Origin: a virus
Lineage: Duplodnaviria > Caudoviricetes
Length of the DNA stretch: 64,000 nt
IMG/VR virus record: IMGVR_UViG_3300013383_000014
Location: 1-64,000 of that record
Reading direction: 5' to 3' (one strand)
Below the pieces are notes generated by a model. It saw nothing but the letters and a program-made list of their open reading frames with translations, made no database searches and was not told where the DNA came from. Below are positions 1 through 64,000 of this stretch, piece by piece. The translations under genes were made by a program, and so were the position numbers. The first letter of the stretch is position 1, and the number at the start of each line of letters is the position of its first letter.

Positions 1-378
1 CTATACTTTTAAATCTGGGTGTTCCTTGTAGTACTCCTTGAACCATTCTAAGAAAATAATATTTTTATAAAAGTGTTCAAAATACTCGTCATATTCCCAG
101 ATTGAATCTGCATTTTCATCCCAATAATCTCGGGAAAGAAAAGGTTTTAAACCTCGAATAAGCGCTGGGATATCATCTGGATCAATATCCTTTTGATATT
201 CTTCCTGTCCCATATGTAGTACAGAAAGAACTACTCTACGAAGCCCCCAACACTTTCTCCAATAAACTGGCTCAATTTCTCCAGCACCGAGATAGTTAGT
301 CATATCATTGTAATAAGGGATTTTCTTTTTATCTTCTTCAGGCATCCCTTTTATTCTAATTCCATTGTCTAGTCCCAT
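1..378 (-). CDS. hypothetical phage protein (TAG stop at 1-3)
   Basis: ORF track; codirectional with block; YWRK motif common in small phage proteins. Confidence 0.6.
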   Translation of the reverse strand: MGLDNGIRIKGMPEEDKKKIPYYNDMTNYLGAGEIEPVYWRKCWGLRRVVLSVLHMGQEEYQKDIDPDDIPALIRGLKPFLSRDYWDENADSIWEYDEYFEHFYKNIIFLEWFKEYYKEHPDLKV

Positions 379-414
379 AAGGCAACTTCTCCTTTTTTTG
401 TTCTCATAGAGATT

Positions 415-759
415 TTAATTATCACTATAAAAGATAATTCCGTTATTATAAAAATTCATCCAACGATTAAAACGCTCATTTATATCATCACCAAAAATTT
501 CAGGAATTTCGTCGATATTCATCCAGATCTTATCTGGGTGTGAATCGTTTGGTTGGAGAACGTTGTTTGGTGGGACAAAACCGTCAGTTTCAGCAACAAC
601 TTCGATTGTTGTATCATCCTTATCTATTGTGTAGATCGATTTATTTTTTCTTTTACTTTTTGAGACATTGGAAATCGCATTTTTTGCATCCTCTAATGTC
701 GCGTATTGCGCAGAAAGGGGCTCATATCCTATTGTATAACGTGTTACTGTATAACTCAT
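415..759 (-). CDS. hypothetical protein
   Basis: ORF track, tight packing with neighbours. Confidence 0.55.
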   Translation of the reverse strand: MSYTVTRYTIGYEPLSAQYATLEDAKNAISNVSKSKRKNKSIYTIDKDDTTIEVVAETDGFVPPNNVLQPNDSHPDKIWMNIDEIPEIFGDDINERFNRWMNFYNNGIIFYSDN

Positions 760-760
760 T

Positions 761-1288
761 TTAACAAAAATTTAAAAATCCAAGCCATTCTGGGAGAACA
801 CTTGGATTTGGTTTATTTATCTCGTACTCTTGTTTTGGCCCATATAACTGTTTATATTCATCTACAGTCATTTGGAGTATTTTACCATCTGGTGTAGTTA
901 TGATCATATTAGTCAAAATTTGGTTTTGTATAAAAAACATTAGCGTGATTTTCTTTTGATAATTGTTCCCATTTATGTTTTTTTCGTAATGCAATTTCCA
1001 TGTTTGAATAATTATCAAAAGAGACTGGCTGTGGTTCTCCGTTTATTATTTTATATTTATAACAAACGGGTCTTTTATAAAATTCGGACGCTAAAAGCAT
1101 TATATATCGTCAACTGAAAAATATTCAATTTCTATATCTTTTCCAGTATATTGGCTTTCCCAATATCGCTTTTGTTTAAGTGCATCTTCTTTTCGAGAAA
1201 ATTCTTTAAAAAAATGTTTTATTGATCTCTGGCGTCCATTTTGGTCTTTTGGGCCCCATTGATCTAGCACAACACAATGTTTAATCAT
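761..1288 (-). other. cluster of three small hypothetical ORFs (761-~908, 909-1100, 1100-1288)
   Basis: ORF track; TAATG-type stop/start coupling. Confidence 0.45.
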
Positions 1289-1291
1289 TAT

Positions 1292-2014
1292 TTATTCGAT
1301 TTTGTTCTGTTCTAAAAATTTTTGTAATTTCGTTGCAAAATATCCAGTTTCTAACTGTCTGTTAATCAATCTGATAGTTTTTATATGAAATGTATTAAAA
1401 AGATCGTCACTTCGTTCTTTGTCTAGTGTTTTTTGTTGTTGTGTGAAATGATAGCCGCCGTCTACTTCTATATCTATATGATAATCAGGCAGATATGCGT
1501 CTAGTATATAAGAACGACTACAACAAACAATCTGTTGCGGAAAATATTTTATATTATTTTTTGCAAGAAATTCATATAAAATCTTTTCGCCAACGGTTGG
1601 GTTTTTAAGCATTTTTCTAGCTCGGGCAAGTAAAATTTGCATTCCGGTAGTGTTATATGTATAACTAGAAATTTCTTCTAGAAAGTTATCCCGAAAATAT
1701 TTCCTTTTCTTATTTAGCGCATCGTCTTTTGGTTTTACTTTTATTTGTTGTGGCAACCCAAAATTAAATGTGTACGGATCCTGTATTGCATGTACTTCCG
1801 AGTTACTTTCAAACGATGGATGGGACTCTTCGTAAGAAACTTCTGACTGTTCTTTTTCTGACTCTTTCGGAGACCAATCAATAACTTTTATCTTTTTATT
1901 TCGTTTATTTTCAATAATATATGAAATTAACAAAATAATTTCAATAATTATGAGTATTCCAGCCAGAGTCCAAAAGAAAATAGTTGTTGCCATGGAAATT
2001 ATGTTAAGAAACAT
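1292..2014 (-). CDS. DUF559/Vsr-like endonuclease with N-terminal transmembrane segment
   Basis: T.GEK.L, QQ, YILDAY, IEVDGGYH, DKERSD.L, IR motifs typical of DUF559; hydrophobic N-terminus. Confidence 0.75.
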   Translation of the reverse strand: MFLNIISMATTIFFWTLAGILIIIEIILLISYIIENKRNKKIKVIDWSPKESEKEQSEVSYEESHPSFESNSEVHAIQDPYTFNFGLPQQIKVKPKDDALNKKRKYFRDNFLEEISSYTYNTTGMQILLARARKMLKNPTVGEKILYEFLAKNNIKYFPQQIVCCSRSYILDAYLPDYHIDIEVDGGYHFTQQQKTLDKERSDDLFNTFHIKTIRLINRQLETGYFATKLQKFLEQNKIE

Positions 2015-2015
2015 T

Positions 2016-2732
2016 TTATATTACTCCCTCCATCCAATTATCAAATTCTATTTGTGTTGTGGAGTTATTTTTTGAAACAGTATTTGGGGAAAGAATATAA
2101 TATTTACCTAGTTCAAATAAAATATAACCAGATTTATAATTTTTAGAAAATTTATATGTTGTTTGCTCGTACGTTGAATTATTGTCTACTTTTAGTGTAA
2201 ATTCAATTTCTGACGTTGTGGACTTATTCCATTTATTTGGAACAAACGTTAATCCAATTTCTCCAGATTTAATCATAATAGGATCGTACGGGGTACTTCT
2301 AACTGCTACAACCTCTTTCAAATTAAAAACAACACAAAAACAACTATATTTTGCATGCAACGTGTATATAGATTGCCCTGCTATTATAGAAATTGTTTCA
2401 TTGATATAAAAAGTTGGGCTAGACGTTGTTGTATATATAGGTTCACTACTTTCATAAGTAACATCATATTCGTCAATAGGAAGTATATATTCATTTCCAA
2501 TTTTTACGGAATATGTCAACCCGGTTGTTTTAGACTTTAAGTAAACTGTTGGGTTCGTATTTAGTTGCGATTCTATTAATTCAATTATATCATTTGCTGA
2601 AAAAGCTTTAGTAACCATTGAATGGCTTTCAACCATTTCATAATTAAATGTAACTCGCTGCAAATCAATTGTTTCTTTTTTACAACATATTAAAGCTGGA
2701 ATAAGAAATAAAATAAATTTTAATTTATTCAT
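2016..2732 (-). CDS. putative lipoprotein
   Basis: MNKLKFILFLIPALIC-CKKE resembles a Bacteroidota lipoprotein signal. Confidence 0.55.
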   Translation of the reverse strand: MNKLKFILFLIPALICCKKETIDLQRVTFNYEMVESHSMVTKAFSANDIIELIESQLNTNPTVYLKSKTTGLTYSVKIGNEYILPIDEYDVTYESSEPIYTTTSSPTFYINETISIIAGQSIYTLHAKYSCFCVVFNLKEVVAVRSTPYDPIMIKSGEIGLTFVPNKWNKSTTSEIEFTLKVDNNSTYEQTTYKFSKNYKSGYILFELGKYYILSPNTVSKNNSTTQIEFDNWMEGVI

Positions 2733-3297
2733 CTTTTATCATTTTATATTTTTTATTTTCTCGGTCGATTCAAATTTTTTTGCGACCTTTTATATTTGAA
2801 GTAAGGCCAGTATGTGACGAACTTTGTTTTTTTCGAGTCACTGGATTATTTAAGTTTTCCTTGTGTGTTACCCAACGTAAGTTTGAAATTGTGTTATTTC
2901 GAGGGTTTCCGTCAATATGATCTATTTCTGTATAATTGTTTGGATTGTCTACAAAAGTTTCTGCGACTATTTTATGTAAAAATACGTTCGTTTTATTTAA
3001 CGAAACTTTATAATATCCTATTTTTGTTAAGGTTGCAGTAATAAACCGACTCTTTCTACGATAATTTCCAGAAACAGATCCAGCAAAATAAACTACTCCG
3101 TTTTTATTTATAAAATAATTTGGATAATTTTTAATAGGAAATCATTCTGATTCAACAAAAGGAACTCGGAGTTCTTTTAAAAACTCCGAGTCTGGAATGC
3201 GATGTTTTAATTCATATTTTCGTTTTGCTCGTTGCGATGGAGTTAACTCGTCGTTAGCTGCTTTCTTAGCTTTTGTTAAATTACTATTTCTTGGCAT
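2725..3297 (-). CDS. NUMOD4-HNH homing endonuclease (code 4, 190 aa)
   Basis: Hand translation: W(TGA)FPIKNYPNYFINKNG, LHKIVAETF, EIDHIDGNPRNNTISNLRWVTHKEN; missing from the ORF track. Confidence 0.85.
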
Positions 3298-3298
3298 A

Positions 3299-6200
3299 TT
3301 AGTCTGTTATATGTGAAAGTACTCGTTTCTTAGCCTCTATATATCTAGCATCGCTATAGCTACTTAGGGGTCGAAGGAACCCGATTATTCTTATCCAGTA
3401 GTCTATATTCTTGCTTTTACAAATTGGGCATTCTTCAACGGGAGCATTAACAACGTGACCGCAATCCTTGCATTCACTTATTGGAATATTAAATCCAACG
3501 TAGCTAACTCCGTTTTTTGCATCAAATTCTAGGAGTTTTAAATATTGCTCCTTACTTGGATGTGCATCTAAATGAATATGTGCGGCTTGCCCACCTGAAC
3601 AATATGAAGCAATTTCCTTTCCATGTAGACGCAACTTATCCAGAATAGAAATTTTATCATCCCATTGCTTAAAGAAATAACTACTATAGAGATTTTGATC
3701 CCCTGGAACAACATAGCCGTCGTTTTTGTCCCAATTATATAATTTCACAGCCAGGTTTTCTCCGGGGATACCCTCACTGTTCATTATACAAGGTCTTTTC
3801 TTATCGTGAATAGAATGAATCTTATTTTGCTCATCTATAGTTCCTAGGAGTAATTGTAAAAATTTCACATATTGATTATTGTAATTAACTTTTATTCCAA
3901 GAAATTCCGCTGCTTCACAATAACCAATAAAACCAATTGTACTATAAAGCTTTTTCGTATAAATATATCCGGCGTTAGAACTGGAAAACATTCCACGATC
4001 TTCTGCATCATATAACAGAGACTTAAACGCAATCTGGTACTTATAAACTCTTTCTAGTATAGTAATTAAATAGTCTTTTAAAGACTGTTGTAATTCTGAA
4101 TCTGTGTATAGCAAACTACCGATAAACGCAGGAGATGCTTTCCCAGACTTTTCTTCAAATTCTACATTACAATAAAGGCTTCTATACCAATCCTGTACTA
4201 TCCTATTGAAATTCAATGAGATAACGTTGGAAGATCCGGTCATGCACTAACCTATATATTTCTATATAGTGTGGGTCATATCTTGCGCAAAGCGCTGTGC
4301 TATTTCGGTTTTCAGACACTTCGTTTTCTAAAATGTCGCTACGTATCAATAGTAACCCTACTCCCCTGCTCATCACTTAGGGGATGACCTCCACGCACAA
4401 ATTAATAATTTAAATAAGATTTATTATGGACAATTTGACTAACAACACATTCAGCCAAATCTGGGTATCATATTTTAATTATTTCCATAATTTTATTTCC
4501 AGCTTTATATTTTGCTCTAATATCTAAAACTATTTCTTTTGATAATTTTTCTCGCTTCTTTTTACATTTTGAACTACGTTGCGGCATCGGCACGTTTGTA
4601 AAAGTTGTTCCAAATATAATTTTTCTAAAGCCGCTCAGGGAGTATAAATCTTTAAAATCTTTATATATCTCTTTTGTTGTCATTCCTTGAACCCAGTATT
4701 TATTTCTAATTTCAACAACTTGTTCGTCAGTTATCTTGGAAAGAAAATGTTTATCCCCAGTCATCATTCGTTTATCAGTTTTATAAAACTGTGTTAATTC
4801 TGGAGTGTTTAATTCAGGAGCAACGTCAGGGCGACTTTCGTATGTTCAAATTTTATCAAATCCACTATAAGACATTTCGTCTTTATAAAACTCGTAGACT
4901 TGCTGCATTGTATATTCTTTTGAAGCTCGAATTTGTCTAATTTTTAATATTTCTGTATTTGGAAGAATTGCATTTGGGCTATCTTCTCCTTTTGGTTGAA
5001 ACCCAGAGTCTCCACCAAGTGTAGAGTTGTACCCGTCATAATAAGAGTTATATTTTTCGATATAATATATTTCTCTTTTATTGGCTTCTTCAACTGTTAG
5101 TATTCCATCTTCAATTACAGAAAAATTTTCAATTGTAGTTTTATATTTTCGCATTGCACGATATATTTTTGTGTCACATCTCATTACAGATGCTTCTCAT
5201 AAATGTTCGCGCCATCTTTTTTTAGTATTATATGTTTGTCCAATATAACACTTTCCACTAGGAAAATCAATTTTGTAAATTTTATAAATTTTGTCCATAA
5301 TAAAAAATATTAATTATTAATCTTTGGCTCGGTATTACCATGCACATATTTTGTGTTTAGGTTTCACCGATGCTACAAAGGTACAAAAAATATTTTTTAT
5401 TCCAAAATATTTTTACCAAGTAACATTATTTGATAAAATAATTAAGCACATAAGGACCATTTCTTGATCCCAGTTAAACCTGTAGTAGAACTAAACGTAT
5501 TATCTGAAATTTCATTTCTTACCCGGCAACAACTGGAAATACTTGATGCACAGTCACTTAGATATACAAAAAAGCTACTGCCTTTAGAAAGCTCCGTAGC
5601 ACACAATTCTTTGTATTCCTTGTCAACAATGTCATTTTCATCGGTAAGCAAACACATTGTTGTAACCGGAAAAGTAAGTGGTTTTATAAGACGCAGTTCT
5701 CTATGCAATTCAAGAAAAATTCGTTGCAAAAGATCAATTGCTTTTCATTCCGGTTTTGTTCCGTCAGGATAATAAAATCCATCAAAAATAGCCGTAAAGT
5801 ATTGACTATCAAATAGATTGAGATTACTGAAGGGTGAATTGTAGGATCTGTTACCCGCTGGCTGCGAGACCCCATATATAAACTGTTTCATGCCCTTTCG
5901 TATAGCGTCTTTCACTGTACGTTGTTTTTCGCAAACTTTTGTTGTTATAACATCATCAAGGTGCTCGTACCACTTTTCACCAAACTCAGCGACTACATAA
6001 TAGTTAAGAGCAACGAAATAATCACCCAACGCTACTGCGCCACGTACCTGCGAAGAAAGTAAGAAAACGAGATTCGTTACTTGCCCACTAAAAGATTGAA
6101 TATCATTTGGAGCACATGGGGTAACCCCATCAATATTTCCAGTTCCTTCTAGCATCATTGGGTACAAACTAGCAGCCATACAATAATTTTTCACCGCAGG

Positions 6201-6752
6201 AGACGATGCCTCGTCGTGAGCATATATAATGTGTGATTTTAGGTCCTTTTCATACTGGTCAGCAACTTCTGGGAAAAGTTCATTAAGCCTCTTTTTCATT
6301 CTTGTCCTTTGCACAAGCCTATTTTGAACTTTATAAACCTCACCCTCCATATTTGCAACGTTTTTCATTGAAACGTTTGCATTCGCATCTGTTTCAGAGG
6401 AGGATGCTGCGTTGGCAGTTGAGTTGCTGTACTCATCCATATAATCAAGGCGACTCTGGATAAAACGCGCTTCCCTATGCTTCTCTCTATACAAAATATA
6501 ACATCTAGCAACATCACATTCTCCAAAATTCATTATTACATCTTCAACGAGATTTTGGATACTTTCTACATCTATGGGTTGTTCTCCCTCATAGGCATTA
6601 AATCAACATCTTACGTGATCTACTACTTTGTTGCAATTATCTCTATCTTTTACCCGAACTGTTGGGTCTGCAAAAGCATTTCTAATTGCCTTCTCGATCT
6701 TTCCAAAATTAAAATCTGTTACTTGTCCACTTCGCTTTTTAACTGTTAGCAT
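3299..6752 (-). CDS. nrdD: anaerobic (class III) ribonucleoside-triphosphate reductase; exons 6752-5467 and 4244-3299, ~743 aa after splicing
   Basis: ATP cone (VKKRSG..FNFGKI), YAHD, SSCCR finger loop, CxxC..CxxC, RIIGFL glycyl-radical motif; two TGA-Trp in exon 1; spliced junction TGLTGI-MTGS stays in frame. Confidence 0.95.
4402..5298 (-). CDS. intron-encoded GIY-YIG homing endonuclease (code 4, 298 aa)
   Basis: KIYKIDFPSGKCYIGQT..RW.EH, REIYYI..YNS..GYN..GG; three TGA-Trp join the track fragments. Confidence 0.9.
5376..5383 (-). promoter_or_regulatory. Bacteroidota-type -7 promoter box (TACCTTTG) inside the nrdD intron, upstream of the endonuclease
   Basis: Matches TAnnTTTG with TTTG about 20 nt upstream. 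Confidence 0.55.
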
Positions 6753-7492
6753 AATTGAAATAAGTTATTAATTAACATTGTCTTTTCAAACCGATTCACA
6801 AAATCTTTTGTTCCAGTTATTTGGGCGCATATTGCATCATAAAAATTAAACATGGAACATTCCTCGTTTTCAGATATATAATAAGGTGACCCACTATCGT
6901 TATATATTGATTCATAGGCCTTTATAATATCATTGCTCGAAAGCTTTATTTTCCCATTTAGAGTTTTACTTTCATAAACAAGGACTTTATCAATCAGTTC
7001 TCCAAGAAATTTCTGTTTTTTATCTGTTGGTAAAAACGACGATTTTAATTTTCGCATATTTGCTTCAAGATCATTTACTGCTCCAAACAACTCTTTGATA
7101 TCATATTCGAGTTTTTCATTTGGTTTTAACTCTTTAGCTATCAATCAGTTATTTGTAAAAGTATATAGATTCTTTGAAACAGGATTCATATAGGCTCGAA
7201 ACACTTTATAAACAGGAACACGCGTATCTAGTGCATAAACGAGATTGTAAGTTTCTTTATATTCAGATTCACCTGGTACAATGGCTTGTACTCAAACTCT
7301 GTTATATGCCAGATCTTTTCCAGACCCAGTAATTGTCATTTGATCAGGAGTCTGTACATTAACAATAAACTTGTTTGTGTACTTTTTCAGTTCAGTTATA
7401 AAAGGTTCTGTATATTCTTTTGTTTCAAGAAATTCGTTGTTTTTAATTATTGTTGGTTTCCCCGCACTTAGCCCTTCTAATGTAATTTCCAT
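6746..7492 (-). CDS. conserved hypothetical protein (code 4, 248 aa)
   Basis: Track fragments 7292-7492 and 6746-7144 are in frame through two TGA. Confidence 0.75.
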
Positions 7493-7806
7493 TAATAATT
7501 CGCAACATTTTGTATAATATTAATATCGGGGTTCTTTTTATTAATTCAGAACTGTTCTCTTTCAACGACTCTATCAAGATCTGGATATTCTATAACAAAA
7601 AAACTAGCAACTCCGATTTCATTAAATCAAGTTTGCATGTTTCTGTTATAATGTTTGTTCAACTTCAAAAGTCGTATATGCTCTGTTATTCTGGCTTTTG
7701 CATTTCTTTTTGTCGAGCCAATATAAATATGTTCCCCAATGTGGATCTCGTAAATAGCTGGAAAAGTCCGATCATATAAATCGGACTCTCACAAAATTTC
7801 TATCAT
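7492..7806 (-). CDS. stand-alone GIY-YIG nuclease (code 4, 104 aa)
   Basis: AIYEIHIGEHIYIGST..R..EH..L..NKHYN..MQ, REQFW(TGA)I....P..N; three TGA. Confidence 0.8.
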
Positions 7807-7816
7807 ATTTTGGTCA

Positions 7817-7852
7817 AAAAAGCAGGATTGGAGTTAACCAACCCTGCTTTCT
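7817..7852 (-). terminator. intrinsic terminator
   Basis: AAAGCAGG...CCTGCTTT hairpin with T-tract. Confidence 0.6.
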
Positions 7853-7855
7853 ATT

Positions 7856-8368
7856 TTAGTTTCCAAATACAATATACTTTCCAAGCTGTGTACCTTTCGA
7901 CGGCGTGTAATCGATAGTAAATACTCTAGCGTGTGCTTCATCTACTCGATATACCTGCTCGCAGTACATATTCTCCTTAACGTCTTTCATAGCAGCCTTA
8001 GCCTTACGAGATGCTTCACCCTTCGTTTCAGCAGTTGCTACAAGCTTTCCAGATTCTGTGTGTATCTCAAATACACGCTTCTTAGTGAGCTGGCCCTCTG
8101 TTACAACATTATTAAATGTGTACGGTCTTTCCTTAGTGTCGGCAGAACCCTTAACCTTAACAACGATATATGCCGTACCAGTAGTTTCAGTCATTTTATC
8201 CTTCTCGAACTGCTCGTTTGCAAAAGCTTCTATATCTTCTGGAGAATCAGCATTAACATATCTACGAGTAACATCTTTTACAACTGTGAGACCCTGCTCA
8301 GCAGCTTTTTCTCTAGCCTCATCAAGGCTAAATGCTTCAATTTCAACAATTTTCATAATCATTAACAT
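7856..8368 (-). CDS. conserved hypothetical protein
   Basis: ORF track; own promoter TATATTTG at 8395-8402 and a terminator. Confidence 0.7.
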   Translation of the reverse strand: MLMIMKIVEIEAFSLDEAREKAAEQGLTVVKDVTRRYVNADSPEDIEAFANEQFEKDKMTETTGTAYIVVKVKGSADTKERPYTFNNVVTEGQLTKKRVFEIHTESGKLVATAETKGEASRKAKAAMKDVKENMYCEQVYRVDEAHARVFTIDYTPSKGTQLGKYIVFGN

Positions 8369-8428
8369 TAATTAGTTATCTGTTTTTACCTACACAAATA
8401 TACTAAAAATCTAGGTAAAAACAAAATT

Positions 8429-9466
8429 TTATACAAATTTTACTTCTTCTTCCCAGCCAAACATCTGGTAATATGCAATCATCTTAAAAAGCTTTTGGTA
8501 CTCTTCTACACCCTTTTTATAATAAGTGTTATTCATTGGGCAACACTTGCTATTATAAGGAGGATTGTTTCTAACTACTAGAAAATTCATTTCCTTAGTC
8601 CAATCATTTTCGTTATACCCATATTCATGCATACAATAGAGCTTCAGAACATCTCCGTAGAGAGCTCCCTGGCGATAATAATTAAACGTTTCTAAATGTC
8701 CGCTCTTGGTAGCAAAATACTCTGGGTTATCACGAGCCGTTTTCAGATCATTCAGAGCGAGATGTTTGTTTTCTTTATCGATTGTCCAATTATCGATTTT
8801 CATTTTATATTTCAGAGTAGTGGCTTGGTTTTTATAAACTACCCAAAAATCAATAAACATAGCATCTTCGTTATGTGATTCGATTGGATCTCCAAAAATA
8901 TCAGTAGGATGCAATTTTTGCATTATCTCTTTATTGTCTTGTAGAGATTTAATTGCACTATTTGCGGATTCCCAATCAGCATCACTTAAAATTGTGCCAT
9001 TGCCTTTATATGCTTTGCGTGCAAAATAATATTTTAAGCCTTTCTTTATAATATCACGGATTCTAAAATCATTTATTGCATTTGCATAATAATCAGCATT
9101 TTTCATTGCTTGCTTGATTGCATTGTATCCTCCAATTCCAGATTGTCGTAGCTTTATAATTTCGTCTACACAATTCCCCAATTTTGCACTAGGTCGCCCT
9201 AATTTTGGAGCCATTTCATAATACTCATTTTGGAGCATTTGTTCGTGGACTACACTACCCATTGATAATGAGGAACTTACGAATTTAGGAGGATTTTTAT
9301 ATTTACTTGGAGAGCCTCCTTCATCGGGATTTATTAACTTCAGACGAGAGTTACTTACACAGTCTTTATATTTATCAGAGAAATACTCTTCATCCGTCAT
9401 ATCAATCCTTTTTAGGGAGTTTAGATCGGGCAAGATTTTAAAATCATCTAGTTTAATTTCTTTCAT
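8429..9466 (-). CDS. PD-(D/E)XK exonuclease (RecE/ExoVIII-like)
   Basis: SNSRL, GSVVH, KMKIDN...NDLKT, YYRQGALY. Confidence 0.8.
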   Translation of the reverse strand: MKEIKLDDFKILPDLNSLKRIDMTDEEYFSDKYKDCVSNSRLKLINPDEGGSPSKYKNPPKFVSSSLSMGSVVHEQMLQNEYYEMAPKLGRPSAKLGNCVDEIIKLRQSGIGGYNAIKQAMKNADYYANAINDFRIRDIIKKGLKYYFARKAYKGNGTILSDADWESANSAIKSLQDNKEIMQKLHPTDIFGDPIESHNEDAMFIDFWVVYKNQATTLKYKMKIDNWTIDKENKHLALNDLKTARDNPEYFATKSGHLETFNYYRQGALYGDVLKLYCMHEYGYNENDWTKEMNFLVVRNNPPYNSKCCPMNNTYYKKGVEEYQKLFKMIAYYQMFGWEEEVKFV

Positions 9467-10221
9467 TAGAACTTCAGATCAAGATTTGTTATTCGGCGAT
9501 GTTCTGGTACTTTGAACCATTTGTTATGCGGAGAGTCCATTAGATAACAAAAGATGCCATTATTAATAGCATCTTTGTAATTATCTGGTTTATCGTCGAT
9601 TAACACAGACACATTATGCTCCTTCATAACAGCAATTTTACTTTCATTCCAAGGTACACAATATACTGGAGCACAAGGTAGCCCTCTTTTTTGAAGATTC
9701 TCCTTTGTCCATTCTACTGGAATAGATCGAGATGTTATATACATTGCCGGTTCAAACGTTGGCATATTCAATACAGGCAGGTTTGTCCAAAACTCTTTAT
9801 CGTCCTTTATTTTATCAAGGTCTTTAAGTAGTTCATAAGAACCATCCCAATAATCGTTAAGTTTTCCAAAACGTTTTTCGTACTCCCCTTTAAAATCGAG
9901 TACAACATCATCTATATCAAGAGCGATGATTGGCCTGTCAACTATTCCTACTACTCGATCATCACCGTGTGGAAATATTTTATAATATTCAGCCAAGATA
10001 AGGGCGGACTCTGCAACGTAGGCAATATTCAAAAGTCCATTTTCATCGAAATCATTTCCTTTTTCAAACTCTATAAGATGCTTTTTAAGAGAGGAAAGTA
10101 TTTTGGACCACGAAATGCCGTATTTCCATTCATTTATTTCGTGTTTATTTAGCCTGTGTTGGAGGACTTTTTCCACGGACTCTATTCCGTGAGGTGGGAT
10201 AAGATCATATCTTTCGCACAT
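9466..10221 (-). CDS. DUF5664-like (dATP/dGTP diphosphohydrolase-related) domain fused to HAD 5'(3')-deoxyribonucleotidase
   Basis: RYDLIP..WKYGISWS..SL.KHL..F..G.DFDE.GL; IALDIDDV, ITSR, LIDDK. Confidence 0.7.
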   Translation of the reverse strand: MCERYDLIPPHGIESVEKVLQHRLNKHEINEWKYGISWSKILSSLKKHLIEFEKGNDFDENGLLNIAYVAESALILAEYYKIFPHGDDRVVGIVDRPIIALDIDDVVLDFKGEYEKRFGKLNDYWDGSYELLKDLDKIKDDKEFWTNLPVLNMPTFEPAMYITSRSIPVEWTKENLQKRGLPCAPVYCVPWNESKIAVMKEHNVSVLIDDKPDNYKDAINNGIFCYLMDSPHNKWFKVPEHRRITNLDLKF

Positions 10222-10418
10222 TATTCTGGCTTTTTGTTAGTTAGTGTCATCAGGAGAGATGACGCCAAAAAACCTATAAAATCGAGTTTTTCATCAGACT
10301 CTTTCTTGAGATCGGATTTATATTCGAGTGTCTCTGCTTCTCTATCATAATTAAAAGTCAGAGTGATTTCTGTTCCTTCAGAGTCTGGATTAGTGAATTT
10401 AACTATTGCTGTTTCCAT
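10221..10418 (-). CDS. hypothetical protein
   Basis: ORF track, coupled to neighbours. Confidence 0.55.
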   Translation of the reverse strand: METAIVKFTNPDSEGTEITLTFNYDREAETLEYKSDLKKESDEKLDFIGFLASSLLMTLTNKKPE

Positions 10419-10782
10419 CTGCGTATGGTTTTATTAATTTATAAAATAAGGATTTTGGAACTATGACAACTTCTCCAACCGAAACTATATTTGCTTCTCT
10501 AGGCTCTTGTTTGTTTCATATAATTACAAACTCGTCTGGATTCACAGTAGTTTCGGAGCGTATCTTAAAATATTGTGGAGTTTGTTGTGTTGCCTTTAAT
10601 TGGATTTTACATGGCAGATTACCTTTGTTATCGTGTATATCAACTTTGTTATTATCTTCTGCCTTTGAGTTATTTCGAGTAGTTCCAACATCAAAACCCA
10701 ATTCTTTGAGTTCCTTTACTATTTTACGCTCGTAGGCATTTCCTTTGTTTCGGGAATAACCTGCGCTTCGTTTTCTTCCCAT
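10399..10782 (-). CDS. Holliday junction resolvase (PD-(D/E)XK, Hjc-like; code 4)
   Basis: SRNKGNAYERKIV.EL, VDI, IQLK; extends through TGA at 10516. Confidence 0.8.
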
Positions 10783-11780
10783 TTATTTATATTTAACTCG
10801 GTTTTTAGCAATTTTATTGCAGCTTCTTTGCCATATTTTTTATAAAAATCACTAAAATCTTTTGCTTCGTATTTTTCTGGGATATAAAAATATTCCAATT
10901 CTGGGTGTTTTTCTTTTATTCTAGCTAGTGCGTTCTTTCCTGGATCGTCATTATCATATCACACTATTATTCGCTTGAATTTGCTTTTAACTTTATCTAG
11001 TTGTGAGTCACTTAAAAACAGATTTTCACTATTTGGTGCAATTGCAATAATGCCTAGTTCATATAAACACATGACGTCTTTCATTGATTTTTGGATAATC
11101 AACAGATCTCCGCCATCTTTCGGCAATTGTTTTGCACCTTGTAGTTGATTTGCTTTTCAGTTTGTTAAAAAGCGCATCGTAGTTCTATCTGGTCAATATA
11201 ATCGCCATTGTTCAATTCCTTCTTTTATGCCTCCGTAGTATCCGAAAATCTTTTGTTTTGGACTTTCGTAGTGAAATATATTCCCGTTAAGCCATATATT
11301 TTTACAAGAAAACACACCGAATTTCTTCAGTGTGCTTTCTTGTATTCCATATTTGGCCCATCAATTAAGTTCGTAGGATTGAAATGGGCGTATTTCAACC
11401 TGTATAACAGAGGTTTGTTTTTCATCTAGTTTGTTTCCTGTATATTTCAGCTTTGGTTCATTCACAACCAATTTATCATCATGTATGATTCCAAAATCAT
11501 TTGCTATAATATGCAGTGCTTGTGAAAAGTTGCAGGAAAACTTTTCCATAACAACCTTGAAACAATCTCCGGAAAAACAACCAGAAAAATCGTGAAATAT
11601 AACTAGTCCCGTTTTTGTTTTAAAAAAACTAGCAGTTGGTCTTCTGTCGTTTCGCAACGGATTTTTGAAAAGACCTTTTTTAACTGGTATTCCCAGATAA
11701 TATTCTAGTATTTGCTCTTGTGGAAATCTACTCAATATAAGCTCCTTGGTAATCCTAACGGGCTCTATTGTTATCTCCAT
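10719..11780 (-). CDS. DNA primase (TOPRIM; code 4, 353 aa)
   Basis: NPLRND..P.ASF, HDF...GDCF, IIQKSMKDVMCL, W(TGA)YDND..G, AKDFSD; four TGA-Trp. Confidence 0.9.
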
Positions 11781-11793
11781 GAGTATCAATTAC

Positions 11794-12450
11794 TTAGAAC
11801 GGGAGATCCGAATCAGGATCCTCAAGGTCTGTTGCCATTGCAGAAACTACATCGGCAGTAGAAGTAGCCATGTTAGTAGGCTTTGCTGTAGCAGCATTCT
11901 CGATCTTCTTTACCTCCGAGCTAGTAAGAGTGAGATTATCACCAATAATACGTGTAGCAATACCGAGATTGCCATTGCGATCAATACGCGCAGTGAAAGA
12001 TGGCATATTGCAATAATTGTCTCTGCCAGGTATGAGCTTAATTTGGGTCTTCTTTCCAATATGAGGCTTAGTGTAGGTTACAATTGCATCAACAATTTGC
12101 TTAAAATTGCCGGTGAGCTTCTTTGTGCCAGCATTAATTTCTGCGGCAACTTCTGGACAGATCGCTTCAAGGATTTCCATTACAGTGATCTTAAAATGAT
12201 CAAGCGGAGATGCTGACTTACCCCACTGCATTTCCTGACGCTCTGCTGACTGAGGCTCGAAAAAGTTCTGCTGATATGGACCGTAGCCATCAATGTTTAC
12301 TTTGAGAACGAGAGTCTTAAAAGCATCACCAGTCTTCTGACTAGTTACATTTGCAAACTCTACACCCTCGAAAGTAGCATCTTTAATTCCTGGAGTCAAT
12401 CTAGAACCAGACTCTTTTGCATTTACTGCATCTGAAAAATCAAAATTCAT
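11794..12450 (-). CDS. single-stranded DNA-binding protein
   Basis: Acidic C-terminal tail DPDSDLPF; position in the replication block. Confidence 0.75.
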   Translation of the reverse strand: MNFDFSDAVNAKESGSRLTPGIKDATFEGVEFANVTSQKTGDAFKTLVLKVNIDGYGPYQQNFFEPQSAERQEMQWGKSASPLDHFKITVMEILEAICPEVAAEINAGTKKLTGNFKQIVDAIVTYTKPHIGKKTQIKLIPGRDNYCNMPSFTARIDRNGNLGIATRIIGDNLTLTSSEVKKIENAATAKPTNMATSTADVVSAMATDLEDPDSDLPF

Positions 12451-12469
12451 TTTTAAAAAATTTTAATAA

Positions 12470-12829
12470 TTATACTTTTGGGGTTAATTTGTAAAAGTCT
12501 TTAAACTTTTCCATTTTGAAAGAAGTACCATATTCGCGCAGAACTTTGTTCTGTTCACCCCGAAACGAAATAGTACCAGATTTTGTTAATTTATTTCCTT
12601 CATCAGAACCGAACCATTCAGCACGTCCAATAAGAGGAAATGTGGTTTCGCTATTAACTGTCCAATAATTAATTGCAATTTTATCTTTTGGTTTCACCGA
12701 AAGTGCTTTTATTGCATCTTTCGACAAAACCAAGTTGTTATCTCCTAGTTCTACAATTGCATCAGTCAGATCAATATCTGTTGGACTTTCTGTGTTAACT
12801 ACAATTATAGGAGAAATGTCGATATTCAT
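12470..12829 (-). CDS. hypothetical protein
   Basis: ORF track. Confidence 0.6.
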   Translation of the reverse strand: MNIDISPIIVVNTESPTDIDLTDAIVELGDNNLVLSKDAIKALSVKPKDKIAINYWTVNSETTFPLIGRAEWFGSDEGNKLTKSGTISFRGEQNKVLREYGTSFKMEKFKDFYKLTPKV

Positions 12830-13569
12830 TACTGTGCAAGACTAGGGTAGATTCTATCCCAATGTGGAACAAAAGAGCCATCTTCAGCCCGCTCAGCTAC
12901 AATAATATCTTTATTTGCAAGATGCTGTGGTCTAGCTCCTGTGAGAACTTCTCCATCAGTACCAAACTGTATGCAGAGATTGCTATCTTCGTCCCTATGT
13001 ACGAAACCGATTGCATCAGACTTTGCTGCGAGTATGCGAGAAACCTTTCCTGTAAGATCAAGTGTTTTAAGAGATCCGTTTGCATTTTCAGCAAGTGCTG
13101 CGTCCTTAACATGCCCGCATATAATAAGATTTGGAGCACAAGCCGCAATTTTATCAATTACCCTCTCGATTGCAGTTCTCCAAAAAGCATAACCAGATCC
13201 ATTTGGTAGCGATGCAGGATCTTTTACATTTGCATATTTCTCAGAAAACATTGGAGAATCTTGGTAGAGCTTTATCGCAAGTGGTTTTGCCATTTCTTCA
13301 ACGGCAGTAATCGTGTCAATCGTTATATATTTATAAGGATATCCAGCCTCTTTAATTGCAGCACAGATCTCGTTAAGGTCTTTAAGTGTATTAACCTTTA
13401 TTTTAAGAGCGGAGACGTAGTCAGAGCCGTTCTCAAAATCCAAAATTAGATTTCCTTCAAGTGTGGAGAGAATTGTTGTCTTTCCCACTTTCGGTAACCC
13501 AAAGAGTATCAGGTACTTAGGATCTTGTGTTGTTGCTGGAATTTTTGAAGTAGGTAGCGTAATAGCCAT
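12829..13569 (-). CDS. AAA_24/Sak4-like ATPase (recombination/annealing)
   Basis: FGLPKVGKTT Walker A, LDFENGS, ITIDT, LPNGSGY, ICGHVK. Confidence 0.85.
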   Translation of the reverse strand: MAITLPTSKIPATTQDPKYLILFGLPKVGKTTILSTLEGNLILDFENGSDYVSALKIKVNTLKDLNEICAAIKEAGYPYKYITIDTITAVEEMAKPLAIKLYQDSPMFSEKYANVKDPASLPNGSGYAFWRTAIERVIDKIAACAPNLIICGHVKDAALAENANGSLKTLDLTGKVSRILAAKSDAIGFVHRDEDSNLCIQFGTDGEVLTGARPQHLANKDIIVAERAEDGSFVPHWDRIYPSLAQ

Positions 13570-13571
13570 TA

Positions 13572-15812
13572 TTAAAAAGAATAATTTATTTCTTCCTTCA
13601 CCCCATTATCTGGAGTTGCATCTTTTATTTTATTTTTGGGAGAATTTTCTAATGACGTATATATAGAAAAATTAGTTATTGTTTTTGCAGGAGGGAGCTC
13701 TCTAAAAATTCCGAGTTCTCCGAAAAAGTTAACAGGAATTACTCTATCACTTACTCCTTGGCGATTTTTTATTATGTTTAGTGCTTTGTATCTATCCCTC
13801 AATCCTTTAAATCCACCTTGCAGAGGATTTTCTTCTACAATAATTGGGTAACCTAAGTGAGATTTTATTTTGAACTTGAGAGGGAAATAAACACCAATAC
13901 ATATTTCACAGTCATTAAAAGTATTTCCAGTATCTTTTAAATCTTCTGAACTACATTCCGTAAGTCCTGCCTTTCTTCTATCCATATCTGCAGAATTTCT
14001 ATTTTCCTGCTGAAGTATAACAAAAGAAACTTTGCATTTCTCACGCAACGTAACACAATATGATGAAATGAGATCCATTTCTGCTTTTTTTGTATGACCA
14101 TCAATTGGCATACAGAGCATTTGTTATCCAAAAAGTTTTTTATCTTTTTGTTCTTTATATTTCTATAAAGTTCAGCATATATTTTCACATAAGTGTTGGG
14201 CACTCGTGGTAATATTATATTCTATTTCTAGTTTCAACTACTATGCGTTACAGTGTTTAATTATATTATTAATTAAATTACCTCGATATTAGCATGAATA
14301 TAAAAATTGTCAAAAACAGATTTTTTACGTTTTAGATATATTGTTGCATCTTCATATATATATTTATAAAATTTATATATTTCATCTTTTTTACGTATAA
14401 AAAGTCTATACATATCAAAATGTCCGATACATTCTCCAGTGGGATTAGGAAGCATAATATTTTTTCTATGTTCACAATTTATTGTTGTAAAAATATTGTG
14501 GTTTTCTAAATGTTTTTGGATACTTTCCAAAATTTTTATTGTCGGAGAACATATATTTCCTTTTAAATAAGAGCAATGATTCTTAGGATTACATACAAAA
14601 ATTGTTCCATCCCCATCAAAATAACCTCGAATGAAATGTTGGATTAAATTTTCTGGTATTGGTGGAATTTCAAATTCTGTATTTGTTTTTCCGCGGATAA
14701 TACCTCATTTTTGTGCATTTTTACATGCAATCTTGGAAGAAATACGAATACAATATGCTCCTCTATTGTGATTCCCGATGGTTATATCTGGGGAAAAATA
14801 ATTTCGTATATCGGTTAATATATCTAAGTCGTTTATTGCTAGACTAAGTTGGGTTTTTGAACACAAGCAACCATCAGAAAGTCAAAAGCCTAAGATATAG
14901 GCCTCTGTTTCATTGGTGATATCTTCAAATTGCCAATTTAATTTTATACAATCTCTTCTATACTTTGCTCTAAATTCTGATGCACTCAATAACACTCCAG
15001 CTTCTTTTAATATTTTTTCAGTAGTTGTGTGGTACTTTTTATTAAGCTCTCGTGCAGATACTTCAGAAAGATATTCTTTGATAATTGTATTTTTAAATTC
15101 TGGAGTTTTCTTTGGTATAATTCCTTTTGATTTTGTCATATTATTTGAATTAGTAGACCAAAGTTAGTATATTTTTAACAATTTTCTAAATATTTTTAGC
15201 CTTTTTCGATTTTGCCCAATTTATTCTCGGCCTCTGACCGAGATGATCTACCACAACTTCTATAAGTTGTTCTGGATCGTTTGGTGTATAAACGGTTCTA
15301 TTACCACCATCTATTTCTGTAAATGTACCTCATTGTTCAAGAAGATTCATCAGCGTGTGATAGAATACTTTATTCGTTAATGTTTTGTCAAAAATGACTA
15401 ATTTTTCAGAAATAGAGTTAAGTCATTCTCTTCCTTTTAATACATACTCATAATCATCGTCAGACAAAATTTCTTGTCAAGACATTAATTTTGTATAAGG
15501 AATTATTTTTCCAAATTCTTCGTAAATATAAATACAAAGTAGTTTGGATAAAAGAAGTTCAGCAGAAAGTTCTAGACTATAATATACAAGTTTTATATTT
15601 TTATCCGGGTGGTCTTTTAGCGGTCTATATATATAACTATATAAAGCGAGTGCTGTTTTTCCGCTCCCAGAAGTTCCAAAAATAAGTGTATATATACCTT
15701 TTCTAACTCCTCCTGTATAACTATCTAGTTTTGGTATACCTGTACTAAGCCCTGTATTTTTTCCGGCTTTTCCAGAGTTAATCATATTATATAAAATATC
15801 TACACTATTCAT
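13572..15812 (-). CDS. dnaB: DnaB-like replicative helicase; exons 15812-15237 and 14117-13572, 373 aa after splicing
   Basis: GLSTG..KLD..GG, GTSGSGKT, YSLE, VVVDHLG|L, QQENR, DLKDTG, IIKNRQG; TGA-Trp in exon 1. Confidence 0.9.
14118..15236 (-). mobile_element. group I intron in dnaB (1119 nt)
   Basis: P1 UCUCGGU/GCCGAGA with U.G at the splice site; P1 loop CAGAG pairs with exon 2 CUCUG (P10); P3 UUGGGCA/UGCCCAA; P7 GCAUA/UAUGC; terminal G. Confidence 0.9.
14273..15139 (-). CDS. intron-encoded double-motif LAGLIDADG homing endonuclease (code 4, 288 aa)
   Basis: AYILGFW(TGA)LSDG and HFIRGYFDGDG; YL.RK near C-terminus. Confidence 0.9.
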
Positions 15813-16398
15813 CTAAAATACAAATATTATCAGCAGTTCCAACCATTTCTGGATTATCTCGTAGTTCTTTTAAGGCTTCCCATTGTCTCGATACGACAAA
15901 GTTTAAGATTCCAAAAGAAATTTTGCCGTTCTCTTTTGCTCAGTCAAGAATTTCCATAACTTCTCTGTGCTTTTCTGGATTGTTTCCAATCTGTGTTGCA
16001 TAAAAGCAAAAGAAATCATCAAGAGACGCAAAACGAGTAGCAATGTTTTTAAGACTAGTTAACTTTCCGTTAATATTCAACCAAGACGGATATTTTGTAA
16101 ATAATTCCTCTCCCATTGTACAACCACTTTTAAATCAACCTTTTAGAAAGTTTTTGTTAAATTCAACCTCGTTTGGGTTGTAAATTGTTGGATTGTACGA
16201 TTTTAATATAACACCCTTTTCCTGTAACGAGCTAAATAGGCTACGTAGTACCTCATTTCCTCCGTTGCGAAATCAGGTGTCAAAATACTCAGCTCCGTGT
16301 TCTTCATCACGTGCAAGTAAGGTAATATAAATCAAAAGCAACTCATCAGCAGATAAGTGATAAGTTGCCATCAATTTTAAAATTGTTTTTATTTCCAA
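15805..16398 (-). CDS. conserved hypothetical replication-block protein (code 4, TTG start, ~197 aa)
   Basis: Open only in code 4; fills the gap between SF2 helicase and DnaB; ELFTKYP segment. Confidence 0.65.
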
Positions 16399-16471
16399 GT
16401 TAAAATATGTTTATAGCCATATTTAACTCGACCGATGTTTATAACTGTTACGTATTCATCGTTTATTTTGG

Positions 16472-17695
16472 TTAAAATCTATAATTTTTTGTTTCTCCAA
16501 AATCTCTTTCACGAGATTCTATTTCCTCGTGATTCAAGACTTTTTGTAATTTTTCCTCAGAATCAATCGTGATATAACTAGTTGTGTTACTGTTGTTAAA
16601 TCACTTCACTTCCTGGGTGTTATTAATAACGAGATAAAACATTTCAGCAGTCTTGTTTGGAGAAAATCTACAAACTCGACCTTGACGTTGTGTTGCTCGT
16701 ATTTTAGAACTATCAACACCCATCTGTATTCCTACTGTAAGTCCTTGAATATCAGCGCCTTCATCGATCATGTGGCTAGTAGCAAGTCATCCAATTGTTG
16801 CATTATTAAAATCTGCAATTATTTTTTTATTTTCGCTAGCCTTTTGTTTGGAGTGCAAAACATTGCCTCTTTTTATCTGGCTAGCAAACTTAATTGTTGG
16901 ACAAAACATAACTCCTTTTGTGTCTTGTCTTGCATCAACAATCTTTCTACAAATTTCAATTTTCTTCGGATGATTCTCTATAAAAGCCTTTCTTGCGTGC
17001 AATGCCTTCATTCATTGTGCTGCCATCTGCAAAACAGTTTTTGGATCAGACCCAATCTGTTTCGCAAACTTATTGCGGTACTGTCATTCTTGCAAAGCTG
17101 CCATCGCACAGTTAAAATCGAAGCCAAAGAACGCAAAATAACTATTAAATTTCCTATCTAGTTCCTTATATTCTTTTAAATCAACATTCAGGAGAACTAA
17201 ATAATTTTTAACTGGAGAAACTCATCCATTTTGCGTTGCTTCATCAAGAGTGATTGTATCACAAACAGGTGCGTGCTGTTTAATAATTATCTCTTTTCCA
17301 TCAAGTCTTTCAAGTGTAGCAGTTAAACACAATACCATTTTGTAAGTTACTGATTTAAAAACACTTGCAAAACACGTTGACGAAAACCGATGCGCCTCAT
17401 CTAGTACTAAAAGATCACAATTATAATTATGTTTAACTATTGTATTAACAACAATAACGTCACAATTATTAATAAGACTGTATTTCTCTAATTCCGCAAT
17501 CCATTGATCTTTTAAGTACTGCGTAGGAACACTAACAATTATATATGCGTCTGGATTTTGTTTTAAAAGCAATGAAATTGCCATTATTGCAAGTCGGGTT
17601 TTACCTACTCCAGTTGCATAACATGCTGTGGCACAACAATTTGCAGCAACTCACTTTTTAATTCCGAGTTTTTGTCGTTCTGTTCTAGTAAGCAT
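16472..17695 (-). CDS. SF2 (DEAH/ResIII-like) helicase (code 4, 407 aa)
   Basis: ATGVGKT, DEAH, LTAT, DEGAD, QRQGRV; at least five TGA-Trp. Confidence 0.9.
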
Positions 17696-17696
17696 A

Positions 17697-19718
17697 TTAA
17701 TGTATCCAATGGTTGGAAACCTCTGCTTCAGCAGGTAATTCTAGTTTTTCACAAAAGAAAGAACCAGCTCTGCTCATGCAGTTTTCAAGTACAGAGGTCA
17801 TCTCTTCACTAATTTCTTCAGGAACTTCTATATTCCACTCATCATGTGCTGGTATGCACAATTTTACTTTAAAAAGTAGGTTATGCTCCAATATATATTG
17901 AAAGAGATATATTGATGCTAGCTTAAACATTGCTGCGCCCGTGCCTTGACATTTGTAATTGATGGCCTGCTTCTCGCAAGCAGATTTTCTTTTAAAATAA
18001 TGTCGAACTTCCTCTACAATTGTTGATTGTGGATGAAACTTTTTATATTCTTTATATGTATTCCAAAATTCTGCATTAAACTTTTTTTGTATTTCTTGCA
18101 GTTCGTCGAAATCGTATATAAAAGCTTTATGTCCGGATTTATCATTCAGCACGATATATCCATATTTCATCACAAAAGCGCGTTGCTTGTCTTGGTAGTT
18201 TTTAACACCTGGAAAACCCTTCATATAATTATCATATATTTCTTGGGCCTCACTTAATGGTATGTTCTTGTTGGACTTGATTGTATTTGCATCACCGCCG
18301 TAGTTAATTGCGAACTCCACCCCTTTCGCTTCTTGCCTCCATTTCTTGAATTTATGTTTTATTTCTTCTACGGGGCAATCACCTACTTTATCGGGGTATG
18401 TCATTTTGGCAACCAGACTATGCATATCTCCGCAACCCTTGTTAAAAAGGTCGAGCATCGCTTGATCATTAGAGACATCTGCAATAATCCTGCTTTCTTG
18501 TGCAGAATAATCACAACTAATCCATTTGTAACCAGGCTCAGAAATGAAGCAGGCTCTAGTTTCAGCATCACTGGGAAAATTCTGGAAATTAAGGTATTCT
18601 ACGTTATGTTCTTTATCTTTTCCCCCAGAGGATAGTCTACCGGTATCACAACCCAGTTGATTGAAATTAGTGTGTATTCGGTGTGTAACGGGATTTATTT
18701 GGTCTAGTACATTCTGCCCATAAGTTCCAACAAGTTTTTCATATCCTTTATATTTAATATATAATGGAGCTATATCAGATTTGTCTTTTTGGGATTCAAT
18801 AATATCAGCACCAACCGATTTTTTAGTTTCCTTTGTCTTTTTGTCGAAAGTTTCTAGATTAAAACCCAGCTCTTCAAAAAGAGGTATAACTTGTTTGGGA
18901 CTACCCCAATTAATAATGCAGTGCGGATTTTCATCAAACCCAGTAAAAAGGTCTCCCTGGAGTTCTTTATAAACATATTTGGATTCTGGGAAATGTTGTT
19001 CAACCCAACTATTTAACTCAGTTTTTGCTGTTTCAAAACCTTCTCGGTCTTTTTCCATTTTTCTTTTCCAAGCATCTTCATCAAGTTTCACTCCACAAAA
19101 CTCAGTGTACGCTAAAACTGGACAAAATTTATTCTCGTAGGCAAGTGCTTTTAAAAGACCTTTTTCCTTTAATTTAACAAGTTGTCCTTCCCGAATTTTT
19201 TCTAGATATTTAACATCGTGTGCTCCATATATAATAATATCGTCACTTAGAGTTTTCGACCAGATAATTTTGCCCCGGACACTCTTATCAAGTTCTACAT
19301 TACAATATTCGAGCCCGGCTGCTTTTAATCCCATGCTATGTTGCCCTGCAGGATAACCCAACCATTGCAATTTTTCTGCCAGATAACCATCATATATATT
19401 TGTTATAACAATTCCTTCTTTCAGGAAAAATTTCAGATCAAACTTTGCATTCCAAAATAAGAAAAGTATATCTTTTCTTTCAAGAAAATTTTTATATAAC
19501 TTTATGTCGACAGTTCTACAATCAACTACAATTTGGAAATCAAAACAACCAAACTGCGCTAAAAGGAGTTTTTTTGTGTGTACATCAATTCCTTCTGTTT
19601 CAGTATCTACACCAACAATTTTTAACGTATTTAACTTTTTTAAACTCTCCTCAACAGAAATAACTTCATAATTTTCATTATTAAACAACTGTTGATTTCC
19701 AGTAACTAAAAAAATCAT
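17697..19718 (-). CDS. polA: family A DNA polymerase with 3'-5' exonuclease
   Basis: VDTET, NAKFD, TGRLSS, DYSAQE.R, R..AK..FA.NYG, HDE. Confidence 0.95.
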   Translation of the reverse strand: MIFLVTGNQQLFNNENYEVISVEESLKKLNTLKIVGVDTETEGIDVHTKKLLLAQFGCFDFQIVVDCRTVDIKLYKNFLERKDILFLFWNAKFDLKFFLKEGIVITNIYDGYLAEKLQWLGYPAGQHSMGLKAAGLEYCNVELDKSVRGKIIWSKTLSDDIIIYGAHDVKYLEKIREGQLVKLKEKGLLKALAYENKFCPVLAYTEFCGVKLDEDAWKRKMEKDREGFETAKTELNSWVEQHFPESKYVYKELQGDLFTGFDENPHCIINWGSPKQVIPLFEELGFNLETFDKKTKETKKSVGADIIESQKDKSDIAPLYIKYKGYEKLVGTYGQNVLDQINPVTHRIHTNFNQLGCDTGRLSSGGKDKEHNVEYLNFQNFPSDAETRACFISEPGYKWISCDYSAQESRIIADVSNDQAMLDLFNKGCGDMHSLVAKMTYPDKVGDCPVEEIKHKFKKWRQEAKGVEFAINYGGDANTIKSNKNIPLSEAQEIYDNYMKGFPGVKNYQDKQRAFVMKYGYIVLNDKSGHKAFIYDFDELQEIQKKFNAEFWNTYKEYKKFHPQSTIVEEVRHYFKRKSACEKQAINYKCQGTGAAMFKLASIYLFQYILEHNLLFKVKLCIPAHDEWNIEVPEEISEEMTSVLENCMSRAGSFFCEKLELPAEAEVSNHWIH

Positions 19719-20563
19719 TACTTTTCAAACTTTAAAAGTTCAATTCCTTTATAATTGGCCACCTCTTCTATTTGTTTGGCAATTCCAGTCCACCTCTTAA
19801 TATGCCAATCTGTATCTTCAGAAAGCATTGGAAAAACTTTGTCTCGCATAAGTCTCAGAGTATCAGAGGAAAGACCAGAAATCTTTGGCAGTGGAGCAAG
19901 ATGAATAAGCGCCCTAAACTCACTATAAGAAAAACCTCTTGGATCAATTCTCAACTTTACTTCACTAGGCATTAAACAACGTTCCTTTACAACATCGAGC
20001 CATGGCCTTTTCTTTCCTTCATCATCTCTTTCAGAAAGTTCTTCTTTCTCAGGCTCAGTAAGTCAGATTCCTTTGGAAAGGATAAAATGCTGCGAAATCA
20101 TTTTTCTATTAATAACTTCAAGCTGGTCAAGACAAGCGGCGATAAGATCACCATAAGTCACACTCTCAAACTCCTGTGGTAAGTGATCAAACAGAGTAGA
20201 GACAGGATCAGAGTCAGTAAGATTGTTTTGCTTTTTGTACTCCCTAATAAGAGTAACAATTTGCATTGGAGTTTTAAGTGCTTCAATATTGCATTCATAT
20301 ATCAAGTATCTCTTGAATAATTCTGCATTGCATTGATTGATAAGGTATTGCATATTTATTTTAGTTTGATACTTTCCAGGCACGTACTTATCTTCGTTAT
20401 ATAGCATTTCATGCACATGCTTATATGCACGATTCAACTCCGTAGCATCCATATCCATCAACCGTATTTCCTCTCCGGACCTACGCTTTCATACGTACTG
20501 GTTAATATCTGTCTTAATTGCCTGTGCAATTGCACTTCCAAACTCTGTTGTGTTTTCTTTCAT
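19718..20563 (-). CDS. conserved hypothetical protein (code 4, 281 aa)
   Basis: Track fragments are in frame through two TGA. Confidence 0.75.
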
Positions 20564-20565
20564 AT

Positions 20566-20886
20566 CTAAAAACTATAATTTTTATCTTTTATATCTTTTG
20601 TTTTTATAAAATTCATAAAATAAAGTGCAGTGTACTTATATCGCTTAACTTGGTCTGTGTTTGCCTCCAAATATTCATCGCCAGCTTCGGCATATTCAAA
20701 AGTAACAAAACCTTCGTCCCCGATTGTTAAAGTACCTACATTTTGTCAATTCGGACATTGTGTAACAGTTATATACTTATACAAACTCTTATCATCTTCG
20801 TCCAAATTTTTAAAGACGTAATTAATATAAATTCCGTCTTGTTTAGCAACTAGTTTCCCGTGGATTGTTATCTTCTCCGCACTCAT
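20566..20886 (-). CDS. hypothetical protein (code 4, 106 aa)
   Basis: Open in code 4 (PNW(TGA)Q); ends KNYSF. Confidence 0.7.
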
Positions 20887-21073
20887 AAAGTTTGTCCATC
20901 ATTCTTCTAATTGTACACAAAGAACTATCTATCAATTCAAGATGCTCCTTAATCATCTTCTTGTAGATTTTAACGAGATCTTTTTGCTCTTTCTCAATTG
21001 GACATTCTTCTTCCTGCGTTTCAATTGCAATTTCTACAGTTGGCTGCTGCTCTTCAGATTCCTTATATTTCAT
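20843..21073 (-). CDS. hypothetical protein
   Basis: ORF track. Confidence 0.5.
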   Translation of the reverse strand: MKYKESEEQQPTVEIAIETQEEECPIEKEQKDLVKIYKKMIKEHLELIDSSLCTIRRMMDKLYECGEDNNPRETSC

Positions 21074-21437
21074 CTAGTGCAATTCTATAAACGGATTCAT
21101 GTAAATCGAGGTCGTAATTCAATTCGAGCAAATTATATAATCTAGATGTTAAATAAAATTCATACTTATCAATATAAATTTTCATTGTAAAATCATCTTC
21201 TGTGGTAAAATAACGAGTCATATCTTCCTCGCTAAATTGTATAAGACCTTCCTCAATTATATAATCTCCTTGCTCAAAAAGCCAGATATTATCGACAATT
21301 CCTTCGTCATAAATATCTAACTTATTCAAAAACAACTCGATCTTTCTATCTAAAATTAAATCATTGGGATTGTGGTGTTTTATATTCAAGTACCAATGAT
21401 TCCCAATTTTCTTAAAAATCAATCTTACAGATTTCAT
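21063..21437 (-). CDS. hypothetical protein
   Basis: ORF track. Confidence 0.6.
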   Translation of the reverse strand: MKSVRLIFKKIGNHWYLNIKHHNPNDLILDRKIELFLNKLDIYDEGIVDNIWLFEQGDYIIEEGLIQFSEEDMTRYFTTEDDFTMKIYIDKYEFYLTSRLYNLLELNYDLDLHESVYRIALDEI

Positions 21438-21870
21438 CTTCTGGTATATTCAAGCATTGTGCCGCGTGTACAGCTAACATATCTGCTAACTCGTTATATT
21501 CGTCACCATTGTGCCCCTTAACTCAAACAAAAGTCACATTGTGTCTAGGCAATTGTTCAAGTAATTCTCACCACAAATCAAGATTCTTTTTGGTAAAATC
21601 CTGATCATCAAATCACTTTTTTGCATGCCCATTAACAATCGAGTTAATAACATATTGGGAATCACAGTGAATTTCTAGTTCTGTTGGTTCCTTAAAATAT
21701 TTCAGAGTTTCTAAAACACCACGAATTTCGCATCTATTATTCGTGGTGTTTTTTAAACCCATATAAAGCTTTTTAAAGACTTTTCCGTCTTTTAGAATAA
21801 CAGAACTTCATCCACCCGCTTTTATCGAGTCCTGATACGAGCCATCACAGTAAACAACATATTTCTCCAT
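21412..21870 (-). CDS. rnhA: ribonuclease HI (code 4, 152 aa)
   Basis: YCDGS, GGW(TGA), TTNNRCE, DSQYV, KNLDLW, FVW(TGA)VKGH, NE.AD.LA; absent from the ORF track. Confidence 0.95.
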
Positions 21871-22241
21871 TAAAACTTAATCGGATAAGTCCAGTCGCAA
21901 GCCTCGTCTTCTAGTTCGAGACATCTCTGCGTACAGATTTTTCCCAATTGTGCCTTATTTTCGATATACATAACATCAATTGGATTGCTCTCTGCACGAG
22001 CAAGTGCAAGTTTCTTTCCAACTTCCTTATTAAAGACATCTTTTGTGGAGCATCTTGATACACCAAAAGAAAGAGTCTTTTTCTCGGAGTCGTAAATGGA
22101 GCAAATTGTTACTCTTGGCACACTCTTTTTCTTGCCAGTAGGATCACCAATTGCAGTAATAACTTCATTGTTGGCATCAAGCAACACTGGAACCATAGCA
22201 ACCTTGTACTCAGTTCCATAAAAATACCTAATCGATTTCAT
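21870..22241 (-). CDS. conserved phage protein
   Basis: G.SRCS.KD.F.K..G..LA..RA motif. Confidence 0.65.
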   Translation of the reverse strand: MKSIRYFYGTEYKVAMVPVLLDANNEVITAIGDPTGKKKSVPRVTICSIYDSEKKTLSFGVSRCSTKDVFNKEVGKKLALARAESNPIDVMYIENKAQLGKICTQRCLELEDEACDWTYPIKF

Positions 22242-22629
22242 TTTGTTTCTTTTTATAAATTAATAATAACCAAGTAATTGCGGCTAAAACAAATACTTCT
22301 ATAAACATACTAAGACAAACCATAACTCCCATTGCAGCACAAACCCAAACAAGGATTGCTGTAGTTAAGTTGTGAACATTTTTGTCCTTAAAGATCAAAC
22401 CGGCACCTACAAAAGATATTCCAGAAACAATCTGCGCAATAACGTGATAATCAATAACTCCATCACTGTTATATGCCGTATAGGTAAAAGCAAATGCACC
22501 TAACATAACAAGTGCAATTGATCTAAACCCAAGATCTTTTCCAGATGCTTCTCGTTGTATGCCAATTATATATGCTATAGCAAGTATATAAACAATTTTA
22601 ATCAGAAATAGTATCTGTAGGTCTATCAT
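22228..22629 (-). CDS. MgtC/SapB family membrane protein
   Basis: IG.QRE...K..G.R, AQIVSGISFVGAG.I, LTTA..W. Confidence 0.85.
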   Translation of the reverse strand: MIDLQILFLIKIVYILAIAYIIGIQREASGKDLGFRSIALVMLGAFAFTYTAYNSDGVIDYHVIAQIVSGISFVGAGLIFKDKNVHNLTTAILVWVCAAMGVMVCLSMFIEVFVLAAITWLLLIYKKKQNEID

Positions 22630-22930
22630 CTAACAAAATAACTTTTATATTGTCATACTTACCTTCGTAAGTAAACCCAACAATTGTTTTTTCTTTTATT
22701 TTGTCTCCTATGGTCAAGTAAGGACCAGCATCGAAATCAATTGCAACTATATCATGTGTATCAGGATCAGTTGTAATAAGCATATATTTATCCAGATCTG
22801 GACAACCAGGCCATTCTGTATAAACGGAATATGTTGCATTGTCTCCACTAACTTTTTCAAGCAGCAGTTTCTTTATTTGCCCGGTTCTAGCATGTCCTAA
22901 TGGTGCTAAGTTAATTATTTCCTCAAACAT
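22598..22930 (-). CDS. hypothetical protein
   Basis: ORF track. Confidence 0.55.
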   Translation of the reverse strand: MFEEIINLAPLGHARTGQIKKLLLEKVSGDNATYSVYTEWPGCPDLDKYMLITTDPDTHDIVAIDFDAGPYLTIGDKIKEKTIVGFTYEGKYDNIKVILLDDRPTDTISD

Positions 22931-22932
22931 AA

Positions 22933-24510
22933 CTAAACTATTTGTGCTGCCATTTTTGGGGCAACAATTGCATCGGTATTTAAAAAGAGTAGCATAATCG
23001 AAATTGCATTTTCAAAAGCAAGTCTAACTGCTTTTGCTGGATCAACAATTCCAACTTTTATCATATCTTCAACAAAACAACCGCGTAAGGCATCAAAACC
23101 AGCGTTATTTTCAACTAGATCAATGTACTTCTCCGGATCTCTACCAGACGTAATAACAAGATTTTCAAAAGGGAATCTAAGGACATTTTGGATAATATAA
23201 CCTCCCCAACCAAATTCTCGGGTAATAATTTTCCTTGCTCGCACATATATAGTTGCTCCGCCGGGAACAATGCCCTCCTCTATAGCTGCTTGTGTAGCAC
23301 AAACTGCATCATCAACTCGGTCTTTTCTTTCTCGCATTTCGAGTTCGGTACCTCCACCAACGTGGATAACACAGATTCCACCAGTAAGTTTCGCAATTCG
23401 CTCCTGTAGGAACTTTTCAACAAAACCTCCTTGTTGTACAGGATCTGCTTTTACTCGCTCGTATTCTGCTTTTAAGTCTGTAATTCGAGATTCAATAAGA
23501 TCGGCATTCCCATTGCCTTCTGTAATTGTGGTCTTTTCTTTTGTAACAACTACTTTCTTGCAAGAGCCAAGAATGGCATTGGTTGCGTCAACCAATTCGA
23601 GTCCAGAGTCATAAGACACGTTAAAACCACCAGTTAAGATGGCAATATCTTCAAGAACTTTCTTTCGATATTCGCCATAAGATGGGGCCTTTATTGCACA
23701 ACAATCGAGAGTGCCGTTAAGTTTGTTAAGTTTCAATGCCTCAAGCACAGCATCGTCATAATCTTCTGCAATAATCAAAATAGGCCTACCTTCTTCTACA
23801 ACTGGATTCAAGATTCCAACAAGATCGCGAGTTCTAGTGATTTTATGTTCTGTTATAAGCACATAAGGATTTTCAAGAACACATTGATCTTTTGTTGTAT
23901 CTGTAACAAAATGTGGAGAAACATAACCTCGATCAAACTGCATTCCAGAAACAATATCGATCGTAGTATCTGCGTTTTTGGACTCTTCTACGGTAATAAT
24001 TCCGTCCCTACCTACTTTAAGAAACGCATCAGCAATAAGTTGCCCAAGTTCAGGATCATTATTTGCAGAAATTGTTGCAATATTCTTTATATCAGCATCT
24101 GTAATTTCGATTGCATTTGCCTTTATAAAATCAACAACAGCTTTCTTTGTTCGCTCAATTTCCTCTCTAAACTGCACTTTTGGTTGTTTGTCAAGATATT
24201 GTGCAAGTTGTACACAAAACGCATAACCGAGAATAGTTGCTGTTGTAGTACTGTCTCCCACTGTGTTAACCGTACGGATTGCAGCCTCTTTAAGTAATTG
24301 TGCACCAGCATTTTCAAAAGGATCATCGAACTCGATTTCTTTTGCTACAGAAACACCATCTTTTGTAACATGTGGCTGTTTTCCAATATCACATAAAACT
24401 ACACTAGCACCATTTGGGCCAAAAGTAGCTCCAACAGTAGTGGCGAGTTTTTTCATTCCAGAGAGCATTAACTCTCTAGCTTCTTTGTCAGTTTTTATTT
24501 CTTTAAACAT
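22933..24510 (-). CDS. groEL: chaperonin GroEL
   Basis: [43 protein letters not shown]. Confidence 0.95.
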
Positions 24511-24512
24511 AA

Positions 24513-25634
24513 TTAAAACCCAATTTTATTCTCTTTCTTGGTAGTACAATCTGTCTTATCGAAGTTATATATCTCAGCGAGTGTCATTGGTTCATAACTA
24601 TCAAGAGTTATTCCTTGCTCGTTCAAAAGAGTCTTTGTTTTCTCAACGCAGAGTTTCTTAAACTCATAATTAACAAAACAACGACCTTTTCTTAAAAGAG
24701 CCTTATCAATCGTCTCAATATTTGCATTAAAAGTACAGATAAACTTAATATTAAACACATCTGACATAATTCCATCAGTCATATTCAATATATTCGATAT
24801 TGCTCCACTAAAATTTGTCTCTTCGTCACGATCTTTTATAACCTGCTCACAATCTTCAAGAATGAAAATACTATCTCTATTTTCAAGCATGAAAGACATA
24901 AACTCCGGAGATGCAAGGGATTCTGCTACGGTATTAGTAACTAAGATATATCTTTTTGGGTAACTCGTTATCAATGAGCGTATTAGGTTTGTTTTTCCTG
25001 AACCTGGGATCCCATTGAGCACAGCAAGCCCACATTCACGACTTTCAATAAACTTAATGAGATCGTCGTAAACAGGGATAAAATCGTCATTGTAATTCTT
25101 TTTAATATCAACGATAGTTTTATTAATCTTCGCTGGTACGGAGTAAAAAGATTGATCATAAACAACAAGACGAACCTCAGATGTTTTTGGTCCCTCGTCT
25201 TTCTTTGCTAGTACCTCGTCGAGATCGCTAATTAATTTTTCGTAATCAAAATCAAGACTAGTAAAATAAACAGTAATTGAATTTACATCTATATATATAG
25301 CAAAATTCTCACTAATTACTTTGATACAACTTCCAACCCATTGTCCTCCAACGTAAACTTCGCCGTCGTCATCATCTTCATCGGCAGATGATGTCTTTCG
25401 ATCATCAATAGTAGCAGAAAAGAGTACTTCTGCATCTGGATATTTTTCTTGGAGAGTAATTGCGTCCTCCTTTTTTAACTCGAACTTTCCGTGTTCATCA
25501 CTAAAAACATGCACTGCCTTGTGAGTAAACTTTCCAGATGCATTATTAAACGCCTTTTCAGTTATAAACGTACCCTGTCCACTAAAACAATCATTAATGT
25601 CCTCGATGTTCTTTAATTTGGTCTTGTTGTTCAT
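24513..25634 (-). CDS. AAA+ ATPase
   Basis: GIPGSGKT, FILEDCE, ILN.TDG, ID.ALLRKGR. Confidence 0.85.
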   Translation of the reverse strand: MNNKTKLKNIEDINDCFSGQGTFITEKAFNNASGKFTHKAVHVFSDEHGKFELKKEDAITLQEKYPDAEVLFSATIDDRKTSSADEDDDDGEVYVGGQWVGSCIKVISENFAIYIDVNSITVYFTSLDFDYEKLISDLDEVLAKKDEGPKTSEVRLVVYDQSFYSVPAKINKTIVDIKKNYNDDFIPVYDDLIKFIESRECGLAVLNGIPGSGKTNLIRSLITSYPKRYILVTNTVAESLASPEFMSFMLENRDSIFILEDCEQVIKDRDEETNFSGAISNILNMTDGIMSDVFNIKFICTFNANIETIDKALLRKGRCFVNYEFKKLCVEKTKTLLNEQGITLDSYEPMTLAEIYNFDKTDCTTKKENKIGF

Positions 25635-25959
25635 TTAACATTTGATTTCTACAAGCAATATCTAACTCAGAAAAAGGCATTGTGTGTCCATTTTCAGAAA
25701 AATAGAGCAGATTATTCTTAATTTCAAAAAGATAGTTATCGCCTTGTAAGTTTCACATTCATTTATTCTCTTTTATACAGTTATATCGAAAGATTCCCTC
25801 TTCCTTTGTAATAAAAGATTTTTTATTCATTTTATCATTATTCACATCTTTATTTGCTAGTTCTGGTGCATATTTTTTAAAAACTCCAGAAATAGTTTTT
25901 TTAGATGGATTTCCTAACGCCTTTTGCATATTTGCGTAAGTTCAATTGGCTTCTCGCAT
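25594..25959 (-). CDS. hypothetical protein (code 4; start uncertain)
   Basis: Open only in code 4; fills an intergenic gap. Confidence 0.45.
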
Positions 25960-26042
25960 TGCTAAAATACACAATTCAAAATCGTTAGCTTCAGGGATAT
26001 TGTTGGGAAAGATCTTTTAACCCCAACTCAGTTAATTTATTT

Positions 26043-28163
26043 TTATAATTCATTTGCATAACAAACACATAAACAATAACGCCCGTTACATATACAATAT
26101 GGGAAATTGCCGACATATTTAATTGGGCCACATATTAAACCCTTTTGAGAAAATCGCTTGTCAATCTGTGAGAAAATAACTTTTACTATAGTAACAACCT
26201 GTCCTTCTTTTGGAAAAATTATTTCAGCGTCAATTAATTTATCTCTTTGTAACATGCTACTCTACAATAATCTAAACTGTTTTTAAAAATCCAAGCAATA
26301 CCTCCCCAATCGATTTTATAAACCTTAATTGCATTTTTTCGATCATATAATATGCAATTTTTATATCTTTTAAAACTCCGAACTTTATAATTCTTTTTAT
26401 TGTCCGGAGATTTTATTTCCGGGTCAATCCAACTAGACATTGCGATATTTACAAAAATTACAATAATGTGAGACACAATTATCATCTAGCCAAAATCCAG
26501 TATTTATCCCGAGATGTCCAGCACCACAAGCAGTAACAATTTGACTTCTATTTATATGTCCAGGATATTCAGATATTCCAAAAAATTGTATTGGTACAAC
26601 TTTTATTATATCACCTTCTTTCGGAGGTAGTATCTCGGCGTCTATATAAATTTCTCGTAACTTCATTTGTATAACCAACCGTAAGCAATTTGATCCAAGG
26701 AATGTATTATATCTTCATCATTAAAAGAGTGAACTGTAATTCTTTTTTCAGGAAATTGTACGAAATGTGCAACAGATATTCTTACATTAAATGGGGGGCG
26801 TTTTATTTCAACATCTATAAAATTAGACATCATTTTCTGCATCCCAGATCTCCTTATCAATAAAAATATTACACTCTTTATCATTATCAACGAAAGTACA
26901 CTCAGTTATAAGTTTTTCGTTAACTCCATAACCCATTCCATCATCTTCCAGTGTTCTTGGATAAACATCCAATCTAGGATCATTAAAATCTACAACCCCA
27001 TCCTTTATAAAAGGCAAGTACTTTAATATTTCTCGCCAAGTAAGAGCATAAACTGGCCAACCTTGAAAATCTTTACTAATTTTTTTCATATTTTCTCCAT
27101 TTATATATTCTTTGTTTTGTAGTTGTTGGTCTACTAAAAAAGCCGTTATACACTTTTCCTCGACAAATTTCTCCGTCATATATTGGAATTATTTTTTTAA
27201 TATTAGTCCAATCCCATTGAACAATTTTTAATCCTACATATATTTCAATATCTTCTGGAACTTGAACAATTTCAGAGTCTATATATTCATCCATTTATAT
27301 ATCCAATCTTTGTGTACTAACTTATTGATTCGACCTCGAACTATTTTCCCAATTAAAAGAGTATCGTGTTCTTTGTAATGATCGGGTAAAAGGTAGTTAT
27401 CTCCTATTCTATATTTAGCCATTTCTATTTTAACACCTTCTAGAACTGGAACAATCTCTGCATCTATATACTTTTCCATACAAAAATCTTATCATACGGG
27501 AAATATGTGTCAATTCCCAATATATTTGCTTGTACATTTATTCCATCAAAAATTCCAGAAAAATCTAAAACGCCATATTCAGGAACAAACAAAATTGGCT
27601 CATTTACTCTAGGTGCTTTTATTTCGGGATCATAAAAAATATCGTGATTCATATTATATATATTTATAACAAACTATTTCTCTAGCGCCACAGACACATT
27701 TGTACTTAAAATTAAAAACAGTTCCTGTCAAAATTCCTTCACCAAAATCAAGGTACTCACCATAGCCTCGGCATACAACATACCGATACATAATACGACC
27801 ATTTGTTGGTAATTTTATTTCTGCGTCTATCATCCTAAAATAAAAACATTGCCATAGGGAGTTGCCCCTATAAAATCATTTAATTTATTTTGTCAGATAT
27901 AACTGACGGCATAAACTTTCTTTTTGTCTCCGTCCAAACACAAACAAGATCTACTCATCTGTAAAAAGAATGGGCTTTTTATTTCTATGTCAACCATACT
28001 AATAATATTCTCAAAATAAAATTTCAGACCAAGCAAGGTCCATATTTTTAAAAATTCCCACTTTAGCACGCGTTTCAGAGCCGTACTTATAACAAACGAT
28101 AATTTTAGTCGATTGCGGTGGATATTTTACTTCAATATCATATCTTTTTAATTCTTTTTTCAT
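26043..28163 (-). other. tandem array of about ten small diverged paralogous ORFs with N-terminal D-x-E-[IV]-x-x-P motif, plus one unrelated ORF (26823-~27089)
   Basis: 26043-26255, 26234-26440, 26433-~26666, 26663-~26830, 27076-27294, 27279-27479, 27464-27652, 27654-27833, 27827-27997, 27999-28163. Confidence 0.7.
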
Positions 28164-28177
28164 AGCTAAAAACATAA

Positions 28178-28207
28178 AAACCCACTGGACTTCACAGCCG
28201 AGTGGGA
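28178..28207 (-). terminator. intrinsic terminator after the suppressor tRNA
   Basis: CCCACT...AGTGGG followed by TTTTT. Confidence 0.65.
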
Positions 28208-28250
28208 ATAGAATTTTTCAATGTAAAATATTTATAATCAATTAGTTAGG

Positions 28251-28322
28251 CACCCTCGGCCCGAATCCAACAGGCACTTAAGGATTTGAAGTCCCCAGTT
28301 CTAAGCATTAAACTACGAGGGT
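28251..28322 (-). tRNA. opal suppressor tRNA, anticodon UCA (probably Trp-charged)
   Basis: ACCCTCG/CGAGGGT acceptor; GGGGA-CTTCAAA-TCCTT anticodon arm; short variable loop; A1-U72 and G73 as in tRNA-Trp. Confidence 0.9.
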
Positions 28323-28349
28323 AAAAACCACTATAAAGTCAGTGGTTAA

Positions 28350-29090
28350 CTATAGATTTTTGATTATAAATTTTTCGTTATCTATAAGCAAATATTGTTC
28401 CAAATTAGTATCACAACACCAAATATCAACTGGTTTTACAACTATATCTGGGCCATATGTGTGATCCGTACCTTCCACATCCCCAAAATCATTAATTATG
28501 TGTATGATCTTTTTAAAAGTGGTATGTCCAATAACTTGTGTATATCCATCAAGAGCATCCTTCATAAGAGTCTGGGGACGTATCCATGTGCAGGGCTGAG
28601 TTCTGCTAGTTCCGTAGTAATCCATGTAATTATCTGGAGTAAATCCAAATAATTCACTAGGCGGGAGTTTGTTAATATCCTCTACTTTTTCACAGCCTGT
28701 TCTGGCAAACCAAGTCTTGGAAATTCCAGCATGTGAAAATATGATATTATCAACAACATTAACCCATTCTGTTGCATCAAGCCATTCTTGCTTGTGTTCC
28801 TGAAACCATTGTTCACACTTACTTCCGGCTCTAGGAGAACAATCTGCCCAACTATATCCGAGTTGCTGGTCATGATTGCCCCTCTGTATGTGCATTTTAT
28901 CACCAAAATCTTCTTTTAAAGATAAAATGCCTTCCATTACCATTATCTGGTCGTCTTGTGTAATCTTCGGGTTGTGTGTCGAAAAGAAATCTCCAGTCAA
29001 ATTAATCATATCGACATTATCTACTTCTTTTCGTATTATCTCAAAAACATCAGTACGACCATGAACATCACCTATATTCAGTATTTTCAT
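28350..29090 (-). CDS. calcineurin-like metallophosphoesterase
   Basis: GDVHG, GDFF, GNHD, HAG, GHT. Confidence 0.9.
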   Translation of the reverse strand: MKILNIGDVHGRTDVFEIIRKEVDNVDMINLTGDFFSTHNPKITQDDQIMVMEGILSLKEDFGDKMHIQRGNHDQQLGYSWADCSPRAGSKCEQWFQEHKQEWLDATEWVNVVDNIIFSHAGISKTWFARTGCEKVEDINKLPPSELFGFTPDNYMDYYGTSRTQPCTWIRPQTLMKDALDGYTQVIGHTTFKKIIHIINDFGDVEGTDHTYGPDIVVKPVDIWCCDTNLEQYLLIDNEKFIIKNL

Positions 29091-30540
29091 TATTTTAAAA
29101 TAAGAGTTTTTCCAGACTGCTCTAAACTATTTCTATTATAAGGACGTGTAATTGTAAAAGTGGTGTCTATAAGTTTTCCAGAACTATCTGTATAAACTAT
29201 AAACACCACATTTTCTTTTCTTTCTACAACCCAACCATCATAAAGACTTTCTCCAATTTTAACTTGGACATCATCATATTGTTTGATATCGTTAAGTTGA
29301 GTAAGACTAGTAATTGGTTCAGAAACAACTGGTTTTTTAAATAAATCTAGAAATTTTCTAAACCAATTCTTCATCGTCTGTTTCTATATCTCAATTCATA
29401 TCGTTAAAATCAACATAATTCTTTCTATGGTCGATTTTAACTCGTTTCTTTTTGCTTTCTCCAGACTTGTGTCTAAAACGCTCAAAAGTAGCTTCATCTT
29501 CATAACGATCTAGGCTACCTAAAAGATTTTTTCCCATTCTTGTTTTTAATTAATTTTAATATCTTTTGATATACAAATATAATAAAAACTTTTATTCTTC
29601 GCAATCTTTTTCATAGATTTCTGAAAGTTCTTCTACTCGCTCTTTCATCGATCTATAAATTGTTTCAGGTAAGAAAGTCATTCCGACCATAACTGTCTCT
29701 AGCATATGTATCATGTCATCACCATTAACATCTTCATATGGCCTTTCTATAACTATCTTTCTATCAGATTGTTCTAGTGTAAGTCTAGTAAATCGGTCCT
29801 TTTCCATTAACTTAAAGGTTTTTCAAAAATCATTTTTGTTTCTGGGAACGTACCACCAATCCATAACTTTCTTAAATCATGCATTTTATGCAATTCTTTC
29901 TCTGTAAGTTCATATATTGAACGAAATTCATTATTTTTAAAATCAAATAAAAAGAACTCATCACAAAGATCAAAAGAAAGTAACTGCGGATTATTCGTTA
30001 AAATGTTTATATCGGCACTAGCACTATAAAAGCGCACTTGTTCTAAATTATATGTAGTTCCCATTCCGGCATCTATGGCAGTAAACTTAACGCTTTTTTC
30101 AGCGTTAAGTTTGCCTGCTGCCATATATACTGGGCCATCATAAAAATAAATTGATTTTATCATTATTCGGCTACAACATTTCCAGACTCATCGTAAATCT
30201 TTCCATCAATCAAGAAAGTCTTCTTACCAGCCTTACTAGTAAATTCCTTCTCGACTTTCATTCCAGATTCACGAAGATCTGTTGCAATTCGTGTTGTGTG
30301 CTGCATATTATACATTGCCTGCATTACCTGCTCACGTGTTTCAAGTGGTCCAAAATGTGAAAGCGCTTCTTGCATGTTTTTCTCATCTTCATCACTATAC
30401 GCAACACCCACAGGAACATCTGCAATCTTAACAAGACGCATTCCTGCATTAAGAGTGTCTACTACTCCATACTGCTCAATTGGCTCTGCTTTTTCAGCAT
30501 CAATCTTCTTTTTTGTTTCTACGAAACTCATAATTAACAA
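29090..30540 (-). other. five hypothetical ORFs (29090-29374, ~29358-29537, 29592-29807, 29807-30163, 30163-~30531)
   Basis: ORF track and hand translation; promoter TATATTTG at 29574-29581. Confidence 0.55.
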
Positions 30541-31865
30541 ACCTTGTTTAAATTGTTTATAATAATATTAAATTTTTCTGCCCACTTTTTTATAAATTCA
30601 CTAACGCCTGGGATTTCGTCAATTTTACAATTATATTTTCCGTGGGCTTGTTCAATTTCATAACTATCACCTGTTGGGATTATATCAACCGTTACTAAGG
30701 ACTTATCTAATTCTCCGTTTTTACGTAAAAATAAAATTATATTACGGCCTTCAACAATTCGTTTCAGATAACTTCCAACACAATGATGTAGAGTACTCCC
30801 TTCTGTTACTATGTCTTCTGCTGTTTCTGGATAAAATATACTAAAAATTTCATCTGAAAATTCATATTTTGGAAATGTTTCCTTAATTTTTAGATATTTT
30901 TCTAGTAAAATTCTGTCCTTGTTTATTTCATATATATTTAATATATTCCAATGTAACTCTGATACTTGTCTTTCACTTTTAATATCGAGAAAATGGGCCG
31001 GCTCAGCATTCGGGTACATTTCCTTAAACATTGTGTAATAATCAACATATTCTGTGCAAGCAAAATATGTTGCCCATTTAGATAATTTATTTATTACATG
31101 TTCTGTCATAACAAAATTTGGAAACAATCGGTCAATTAGAGTGATATAACTATATAAGTCAGGCAATTTATAATCTGGGTGGTCTATTAAAATCTTTGCA
31201 GTACATTTCATATGCAAAATAGTTCTGATTCTAGACTTATTTTTTTCATAAAAAGGACGCGGCATTTTTAAAAACCCAGCTGGAGATTTTTCATTTGAGC
31301 AGATTGGGCAAGTAAAATTAAAAACTCCGTTATTTTCAAGATACTCACCAAGATCCTCTTCTACTGGAGTTATATTATGCCAATCTTTAATATAAAATGG
31401 GGATAAGCCTTTTTTAAACATATTTAAAACTGCTGGATCAGTAAAATCCTCTTTATGAAGATATTGCCAAACTAATGGTATTCTATATTTTCTGTTAATT
31501 ATTGATAATCCTTTATTTTCGTCAATTGTACATCCATAACTCTCTTTTGTTCCATTGATAACATATTCTTTAATTGCAGCAATTTCGTTTTCCCAGAGTG
31601 TTGTTTCGATTGGGCTCAATTGTGAAAAATAAGTATACTTTTGATATATAGTTCGTATAAAACGTTCCATATCACAAGGTCCAAAATATTTAAAATTATT
31701 CGAATCCTCAGTACAGATAGCATATTTACCAACACGATAATAAACTGTGGCTATTCCATTGTGAAACATATTATCATCATCCCAAACTCTATATTCCATT
31801 ATATAATAACCATTTACTTTGGGAGTAATTGTGTGTCTTTTTAGATCGTCAACAACATATCTCAT
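30534..31865 (-). CDS. PcfJ-like domain protein
   Basis: C-terminal P....DI..EG..LHHCVGSY...I..G..I.FLR, Q.HG..N. Confidence 0.8.
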   Translation of the reverse strand: MRYVVDDLKRHTITPKVNGYYIMEYRVWDDDNMFHNGIATVYYRVGKYAICTEDSNNFKYFGPCDMERFIRTIYQKYTYFSQLSPIETTLWENEIAAIKEYVINGTKESYGCTIDENKGLSIINRKYRIPLVWQYLHKEDFTDPAVLNMFKKGLSPFYIKDWHNITPVEEDLGEYLENNGVFNFTCPICSNEKSPAGFLKMPRPFYEKNKSRIRTILHMKCTAKILIDHPDYKLPDLYSYITLIDRLFPNFVMTEHVINKLSKWATYFACTEYVDYYTMFKEMYPNAEPAHFLDIKSERQVSELHWNILNIYEINKDRILLEKYLKIKETFPKYEFSDEIFSIFYPETAEDIVTEGSTLHHCVGSYLKRIVEGRNIILFLRKNGELDKSLVTVDIIPTGDSYEIEQAHGKYNCKIDEIPGVSEFIKKWAEKFNIIINNLNKVC

Positions 31866-31887
31866 AATTAAAAAATTTTAAAATTTG

Positions 31888-31952
31888 TCATCCCGTGGGG
31901 AATCGAACCCCAATTTCTTCGTAGAGCGAACTAGCCATTATTCGACAGGATG
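31888..31952 (-). ncRNA. tRNA-like RNA with truncated anticodon arm (65 nt)
   Basis: Acceptor CATCCTG/CGGGATG, D arm, perfect T arm TGGGG-TTCGATT-CCCCA; only CTCTACGAAG in place of the 17-nt anticodon arm. Confidence 0.75.
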
Positions 31953-32027
31953 AGATTTCCCTAGTTGGAATTTTAAGTTTGATAATAAAATTGTTAATAA
32001 TTGTTAAAAACTAGGGAAAATAAAAAA

Positions 32028-34706
32028 TTATTCTTCGTATATAACTTTGTCCTTTATTTTAGGATAGTAATACTCTTTTAAGCGTTGAACCTCTGCCTTT
32101 GCGTTGGATAGATATGGGTATTCCATATCAAAATAACCACCATAGTTTTTAACAGAGCTCCAACCTAGCCAAGTTTTTCTTTTAACAACATAACAGATTC
32201 TTCCATTTTTGTTGCGTTCAATTATTCTAAACTTGTACATATTTCTTCGATTTTATAATCTTTTATGCTTTCTTTTGGAACTCCAAAAAACTTTGCTAGT
32301 TTTTCTTTATTCCATTTAAAAGTGCGTCTAAAACTCTTAAGAACGCAATGTTCTAATTCACAAGTAATTAAGTATTTCATTATATACTAAAAATAAAAAC
32401 AAACAAAATTAATGCAATAACAAAAAATATAACAGAGCCTATAATAGAAAGGTTCTCGATATTCTTTTTAACAGAACTAAACTCAGCATATTTGTGTTTT
32501 TTGCAATATTTTTCAGCGAGCAAGTTTTCATCAATATCTCGTACTTCTATACCAAGAAATACCAAGATAATAATCAAGATAATACAAACTATTTTCATCG
32601 TCGATCAATTACAAATATACCGAATTTTTCGTAGTACCCAGCAAGTTCCTCAAGATTTCCCGTATTTGTGATTTTAAGGTACTTCTCAAGGGTTTTCTCC
32701 GAGTCGATGATAACTACATTGGCAAAATGACAAGACCCGTCAGAAGGGAATTTAATGGTGTTTTTGCGAATGTACCAAAAACATATAGCAAGTCCAACGA
32801 GACTAATTATCAGAATCCAAAAAATCATCATTTTGTTGTTTTTCGTAATCTTCAATCATTTGCTCTCGTTCTACGAGTTCATCACCATCGCGGCCATTTA
32901 CATTTCCAGAAACGCCATACCAAGAGTTATACAACCCAAAATCGAGTAAAAACCTAGATTTTCTCGGAGCATGTTCATCACAATACGGACACTTCCAATA
33001 CTCAACAGGGGTTTCACAAGTAGCTGGTTCTCCACAAATTATGCAAGTTCTACCCGAAATATACTCATATTTTCTAATAATCTTATATACTTCGGGAGTG
33101 GCTGCTGCTGGGTAAATCTGGAGTTCTCCATACTTTTCTTTTATATCATGGATCTTAAAAGAACGAACTGCTTTCCAACCACCTGTCTTATAAAGGGAGT
33201 GTCTTATCTCTTCCCAGAGTTGTACTCCAAACGCTTTTCTCCAACCGTATGGTATCCAAGTATGTATGGAATGTGTTGGTACACAATGAAATATGCCAAG
33301 AAAATTTTCAAGAAACCCGAGAAAATTATAATATATTTCATATTTCTTAGATTTCCAACGATTTTCTACAACTTCGAAATGGGAACCTCCAGTAGCAGAG
33401 TGATCTTCTGTGCGAAATATATGATGCTTATTATATAGGTCGCTCATTTTAGTCTGGATTTTCCAGTTTGTATAGTGTTTTCCAGACCAAACATTTCTCG
33501 GATAGAGAAAAGGAAATCTTATGCACATATAGATAGCATTAGGCATATTTCGTACATTGAACCACCAATACTTTACTTTACGCAATATCTTTTTCATTTA
33601 TTAAAACTTTTCTTAATAGATCTTTTGCATAATTAAATTGCTCCAGACAAGGAGCACCCTTATTAACGCGAGTCTGGAGCAATTTCATAATTTCAGAGTG
33701 CAATTTTTTATTCATAGAGCTCATCTTCGTTATAGTTAAAATTATCGTGCTTCGATAAAACCAAAAACATTACATAAAATAGCCAGCACATAATTTTACT
33801 TCCGAGTTTGCTTAACTTTTTTAGTTTGCACTTTTACGACAAGATGTACAAGTCGTTTAATAAATTTTGATATTTTAAGATCGCAACGTGCTTCTGCAAG
33901 TAGTTTGCAGACATTCACATTGTCAGATTGTTGTAAAGTAACAGCACCACTGAAAGAAACTTTTGCCTCGTCAATTTTCATGCCAGATTGTACAATTGTC
34001 TCTTCTATTTCATGCTTAGTAAGAGCTGGATATTTCTCTAGTAGTTTAGAGAAATCAATTGTTTTATTGCAAACAATTGCAGCGTCTCCTATTGTGGTTT
34101 GGGAAGATATAACTTTAATCATAATTTAATTAATTTCATCTAGATATTCAGCAACATCATCTTTAAAAGTCTTTTCGTCAATAGCTGGATAGAAATATCG
34201 ATCATCGACATTTTCTTCAGCGTCGGTAAAAACACAATAGAGAGAGTATTCGTTAGACTCCGGATATTCTTCTTCAACTGCTATAGAGTATAATTTTACT
34301 TTCCCAACCAAACCTTTTTCTTTAATTACTTGATTTATTATATTGCAAAAGTATTTCTTAAACTTGTGTAGTGAAATAGTATATTCACTTAAAACTTGAT
34401 CAAATTTCATAATTACCCCCTTGCTTTATTATATGCATCAATAAGTCCGGATATCAATTCTGACTCAGTTTCACCTCTATAAGTAACAATTGTAACTTTA
34501 TCAGTTGCTTCATTATATAATTCTATACGAATTACGAGTGTACTATATGTGAAATCATAGTCGAAAGTAGGCTCTTCGAACGAAATCATATCATCCTCTT
34601 CTACTTGTTCGAGAACTTTATCATAAATTTTATAAATTTCTTTAGCAAACTCGTTGTATGCTTCCGTAAAACTAGTTCGCAACTTCGTGAAAGTCTCTAA
34701 TTCCAT
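32028..34706 (-). other. run of hypothetical ORFs (32028-32240, 32380-32598 membrane, 32595-~32831 membrane, 32803-33597 with CxxC..CxxH, 33796-34122, 34126-34410, 34413-34706)
   Basis: ORF track, tight codirectional packing. Confidence 0.6.
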
Positions 34707-34874
34707 AACTACTTGATTTTTAAAAATTTACACAATTGAGCACGAGTCATAAAAAGGGTATTATGTTCCTGTTTAAGGATTTCTACGCTTTTTCTGGGAT
34801 CTCTCCTACCACGATTTTCAATTACTTTAGTTCCATAGTCTACTCCAATTTCGTAGACTTTTCCGTTAGCATAA

Positions 34875-35411
34875 TTAGCCATTGTATCTATTCCAATTTT
34901 TAAGAAATTTCAGATTTTTGTGTTGTATTGCCAAACCAAGAGCCATATCTACTCTTCTTTTGGTGTATTCGTTCATTGCATTACATGTTGGTGCTTTTAT
35001 ATTTTGCCACCAATCATATTCTGCTTGAAACGAGAAGTTCTTGCCCATATATGTCCGACCAGCGGCCATATAATCACAGATCATTTCTAGAAAATCATCT
35101 TTGGGCATCCGTATTCGAGAAAAAGTCTCATTATCGTAGTTATCGGTCCAATATTCATAATGATGTGTATTTCTACCTCTATGATGTAACCACGCTCTGG
35201 AAACACCTCCATTTGCTTGCTTGCATTTATTTATAGGAGAGCCTTTTCCACCATCATAATATTTAACACTTTCCCAAAACTCAGTTGGAGAAAATTTAGA
35301 TAGATCGTGTACTAAACCTCTCCAGATAAGTCCTACTTGATAACAATAGTAGAAAACCCACCATTTATGCATTAAAACGGTCTTTAAGTGACCGAATATA
35401 TTTCGTATCAT
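34875..35411 (-). CDS. DUF5662-like HD-fold protein
   Basis: HDLSKFSP.E, AWLHH.GRN.HH.EYW, EM.CD..AA. Confidence 0.75.
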   Translation of the reverse strand: MIRNIFGHLKTVLMHKWWVFYYCYQVGLIWRGLVHDLSKFSPTEFWESVKYYDGGKGSPINKCKQANGGVSRAWLHHRGRNTHHYEYWTDNYDNETFSRIRMPKDDFLEMICDYMAAGRTYMGKNFSFQAEYDWWQNIKAPTCNAMNEYTKRRVDMALGLAIQHKNLKFLKNWNRYNG

Positions 35412-36274
35412 TGAAAGATATTTTTGACTTTATCAGAAAACTAGAGAGCAAAATAAGACCAATTGCTTGCCAGATATTTATTGTAACTAAACCAAAAATA
35501 AGAGGCATAAGCCAATTCCACAAAAGCATAACAATCAGTCCTAGCCCAAAAATAAAAGCAACTGTAATAATTGCAATTATTGTAAAAGAAATTAATCCAG
35601 TTATTATTTGATCTTTTGTTTGCATATTACTCCAGATTTTTGAAATTGAGTTTTGAGTTTTTCTCTAAAAATATCCATTGCTACAACTACATCAGACTTG
35701 CCAATATAATAATAGTCAGACCAAACAGAAAATCTAGTCATTTTTACTTGAATTGTATATGCTTCTTTTTTATCGCATATAAGACGCATCATATATGGCT
35801 TTGTTACTCGACTTTCTATAATATCTATAATTGGTATATAGAGCATAACACAAGCTGCACATATAACAACAATAACAAAAATTGCAGAAAGAAAATTAAG
35901 CATTACTCGAAATATTTAATTATTGTGAAATCATCTCTTTTTCTATTAAGATAATCTTTAAAAGATTCTTTTCGATATTTAAGCTCTATTTCTCTAAGCT
36001 CCTTTACTTTATCTAGTGCGTCTATGTAATTTACATATTCATACTTTTTAAAAGGAGATAAGACATCTGCACGAGAACCTTCATATTCCCAAACAGAGTG
36101 AGAAATACCATCATCACAAACTTGCATTGTGTGTCTCTGAATATAAAAATGCTCGTTGTGTTCTACAATTCGAAATTGACAAACATCTTCATGATGTTTG
36201 TCATGATATATTGCCACTATTACACCTAGTGCGATAATAAGTAGTGTTGTTACAATTGTTAATGTTACCCACAT
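35365..36274 (-). other. three small membrane proteins (35365-35625, 35604-35903, 35903-36274)
   Basis: Hydrophobic segments; LWNWLMP.IFGL..I..WQA.G motif in the first. Confidence 0.6.
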
Positions 36275-36275
36275 A

Positions 36276-36701
36276 TTATTTTTGATTTATTTTGTTAATT
36301 ATATCAAAAGTACAGTTGTTTGTTATAAACTCCTCAAAATCAAAAACAAAATTTGCGCTATTTATTGGCATAATATTTTGATCCTTTTTAGGGTCTACAA
36401 CAAGTAATGTTATTGGCATATCTCTAGCACTAGCATAACCTAACTCCCAAGAAACGCCGGAGTCAGAATATTGCCCAAAATATATTGCAATAACAGCATC
36501 ACTATTTCTAAGAGCTTCAACATCCATATCATAAACTTTTTCAGCCCATTCAGAGTTAGTCATAATTTCTCCATTTGGAATTTTATGATCTCTAGGAAAG
36601 AAAAAGTCTGTTTCTGGAAATTGTTCCAAAAGAAAAGCGCGTAAGAGATTCAATTTTTCAATCTCTTCGTCATTAAAAAAGGGAGCAGCTACGTAAGTCA
36701 T
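36276..36701 (-). CDS. nucleoside 2-deoxyribosyltransferase family protein
   Basis: Y.AAPFF, D...L..SD.V.A, DSG..WE.GYA. Confidence 0.85.
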   Translation of the reverse strand: MTYVAAPFFNDEEIEKLNLLRAFLLEQFPETDFFFPRDHKIPNGEIMTNSEWAEKVYDMDVEALRNSDAVIAIYFGQYSDSGVSWELGYASARDMPITLLVVDPKKDQNIMPINSANFVFDFEEFITNNCTFDIINKINQK

Positions 36702-36880
36702 AATTTATTTTATTTGTAACAAAAGTCCAATTTTCTCCTATTTCTGGTCTTTTGAGAACTTTATCCCAAGATTGGTCATTATCCAGAAACTCTTTTAATT
36801 TTACGAGATCCTTTGTAACAAGTAATCCCACCCAATTTTTATCAATAACAAAATATTCCATAATTGTTTTTATTTAACGG

Positions 36881-36954
36881 TGTGTCTGATGAGACTTGAA
36901 CTCATGACCCTGATATTAAAAGTATCATGCGCTAACCAACTGCGCCACAGACAC
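36881..36954 (-). tRNA. tRNA-Lys(UUU)
   Basis: Full cloverleaf; TGATA-CTTTTAA-TATCA. Confidence 0.92.
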
Positions 36955-36963
36955 ATACCGGAA

Positions 36964-38098
36964 TTAGAAACTCTTTTTAACAGGATATTGTTGACTCCAG
37001 ACGACCTTTATTTTATTTGAAACAATATGTCCAGTTATTTTATTTTTAAAATAGATTGTGCCTTTCGGAATAATACAATTAACGATACAATTTGCTGAAG
37101 ATTTATAACGTTCAGGGTGTGGAATATACGAATGAAAACCTTCGTCTATTACAAGTAATTTTTTACATATTGGGAGACGTCCATATCCAAGGTCAAAAGG
37201 ACTCATACGCTCTTCTTTTCCTAGAGTGTAAACTTTTCCATAAAACTCAGAAATAAACTGATTATCAGCAACTTTATTTTTTGTCATGAATTTTATCACT
37301 TGAATATCCTTAAAAGCAATCCGAAAATCAGTTATTTTACCAATCCAACACATAATTTATTAAGATGCTAAGATAACATGTTCTTTATCATAAGGGTCTT
37401 CCAGAACGCTTGCAATATCACCCTCGTGATCCTCAATACCATCACAAACAAGCATAAGAACTTTTGCTTCGGGGTTCATTTTAGAAAGTTCATTAATTAA
37501 TTCTTTGATAGTCATATTTTATTTATAATAAAAATTAAACAATTGGAGATGTTATAAGAATCGCAGGTTCCACATCACGTAAGTCTATTACAACATCTTC
37601 TATACCTCGTTCATACTTAACTCCATTCACATAAGTAACTAAAATAACCTCTGCATCAAAATCTAAACCACAGAGTGCATTATCAAGTTCTCTTACAGTC
37701 ATAATTATTTTATTTTAATTGAATATTCACATATATCATCATTGCACTCATCACAATGATCAACATACTTGTATTCTCCAACTCTTTGTGCAACATCTTG
37801 TAAGATTTGGATCACATCATCCTTATTTAAGTGCTCGATGACTTTTAAAAGTGTGTTTTTAATTTCTACTTCAGAAAGATCTTGTACGTCTTTTTTGTCT
37901 ATTGTAAGACTAAAACAAGTACAACCTTCAGTGTAAACTATTTTCATAATTATCTCATTTCGCAACAGCTGATAATTTCATCAACATCCCAATATTCATG
38001 CCTTATTTTTGTAATGGCATCTTCACGGGTTTCTGCTTCAGTCCAGCATTTGCTTGTATCGCCGAACTTGTCCTTGTAATAAACTTTCCAACTTTTCA
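36964..38098 (-). other. small hypothetical ORFs (36964-37353, 37360-37515, 37535-37702, 37705-~37947, ~37949-38098)
   Basis: ORF track and hand translation; two share an MT[IV][KR]EL N-terminus. Confidence 0.55.
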
Positions 38099-38123
38099 TA
38101 ACTATTTAATTTATAAGTGTTTG

Positions 38124-38221
38124 TAATTCCGGTTGGAGTCGAACCAACTACTTGCTGAGACTTCATCATCAGGGGCTGCCCTGACTTAGGCCATGCTGCT
38201 CTACCGTTGAGCTACGGAATC
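38124..38221 (-). ncRNA. tRNA-like RNA with expanded anticodon arm (98 nt)
   Basis: GATTCCG/CGGAATT acceptor, GCTC/GAGC D arm, GTTGG-TTCGACT-CCAAC T arm; ~43-nt domain with TCAGGG/CCCTGA hairpin instead of an anticodon. Confidence 0.8.
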
Positions 38222-38265
38222 AACCAAGTTTCTCCAATAAAACCAAACACATTACAATGGAGAAA

Positions 38266-41200
38266 CTATTTCTTCAACATTTCTACAAGTTCGTCTGCAT
38301 AAGATACGGCAGATTTTGAAAAATAATTCTCATCTGTATTTTTAGAACGCAATTCTCTTGCCGAATCACATCCAACTAGAGATGCCATTATCTGAATAGC
38401 GGCTTTTATCCGTATGCTTTCCCAATCAAACCCCTTATCCAGTTGTTCTTTTGGAGTGATATCTAGATGATAATTTAATTGGTCAAGAGTACTTGGGCAA
38501 CATTTAATTTCTCTTGGAGAATTTTCCCAAGTAACATCCTTGAATTCATTGAAATCAAGTTCGATAGAACCTTTTCTTACCTGGGTAAATATGCCGTCAA
38601 TTTTATCCTTAACAGGCTTAACTGAATAGGCATATAATTCTCCATTTCTATCTCTTGCTATCCACATAATTATCTTCCCTTTTTTTGTTAACCATATCCA
38701 ACCAAGTGTTCAGAGCATCAATTGCCTTGTCTGGAATCTCTTTTACCTTAGGATTGTCTTGACAATAATCAACTATTGTTCCTGCACCATAGATGAGGTA
38801 CAAGTCCTGTTTCGATGGAATGAGGCAGCAAAAAATACCAAAAATCAAGGCTGTAATACCGGATGTAATTGCCGATTTCTTAACTGTCTTAAAACAATAT
38901 GATTCTTTGCCGTCTGCAATTATGATAAAACAAGCAATTGAAAGCAATATGAACGCAAAAAACGCGACAATTGCAATAATGAACGACGCCGCACTAAAAC
39001 TTCCAAGAACTGTTATCCAATAAATTTCACTCATAATTATTCCTCCATAAATTTTATAAATTCCTTTTGTCCGTTCGGTAAAACATCCGAATCACGCAGC
39101 CAATCATCTATTCGACAATCTTCGGCAAGATAACCCTCGAACCATGACATAGCTTTTTGTGAAGCAGACTTATATCCTGCAAGAAAAGCCTTCATAACAG
39201 CGATGTTCATTGCGTTTTGAAAGTCGTTATCTGCAACAGAGTGATTTTCAACAAGATACTTATTTGCGAGTTCTATTGGTTTCATATTCTCCACTTCGTT
39301 TCAGCGCTTCAAGACATTCTATACAGATTGGTCTATTACGCCAAGTGATATACCCGAGACCATCAGTGCCAAAAGCAGGTCTTTTGTGGCATCGGGTACA
39401 TATTCGGTTTGATTTAAAATTCATTACAACAGCGGTTTGGCGGTTTCCAAGAGGTCCTTGAAGACATTGATAAACTCCTCAGCCGTGGTCATGTATTCAA
39501 AAGACAACCCGCACGAATTAAGTATCATATCACTCACCATTACCTTGCCGCCCTGTGACATGATTTTAAAGCGCAGAGGCATTCTTTTACAGTCTTTTAC
39601 CCAAGCATTCCGCAGCTGAATCAGCTTCATGTAGGCAATGAAAGCCTCACAGAGTTCTTTTGACATTCCGCATTGTAGAAATTCTGAGTTATTGCCGATA
39701 TATGCATTTATTTTGATGCTTGCGTCTTGAATCGGACGGCTCTTTTTAAGATATTCCTCCCAAGACATCGGTCTGTCGTTGGAGTTGTACCAATTCGCAT
39801 ATTCAGCAGAACGCCTGCCCCAAACCTCGTTTCCCTGTGCGGTCAATTCATAGTCAAATGCGGTGATTATAAAATCTCCGTCATACGAGGTGTGCTTCAA
39901 TCCTTGTTTGAAGCTATTCTCGTAAAACTCATTTTTCCACGGCTGCTTGTCGAGCCATCCTAAAATCTGTTCCTTTGTTTTCATATCTTAAAATTGTCTG
40001 CTAAATCGTTAAATCCAAGAATCCTCAAAATATTCTGCAATTCATGAACTGCGGAAAATGAAGCCACAGAATCACCGTGAATATATTGCTCGTGGCTGTC
40101 GCTAATATACCAATGCTCCTGATTCTCATCACATGAAATATGCAGCTCTTTAGGGTTCTTATAATATCCCGCAAAGTACTTTTCAAATTCATTCTTTTTA
40201 AGAATGTTTGAAGTGATTGGTATCTGCCCGACTTTATCTATTTCTACACAGACATTGTCGTTTAATGTACCGATTGTTACATAGTGTTCAGAAATTCCTA
40301 TAACCTTGCCATAAAGAAATTCCGTTGTTGGCGTTTCAAATTCTACCCAATCACCCAACATTAACTCGCTTGCTTTCATAACTCTATTTCTTTAATTCAT
40401 CAATAAGGGCATCAGCAAATTCAACTGCGTGTTTCGCCTCGCTTTCATAAGATTTTCCACAGTGGTTCGGATTGGAAATAAGGGCAGCCAAGGTGTCCCT
40501 TGCAATTTCATACCTGCGCTGCTCCCAATCAATCTGCTTGTTGTAATTACAATCAGTCGAGTGCTCCCGACAATACTTTGTTACAGATTCATAGAAAGAT
40601 TGTTCTAACTGTGTCATCATAGCTCTATATTTCTACAGATTCATCATCCCAAGTGATATGCTTTCCGATGAGTTTTTCATCGGCATCTGAAGGGAGTGCT
40701 ATTCCGAAATCATCGTCATACACATTAAAGGCGATGTAAGCGTCAGTTCTCCATCTGCCAAAATTGTCCCTTGTTGGTTTTTCCCCAAATATTCCGAGAG
40801 TTTCATCACTATCTCTTGCTATCCATGCCATAATTTTACTTTTTAGATTTGCATAAGCGGGTCCAATGGGCGTAAGAACGGTTGCTTTTCAAGGTCTGAA
40901 ATCCTTTTCAGATTCTTGATTTCATTTCTTATTTCCTGATTATTCATAACTATTCCTCCCATTCAAGATATTCTTCTTTTAATATTTTTATGTTTGGCTG
41001 GTTATTTTTGAATTGCTCCACTTCCGGATATGTTATAAAATCAGCTGTTCCAATTGCGCCACAAGGATATCTGTATATAACTATCCATACACCATGCTTT
41101 TCTGGAGCAAAAAACAATCGTTGTTGATCACTATTACTAGATTTTCCATTCTTAGTATATAATGTAGTTATTTCGTTTCCGTCAGATGTAACAAGCGCAA

Positions 41201-42403
41201 CAATTGGTTTGCCATCCTTGTTATTTCTGTCAGTTGCAATTATACGCACTGATCTATCAAAATCATCTACTATTTTCCTATCTGGATTTTTCAGATATTC
41301 TTCAAGTGAAAATGGTTTCATTATTTTTCTTTTTTAAATAAATAAATATAAATATCAAGCATTAAAAGAACAATGCCTGTTCCCGACATTGCAATCGTGG
41401 CCCAAACAGGCATCCATGATGAAAACACACAAATTGTTACAACAATCGAGTAAAACATACTCAACCATCCGAATAATCTACTAAAATCAAACTTTTTCAT
41501 TATTTTGTTATTAAAACCCATTTTGTTGTTCGATCTTCTATTTCAATCTTACAACCAACTGGTAATTTCCATTTTTTAATAATTCGTCTAATAATCGATT
41601 TTATGGACTTATTTTTAAATGCCGCATAAGAAGCAGTGTGAATGTCGTTCTCAAACGGAATTGTCCAAAAATCATATTCTTCGTTATACCAACAAGTACT
41701 ATTACCTAGATAAATATCGACGATCCAATATCCGTATTTTCTTCGAGAGTAGTCGTTATAACTTTTATATGGCATATTTCCTATGCCATTTTTTAGCACA
41801 GAAACATGCCTACAAGGCACGAACTCTGGAAGAGTGGGTACTTGTGTTATCTCGTCATAAAGATCGCCTGTAAGATTGTTTGTATAACGGCTAGCAAGCC
41901 ATTCTCTAATAAAAGATAGGTTGCAATTGTGATAAAGATAATTGTCGAATATCACGGGAGAATTAAAAATTGGTACACAACCATCCTTAAAATCCTCTTC
42001 TTTCCAATTAAAGATATAATCAGAGATAACTACTTTTGCTCCTCTAGGAGTTATAAAAGATCTATCTTTTGCCCAATCACAAAAAGTCTTGTAATCAGCA
42101 TAGCTATCTACATAGCACTTATCTATCGCTGCCATAAACTTTTATTTTAAATTGTTCTAAAATAGATTTTGGTTCAAAAATAGTACAAGAATCAAGGAGA
42201 TCTTCAAGAATTTCTACACATTCATCTTTTGTGTCTTTTTCAAATTCTTTTATCTCTTCAATTGCGATATGACCAAGTTCTTCACAGTGATCAACATAAC
42301 AATCGTCAGCATAATTAAGAACATCGAGAAGGTTTTCTTTTTCATCAGAATCAGACATAGCAAGTACTAACTTATATGCCTGTGAGATATTATCGTAATT
42401 CAT
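38266..42403 (-). other. run of small accessory ORFs typical of Bacteroidota phages (38266-38667, 38648-39034 membrane, 39037-~39285, 39424-39984, 39981-40379 YopX-like, 40384-40620, 40625-40831, 40950-41321, 41321-41500, 41500-42135, 42119-42403)
   Basis: ORF track; WIARD, DWEQRRYE, ELM.GDWV, KPF.LEEY motifs. Confidence 0.65.
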
Positions 42404-42478
42404 AATTTTAAAAATAAAAAGGGTGATGAAATCGGAATTTCACCACCCAAACAAACAATTAAAACAATATTATGAAAG

Positions 42479-42595
42479 TGGGTCCCACAGTTGGAATTGC
42501 ACCAACGACCCCGAGATTATCAGTCTAAAAGATAATGCGGAAATAACCAAAACTGGCTATTTTATAACGTGCTCTACTACTGAGCTATGTGGGAC
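42479..42595 (-). ncRNA. tRNA-like RNA (117 nt) with a two-hairpin domain replacing the anticodon arm, G-1:C73 pair and encoded CCA
   Basis: G-TCCCACA/TGTGGGA-C-CCA; GCTC/GAGC D arm; GTTGG-TGCAATT-CCAAC T arm; insert hairpins AAATAGCCA/TGGTTATTT and ATTATC/GATAAT. Confidence 0.8.
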
Positions 42596-42628
42596 TTTAT
42601 ATAAAAGAGATGTCCGGGAGGGTGAATT

Positions 42629-44026
42629 CTACAGAATTATCTGAGAATATCTCTCGGAATTTATTGTTCTTAGCATAACTGCCATAGGAGAAAGATCGTC
42701 TCCACCAAGAACTGATTGTACAATTGCTGGCGAGTAACCAGAAACAAGAGCGCAATTCTTATCAGCAAGAGTAACAGGCATATTATTGCCACGTCCTTCT
42801 ATATTCCAAAAAATCAACCCAGGCCTTTCATAGCCTGCATTTTTAAACTTCTCCTCGATTGCTTCAAAATTCGTCTTATCTGCCTGATTCATAACACAAT
42901 CAATCTCCATATCACTAAGTATCAATAACTTAGTAGGAAGATCTTCTTGAGAAAGATGACATTCTATTACTCGCCTAAGAATAAGATCAAAAACTGCTTG
43001 CAAGTCTGTGTTATAACCCTGTATATAGTTTTTAATATATTCAAATTTTGCAAATATGTCATTGCCGGTAAGAGTAACTATTTCTGGTTTTTCTGAGAAG
43101 GTCATAAAACAGTTATGAAATGGGCCTTCATTGTGTTCTGCAAGATATACTCCGAGAGCAACTGAAACATCGATTGGTTGTACCTTCTGTGCAGGGTTTC
43201 CCCATTTCATACTACCAGAAACATCACAAATTGGCATAATGCGCTCCTTGCAACCAGCCATAAAGTTTGGCATATTATTCCAAAGTGCTCGAACTGCATC
43301 TTCTTTTAAAGTACCATGTCGATAATCTGCATATATATCACTTGGAAAGAGAACCGATGCGTTAATTTTTTGCTTGCCATTGTTAACTGCTTGTAAATAA
43401 GCAGAATAACGAGCAGGATCGTGCCTCCCAAATGTTCCAGAGTAAATACGTGATGCCACACTAGGAACGGTACTATACTCAATCTTGCTCCATTTTCTAG
43501 CACACATTAATTGTTCTACAACTTGTGTTCTATTCACAATATGATGCCTAAAAACAGTTGGAGTAAATCCAAGGAATTGACGCAGTTTCAAAAACCACAA
43601 ACCCTTTCGAGGACAATATTTTGCACAAAGTGAATGATCTTCTTCGTTAATAAGCGTGTTAGCTATATAACGAACAGGTTCATCTGTTGGTTGAAGTTTG
43701 TAAAGATCTTTCCAATATCCATATTCCGGAACTAATCTGAAGATTTTTGAAAAGATTTCAGGCCTATGTTCTTGCAACCAAGAAAGACAAATCTGAAAAT
43801 TCTTTTTTGTACCAGCACCACCTCGGCAATCACGGGACCAAAATAAGATCCGAATTGCTAATTGCTCATTTTCTCCAAACGCGGAAAGAAAAGAGCCTAA
43901 CATATCTTGGTGATTTCCTGCAATTGCAAAGAAATCTAGACATTTGTTGAGTGTTGTACTGTTTGTGATTGCACCGTTTGCTGTGTGAGCATTTTTGGTG
44001 CTGATTGCTGAAATGAAGTTATCCAT
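42629..44026 (-). CDS. DUF2828 family protein (TROVE/Ro60-related helical domain plus vWA)
   Basis: NGA.T.STT..CLDFF, RDCRGGAG, EYGYWKDL, AKY.PR, Y..VPS.A, DVSGSM MIDAS, SDME.D, IFWN, SGYSP. Confidence 0.85.
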   Translation of the reverse strand: MDNFISAISTKNAHTANGAITNSTTLNKCLDFFAIAGNHQDMLGSFLSAFGENEQLAIRILFWSRDCRGGAGTKKNFQICLSWLQEHRPEIFSKIFRLVPEYGYWKDLYKLQPTDEPVRYIANTLINEEDHSLCAKYCPRKGLWFLKLRQFLGFTPTVFRHHIVNRTQVVEQLMCARKWSKIEYSTVPSVASRIYSGTFGRHDPARYSAYLQAVNNGKQKINASVLFPSDIYADYRHGTLKEDAVRALWNNMPNFMAGCKERIMPICDVSGSMKWGNPAQKVQPIDVSVALGVYLAEHNEGPFHNCFMTFSEKPEIVTLTGNDIFAKFEYIKNYIQGYNTDLQAVFDLILRRVIECHLSQEDLPTKLLILSDMEIDCVMNQADKTNFEAIEEKFKNAGYERPGLIFWNIEGRGNNMPVTLADKNCALVSGYSPAIVQSVLGGDDLSPMAVMLRTINSERYSQIIL

Positions 44027-44103
44027 AATAAAAAGAAAAAAGACTAGGGGAGAATGTGCAATACGGAATAAACACCCTCCCCTAGTCTGTTAAAAGGAAG
44101 TGT

Positions 44104-44209
44104 GAAATCATGAATTTTAGCTAAAAAATGCTGAATTATTCCAAAAATACAGGTTGTTTTTTAATGATTTTATAGCAAAATAGTAAAAATAAGAATGCTG
44201 AAACAACCT
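44104..44209 (-). ncRNA. two tandem stem-UCAGCA hairpin elements (44151-44209 and 44104-44142), candidate Y-RNA-like ligands
   Basis: AGGTTGTT-TCAGCA...AACAACCT and GGAATAAT-TCAGCA...ATGATTTC directly upstream of the DUF2828 gene. Confidence 0.5.
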
Positions 44210-44238
44210 TAAAGAGTTTCGCCGTAATACAAAACTAG

Positions 44239-44313
44239 ATGCGGGAGTAGGGCTCGAACCTACGTAGATCGGCTTATGAGACCGAGCTGGGACCATCTCC
44301 AGTCTATCCCGCA
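44239..44313 (-). tRNA. tRNA with CAU anticodon (Met; Ile2 not excluded)
   Basis: TGCGGGA/TCCCGCA; TCGGT-CTCATAA-GCCGA; atypical D arm. Confidence 0.85.
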
Positions 44314-44361
44314 ATAAAATAGGTTGGTAGCATCATAAATAAAATGCCACCAACCCAAAAA

Positions 44362-44544
44362 ACAAGTAAATTGACGAGGTACGGACTAGCTCACTTATTG
44401 AGCCTGTTGCGTTCCATCATATGCTCCCTCACGAGAGTCAACACGTTATTAGCGACAACCCTGGTTTATAACTGGTTTCATAACACATAGCCATTGTCCG
44501 GAATAGCTATATGTACCTCGCTCGTAATAGTGGTCTGTACTTGT
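44362..44544 (-). ncRNA. unassigned multibranch structured RNA within the tRNA cluster
   Basis: Closing stems ACAAGTA/TACTTGT and CGAGGTAC/GTACCTCG; internal hairpins ACATATAGCTATT/AATGGCTATGTGT, CTCTC/GGGAG, GCTCA/TGAGC. Confidence 0.6.
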
Positions 44545-44586
44545 GAAAATTAATTTTAAAAATCCAATATAACGAATTGGATTTTG

Positions 44587-44671
44587 TACCAAAAGCGGGA
44601 CTCGAACCCGCACGGGCCTTTCGGCCCAGTGAATTTTAAGTCCACCTCGGCTTCCATTACGACATTTTGGC
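44587..44671 (-). tRNA. tRNA-Leu(UAA)
   Basis: Cloverleaf with long variable arm GGGCC-GAAA-GGCCC. Confidence 0.92.
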
Positions 44672-44676
44672 AAAAG

Positions 44677-44749
44677 TTGAGATATTCTGACTCGAACAGA
44701 AATTCCAAGAACCAAAATCTTGTGTGCTAACCCATTGCACCATATCTCA
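44677..44749 (-). tRNA. tRNA-Gln(UUG)
   Basis: CAAGA-TTTTGGT-TCTTG; U1-A72. Confidence 0.9.
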
Positions 44750-44781
44750 ATAACAGTAAGTTTAAGGATTACTTACAACCA

Positions 44782-44789
44782 CAAATATA
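44782..44789 (-). promoter_or_regulatory. Bacteroidota-type promoter (TATATTTG) for the tRNA/ncRNA/DUF2828 unit
   Basis: TAnnTTTG with TTTG upstream, ~30 nt before tRNA-Gln. Confidence 0.65.
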
Positions 44790-44942
44790 AAAAGAAATTG
44801 CGATTATTTCAAAATTTTGTTTCGTTATTATCATCAGGGAATTTTTCCTCGGGTTTTTCATAGCCTATGTTAGCAAGGATTGCACAAATTCCCCAGATAA
44901 TAAATGGAAGAGCAATAATTATGCCAACTATTTTTGCGTACA

Positions 44943-45503
44943 TTATTTCACAATTTTATCTACAAGACCGTAAGAGACTGCCTCTTCTGCGGAAAACCAA
45001 CGATCTCTATCAAAATCATTCCAGATCTGGTCAAAAGATTGTTTAGTTTTATCTGCAAGAATCTGACAGAGTTCTTTCTTCATTTTTTCAAGTTCTTTCA
45101 TATCGATGAGCATATCTGATGCTTTTCCTTCAGTCCAACCAGATGGCTGATGAATAAGAACCCGTGAATGAGGAAGAATGGATCGTGTAGCACCGTTTAC
45201 GAGAAGAATTGAACCCATTGAAGCTGCCATGCCAATGCATATAGAATTAACTGGAGATTTAATTAGGTTCATTGTATCGTAGATTGCTAGACCAGCAGAA
45301 ACAGAACCACCAGGAGTATTGAGGTAGAGTTGGATAGGTTCGTGTGATTGTGAGTCTAGATAGAGGAGTTGCGCAATTATTGTATTGGCAACATCATCGT
45401 CTATTGGCATGCCAAGAAAGACTATCCTGTCTTTTTGGAGCCGAGAAAACACATCTAGTGTTATTAGATGTGTGTTTCCAGATTCAAGTATGAATGGAGT
45501 CAT
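44943..45503 (-). CDS. clpP: ATP-dependent Clp protease proteolytic subunit
   Basis: DVFSRL..DRI.FL, AQLL.L, YLNTPGG.V..G.AIYD, GMAASMG, IHQP, RD.W.SA.EA..YGL.D. Confidence 0.95.
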   Translation of the reverse strand: MTPFILESGNTHLITLDVFSRLQKDRIVFLGMPIDDDVANTIIAQLLYLDSQSHEPIQLYLNTPGGSVSAGLAIYDTMNLIKSPVNSICIGMAASMGSILLVNGATRSILPHSRVLIHQPSGWTEGKASDMLIDMKELEKMKKELCQILADKTKQSFDQIWNDFDRDRWFSAEEAVSYGLVDKIVK

Positions 45504-46797
45504 AATTTTTCTGCTTTTGCGTGTTGGCCAATTATATCAAACTCTGGAAAGACAATTGCTATATCAACTCTATTGCCTACTACATAAAAGACATAGCGTA
45601 GATTGCGTACACCTTCTATTACATAGGTAATAGTTGTGAAGCCGTTTTCTTGCTTGATTTGTGCATCAATCAGTTTGAAACAGACTTTCATATTAGGACG
45701 ATCTACGTAGACCATCTCTTTGTCTGTATCTACTGTGATTTTGATATAACCGGAAATTATTTTTGTATTCGCTTGATTTGTGAGATCATTAGAATAAAAA
45801 ACCTGTGCCTGAGAAGCAAGTCCCAAGCATAGGAAAACAATTATGAATATTAGGCGTCTCATTTTGTTTCATTCTTAACGAGCCTGTGATCAGGTAAGAG
45901 ATTGGTCTTACATGGAAGAACCTGCCAATCCTTTACCTGGTTGCCATTTTTGTCCTGCTTGTACTGAAAACGCTTGATGAAAAACTTAGTCATGATTAAT
46001 TGTATTTATGAGTGTTTTGATTGCTTTAGAGAATTTAGCCAGATCTCTTAGTTCTGGAAGCAGTTCAATCAGTTCATCAATTGGAGTAGTCTGCTTTACT
46101 ACAGCAATTGGTTTTGGTTCACATATTTGATTGCGTGACTCCTCTATAAGAGAGATGATCATTTTCTCGTTTGGTTGTGCTATACCATTACGAAAACGAA
46201 TTTTGCCGTTTGTTGTTTTGATTAGCATTTTACGAGATACTCCCTCGTTACGAAGTCTTTGGGCATTAGTAGGAGATACTATACCATTTAAGGCTTTGTA
46301 GAGTGAGGTAGAGTAATTCGGATCCTCTTTTGATTTGAGCCATATAATATGGAACTGATGAACAATTTGACTAAGTTTAGCCTTGTCAGTGAGTTTTGTT
46401 CTGGGACACCCGATACGAGTGGAGCCCAGATTTGTTTCTTGCATTACTGTTTAGTTGTGATTGGGCGGATAGCATATTCTACGTGTTTCGTGATTCCATC
46501 TACTACTGTAGCGGTTTCTTGGATACGATTTTCATAATATGCCTCCATGGTTTCTTGTACAACTTCTTCACGCTGGATTTTGAGTTCACGCTGATAAAAG
46601 TTGTAGATTTTTTGTTTCTCTTGCTCGTTTTTCACTTGGTTGGATTTATAGAGACCCAGACCAGTAATTGTGAGAATAAGAGAAAAGATTGTGAGAACAA
46701 GTGCGACAATGTCACGGACAGAGTACTTGTTCCAAGTGAAGAGAATGAACAGCGTAAGTGCACAGAGCAGGATTACGGCTGTAATTAATGACCACAT
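45500..46797 (-). other. hypothetical ORFs (45500-45862 with signal peptide, 45986-46444, 46444-46797 membrane)
   Basis: ORF track. Confidence 0.6.
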
Positions 46798-47011
46798 TTA
46801 ATGGGAGATTAAAATTGATTTTTGTGATTTTTTAGGGCCTTTTGAATAAAAGTAGTGTAGGATAGGCCCTCTACATGCATCCTACGCTCATTATTTGCTT
46901 ATTACCGGGTAAAAATAACTACCTAAAAAAATATAAAAAATAAAACTAAATTATATATAGAAGAGAAAAATCGTTAACTTATTTTATAACAATTAATTAG
47001 CGATTTTTTAA

Positions 47012-47053
47012 GGTTGTTGTGAGCTAACTTTTGGTTGCTGTGAGCTAACTTTG
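47012..47053. repeat. 2 x 21-bp direct repeat GGTTG[TC]TGTGAGCTAACTTT
   Basis: Copies at 47012 and 47033. Confidence 0.85.
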
Positions 47054-47090
47054 TTTATTTTTTTATAAACTTTGTTTGGAAAATTTCGTC

Positions 47091-47243
47091 ATTAAGTATA
47101 GTTTGGATTAAGTATAGTAATTAAGTATAGTTAGTTTGACTTGTGGAGTTTTATATTGACTTGTAGAGTCTTTTATTGACTTGTGGAGTTTTATATTGAC
47201 TTACGTAGTTTTTCTTTGCATAATTGTTGCATAATTGTTGCAC
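47091..47243. repeat. iteron-like region 1: 3 x ATTAAGTATAGT, 4 x 20-bp TTGACTTGTGGAGTTTTATA-type repeats, TTGCATAATTG repeats
   Basis: 12-mers at 47091, 47107, 47120; TTGACTT at 47136, 47156, 47176, 47196. Confidence 0.9.
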
Positions 47244-47308
47244 ATTAAATATTTTTTATATAAATTTGCAATAATTAAAAGATAGTAAAACTACTAAAGT
47301 CAATAATC

Positions 47309-48013
47309 ATGTCTGAAAATCAACAATGGGTAGCATACCCACATGCCGAAAATGTTGGCAATGATCTAGAACCACAAGATAAGCTAATATACTTAGCTAT
47401 AAGAAGATACATGAATGAAGATACCATGCAAGCATATCCGTCATACGCTAAAATAGCTGAAGATACTGGAGCTGCGCCCCGTACTATTTTAAAATGTGTA
47501 CAAAACCTAATTAATGCAGGATATCTAGCTACTAGTAAAAAAGGTCGAAAAATTGTTTATCAATTTAACAACAAAAAACAATTCGAGGCCTTTTCTTATG
47601 ATTTTCTAGATAAAAAGGATCTTTCTTTTACAGAAAAATCATATATTGTTGCGACACAACAACATATGTTCAAAGATCCAATTAGAGAAGAGGGAAGAAT
47701 TTCTTATACTAATGCTGAATTATCCAAAATAATTAATATGCCAGAAGCAACAATATCAAAATGCAATAGATCACTACAATCCAAAGGATATATGGATTTA
47801 TCTGACCCAAATACAAAACGATTTCAGTTACGAGAACTAGATCAATTAATTATATGAAAACTCAAAGAGCAAGACGATCGCCTTAATAGACAAGACAGTC
47901 GACTTAATCAACATGACTCCGAGATAGAAATGCTCAAACGAGAAATTGCCCAACTCAAATTGGAAAATAAAGAGTTAAGAAAAGAAAAGATTTTAAAAGC
48001 ATATACTTTTTAA
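47309..48013 (+). CDS. HTH replication-initiator-like protein 1 (code 4, 234 aa)
   Basis: IY.AIRRYMN..T.QAYPS...IA..TG (HTH_36-like), second HTH, C-terminal coiled coil after TGA 47855; promoter TAAATTTG 47261-47268. Confidence 0.75.
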
Positions 48014-48015
48014 AA

Positions 48016-48048
48016 TAAAACCCGTCTTTCATAGGCGGGTTTTATTTT
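48016..48048 (+). terminator. intrinsic terminator
   Basis: AAAACCCGTC...GGCGGGTTTT. Confidence 0.7.
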
Positions 48049-48186
48049 TTCACAACAGGGTAAAAATAACTACCCGAATATATGTGAGGTGCAATGTACT
48101 TGCAGTACACCCACGCTTTTTCTAGACTGGAGAACCACTTGCGGTCTACACAAGTTTCTCCACGGTATATGAGAAAAGTCATCGCC

Positions 48187-48310
48187 ATTAAGTATAGTTA
48201 TGTAAGTATAGTATAAGTATAGTTCTTGGTACAAAATCAGCCACAGGTAGTTCATTTTTAGCCACAGCCTGGTCATTTATAGCCACAGGTAGTTCAAAAA
48301 TAGCCACAGC
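48187..48310. repeat. iteron-like region 2: 3 x TAAGTATAGT and 4 x 21-bp AGCCACAG-core repeats
   Basis: 10-mers at 48189, 48203, 48214; AGCCACAG at 48239, 48260, 48281, 48302. Confidence 0.9.
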
Positions 48311-48387
48311 TATTATAAAATAGTTGTATAAAAAGTTGCAAAATTAAACTTTTATTACTATATTTGCATTATTAAAAATAGAAAACT

Positions 48388-49113
48388 ATGGATGAAATTA
48401 TTTTAAACCAGAACCAATTTGTTATTCTCCCCAAAAAAGAAGATGGAGAATTACTACAAAAGTACGAGATATTGGTATATGTTGCAATACGTCGATTTAT
48501 GAATAAAAAGACAATGCAAGCATATCCATCCCTAGATAGAATTGTTAAAGATACTGGAATTTCAAAGGCTACTGTTATTAAAACAATTAAAGAAATTGTT
48601 AATAAAGGATATATGACAACTGAATCCAAGAAAGGAATTGGTGTTACATATACTTTTAATAACGAAAAGTCTTTTGAACCTTTTAGTTATGAATTTTTAG
48701 ATAATCCAAATCTTACAAAGGCGGAGAAATTGCAAATACTCTGTACTCAACAATATATGTTTAAAGATGATGGTGTTGGAAAAATATCATATACAGATGA
48801 AGAACTGTCAAAAAAGACAGGCCTTAATCGACATGCTATAGCAAAAACAAATAATTCTCTTGTAGAAAAAGGTTTTGCAACACAAGTTTCCTTAAAAACA
48901 AAAGACCCACAAACTGGTCTTATGAATAAAGAAACTATATATCATCTTAACGAGCTTGGGCAAGCAATTGTTTTTAAACTGAACGATCACGAAACTCGTA
49001 TTGAAAATAACGAACAAAAAATCTCATCTCTTGAGAAAGATAATGAAATTCTTCGTAGGGAGATTGATGAACTCAAACGACAAATGGCCCAACGAACCAT
49101 TTATAACTTTTAA
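48388..49113 (+). CDS. HTH replication-initiator-like protein 2
   Basis: Clear paralogue of 47309 (AIRRFMN..TMQAYPS, FE.FSY.FLD, TQQ.MFKD); promoter TATATTTG 48359-48366. Confidence 0.8.
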   Translation: MDEIILNQNQFVILPKKEDGELLQKYEILVYVAIRRFMNKKTMQAYPSLDRIVKDTGISKATVIKTIKEIVNKGYMTTESKKGIGVTYTFNNEKSFEPFSYEFLDNPNLTKAEKLQILCTQQYMFKDDGVGKISYTDEELSKKTGLNRHAIAKTNNSLVEKGFATQVSLKTKDPQTGLMNKETIYHLNELGQAIVFKLNDHETRIENNEQKISSLEKDNEILRREIDELKRQMAQRTIYNF

Positions 49114-49116
49114 TAT

Positions 49117-49151
49117 AAAATCCCACTAATCATCACGACTAGTGGGATTTT
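49117..49151. terminator. bidirectional intrinsic terminator
   Basis: AAAATCCCACTA...TAGTGGGATTTT between convergent genes. Confidence 0.75.
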
Positions 49152-49158
49152 GTCGTAT

Positions 49159-49746
49159 TTATGCCTCTACACACACGAGTTTCTTCGTATACGCAACAAG
49201 CTTTTGTCCTTTTGTCTCAGACTTAAAAAAGTTGTACTCAGGAAAATCTTCTCGAACTTTTTCTGAAAAGGCTTTCAAATGCCTTTTTATATCTTCAGGC
49301 TGAGTTACATATATTGGCATTTCTATTTCAGCCAGTTTAACGTCTTTGTATTCGAATCTATACTTTTTCATGATATTTATTTTCTAGCATTGTACCTATT
49401 ATACTCCATATAATCATAGCGACCCCTATTACAGAGGCCGCTATTCTTATATCCATATCACCGGGAATTACTCCGACTATGCAGAGTAATATCCCTATGA
49501 TTAGAAAACCTAGCATACGGTCAATTTTAGGATTGACCGTTTTACGGTGATCACCTTAAAAGTGTTACCGTCTCCACAATGAACAGTGTCTATGTGAAGA
49601 GTGTCCCACTTTATTTGGTAATCCTTGAGTGCCGCTTCAAACATCCTCTGGCACTCTCCTATTTCTGAGGATGTTGCATTTACCGGACAATTGCATGAAG
49701 CAACTACTTCCGTCGTCCGGTCGACGTTAAAAATTAATGTTTCCAT
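49159..49746 (-). other. small hypothetical ORFs (49159-49371, 49510-49746)
   Basis: ORF track. Confidence 0.55.
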
Positions 49747-49784
49747 AATTGTTTTGTTTTAATTGTTTCTTTTTAGCAGATTTA

Positions 49785-50255
49785 GTTTCGTTTCCTACTT
49801 ATCTCCCAAGCCACGTAAAGGCACTGCTTATTTTGGGAGTACAAACAAACTACTTGTTGCATGGTAGCTTGTTTGTGATGCGCTTCTTGTTTTATTGTGC
49901 GCTAATTACGCGAGGGCCAGTTAAACCCTATGATTTCTCATTCGGCAGATAACGCGACCCCTGCCTTGCCTAGGATGCAACAATCCTAGACTATTGTACC
50001 CATAACACCGATCAAAGTGTTATGGATAAATCTGTCTTTCCAGATCGTCAACAAACACCATCATATGAACAATAGAACACAGAGCAGATTTCACTCTACT
50101 CTGCATTGACGAACCCAGTAATTGAATATCAGTCATTTCCTTGTGCATGTACACAAAATACTACACGGAAATAACCAAATTCTCCTTTAGGCCATTCATT
50201 ATAATTACTTATATGAAATGTTCCCAAAGGAGAGTTTAGTATTCAATCATTGAGA
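49785..50255 (-). ncRNA. candidate large structured ncRNA (~470 nt); strand inferred from flanking genes
   Basis: At least ten consecutive or nested stems in a gap with no convincing ORF. Confidence 0.6.
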
Positions 50256-50276
50256 GTTCCAGGAATTGTGAGTATG

Positions 50277-50744
50277 TTAAACATACTCAACAATTCCCAT
50301 AGGCCGCTGCTGATACTTACCATCAACACGCTGCCCATTTTCGAAGACTGCCAAATCAACAGTCTTCATTTCGGTGCACTTAATGCTCTTGCCACGAAGA
50401 GTATTATACACCTCTGCGAAAGACGGCAGATATGACAGTTCCTTACGAACCGCATCAAGCGGCTCATTATGTCCATCCCTACGGGTAAGCGTAGAAATAG
50501 ACAGCCATGATGGCTTACCGTTACGTTCAACCGCAACGTAATAAGCCAATGGGGAATCCTCAGACTCCCTGATTTTCTGAGAAACCACAAGTGGGTTCTC
50601 ATCCGGGAACTTAATAATATCCCCGAGGTGGAGTGCGAATGCTCCGCCTGAAACGCCGATTGTTTTAAGGTTGTCGGCAGCAACCTCTGATACTGGCCTG
50701 CTCTGCTGACCTGGCAAAAGCGGCATCTGTGAAAGTGTAAACAT
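50277..50744 (-). CDS. hypothetical protein, paralogue of 50941-51414
   Basis: Shared MFT start, GD, A.E.NGK, L.GK.[IL] segments. Confidence 0.75.
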   Translation of the reverse strand: MFTLSQMPLLPGQQSRPVSEVAADNLKTIGVSGGAFALHLGDIIKFPDENPLVVSQKIRESEDSPLAYYVAVERNGKPSWLSISTLTRRDGHNEPLDAVRKELSYLPSFAEVYNTLRGKSIKCTEMKTVDLAVFENGQRVDGKYQQRPMGIVEYV

Positions 50745-50940
50745 AAAAATAAATTTAAGTTAATAAATGTGTACTACTTATACTACGAAAGTAATGAGTC
50801 TTAGTTGAAGGGAGGAAAATTATAAAAGGGAGGGAAAGTCCCTTTTATATGAGTCTTTAGTGTTTTTTTTAAAGAAAAACCTACCCCGAGTATGGGGTAG
50901 GTTAATGCTAATCGCAGGAGTTGTCGTCGACTCAGACAAC

Positions 50941-51414
50941 TTAGAAATTAAACACCGCAAACTTGCTGTTTTTATAAACATAATTGCGGTTTGTGAAGTC
51001 GCTCTTGGCAAAGTCGAAAGACTTGCCATCAACAAGCTCAACAACCGTGAGCGTCTTTCCCTTGAGGAGTTCATAACGCTCATAGTCGGAGCCGTTGTAG
51101 AGCGGCTTCATTTGTGGATATGCTTCGAAGAACTTCTCAGTATCCACAACTGGGAAGTTCCTGAACGCGCTCATAGGAATGAGCGTGTTCTTGCCGTTGA
51201 TCTCAGCGGCAATATACGGAATGTTCCGGTCTTCCGTCTTACCGTCGACAGTTTTTACCTGTCTGGTTTTGGAGTATATCTGATCTCCGAGCACGACCTT
51301 GTCGCCCTTGAAGAAGTATACTCCTTGTCTTGATCCTGATTTCGACAGGATCTGAGCCGCCTGAGCGGCTTCAACCTTGTTGAAGCCCTCAGGAATATAA
51401 TCTGGCGTAAACAT
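50941..51414 (-). CDS. hypothetical protein, paralogue of 50277-50744
   Basis: As above; visibly more GC-rich than the rest of the window. Confidence 0.75.
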   Translation of the reverse strand: MFTPDYIPEGFNKVEAAQAAQILSKSGSRQGVYFFKGDKVVLGDQIYSKTRQVKTVDGKTEDRNIPYIAAEINGKNTLIPMSAFRNFPVVDTEKFFEAYPQMKPLYNGSDYERYELLKGKTLTVVELVDGKSFDFAKSDFTNRNYVYKNSKFAVFNF

Positions 51415-51600
51415 AATAATGATGTTGTAATGAAAAATTTAGTCTTAGTTATCTTTTTTATTTTTCATCTCCCAAAATCCTAGAAATAATCTTAGTTTCA
51501 AAATCGTTTTCCCACAGCGAAACCCCGGGGGTCTTCTGAATATAGTATCCATTTCTCCTCAACATATATACAATTTTAAAAAAATTATTATCTTTGCACT

Positions 51601-53191
51601 ATGGGAAAAATAAAACACAACGACTACTATGGCTATGTTAATAAACTTCAAACATACGCCATTTAGCATCCAGAATGATTCTGGAGTGATGATTCTAAAG
51701 CACAAGAAGCTCGCCAGTGGTTATATAACAATAGCGCTAGTGCTATAATAGATACGATCTACGATGAGACCCCAGATAATCTCAAGCCAAAAGATCGTAA
51801 AAAAATGGACAAAAGATCGACAAGAAAAAGTCGGAACTAAAGAAATGAAAGATAAAATACATGAAGGTCAAAAGGAGTTTCTAAGTAATGCGTTTGACAC
51901 AACAATGCGATCTATGAATATACTTGGTACTCCACTTGATTTTTATGCAAACCAAAAAAGTAATGGAGATTATCAAACTTTTGGAGAACTAGTTCGCAAA
52001 GGAAATGATTGAGGTGTAGCCGGAAATATAGGTGCCGAATTTTTAAATCCAGGAAATGCAGTAGACCTAGCCTTAGGTTTATACGGAGTAGGCCAAGGAA
52101 TTAAACAGGGGGTTAAATTGGCAAAAGAATATGCTCTAGCCGTAAAGCAAGCTGTAAAAGACTTTAATTGAAAACTTGGCCCACAAACTTGAAAACAAGG
52201 CGACGAAGCTGTTAAGATGTTTAAAAAATATGGAACTCAATCACCAGTAGAAGCATCCCCTTTAATGGAAAGAATAAAAAAATACGTTCCAGAAGCAAGG
52301 GAAAGATATGGACTTGTTGGAAGAGACGACATAACGGATGACGAGATAGCGGGAGCTTTATATAAGAAAGCAATGTCTCTTTCTAAGCCTGGAAATGCTG
52401 CTGTAAATGAATTTGGGGAACCACTGTTGTTATTTAGGGGCGATACGCGGCGATATCCAAGTTTTAGACCCGTACTCACTCCAGAAGAATTAGCAAAAGG
52501 ACGCGGCTCGATGGATAATGCTTTTGGAAACTTATTTCTAGGGGATTTAGGAAAGGGGGAAGAGGGCGTAGAGCGATATATAAATTATGTTTTAGAGCAA
52601 CCGAGTGGGTATCGACAACTGAGACCATCTGCAACTGGGGATAAGGTTACTTTTAACGGCATAAGAATGGATGTAGATTTTGATGAGCGTGCAATTATAT
52701 TACCTAAGAGTGCTATTGGATATGATATAAAACCAATGCAAAAAAGAGGCGGCATCCAAACTAGAATTAGAAAAGTATCTCCAAGTGTAGTTGAATCGGG
52801 TGTCAACGACATTAACGCTTTTGTTATAAACACTGGTAATGTTAGAGATGCAACTATGGAAATTTCTCCAGAAATGGGAGGTCACTTTATAACGATTGAC
52901 GGAAAGCCCAAATTTAAAAATGCAGATGGGGTTGATAGGCCTGCTGCTGCAAAGAGAATTGAAGAAATATTAAACGACGCGCAGCAAAAAGGCGAGGGTC
53001 TTCTTTTATCGAAAAAAGATTCTCCTTTAAGGCAGCAGGAGCACACATCTTATGATTATTATGCTCTACCTAATTTTAATATAAATGGAGCAAAATCAAT
53101 TTTGCCATATGATTTAAATAGACCAACATTTCCTTTTATAGATAGAGGACTTTTATATAGAAAACATGGAGGAATTATAAAAAGGAAATAA
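51601..53191 (+). CDS. putative ADP-ribosyltransferase (ART-PolyVal-like) cargo protein; continuous code-4 frame 51764-53191; 5' part broken by TAG 51664 and a +1 shift near 51790
   Basis: NEFGEPLLLFRGD resembles the DENGEPLVVYHG ART-PolyVal signature; C-terminal YRKHGG; promoter TATCTTTG 51589-51596. Confidence 0.55.
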
Positions 53192-53192
53192 G

Positions 53193-53231
53193 AAAAATCG
53201 CAGTACTACTTTTGTAGCGCTGCGATTTTTT
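53193..53231 (+). terminator. intrinsic terminator
   Basis: AAAAATCGCAG...CTGCGATTTTT. Confidence 0.75.
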
Positions 53232-53234
53232 GCT

Positions 53235-53392
53235 TTAAGTCTAGTTCATTAAGTCTATTAAGTATATTAATTATATTAAGTATTGTTAGAGTCCAGTTTA
53301 GAACAAAAGTAGTCCAATCTAGAAAAGAAGTAGTCCAGTTTGAAAAAATAGTAGTCCAATTTGGAAGCGGAGTAGTCCAGTTTAGAAAAATA
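53235..53392. repeat. iteron-like region 3: TTAAGT[CA]TA repeats and 5 x 21-bp GTAGTCCA-core repeats
   Basis: 9-mers at 53235, 53249, 53258, 53267, 53276; AGTCCA at 53290, 53311, 53332, 53353, 53374. Confidence 0.9.
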
Positions 53393-53479
53393 TATTTTTA
53401 TATAAAAATACTTGTTTGTATGTAAAAATATTTTTAACTTTGTAAAAATAGATATTTTAATATAAAAATTTATCAAAAA

Positions 53480-54217
53480 ATGCAACATGTAGAAATTCCA
53501 AACGAGTTAATTAATTTAAAGAGACAAGGAAAATTAGAACAAGGAGATCAAGTTATTTTTGCCGCAATTAAAAAATATATGAATTGGGATACTAGAGAAT
53601 GCTATCCGAGTATTACTACAATTTCAAAATCGCTTAAATGCAGTAGAACAAAAGTTCTCGCAGCAATAGATAGATTGTGTGAAAATGGACTTATACAAAA
53701 GAAAAATAATGGAAAAGGTTCAAGCAACTCTTACTTGTTTGTTAGAACCGAGTTTGATAACTTTTTTGAGATGTTTACAGAAAGCTTTTTAAAAATAGAT
53801 ATGCCGCTTAACGTGAAAGAATATTATATGGGAATTCAACAATTTTTATATGGAAAAGACTCCGGAGTTGGACGTTGCACTCTTAGTAATTCAACATTAT
53901 CTGAAAAGTTAGGGATTAGTAAACTTTCCGTTAAAAAATACAACACATACCTTATAGAGCACGGGTTTCTTGAAGAAGAAACCATGAATAAGACAGACGA
54001 AGCCGGATTTCCGATGATACAAAAGAATTTTGATCTTAATAGCTTGCAACAAGCAGAGTTATGGGCACGTGCCGTTACGCAGCAGGTTATACAAAACACA
54101 TCGGATATAGAAGATATGAAAAAAGAACTTGCTGAACTCCGTGAATGAAAACAGAGAAAGGAGCGCGAAGAAGCTCTTGAAAGAAATAGAGTGGAAACAC
54201 ATACATATAACTTGTAA
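53480..54217 (+). CDS. HTH replication-initiator-like protein 3 (code 4, 245 aa)
   Basis: AAIKKYMN..TRECYPS..TI, FE.F...FL, QQFL; coiled coil; promoter TAACTTTG 53435-53442. Confidence 0.75.
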
Positions 54218-54249
54218 AATCCAAATATTTTTATTATATTCGCGCCGTT

Positions 54250-55323
54250 ATGAAAATTAGAAAATACCAAAACTCGGGAGACTTGCCTTACATGCCTGCT
54301 GATAATACGGCAGTTGCATGAAATCCTCAAAGGAAAGAAACTATTGTTGCTAGACAATACACCCCAACACAAGAATTAGATATTACCGATAATCCGATGG
54401 GGTATGCTCCGGTAGTAGGAGATATCTTACAAGGAGGACAAGCAATTATAGATTTTTCAAATGGAGACTGAAAAAAAGGTGCATTGAATCTTGCGTTACT
54501 TGCAGTTCCTAATGTAATTGAGAGGCCAGTAAAAGCTGGTATTAAGGCATTAAAACAAATTCCTCGGAACGAAATAAAAAGAGCGGCTCGAAAAGGGGCG
54601 AGAGATGCTGATCGGTTTTTAACCAGTGACCCAACAAGAGCTTCTATTCAAAGAAATATAGATCTTTTTCTAAAGAATAAAGAAAAATATAAAAATATAG
54701 ACTGGTCTCCAATTTCCCAAGACGAAATTGAAACTGCCTCGTTTTATTCTCCAAGAATAAAAGTAAAAAATCTTGGTACAAAACGAGGCGAATCAAAAGT
54801 TGCAGTAGATGACAATGGGAGATTTTTAATTTCAATGAAAGAATCTATTCCAAACGGCGGAAATGAAATTATTGTGAATTTAGATCATACTGCGTCTAGT
54901 GCTAGGTCGACAGGATTTCATGAAAGATTACACGTGCTTGGCTACGGAGATGCCTCTAGTAATCCAGTTAACTCGGAGTTGGGGCTTTCTTTATTTAAAC
55001 CAGAAACAGATATGCACTCTCAAGCTGCTGTGGATTATATGAGATATTTAAAAGAGCCTCACGAAACAGCTGCGTGACTCGCACAAACCGGATACGAACT
55101 AGGATTAAGATCTGGCACACCATATCCCGGAGTAGACGGGGTTAAAAAATTCATAGAAAAAAATAAAAATCAAACCAGACTTAATTACCTGCTTAATTTC
55201 TTAAAATTAGACTCAGAGGAAAATTATAAGAAATTATGAAAAGGCCTGACTGGAACATTGTATACTGGCATAGTGGTATCAACTCTAAATTCTGAAAATT
55301 ATGCTCCCAATGGATTGTACTAA
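54250..55323 (+). CDS. zincin-like metallopeptidase-domain cargo protein 1 (code 4, 357 aa)
   Basis: FHERLH (HExxH) with downstream E (PHETAA); N-terminal KIRKYQNSG; pre-toxin-like APVVGD..GDW segment. Confidence 0.7.
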
Positions 55324-55531
55324 AAAATTAATTTTTTGAAAAATTCACAAGAAGCCTGTTCCAGATTTTTATAAAAAAACCCTTCAATATTTTGAAGGGA
55401 TTCGCCCAGCAGTATTTTATGAAGAAGAGGATAAGGCAAAAATAATTTCAAAGAAAATAAATGAACCAATCGAAATTGTTAAAGAGTCGATCGAATATCT
55501 AGTAAGCAATAGCATAATTGAGTTTTACTAA
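55301..55531 (+). CDS. small partner protein 1 (code 4, 76 aa)
   Basis: MLPMDCTKKLIFW(TGA)KIHKKPVPDF...ESIEYLVSNSIIEFY; paralogue of 56581. Confidence 0.7.
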
Positions 55532-55532
55532 T

Positions 55533-56603
55533 ATGCCAATACCAAAATTTTGAATAGACTGGAAACGCAAAAGAGATCAGGAAAATCTCGAACAGGCGCT
55601 ATATGAAAAGATAGACAAAGATAGGGAACTAGAAGAAAGGCAACACTCTCTTCCAGAAGAGAAGCCACTAGAGCAAGAACATCCTGCAATGGATGTTGCT
55701 CTTATATGGACGCAGCCAGGAGGTTGGCTTGCAAAAGTTATGGCTCCTGGTGCTTATAAAGCACTTATAGAAACGGCTATATCCGGAAATACAGAGGACT
55801 TATTGTATAGTGCAACACCGGTTGGGAAAACAAAGTTTGCAGCAAAGACTCTCGAAAATGAAATGAAGGCCTCCGCAAATAAAGGTGTGCGCGATGCCAA
55901 TGCTTTTGTTAAAGACCCAGTAGTGCAGGCGTCTATACAAAGAAATGCAGATTGATTCACGAGACAACAAGCGCTAGGACAAACACAAATACAATGACCT
56001 GCAACTCAGGCTGGTGAATATATTACTCGCGCAAACACGTCTCCAAAAATAGAGCTTGTTGATCTGGGAGTTGTTTCAAATGGGAGAGGGGCTTATGCAA
56101 GAGTTCTACAAGACGGTACAGAGAAGTTTATTTTTACCCCACAAACAATACGTGCTGGATATTCAAATAAGATTGATATAAATAAGAACTTACCAATAGA
56201 AAAAGTGGAGTCAACTGCTTTTCATGAACGACTTCACACCCTTGGATATGGAGATCTTGGATCAAATCCCGTGAATGTAGATATTGCGAATAAAATCTGA
56301 AAATCATACAGCGAAGTACCTGCCCAACTGCACGAGGAGCTAAAATATCTAAAAAACCCAACTGAGACCGCAGCGTGGCTCTCCCAATCTGGCAAAGAAT
56401 TAGGATTAAAACCCGGCTCTAAATATATAGGTAAAGATGGGCTAGAAAAACTCATAACAAAAAACGAAAGACTTAGCAAACTAAAAAAATATTTCAATCT
56501 TCAAACAGAAGATGATTATAAAAGACTGTGGTCCGGTCTAACGGGAACTCTTTTTGGAACAACTGTAATTGTTAATAACTATGGTGGAGCTGGGGGTGAA
56601 TAA
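55533..56603 (+). CDS. zincin-like metallopeptidase-domain cargo protein 2 (code 4, 356 aa)
   Basis: FHERLHTLGYGD..SNPVN, PTETAAW; C-terminal half paralogous to 54250. Confidence 0.7.
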
Positions 56604-56811
56604 TTTTAAAACTTGAACTGTTAACCACGATAAGGCCATACCAGATTGGGCGTATCCTGTTTGAAGTTATTTTGTCGGAGTATCTCCTGCAGTTGTTTTT
56701 GATGGAGAAGACATTGTTGAAACTATTTCAAAATTTAGAAACTTAGATTACTCAGATGTAAAAAAAACTCTGGATTTTTTAGTTGAAAATAAATATATAG
56801 AGTTACCATGA
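56581..56811 (+). CDS. small partner protein 2 (code 4; homology ends at the ATGA overlap 56808-56811, readthrough would add a short tail)
   Basis: PDWAY..W.YF.G.SPAV...KTLDFLVENKYIELP aligns with partner 1. Confidence 0.65.
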
Positions 56812-57230
56812 AACAATATTTCACAGTACAAGAACTCTGCTACTCCGATACAGCAGTAGCAAAGCACATAGATAATACTCCTACAAAGCAAGTAGAAGAG
56901 AACCTTAAAAGACTTATAGATTTTCTGAACTCTCTTAGAGAGAAATGGGGATCCGGAATTAGAATTAACTCTGGATATAGATGCCCTGCTCTTAACAAGG
57001 CTGTAGGCGGCGTTCCGACTTCGGCACACACAACAGGAAATGCAGTTGATCTCTGACCAATAAATGGTCAGTTTGATGCTTTTTGTAAGTTTGTCCTTTC
57101 TTATCTGGACGCTAGTAAAAGCTGGGATCAGTGCATTATTGAGCAATCTGGAAAGAGCAAGTGATTGCATTTTGGATTGTTCAATAATGATGGAAAACAG
57201 AGAAAAATGAAATTCGAAATAAAGAAGTAA
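56808..57230 (+). CDS. peptidase M15A (D-Ala-D-Ala carboxypeptidase-type) endolysin (code 4, 140 aa)
   Basis: YF...EL..S.TA, INSGYRC..LN.AVGG..S.H..G.A.D, DQ.I.E, W(TGA)LH. Confidence 0.9.
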
Positions 57231-58654
57231 TGATACAATACCAAGCAACAGTAAATAAAGACTTTTCAAGTTCAACACAGGAACCAGAGGAGCCAATAAT
57301 AGGATATCAACCAAGATTCCGACCAAAAACACAAGAAACAACACAATCTGCAGAAACCCCGGAAGACACTCAGGTAGAAACGCCTACAGAAACACAGGAA
57401 AACACACCCCAAGTAGAAACGGTTTCCCAAGAGAAACCCCAGGGGGCTGAAATAGACTTTTCCAATACTACTAATCTAGGCATGCGGCACGCTGCTAGTA
57501 AATATCTTCAGCAGAAATTAGGTCTTACAAAGGAACAGGCAGCAGGTTTAGTAGGGGTTTGGCAGGCAGAATCTGGGTTTAATATAAATGCAGAAAACAA
57601 AGAGGAGAAGGCAGGAAAGAACAGTTCTGTAAAATCAAATCAATACGGAATTGGAATTGGGCAATGAACAGGATCCAGGCATGATGATTTTGCTCGTTAC
57701 GTAGCAGAGCATGGTGGAGTTGCCGATCTGAAAACGCAGCTAGATTTTGCAATAGACGAGATACAAAACAAATACAGTGATTATCTAAACAACCTTAGAA
57801 AAGCCCAAACAGCAAAAGATGCGACAGCATATACTTATGCGCAATACACAGGGGCAAACGAGAGAAATATATCTAGCCTAGATGACTTATATGCCCGTGT
57901 TTCAAAAATAGAAGCAAAATATGCGAAAAAACACAAGGAGATGTACGGAAAATCGGGATCTGGAAATCTAGATAGAAGGGTACGTGCTGCTGAGGAGAGT
58001 ATTTTTGCTAAGAAAGGAACAAAGTTGCCGAAATTTCAATGGGGGAAATTGTTGCCGGCAGATACTCGTGGAGAACACATAGATGCCAATGAAATAGGAA
58101 TGAGGCAGGCTTTTATGGAAAACAATTTTTCTTCTACTGGCAAAAGTCCAAAAGGAGCAAAGGGGCTTTTTCAAATTATGCCGGCTGCACTAGCGGATTA
58201 CTTACAGGCAAATCCAAAAATAAAAATAGACCTAGATAACCCAGAAGACAATCAAAAAGTACGAGACTGGAGAATTGGTCGCGATATAGCTTCTGATGTT
58301 TTTACAAAAGGAAATCCATCTGACAGAGTTTTGTGGGCTAAAACATTAGCCGCATATAATTATGGAAGAAGAAATACAATAAATGCTCTTAATAAAGCAA
58401 AACGGGCAGGAAAAGATATATATCAAAGTCTGGACTGACTTGAACACCTCCCGAAGGAAACGAGAGATTACGTTAATTTTATTTTGGAGAGAAAAGATAT
58501 AAATAAACATAAAAATAACGAGAACTATAATAAAGCAAAAGAGGGAGTAGCCCTTTCTTTTGAGGACCCGTTGCCTAAAAAGGCACTGGTAGCAGATCCT
58601 ACTTTTTTATATATACAAAATGAACTTAATAAACAAATAAACCCAGACCATTAG
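57230..58654 (+). CDS. virion-associated muralytic protein: phage tail lysozyme plus SLT transglycosylase domains (code 4, 474 aa)
   Basis: QAAG..G..QAESG, GIGQW(TGA)TG.R; E..F...SPKGA.GLFQIMP, LAAYNYG, LP.ETRDYV. Confidence 0.85.
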
Positions 58655-58671
58655 GCCTGGGTTTTCTGTTT

Positions 58672-59967
58672 TTAATAATTATTTCTACATAAAATTCCTC
58701 CCCTTTTAAAGGAGAACATGGTTTGCGCGGTTGGTGAGTACGCTGGATTCCCACCGGCACCTTCTAAATAATTCACAAATTCAACAGATGGATTCCGCCA
58801 AGATTTTGGTGCAAACTGCCCAACATGCAATCGGCTACTTCCTACAAGTCCTGGAGTATCGGCGATTCTAGGTTGCCATTCTGCGCCTGTTGGAACAGAA
58901 TAAATTTCTGATGGGTTTACGCCTCTACCAGTAACTGCATCTCGATACATAGATCTCGGGGTAGTATAAACTTTCCCTGAAGTTCCGTAGCTATTTCTGC
59001 CATAACCTAATCTTGGTAATCCTGGCTCAAAATTACTACCAAACGTACCTCCTGCAAGGCCACCAACGGTACCACCAATAATTTGACCAAATGGTCTATG
59101 GTAATTCTCGGCAGGCATTGCTGTGGCGATTTGCCCATAATATTGATCAGCTGTAGTAAACCCAGATGTGTCTCCTTCGTGTAAATTTGCAGCGAGGTCT
59201 CCGCCGATTTTGTTACCAAGTGCACCTCCAGCAACACCAAACACAGTGGCCAACGGCGCCGCTGCAAAGGATAAGGGCAGAGCTAATCCTCCTGCGACAG
59301 TAGCAACAGTCCTTCCACCCTTGTTAATTGCATCTCTAACCCCAGTGTTATATGCAAACTGTTTTTGTTTAGTTGTCATAAGTCTACGATCCGGCTTCTT
59401 TCCTCTAGAAACGGCGTCTTCATAAAATTCGTTAAAAATGTCTTGGCCTTGAGGTGTAGATCCCAAAAATTCCCGCCACTGTGTTGCCGATGGATCTTCG
59501 GATCAAAACCAATCCTCGCCCCCCTGGCCATAATATCTTTCTTTAAGTGCCTGTATATCTCTATACATATCGTTTTGTGTAGCCCACTTCTTTCGAGGTG
59601 CAGGTGACTTCTGACCAGTATTGACTCCTCTCACAAAACCAGAATGTGCCCCAGAAGGCCCAGAGGCATCATCTCTATATGGCGAGTTAGTTGCATTTAA
59701 AACTCGGTGAAAACTGTTTGTTGATTCCCCCCACATTCCATCTGCATTTGTTCCCATAGCTTTCTGGTATTCCAGAATCGCCTTATATGTTTCTGGTCCA
59801 AAAATTCCATCTAAATCTCCATTATAGAAAGACTCTCCTATATTGGATTGTTTCACGCCCCCATTACCATTGGAATTTCTTACAGCAAGAAACTGCTGAA
59901 TCTTTCTTATTGTATCTTTATCTGCGTGCTTTTGATAATAAGCTTTTGCTTGTTGATAAGTTGCCAT
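58672..59967 (-). CDS. peptidoglycan-binding-domain protein with Gly/Ala-rich hydrophobic segments (code 4, 431 aa)
   Basis: DGIFGPET..AI..YQ......DG.WG..T; fragments joined through TGA 59503; ends FKRGG. Confidence 0.75.
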
Positions 59968-59972
59968 AAAAA

Positions 59973-60359
59973 TTATATTTTAAAAATATTTTTAATTCAA
60001 TCAAATCTCTTTCTTTTATAATCTAGTTCATTTTCGTGCTCGTATGCTTCCTGTTCAAAAGAAATCATTCTGTAAGCATCATGCTTTTTAATTGCGCAAG
60101 GGATAAGTTTCCAAAGCCACTCAAGCAAGTAAAGGAGATAAAAACAAATTCCCCCAATTAAAAGCCTAAGCCATTCTGGAAAACAATCTGGAGTAAAATC
60201 CATTATCTGTGCATAATGGACCCCCTCGTGTCTAAGCATTCTTTTGTAAGTCTCTGTGCCATCGTACTTTCTGTACTCTTCTCTAATAAAAATCCATTTT
60301 AGGATCGTGATAGCATAAAATCCAGGCACCGGCAAAATTTTGTTATAAATAACTTTCAT
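59973..60359 (-). CDS. small HExxH membrane-associated metallopeptidase-like protein
   Basis: LRHEGVH..Q, Y..Y..EW, AY..ISFE.EAY. Confidence 0.7.
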
Positions 60360-60595
60360 TAATGTTTTCACTTTCTTGCATTTCTAGCGAATGTGATCAT
60401 CTTTCTAACGGATGCATCGCCATCTTTTCAGAGTTCAGCCTCTGTTTTTCCTGTTCTCTTTTTTAGGTTTGTTAATTTCCCCTCATTTTCTGGTTTTATA
60501 TGAATACCAGATTTTGCTTTTATAAGACCGCCATCTCTAAAAGCAGGAATTGGGGTGTATGCCCCAACTAAGTTAAGTAGTCTAAATATGTCCAT
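60359..60595 (-). CDS. small basic crAss-type protein (code 4, 78 aa)
   Basis: FRDGG, SGIHIKPENEGK, FARNARKW(TGA)KH. Confidence 0.7.
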
Positions 60596-60618
60596 AATAT
60601 TTTATTTTTAATGATCTG

Positions 60619-60687
60619 CAAATATATAAAAAATCTGGAGAATAACAAAACAAAAGTTGCAGAAATCAATTATTTTTTATATATTTG
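60619..60687. promoter_or_regulatory. divergent pair of Bacteroidota-type promoters
   Basis: TATATTTG on minus (60619-60626) and on plus (60680-60687). Confidence 0.6.
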
Positions 60688-60739
60688 CGGCAGAATGGAA
60701 CAATAAGTTAATAAACTAAAACTAATAACAAATATATGA

Positions 60740-61240
60740 ATGGATTGGGTATCTATAATATCAATGATAATAGGAGCATTAACTGGTGGAAGTTTTATGT
60801 TTCTTTTAAACCCTAAGGCAGCTAAGAGAAAACCAGAAATAGATAACAAGGCAATCGAGGCTGCCACTAAACAGACAGAGATGCAATCTTATGCAGATGC
60901 TTTTCGTGCAATGCAAGAAACAATTAAGAGTCAAGAGAGTCGAAATCGTGAACTTTTTGAAATGAATGCAAAGGCTCATGAAGAAATAAACGGATTAAAA
61001 TCAGACCTAATGCAATGTTCTAACGCGTTGTGTATCAATTCATTATGTCCTTTAAGGGAACCTGAGAAAGGTTTCGGAGACGAAGTTTTTGCCAGATGTA
61101 AAGAAAACAATGAAAGTTTGTTTAATAACAAAGAATTTTCTGAAATTGCCCGTGAAAAGGGTTATGATGTTAGAAAGATTGGAACGTTGTCAATAACAAA
61201 AAGTGATGAAAATAAAGAAATATCAGAATCTGGCGAATAA
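60740..61240 (+). CDS. N-terminal TM plus coiled-coil protein (possible holin/lysis accessory)
   Basis: MDWVSIISMIIGALTGGSFMFLL followed by heptad-rich region; function is inference. Confidence 0.5.
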   Translation: MDWVSIISMIIGALTGGSFMFLLNPKAAKRKPEIDNKAIEAATKQTEMQSYADAFRAMQETIKSQESRNRELFEMNAKAHEEINGLKSDLMQCSNALCINSLCPLREPEKGFGDEVFARCKENNESLFNNKEFSEIAREKGYDVRKIGTLSITKSDENKEISESGE

Positions 61241-61488
61241 GATACAGCCAGCAGATGATTATAGTAGAAAGGAAAACAACAAACAAAAAACGCAATTAGA
61301 TAATTGTGATATTTTTTCGGATACATATATTCGTGAGTTGAGTTTTTGGAAGAAACAAAAATGAGCCAAGATGAATTAATAAAAGAGCTCAATGAAAATT
61401 ATAAATGATATGATAATGTTTCTCCAAATCCGTACAACGATATAATAAAGAAGTTTAAAAGATAATTAATGTTTAATGAAAATGAATT

Positions 61489-62439
61489 ATGCCAGCAGGA
61501 CACAATGAAAAAGAAAGGTTTTTTAAAGATATAAAAATAGATAAAGAAAACGACGTTTGTTTTTTTAATGACGAACAGCATAAGTACTACAATAAAGAAA
61601 CAATGAAAACGTACGTTTCTTGCACAACCATTGTAAATTCGTACGGACAGCCATTCGATGAAAATTTTTGATCGTCTTATAAAGCATTGGAGGCACTGCT
61701 TCCAATGGAAGTTTGGTTGCCAATTAAAACAACTCTTCTTACTACAAAACGGTTCGACCTGCGTTTACTTAGTAAATTAGGCGTTAACTTAGCTGATTTT
61801 GAACAAAAGAAATCTGAAATACTCGCCGAGTACGAGAGAAAAAGGAACGATGCCTGCATAAAGGGAACTCTTGCACACGAGAAGAAAGAATTGTCTTTTT
61901 ATAACAAAAATCAGTTTGATTTTGGAAAGTACGGTTATAAAGACTTAAAAGGAGAATTTGAGTGTAGAGAAAATTACTACAAACTTGATCTCCAGAATGG
62001 AGTTTATCCAGAATTTCTTATACAATGGCAATCTGATGACGGGGAGTTGATGCTTGCAGGAATATCTGATCTAGTTGTTGTACATGGGACAGACTTATAT
62101 ATTATTGATTGAAAAACATCTAAAACAATTGATAAAAAAAGCTATTTTAACAAAAAAACAGGGAAAAGTGTTAAAATGCAATTTCCGTTAAACAACCTAG
62201 ATGATTGCAATTTTAACCATTATCAATTGCAAACGAGCCTGTATGCATGAATGATACAGCAGCAAAGGCCCGACTTAGTTGTAAAAGGTCTTATGATTGT
62301 ACAGTTGAAGGACGACGGCACAGAGGTTGAATATCCGTGCCAATATCTTAAAGAGGACGTTGAGCATATGATTGCTCACTACAAGAAACAAAAGAAAATC
62401 CAAGCGGAATTAGACCGCGATAAACCTTTTATAATATAA
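61489..62439 (+). CDS. PD-(D/E)XK (Cas4/RecB-like) nuclease (code 4, 316 aa)
   Basis: F.DE.HKY, S.TT, GT..H, E....AG.SDL, IIDW(TGA)KT, Y.LQ.S.YA; three track fragments joined. Confidence 0.85.
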
Positions 62440-62654
62440 TGAGTACACTTTCTGAAAAACGGTTGGCAATATGTGAAAAATGTGGGTTGTACAAAATGAG
62501 CCAGTTTGGCCCAGTTTGCAATTCTAGTAAATATATAAATAAAGAAGGTAAGACCTCCTTTTTGCCAAAGGAAGGATATGTTAAAGGTTGCGGATGTTTT
62601 TTGGAGAAAAAAACACCTCACGTAGATAGTCATTGTGTAGCAGGATTTTGATAA
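62439..62654 (+). CDS. small Cys-rich Zn-binding protein
   Basis: RL.IC..C, GCGC....K.....C...W(TGA). Confidence 0.7.
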
Positions 62655-62878
62655 TGAATATTTTTATAGAAATAAAACATATAATAGTCGGTTGATGGAA
62701 CTGGCTTTTTAAAAGAAATACAGCACTAGCCAAGAAAAGGCTAGATATATGCGCTAGCTGCGATCAGCGCATAAGACTGACAAAAAACGAAGCGATCTGC
62801 AGTCTCTGTGGATGCCTTTTGTCAGCCAAGACTAGAGTGAAAGATGAAAAATGTTTAATGAACAAGTGAAATGAATAA
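62654..62878 (+). CDS. small Cys-rich Zn-binding protein, paralogue of previous (code 4)
   Basis: RL.IC..C, C..CGC....K......C...KW(TGA). Confidence 0.7.
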
Positions 62879-63257
62879 CGTAGCAAAAACAATTTTAGAA
62901 AAGAATATAAAAGATATTAACACAGATGAAGTTGAGATAACGCCATGCAATATGAATGTGATCCTGAAATTTTATGATGAAAATCCATATCGCGAACTAG
63001 AAAAGACTGAGAGTGGATTGATTTTAGGATTGGAAGGGAACAAGCGATATAAATCGAATGAGACCGGAGAAATGGAGGACTCTGAAGAATATATGGCTGT
63101 TGCCAAGGTTGTTGCAGTAGGACCAGCATGCAAATATGTTAATGTAGGAGATGATGTTATTGCTGTTAAAATGATTGCACAACCGATTCCTTTTAGGAAC
63201 AAGGGATATCGAGCAATTAATGAAACAAATATAATATGTAGAATAGTTAAAAAGTAA
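62871..63257 (+). CDS. groES: co-chaperonin GroES-like protein
   Basis: P....V, KTESGLIL, KVVAVGP, V.VGD.V, I.E.NI. Confidence 0.75.
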   Translation: MNNVAKTILEKNIKDINTDEVEITPCNMNVILKFYDENPYRELEKTESGLILGLEGNKRYKSNETGEMEDSEEYMAVAKVVAVGPACKYVNVGDDVIAVKMIAQPIPFRNKGYRAINETNIICRIVKK

Positions 63258-63258
63258 T

Positions 63259-63495
63259 ATGATCACTGAAAATGACAAGATCTATTTCGTGCCCGGAGAT
63301 ATAGTAGTGGTACGACACGAAGAGCTGGATAATAGACCAGCAATGTACGTTGTAGAAAAAGTTACAAAAACTTTTATAAATAAAGAATCATCCGAACGTG
63401 AGTCTATTTTTACTGGCCTGCGTTGTAGGTGGTTTTCAAAAGATGGGGAACTGCAAGAGGCAGTTTTCTCTACAAAGGATTTAGTACACATTTAA
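63259..63495 (+). CDS. DUF2158/YodC-like small protein
   Basis: PGD.V......P.M.V, CRWF...G.LQ...F. Confidence 0.65.
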   Translation: MITENDKIYFVPGDIVVVRHEELDNRPAMYVVEKVTKTFINKESSERESIFTGLRCRWFSKDGELQEAVFSTKDLVHI

Positions 63496-63496
63496 T

Positions 63497-64000
63497 ATGG
63501 ATGAAAAAACACTACAAGCAGCTGCACAGACGTTTTGTTTAGTTCCAGAAATATATGCACAGGCATTCAAACAAGCTGGTGCAGATTTCCCGGATGAGTT
63601 AGTTGCCCAGATCAAGAAACAGCCACAACAAGCAATGCAGATGCTCCAGGAAGATAAAGAGCTTTTGCAGGGAGTTGTAACAATCTACTCACAATACCAC
63701 GATCAGATCGATCAAGTTGCTGCTCAAGCCGCACAACAGGCAGGTCTTTTTAAGAAGGGTGGGAAGTTGGAACAACTTTTAGTTAAAGCGCAGGATGGCA
63801 CAAAAACAAAAGTTCCAGAATGAATTTCAAGAAACAAGTATGTTTCACAAGAATACGGATCGGACGGGACCGTTCAAGTAGAGGCTGCTCCAACACGTAA
63901 ATCATTAACTGTGAATCAAAAGAAAGATCCGAATAGTGATTTTAATGTCGCAATGGGCGACTACCTGGATAACCATCTATATGTTAACGCCGATAAAAAT
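63497..64000 (+). CDS. probable virion cargo protein, runs off the window (code 4)
   Basis: Frame stays open past TGA 63821; FKKGG and AQDG motifs. Confidence 0.6.

Follow-up and report, generated by a model that had tools for sequence, protein, structure and literature searches.

Iteron-array and RepE-like gene cassettes, putative minimal replicons, in the genome of a TGA-recoded gut phage

The 165,723-bp genome of a gut phage contains at least four RepE-like cassettes, three of them in the window (the whole stretch of 64,000 nucleotides analysed here) and a fourth at 116 kb. Their parts follow one order: three copies of the short repeat TAAGTATAGT, four or five iterons of 20-21 bp, a promoter with the Bacteroidota-type motif TAnnTTTG, and an HTH_36 gene of 234-245 aa. 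We interpret the cassettes as iteron-type origin/initiator modules, that is, as minimal replicons within a phage genome, and assign this reading a probability of roughly 0.55. The original prediction had placed three cassettes in this region, and all three were recovered, with arrays of 4x20, 4x21 and 5x21 bp. Its count was too low, since the genome also holds the fourth cassette, an orphan array lacking a gene at 147.7 kb (outside the window) and a RepL-type cassette.

The phage reads TGA as Trp, and long ORFs are restored under code 4. A phage tRNA with anticodon TCA, a TGA suppressor, is encoded at 28249-28322 on the minus strand. Full-length products of initiator-like genes 1 and 3 require this tRNA because both genes contain TGA as Trp. 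The predicted genes of about 240 aa exist only if TGA encodes Trp; read with table 11, gene 1 ends after 182 aa and gene 3 after 222 aa.

Layout of the cassettes

Cassette 1 (46924-48054, plus strand, like all cassette features below) forms a discrete, roughly 1.15-kb insertion that is missing from the relative L049. By blastn, window positions 44941-46923 correspond to L049 5676-7673 and positions 48055-49126 to L049 7654-8740. The insertion is flanked by a 17-bp direct repeat, GGGTAAAAATAACTACC, with identical copies at 46907-46923 and 48058-48074; the single copy in L049 aligns to both. The right copy lies within the 3' end of a small conserved minus-strand ORF (about 48040-48183). A sequence common to the upstream regions of cassettes 1 and 2 had been predicted and is this exact repeat, and insertion, which had been suggested for cassette 3, is borne out at least for cassette 1. 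Within the insertion, an AT-rich leader carries two 21-bp direct repeats, GGTTGYTGTGAGCTAACTTT (47012-47052, 95% match), followed by three exact copies of TAAGTATAGT (47093-47131), a constant DUE-like element, and four 20-bp iterons, TTGACTTG, with core TTGACTTGTGGAG (47136-47215). The promoter motif TAAATTTG (47261-47268, a Bacteroidota-type -7 motif) precedes the ATG by 40 nt. Gene 1 (47309-48013, 234 aa) has TGA for Trp183 at 47855-47857, a position encoded by TGG in relatives, and ends in an intrinsic terminator (48012-48052, -19.9 kcal/mol, z -8.5).

Cassette 2 follows with three exact copies of TAAGTATAGT (48189-48223), four 21-bp iterons, AGCCACAG, with core AGCCACAGGTAGTTCA (48239-48322), and the promoter motif TATATTTG (48359-48366), 21 nt upstream of the ATG. 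Gene 2 (48388-49113, 241 aa) contains neither TGA nor Trp, and its intrinsic terminator lies at 49112-49160 (-19.2 kcal/mol, z -6.3). Cassette 3 has TAAGTATAGT only as one-mismatch variants (at 53236, 53259 and 53277), within the degenerate short repeats TAAGTCTAGT, TAAGTCTATT, TAAGTATATT and TAAGTATTGT (53236-53286). The predicted sharing of the short AT-rich repeat thus holds exactly for cassettes 1 and 2 and in degenerate form for cassette 3. Five 21-bp iterons, (G)TAGTCCA, with core GTAGTCCAGTTTAGAA (53288-53392), lead to the promoter motif TAACTTTG (53435-53442, ATG 37 nt downstream) and to gene 3 (53480-54217, 245 aa, TGA for Trp223 at 54146-54148). All three TAnnTTTG sites and the terminators after cassettes 1 and 2 had been foreseen; a terminator search downstream of gene 3 found none. 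No clear syntenic relatives were found for the genes that flank cassette 3.

Cassette 4 has an array of 5x21 bp, and its gene (genome positions 116267-116998) is 56% identical to gene 3. In cassettes 1, 2 and 4 a terminator follows the single gene. The RepL-type cassette at genome positions 147798-148420 (gene match to PF05732 at 26.7 bits, cut-off 20.3, E 4.5e-6, residues 6-148) has its own 4x22-bp array at 148 kb. Its arrangement of array, promoter, gene and terminator matches the RepE-like cassettes, though it represents a second initiator family.

A placement at the strand switch, as originally described, applies to cassettes 1 and 2 but not to cassette 3. Cassettes 1 and 2 lie at the cumulative GC-skew minimum at 45 kb, which speaks for the origin reading. 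The maxima hold the orphan array (in genome G000) and one intact cassette (in G002), and cassettes 3 and 4 are located within plus-strand blocks. GC skew tracks gene orientation, and the cassettes, found at minima, maxima and inside gene blocks, are not marked out by it, a point against the origin reading.

Initiator-like proteins and their fold

The three window genes are paralogues, as predicted, with identities of 43% and 31%. Their products match Pfam HTH_36 (PF13730) with 55.7, 58.1 and 63.5 bits (gathering cut-off 25) and the DnaD N-terminal domain (PF21984, DnaD_N) with 27.4, 31.6 and 31.3 bits, marginally above the cut-off of 27. For the fourth paralogue the HTH_36 score is 48.4 bits, and its score for the DnaD N-terminal domain, 25.2 bits, falls short of the cut-off. 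The top PHROG matches of the three window proteins are annotated as 'replication initiation protein' or 'O-like'. None of the three matched Pfam Rep_3 (PF01051) at E<=1, and one protein (P0003) alone matches Phage_rep_O (PF04492), with 21.2 bits, under the cut-off of 28.7.

An AF2 model of the gene 2 product (pLDDT 93.5) contains two winged-helix domains, WH1 and WH2, and a 48-residue C-terminal helix. The predicted architecture of two HTH domains plus a coiled coil is thereby recovered as two winged helices and a coiled-coil-like helix, resembling iteron initiators. The top Foldseek matches in the PDB were RepE54 and RepE complexes with iteron dsDNA and DUE ssDNA (8ac8, 8aan), at probability 1.0, E 1e-5 to 1e-4, about 215 aligned columns and TM 0.40-0.49. 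In a viral structure library, the next matches after family members were 'Replication initiator protein' and 'Replication protein O'. Conservation within the protein peaks in the N-terminal strand and in helix 1, with variation in the recognition helices and wings. No helicase-recruiting domain was visible. This absence, the TM to RepE of less than 0.5, the generic character of the single winged helices and the missing Rep_3 match are points against the origin reading.

The proteins may instead be uninvolved in replication and act as autoregulated transcription factors or as DNA roadblocks, activating or repressing themselves from direct repeats upstream of their own promoter and possibly insulating neighbouring transcription units. 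Taken singly, each winged helix is closest to the regulators LexA, CRP, MarR and BlaI (Z 8-10), and PDB and NCBIfam sequence searches listed the small regulators AdcR, Lrs14 and Sta1, all far under the cut-offs. Promoter motifs directly downstream of the arrays and the location of cassettes at transcription-block boundaries also agree with such a role. However, whole-chain fold matches prefer RepE over any regulator, and the sites are confined genome-wide to the own gene, which leaves nothing else to regulate. An inverted-repeat operator at the promoter was not found in cassettes 2-4, cassette 1 having a weak inverted half-iteron only (47291-47303, 10/13), and the AT-rich triple repeat, constant among paralogues and distant relatives, would be left unexplained. 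We consider this alternative unlikely.

We regard as very improbable a function as centromere-like or pairing modules, in which the protein would coat the array as TubR, ParR or AspA do and the coiled coil would pair or position phage genomes, either for packaging or for life in a carrier or plasmid-like state. The family profile does find its best PDB sequence match in TubR of pBtoxis (E 1.2e-4, nearly the full TubR length), with AspA also listed; arrays upstream of a gene resemble tubC and parC, and the long C-terminal helix could link two arrays. Yet the TubR matches are weak and span one generic winged helix, cassettes 1, 2 and 4 are monocistronic and terminator-ended, and a genome search for the tubulin and ParA families found neither Tubulin (PF00091)/TubZ nor a ParA-type ATPase (AAA_31). 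To our knowledge, a set of four separate centromeres, each with a binder of its own, would be unprecedented.

Private arrays and cassette turnover among relatives

The original prediction of a different repeat in each cassette holds throughout the genome. A search of the whole 165.7 kb found each iteron core confined to the flank of its own gene. Genome-wide, seven arrays have a 20-22 bp period and at least three copies, and five of the seven are these cassettes plus the RepL cassette. Exact TAAGTATAGT occurs six times in the window, always within cassettes 1 and 2 (0.22 expected; none of 100 shuffles reached six). The triple repeat is 80% AT, has no C on the top strand and adjoins the first iteron in every cassette.

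Every one of the 33 distinct relatives examined shows the same layout. The short repeats are present in 33 of 33 distinct homologous cassettes, and an array of at least three 17-22-bp direct repeats, spaced by about two helical turns, lies beside the gene in relatives as well; in some of them the last copy of the array is inverted. Of the 72 IMG/VR loci with the double 10-mer, 25 have a family gene 80-510 nt downstream. Repeats and proteins co-diverge across the relatives surveyed, as had been proposed: where proteins share less than 60% identity, their iterons are no more alike than background (0.45), and above that level similarity rises to 0.62-0.9. Orthologues of cassette 2 retain related iteron cores.

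Copy number varies from one to four cassettes among related phages. Cassette 2 is the conserved one: the genomic position of gene 2 is unchanged in relatives, where the cassette is a lone plus-strand gene within a minus-strand block. Cassettes 1, 3 and 4 are accessory, gained or lost between relatives; cassette 4, for example, is present in G000 and G005 and missing from the syntenic site in G001 and G002.

This variation bears on an alternative that shares the Rep-iteron mechanism but sees in the cassettes selfish mini-replicons that phages exchange, or weapons of inter-phage competition, in either case dispensable to the host phage. Campbell-type or short-homology recombination would carry them from one co-infecting phage to another, or their arrays would titrate or handcuff the initiator of a rival (incompatibility). 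The copy-number range, the clean insertion of cassette 1 between exact repeats and the patchy occurrence of cassette 4 all fit. So do the two similar gene-end-plus-terminator sequences that bracket the RepL cassette, and the orphan array, whose type is gene-bearing in two other phages (L079 and L114). Against it, cassette 2 keeps a fixed position across many relatives and drifts gradually with the genome like a core gene, the cassettes contain no recombinase or nuclease, and replication slippage or unequal exchange can likewise produce direct repeats. We think that this alternative is rather improbable. The persistence of an orphan array without its gene also sits uneasily with the origin reading.

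Relation to known replicons and a possible mechanism

Several initiation sites per phage genome, as proposed here, are known from P1 (RepA/oriR plus RepL/oriL), SPP1 (oriL and oriR for G38P) and T4 (several origins), and P1, like this phage, combines an iteron-type initiator with a RepL-type gene. SPP1 and T4 reuse a single recognition system and the two systems of P1, one per lifestyle, are unrelated, whereas this phage has four paralogues, each with a private array, and one common constant element. It is not obvious what a lytic phage would gain from four or five origins with a separate initiator for each, which counts against the origin reading. The lambda O/ori-lambda system and other 'O-like' or DnaD-like phage initiators likewise combine an N-terminal HTH_36/DnaD_N winged helix with iterons beside an AT-rich tract. 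In lambda, however, the iterons lie inside the O gene and O has a C-terminal P-binding domain, unlike the phage cassettes, and the Phage_rep_O score remains under its cut-off here.

A close likeness is to RepE of mini-F (ori2) and other Rep_3-type initiators (pPS10 RepA, R6K pi, RK2 TrfA), which also have two tandem winged helices, 19-22-bp iterons at two-turn spacing with the gene directly downstream, and, next to the iterons, an AT-rich unwinding element that contains repeated motifs (putative in the phage). The order of AT-rich repeats, iterons, promoter and gene is that of mini-F ori2/repE. The phage differs in the lack of a Rep_3 match, in the extra 48-residue C-terminal helix, in having no clear inverted-repeat operator and no recognised DnaA boxes, and in carrying four copies within a 166-kb phage. 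The cassettes would be a variant of iteron replicons, with a RepE-like fold, their own arrays and several copies per phage genome. RepE and TrfA bind iteron dsDNA and the repeated DUE ssDNA simultaneously via beta1 and alpha1/alpha2 of WH1, and in RepE the two DNAs lie on opposite faces (PMC10602881). In L. lactis IL594, seven pCI305-type theta plasmids have a conserved AT-rich region, then member-specific 22-bp iterons, then rep, and specific iteron-Rep pairs are thought to permit many homologous replicons to coexist in one cell (PMC3138775). The layout is that of the phage cassettes, but the pCI305-type replicons are separate plasmids with RepB (Rep_3), while the phage modules are co-integrated in one genome and encode an HTH_36 protein.

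We infer a route from DNA binding to origin firing for the iteron-type modules. The initiator, a RepE-like protein with two winged-helix domains, would bind its own four or five iterons as monomers or coiled-coil-linked pairs, and the occupied array, with iterons spaced by two helical turns, would bend the DNA. The bent array and a conserved protein surface (N-terminal strand, helix 1 and the FExFSxEFLD linker) would then open the adjacent AT-rich element, the constant triple TAAGTATAGT, and the phage replisome would be recruited next, including the DnaB-like helicase (encoded at about 15.5 kb) and Pol A (17.7-19.7 kb). Iteron specificity would reside in the variable recognition helices and wings, and each protein should therefore serve its own array only. 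Because gene 2 lacks TGA, cassette 2 could yield its product ahead of the code switch; full-length products from cassettes 1, 3 and 4 would depend on the suppressor tRNA.

More speculatively, and with a low probability in our view, gut phages of 150-200 kb, several of them TGA-recoded, might form a widespread clade that treats minimal replicons as exchangeable cassettes, each made of a universal unwinding element (triple TAAGTATAGT), private iterons and a RepE-like initiator. Cassettes would be acquired through recombination, with short direct repeats left behind, build up to four or five mutually orthogonal pairs per genome, and decay to orphan arrays; they may exist transiently as circles of about 1.1 kb. 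If this is true, these phages would hold a natural library of orthogonal origins, and the cassettes would represent a previously undescribed intragenomic selfish replicon or inter-phage incompatibility system.

Architecture and coding of the cassettes

With a probability of roughly 0.55, the repeat-gene cassettes of this phage are origin/initiator modules of the iteron type, whose proteins would form a new HTH_36 lineage with a RepE-like fold; iteron binding, melting, origin firing, orthogonality, and dimerisation are all putative. The virus record is a single contig of 165,723 bp with a GC content of 35%, and the window constitutes its first 64 kb. Many genes are broken at TGA under translation table 11, and long frames are regained under table 4; a tRNA with anticodon TCA is encoded at 28249-28322 on the minus strand, and TGA is read as tryptophan genome-wide. 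TGA-recoding phage clades of similar size are already known (bioRxiv 10.1101/2021.08.26.457843; PMC12386605), and the searched text of these two sources makes no mention of iterons or initiators. Gene products of the phage include Pol A, GroEL, NrdD, ClpP, and two helicases, one of DEAD/SNF2 type and one DnaB_C-like. Promoter motifs of the TAnnTTTG type, by their likeness to known Bacteroides promoters, point to a Bacteroidota host.

The original prediction placed three cassettes in the window, and a repeat search of the sequence recovered all of them in place, with the repeats and iterons on the plus strand. Cassette 1 comprises three copies of the short repeat TAAGTATAGT (47093-47131), four 20-bp iterons TTGACTTGTGGAG (47136-47215), the promoter motif TAAATTTG, gene 1 (47309-48013), and a terminator. 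Cassette 2 has three copies of TAAGTATAGT (48189-48223), four 21-bp iterons AGCCACAGGTAGTTCA (48239-48322), the motif TATATTTG, and gene 2 (48388-49113), also followed by a terminator. Cassette 3 has degenerate short repeats (53236-53286), five 21-bp iterons GTAGTCCAGTTTAGAA (53288-53392), the motif TAACTTTG, and gene 3 (53480-54217), without a terminator. The terminators predicted after cassettes 1 and 2 are both present by direct folding. A sigma-70 promoter scan gave 32 sites against 26.8 in shuffled sequences, no better than chance. Exact copies of TAAGTATAGT number 6 in the window against 0.22 expected, a count reached by none of 100 shuffles.

The predicted length of ~240 aa holds outright for gene 2, which contains neither TGA nor tryptophan, and for genes 1 and 3 only if one in-frame TGA in each is read as tryptophan. 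Cassettes 1, 3, and 4 carry one TGA each, at non-homologous positions, and that of gene 1 aligns with a tryptophan encoded by TGG in most relatives. The TGA as a switch that removes the coiled coil was rejected as a general rule, because TGA positions vary among homologues; the tryptophan at the start of the C-terminal helix is usually TGG.

Cassette 1 contains two further repeats, 2×21 bp GGTTGYTGTGAGCTAACTTT upstream of the short repeats (47012-47052) and 2×11 bp TTGCATAATTG between iterons and promoter (47216-47237). Between its promoter and start codon lies CTACTAAAGTCAA (47291-47303), which agrees at 10 of 13 positions with the cassette 1 iteron read as its reverse complement. This inverted half-iteron is a possible operator; no counterpart of it was found in cassettes 2-4. 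A DnaA-box reading of cassette 2, based on an 8/9 match of TTAGCCACA to TTATCCACA, was rejected, as it fits one of four iterons and the CCACA is altered in orthologues.

The count of three proved too low. A whole-genome tblastn search revealed a fourth paralogue at genome positions 116267-116998, of 243 aa and 56% identical to gene 3. Its cassette (genome 116015-116998; L132:516-1499) lies within a plus-strand block and consists of five TA(A/G)GTATAKT short repeats, five 21-bp TGGTCAwTTTATT iterons, the TATATTTG motif, the gene, and a terminator. The 10-mer TAAGTATAGT also led to an orphan array at 147.7 kb on the minus strand, with three copies of TAAGTATAGT, two of GAAAATATATGCGCA, and an inverted TGCGCA. 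No gene follows this array, and tblastn with the protein of L079, a related locus, found no gene remnant there; in other phages (L079, L114) arrays of this type carry a gene of the family, that is, a homologue of genes 1-3. Directly upstream of the orphan array is a RepL-family gene of 153 aa (26.7 bits against a cut-off of 20.3) with its own four 22-bp TTATACTCCA repeats, promoter, and terminator, and the two together span genome positions 147650-148420 on the minus strand (L133). The array lies right after the RepL terminator and is followed by ~250 nt of non-coding DNA with hairpins. Seven arrays in the genome have a period of 20-22 bp and three or more copies, and five of these belong to the cassettes and the RepL module.

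Iterons and proteins of the wider family

The family comprises 3,203 clusters at E<=1e-3 and at least 171, clustered at 50% identity, at E<=1e-30; nearly all members are ~240 aa, and they occur on metagenomic contigs of up to ~200 kb. In related IMG/VR genomes, strong copies number one to three. The upstream layout is the same in every homologue inspected. When IMG/VR was scanned blind for the 10-mer in two spaced copies, 72 loci were recovered. A family gene lies 80-510 nt downstream in 25 of them; the remainder are truncated loci, simple repeats, or canonical arrays for which no gene was detected. Distant members have the short-repeat variants TAAATATAGT and TAAGTTTAGT together with their own iterons. 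In one distant relative, three inverted short repeats lie directly upstream of the family gene at the contig start (L136:1-80), and the inversion may stem from a divergently placed neighbouring cassette.

Iterons were compared with proteins across 18 cassettes with clean arrays. Mean iteron similarity was 0.45, the background level, below 60% protein identity, 0.62 at 60-75%, and 0.9 above 75%; the proposed covariation of repeat and protein is thus seen as iteron likeness that climbs above 60% identity. The drift is directly visible among orthologues of cassette 2, where the core AGCCACAGGTAGTTCA of the window corresponds to AGCCAGAGGTAGTTCA in L047 (83% identity to gene 2), GTGCAATACCC in L049 (78%), AGCCAATGGTC in L009 (75%), and AGCCAATACCC in L051 (67%).

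Searches of INPHARED phages gave no DNA match and no protein match. Among PLSDB plasmids the only match covered 64 residues of Bacillus DnaD-like prophage genes, and thus no plasmid relative can be cited in support. Seven matches in GTDB genomes (L053-L059), one on a contig of 158 kb, all lie on contigs of metagenome-assembled genomes whose taxon labels are mutually inconsistent, including Melainabacteria, Alistipes, Anaeroplasmataceae, and Intestinibacter. They appear to be phage sequence wrongly binned with bacteria, and so read they provide no evidence on the host.

All proteins pass Pfam HTH_36, and DnaD_N is passed marginally by the three of the window. In PHROG they match families named 'replication initiation protein' or 'O-like', for the most part over the N-terminal winged helix. 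For gene 2, a 92-sequence alignment yielded an AlphaFold model (pLDDT 93.5) in which an N-terminal strand is followed by winged helix WH1, a conserved linker, WH2, and a C-terminal helix of 48 residues. The top Foldseek matches in the PDB were RepE54 and RepE complexes with iteron dsDNA and DUE ssDNA (8ac8, 8aan), over ~215 columns with probability 1.0 and TM 0.40-0.49. With a second aligner, single domains were generic winged helices (Z 8-10 to LexA, CRP, and MarR), so that the RepE resemblance lies in the two-domain arrangement and in neither domain by itself. In a viral structure library, two family members came first (TM 0.85 and 0.76), followed by proteins named replication initiator and replication protein O. 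A homodimer prediction for gene 2 scored 0.28 against a mark of 0.42, which counts neither for nor against dimerisation. The best solved relative by sequence is TubR, a weak match (E 1e-4). A role of the cassettes as centromere or pairing modules is weakened by the lack of a tubulin or ParA gene in the genome, and we regard it as very improbable.

Across the family, the N-terminal strand, helix 1, YPS turn, wing tip, and FExFSxEFLD linker are the most conserved parts, and the recognition helices, wings, and C-terminal helix are the least conserved. RepE binds iterons on one face and DUE ssDNA on the other, where the ssDNA meets strand beta1 and helices alpha1/alpha2 of WH1; strands of the DUE were assayed as ssDNA with both RepE and TrfA (PMC10602881). 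Taken with the conservation pattern, we infer that these contacts fit a model in which a conserved protein face would serve the constant TAAGTATAGT element and variable helices would read the private iterons.

Position, gain and loss

The position of cassette 2 is conserved in the related loci L047-L052 and in genome G005, after the ClpP block, as a lone plus-strand gene among minus-strand genes. The window aligns with L049 up to 46923 and again from 48055, and the single junction copy in L049 matches both ends, which identifies cassette 1 as a 1.15-kb insertion. It is flanked by the exact 17-bp repeat GGGTAAAAATAACTACC, noticed originally. The right copy falls in the 3' end of a small minus-strand ORF (48040-48183, ~48 aa, MTFLIYRGETCVDRKWF...) that is conserved in L049 and whose start abuts the cassette 2 short repeats. 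Two similar sequences, each made up of a gene end and a terminator, bracket the RepL cassette as well; no direct repeats of at least 9 bp flank cassettes 2, 3, or 4. Cassette 4 is shared with G005 at a conserved position and absent at the syntenic site of the related genomes G001 and G002. The cassettes might also be selfish or competitive mini-replicons, which would share their mechanism with origin/initiator modules serving the phage and differ in the beneficiary; we consider this unlikely.

A DUF2828/DUF7788 protein (PHROG 'RNA-binding protein'; 42629-44026, minus strand) and a ClpP-like protease (44943-45503, minus strand), both conserved in G005 and L049, adjoin the tRNA cluster just upstream of the cassettes. 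For the gene upstream of cassette 3, an exact-protein look-up returned no record. Just downstream of cassette 3, two adjacent plus-strand genes (54250-55323 and 55518-56603; about 357-361 aa, four in-frame TGA each) match one and the same stretch of G005 (~35% identity), neither having a family match, and are likely tandem paralogues.

The cumulative GC skew is lowest at 45 kb, next to cassettes 1 and 2, and highest at 147 kb, next to the orphan array, where the RepL/orphan region sits at a convergent junction. G001 has a single cassette near the skew minimum, G002 has one at the maximum and another at neither extreme, and in G005 the skew forms a plateau around the orthologue of cassette 2. 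Because skew follows gene orientation, it neither supports nor refutes origin function. Cassettes tend to occupy junctions between transcription blocks.

Cassettes as candidate replication modules

Origin/initiator modules are best supported by the fold match over the whole chain, the plasmid-like arrangement of elements, and the constant AT-rich repeat that abuts variable iterons in every member. To these is added the lack of any other target site, as in a whole-genome search each iteron core occurs solely at its own cassette. A pure transcription factor would thus have nothing to regulate, and that the cassettes are autoregulated regulators or roadblocks seems doubtful. For the origin/initiator modules, the nearest parallel in function is offered by lactococcal theta replicons of the pCI305 family. 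Their AT-rich region is conserved and their 22-bp iterons are specific to each plasmid, a combination believed to allow seven homologous replicons to coexist in a cell (PMC3138775); here, a single phage genome has such units co-integrated.

Should the cassettes be origins, the clade would offer dozens of naturally orthogonal origin-initiator pairs on one scaffold, along with compact ~1.1-kb replicon parts for Bacteroidota, a group with few such tools. With a constant element and a varying recognition part, the family is a data set on how winged-helix initiators read DNA and on how a Rep protein couples iteron binding to the melting of a fixed DUE. Should the cassettes not be origins, the family would still represent a large class of unannotated DNA-binding proteins of phages, with predicted cognate sites that can be read straight from sequence. 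The question is also raised why one virus has several private initiators in place of one reused, be it as a replication strategy, as selfish modules, or through competition in co-infection.
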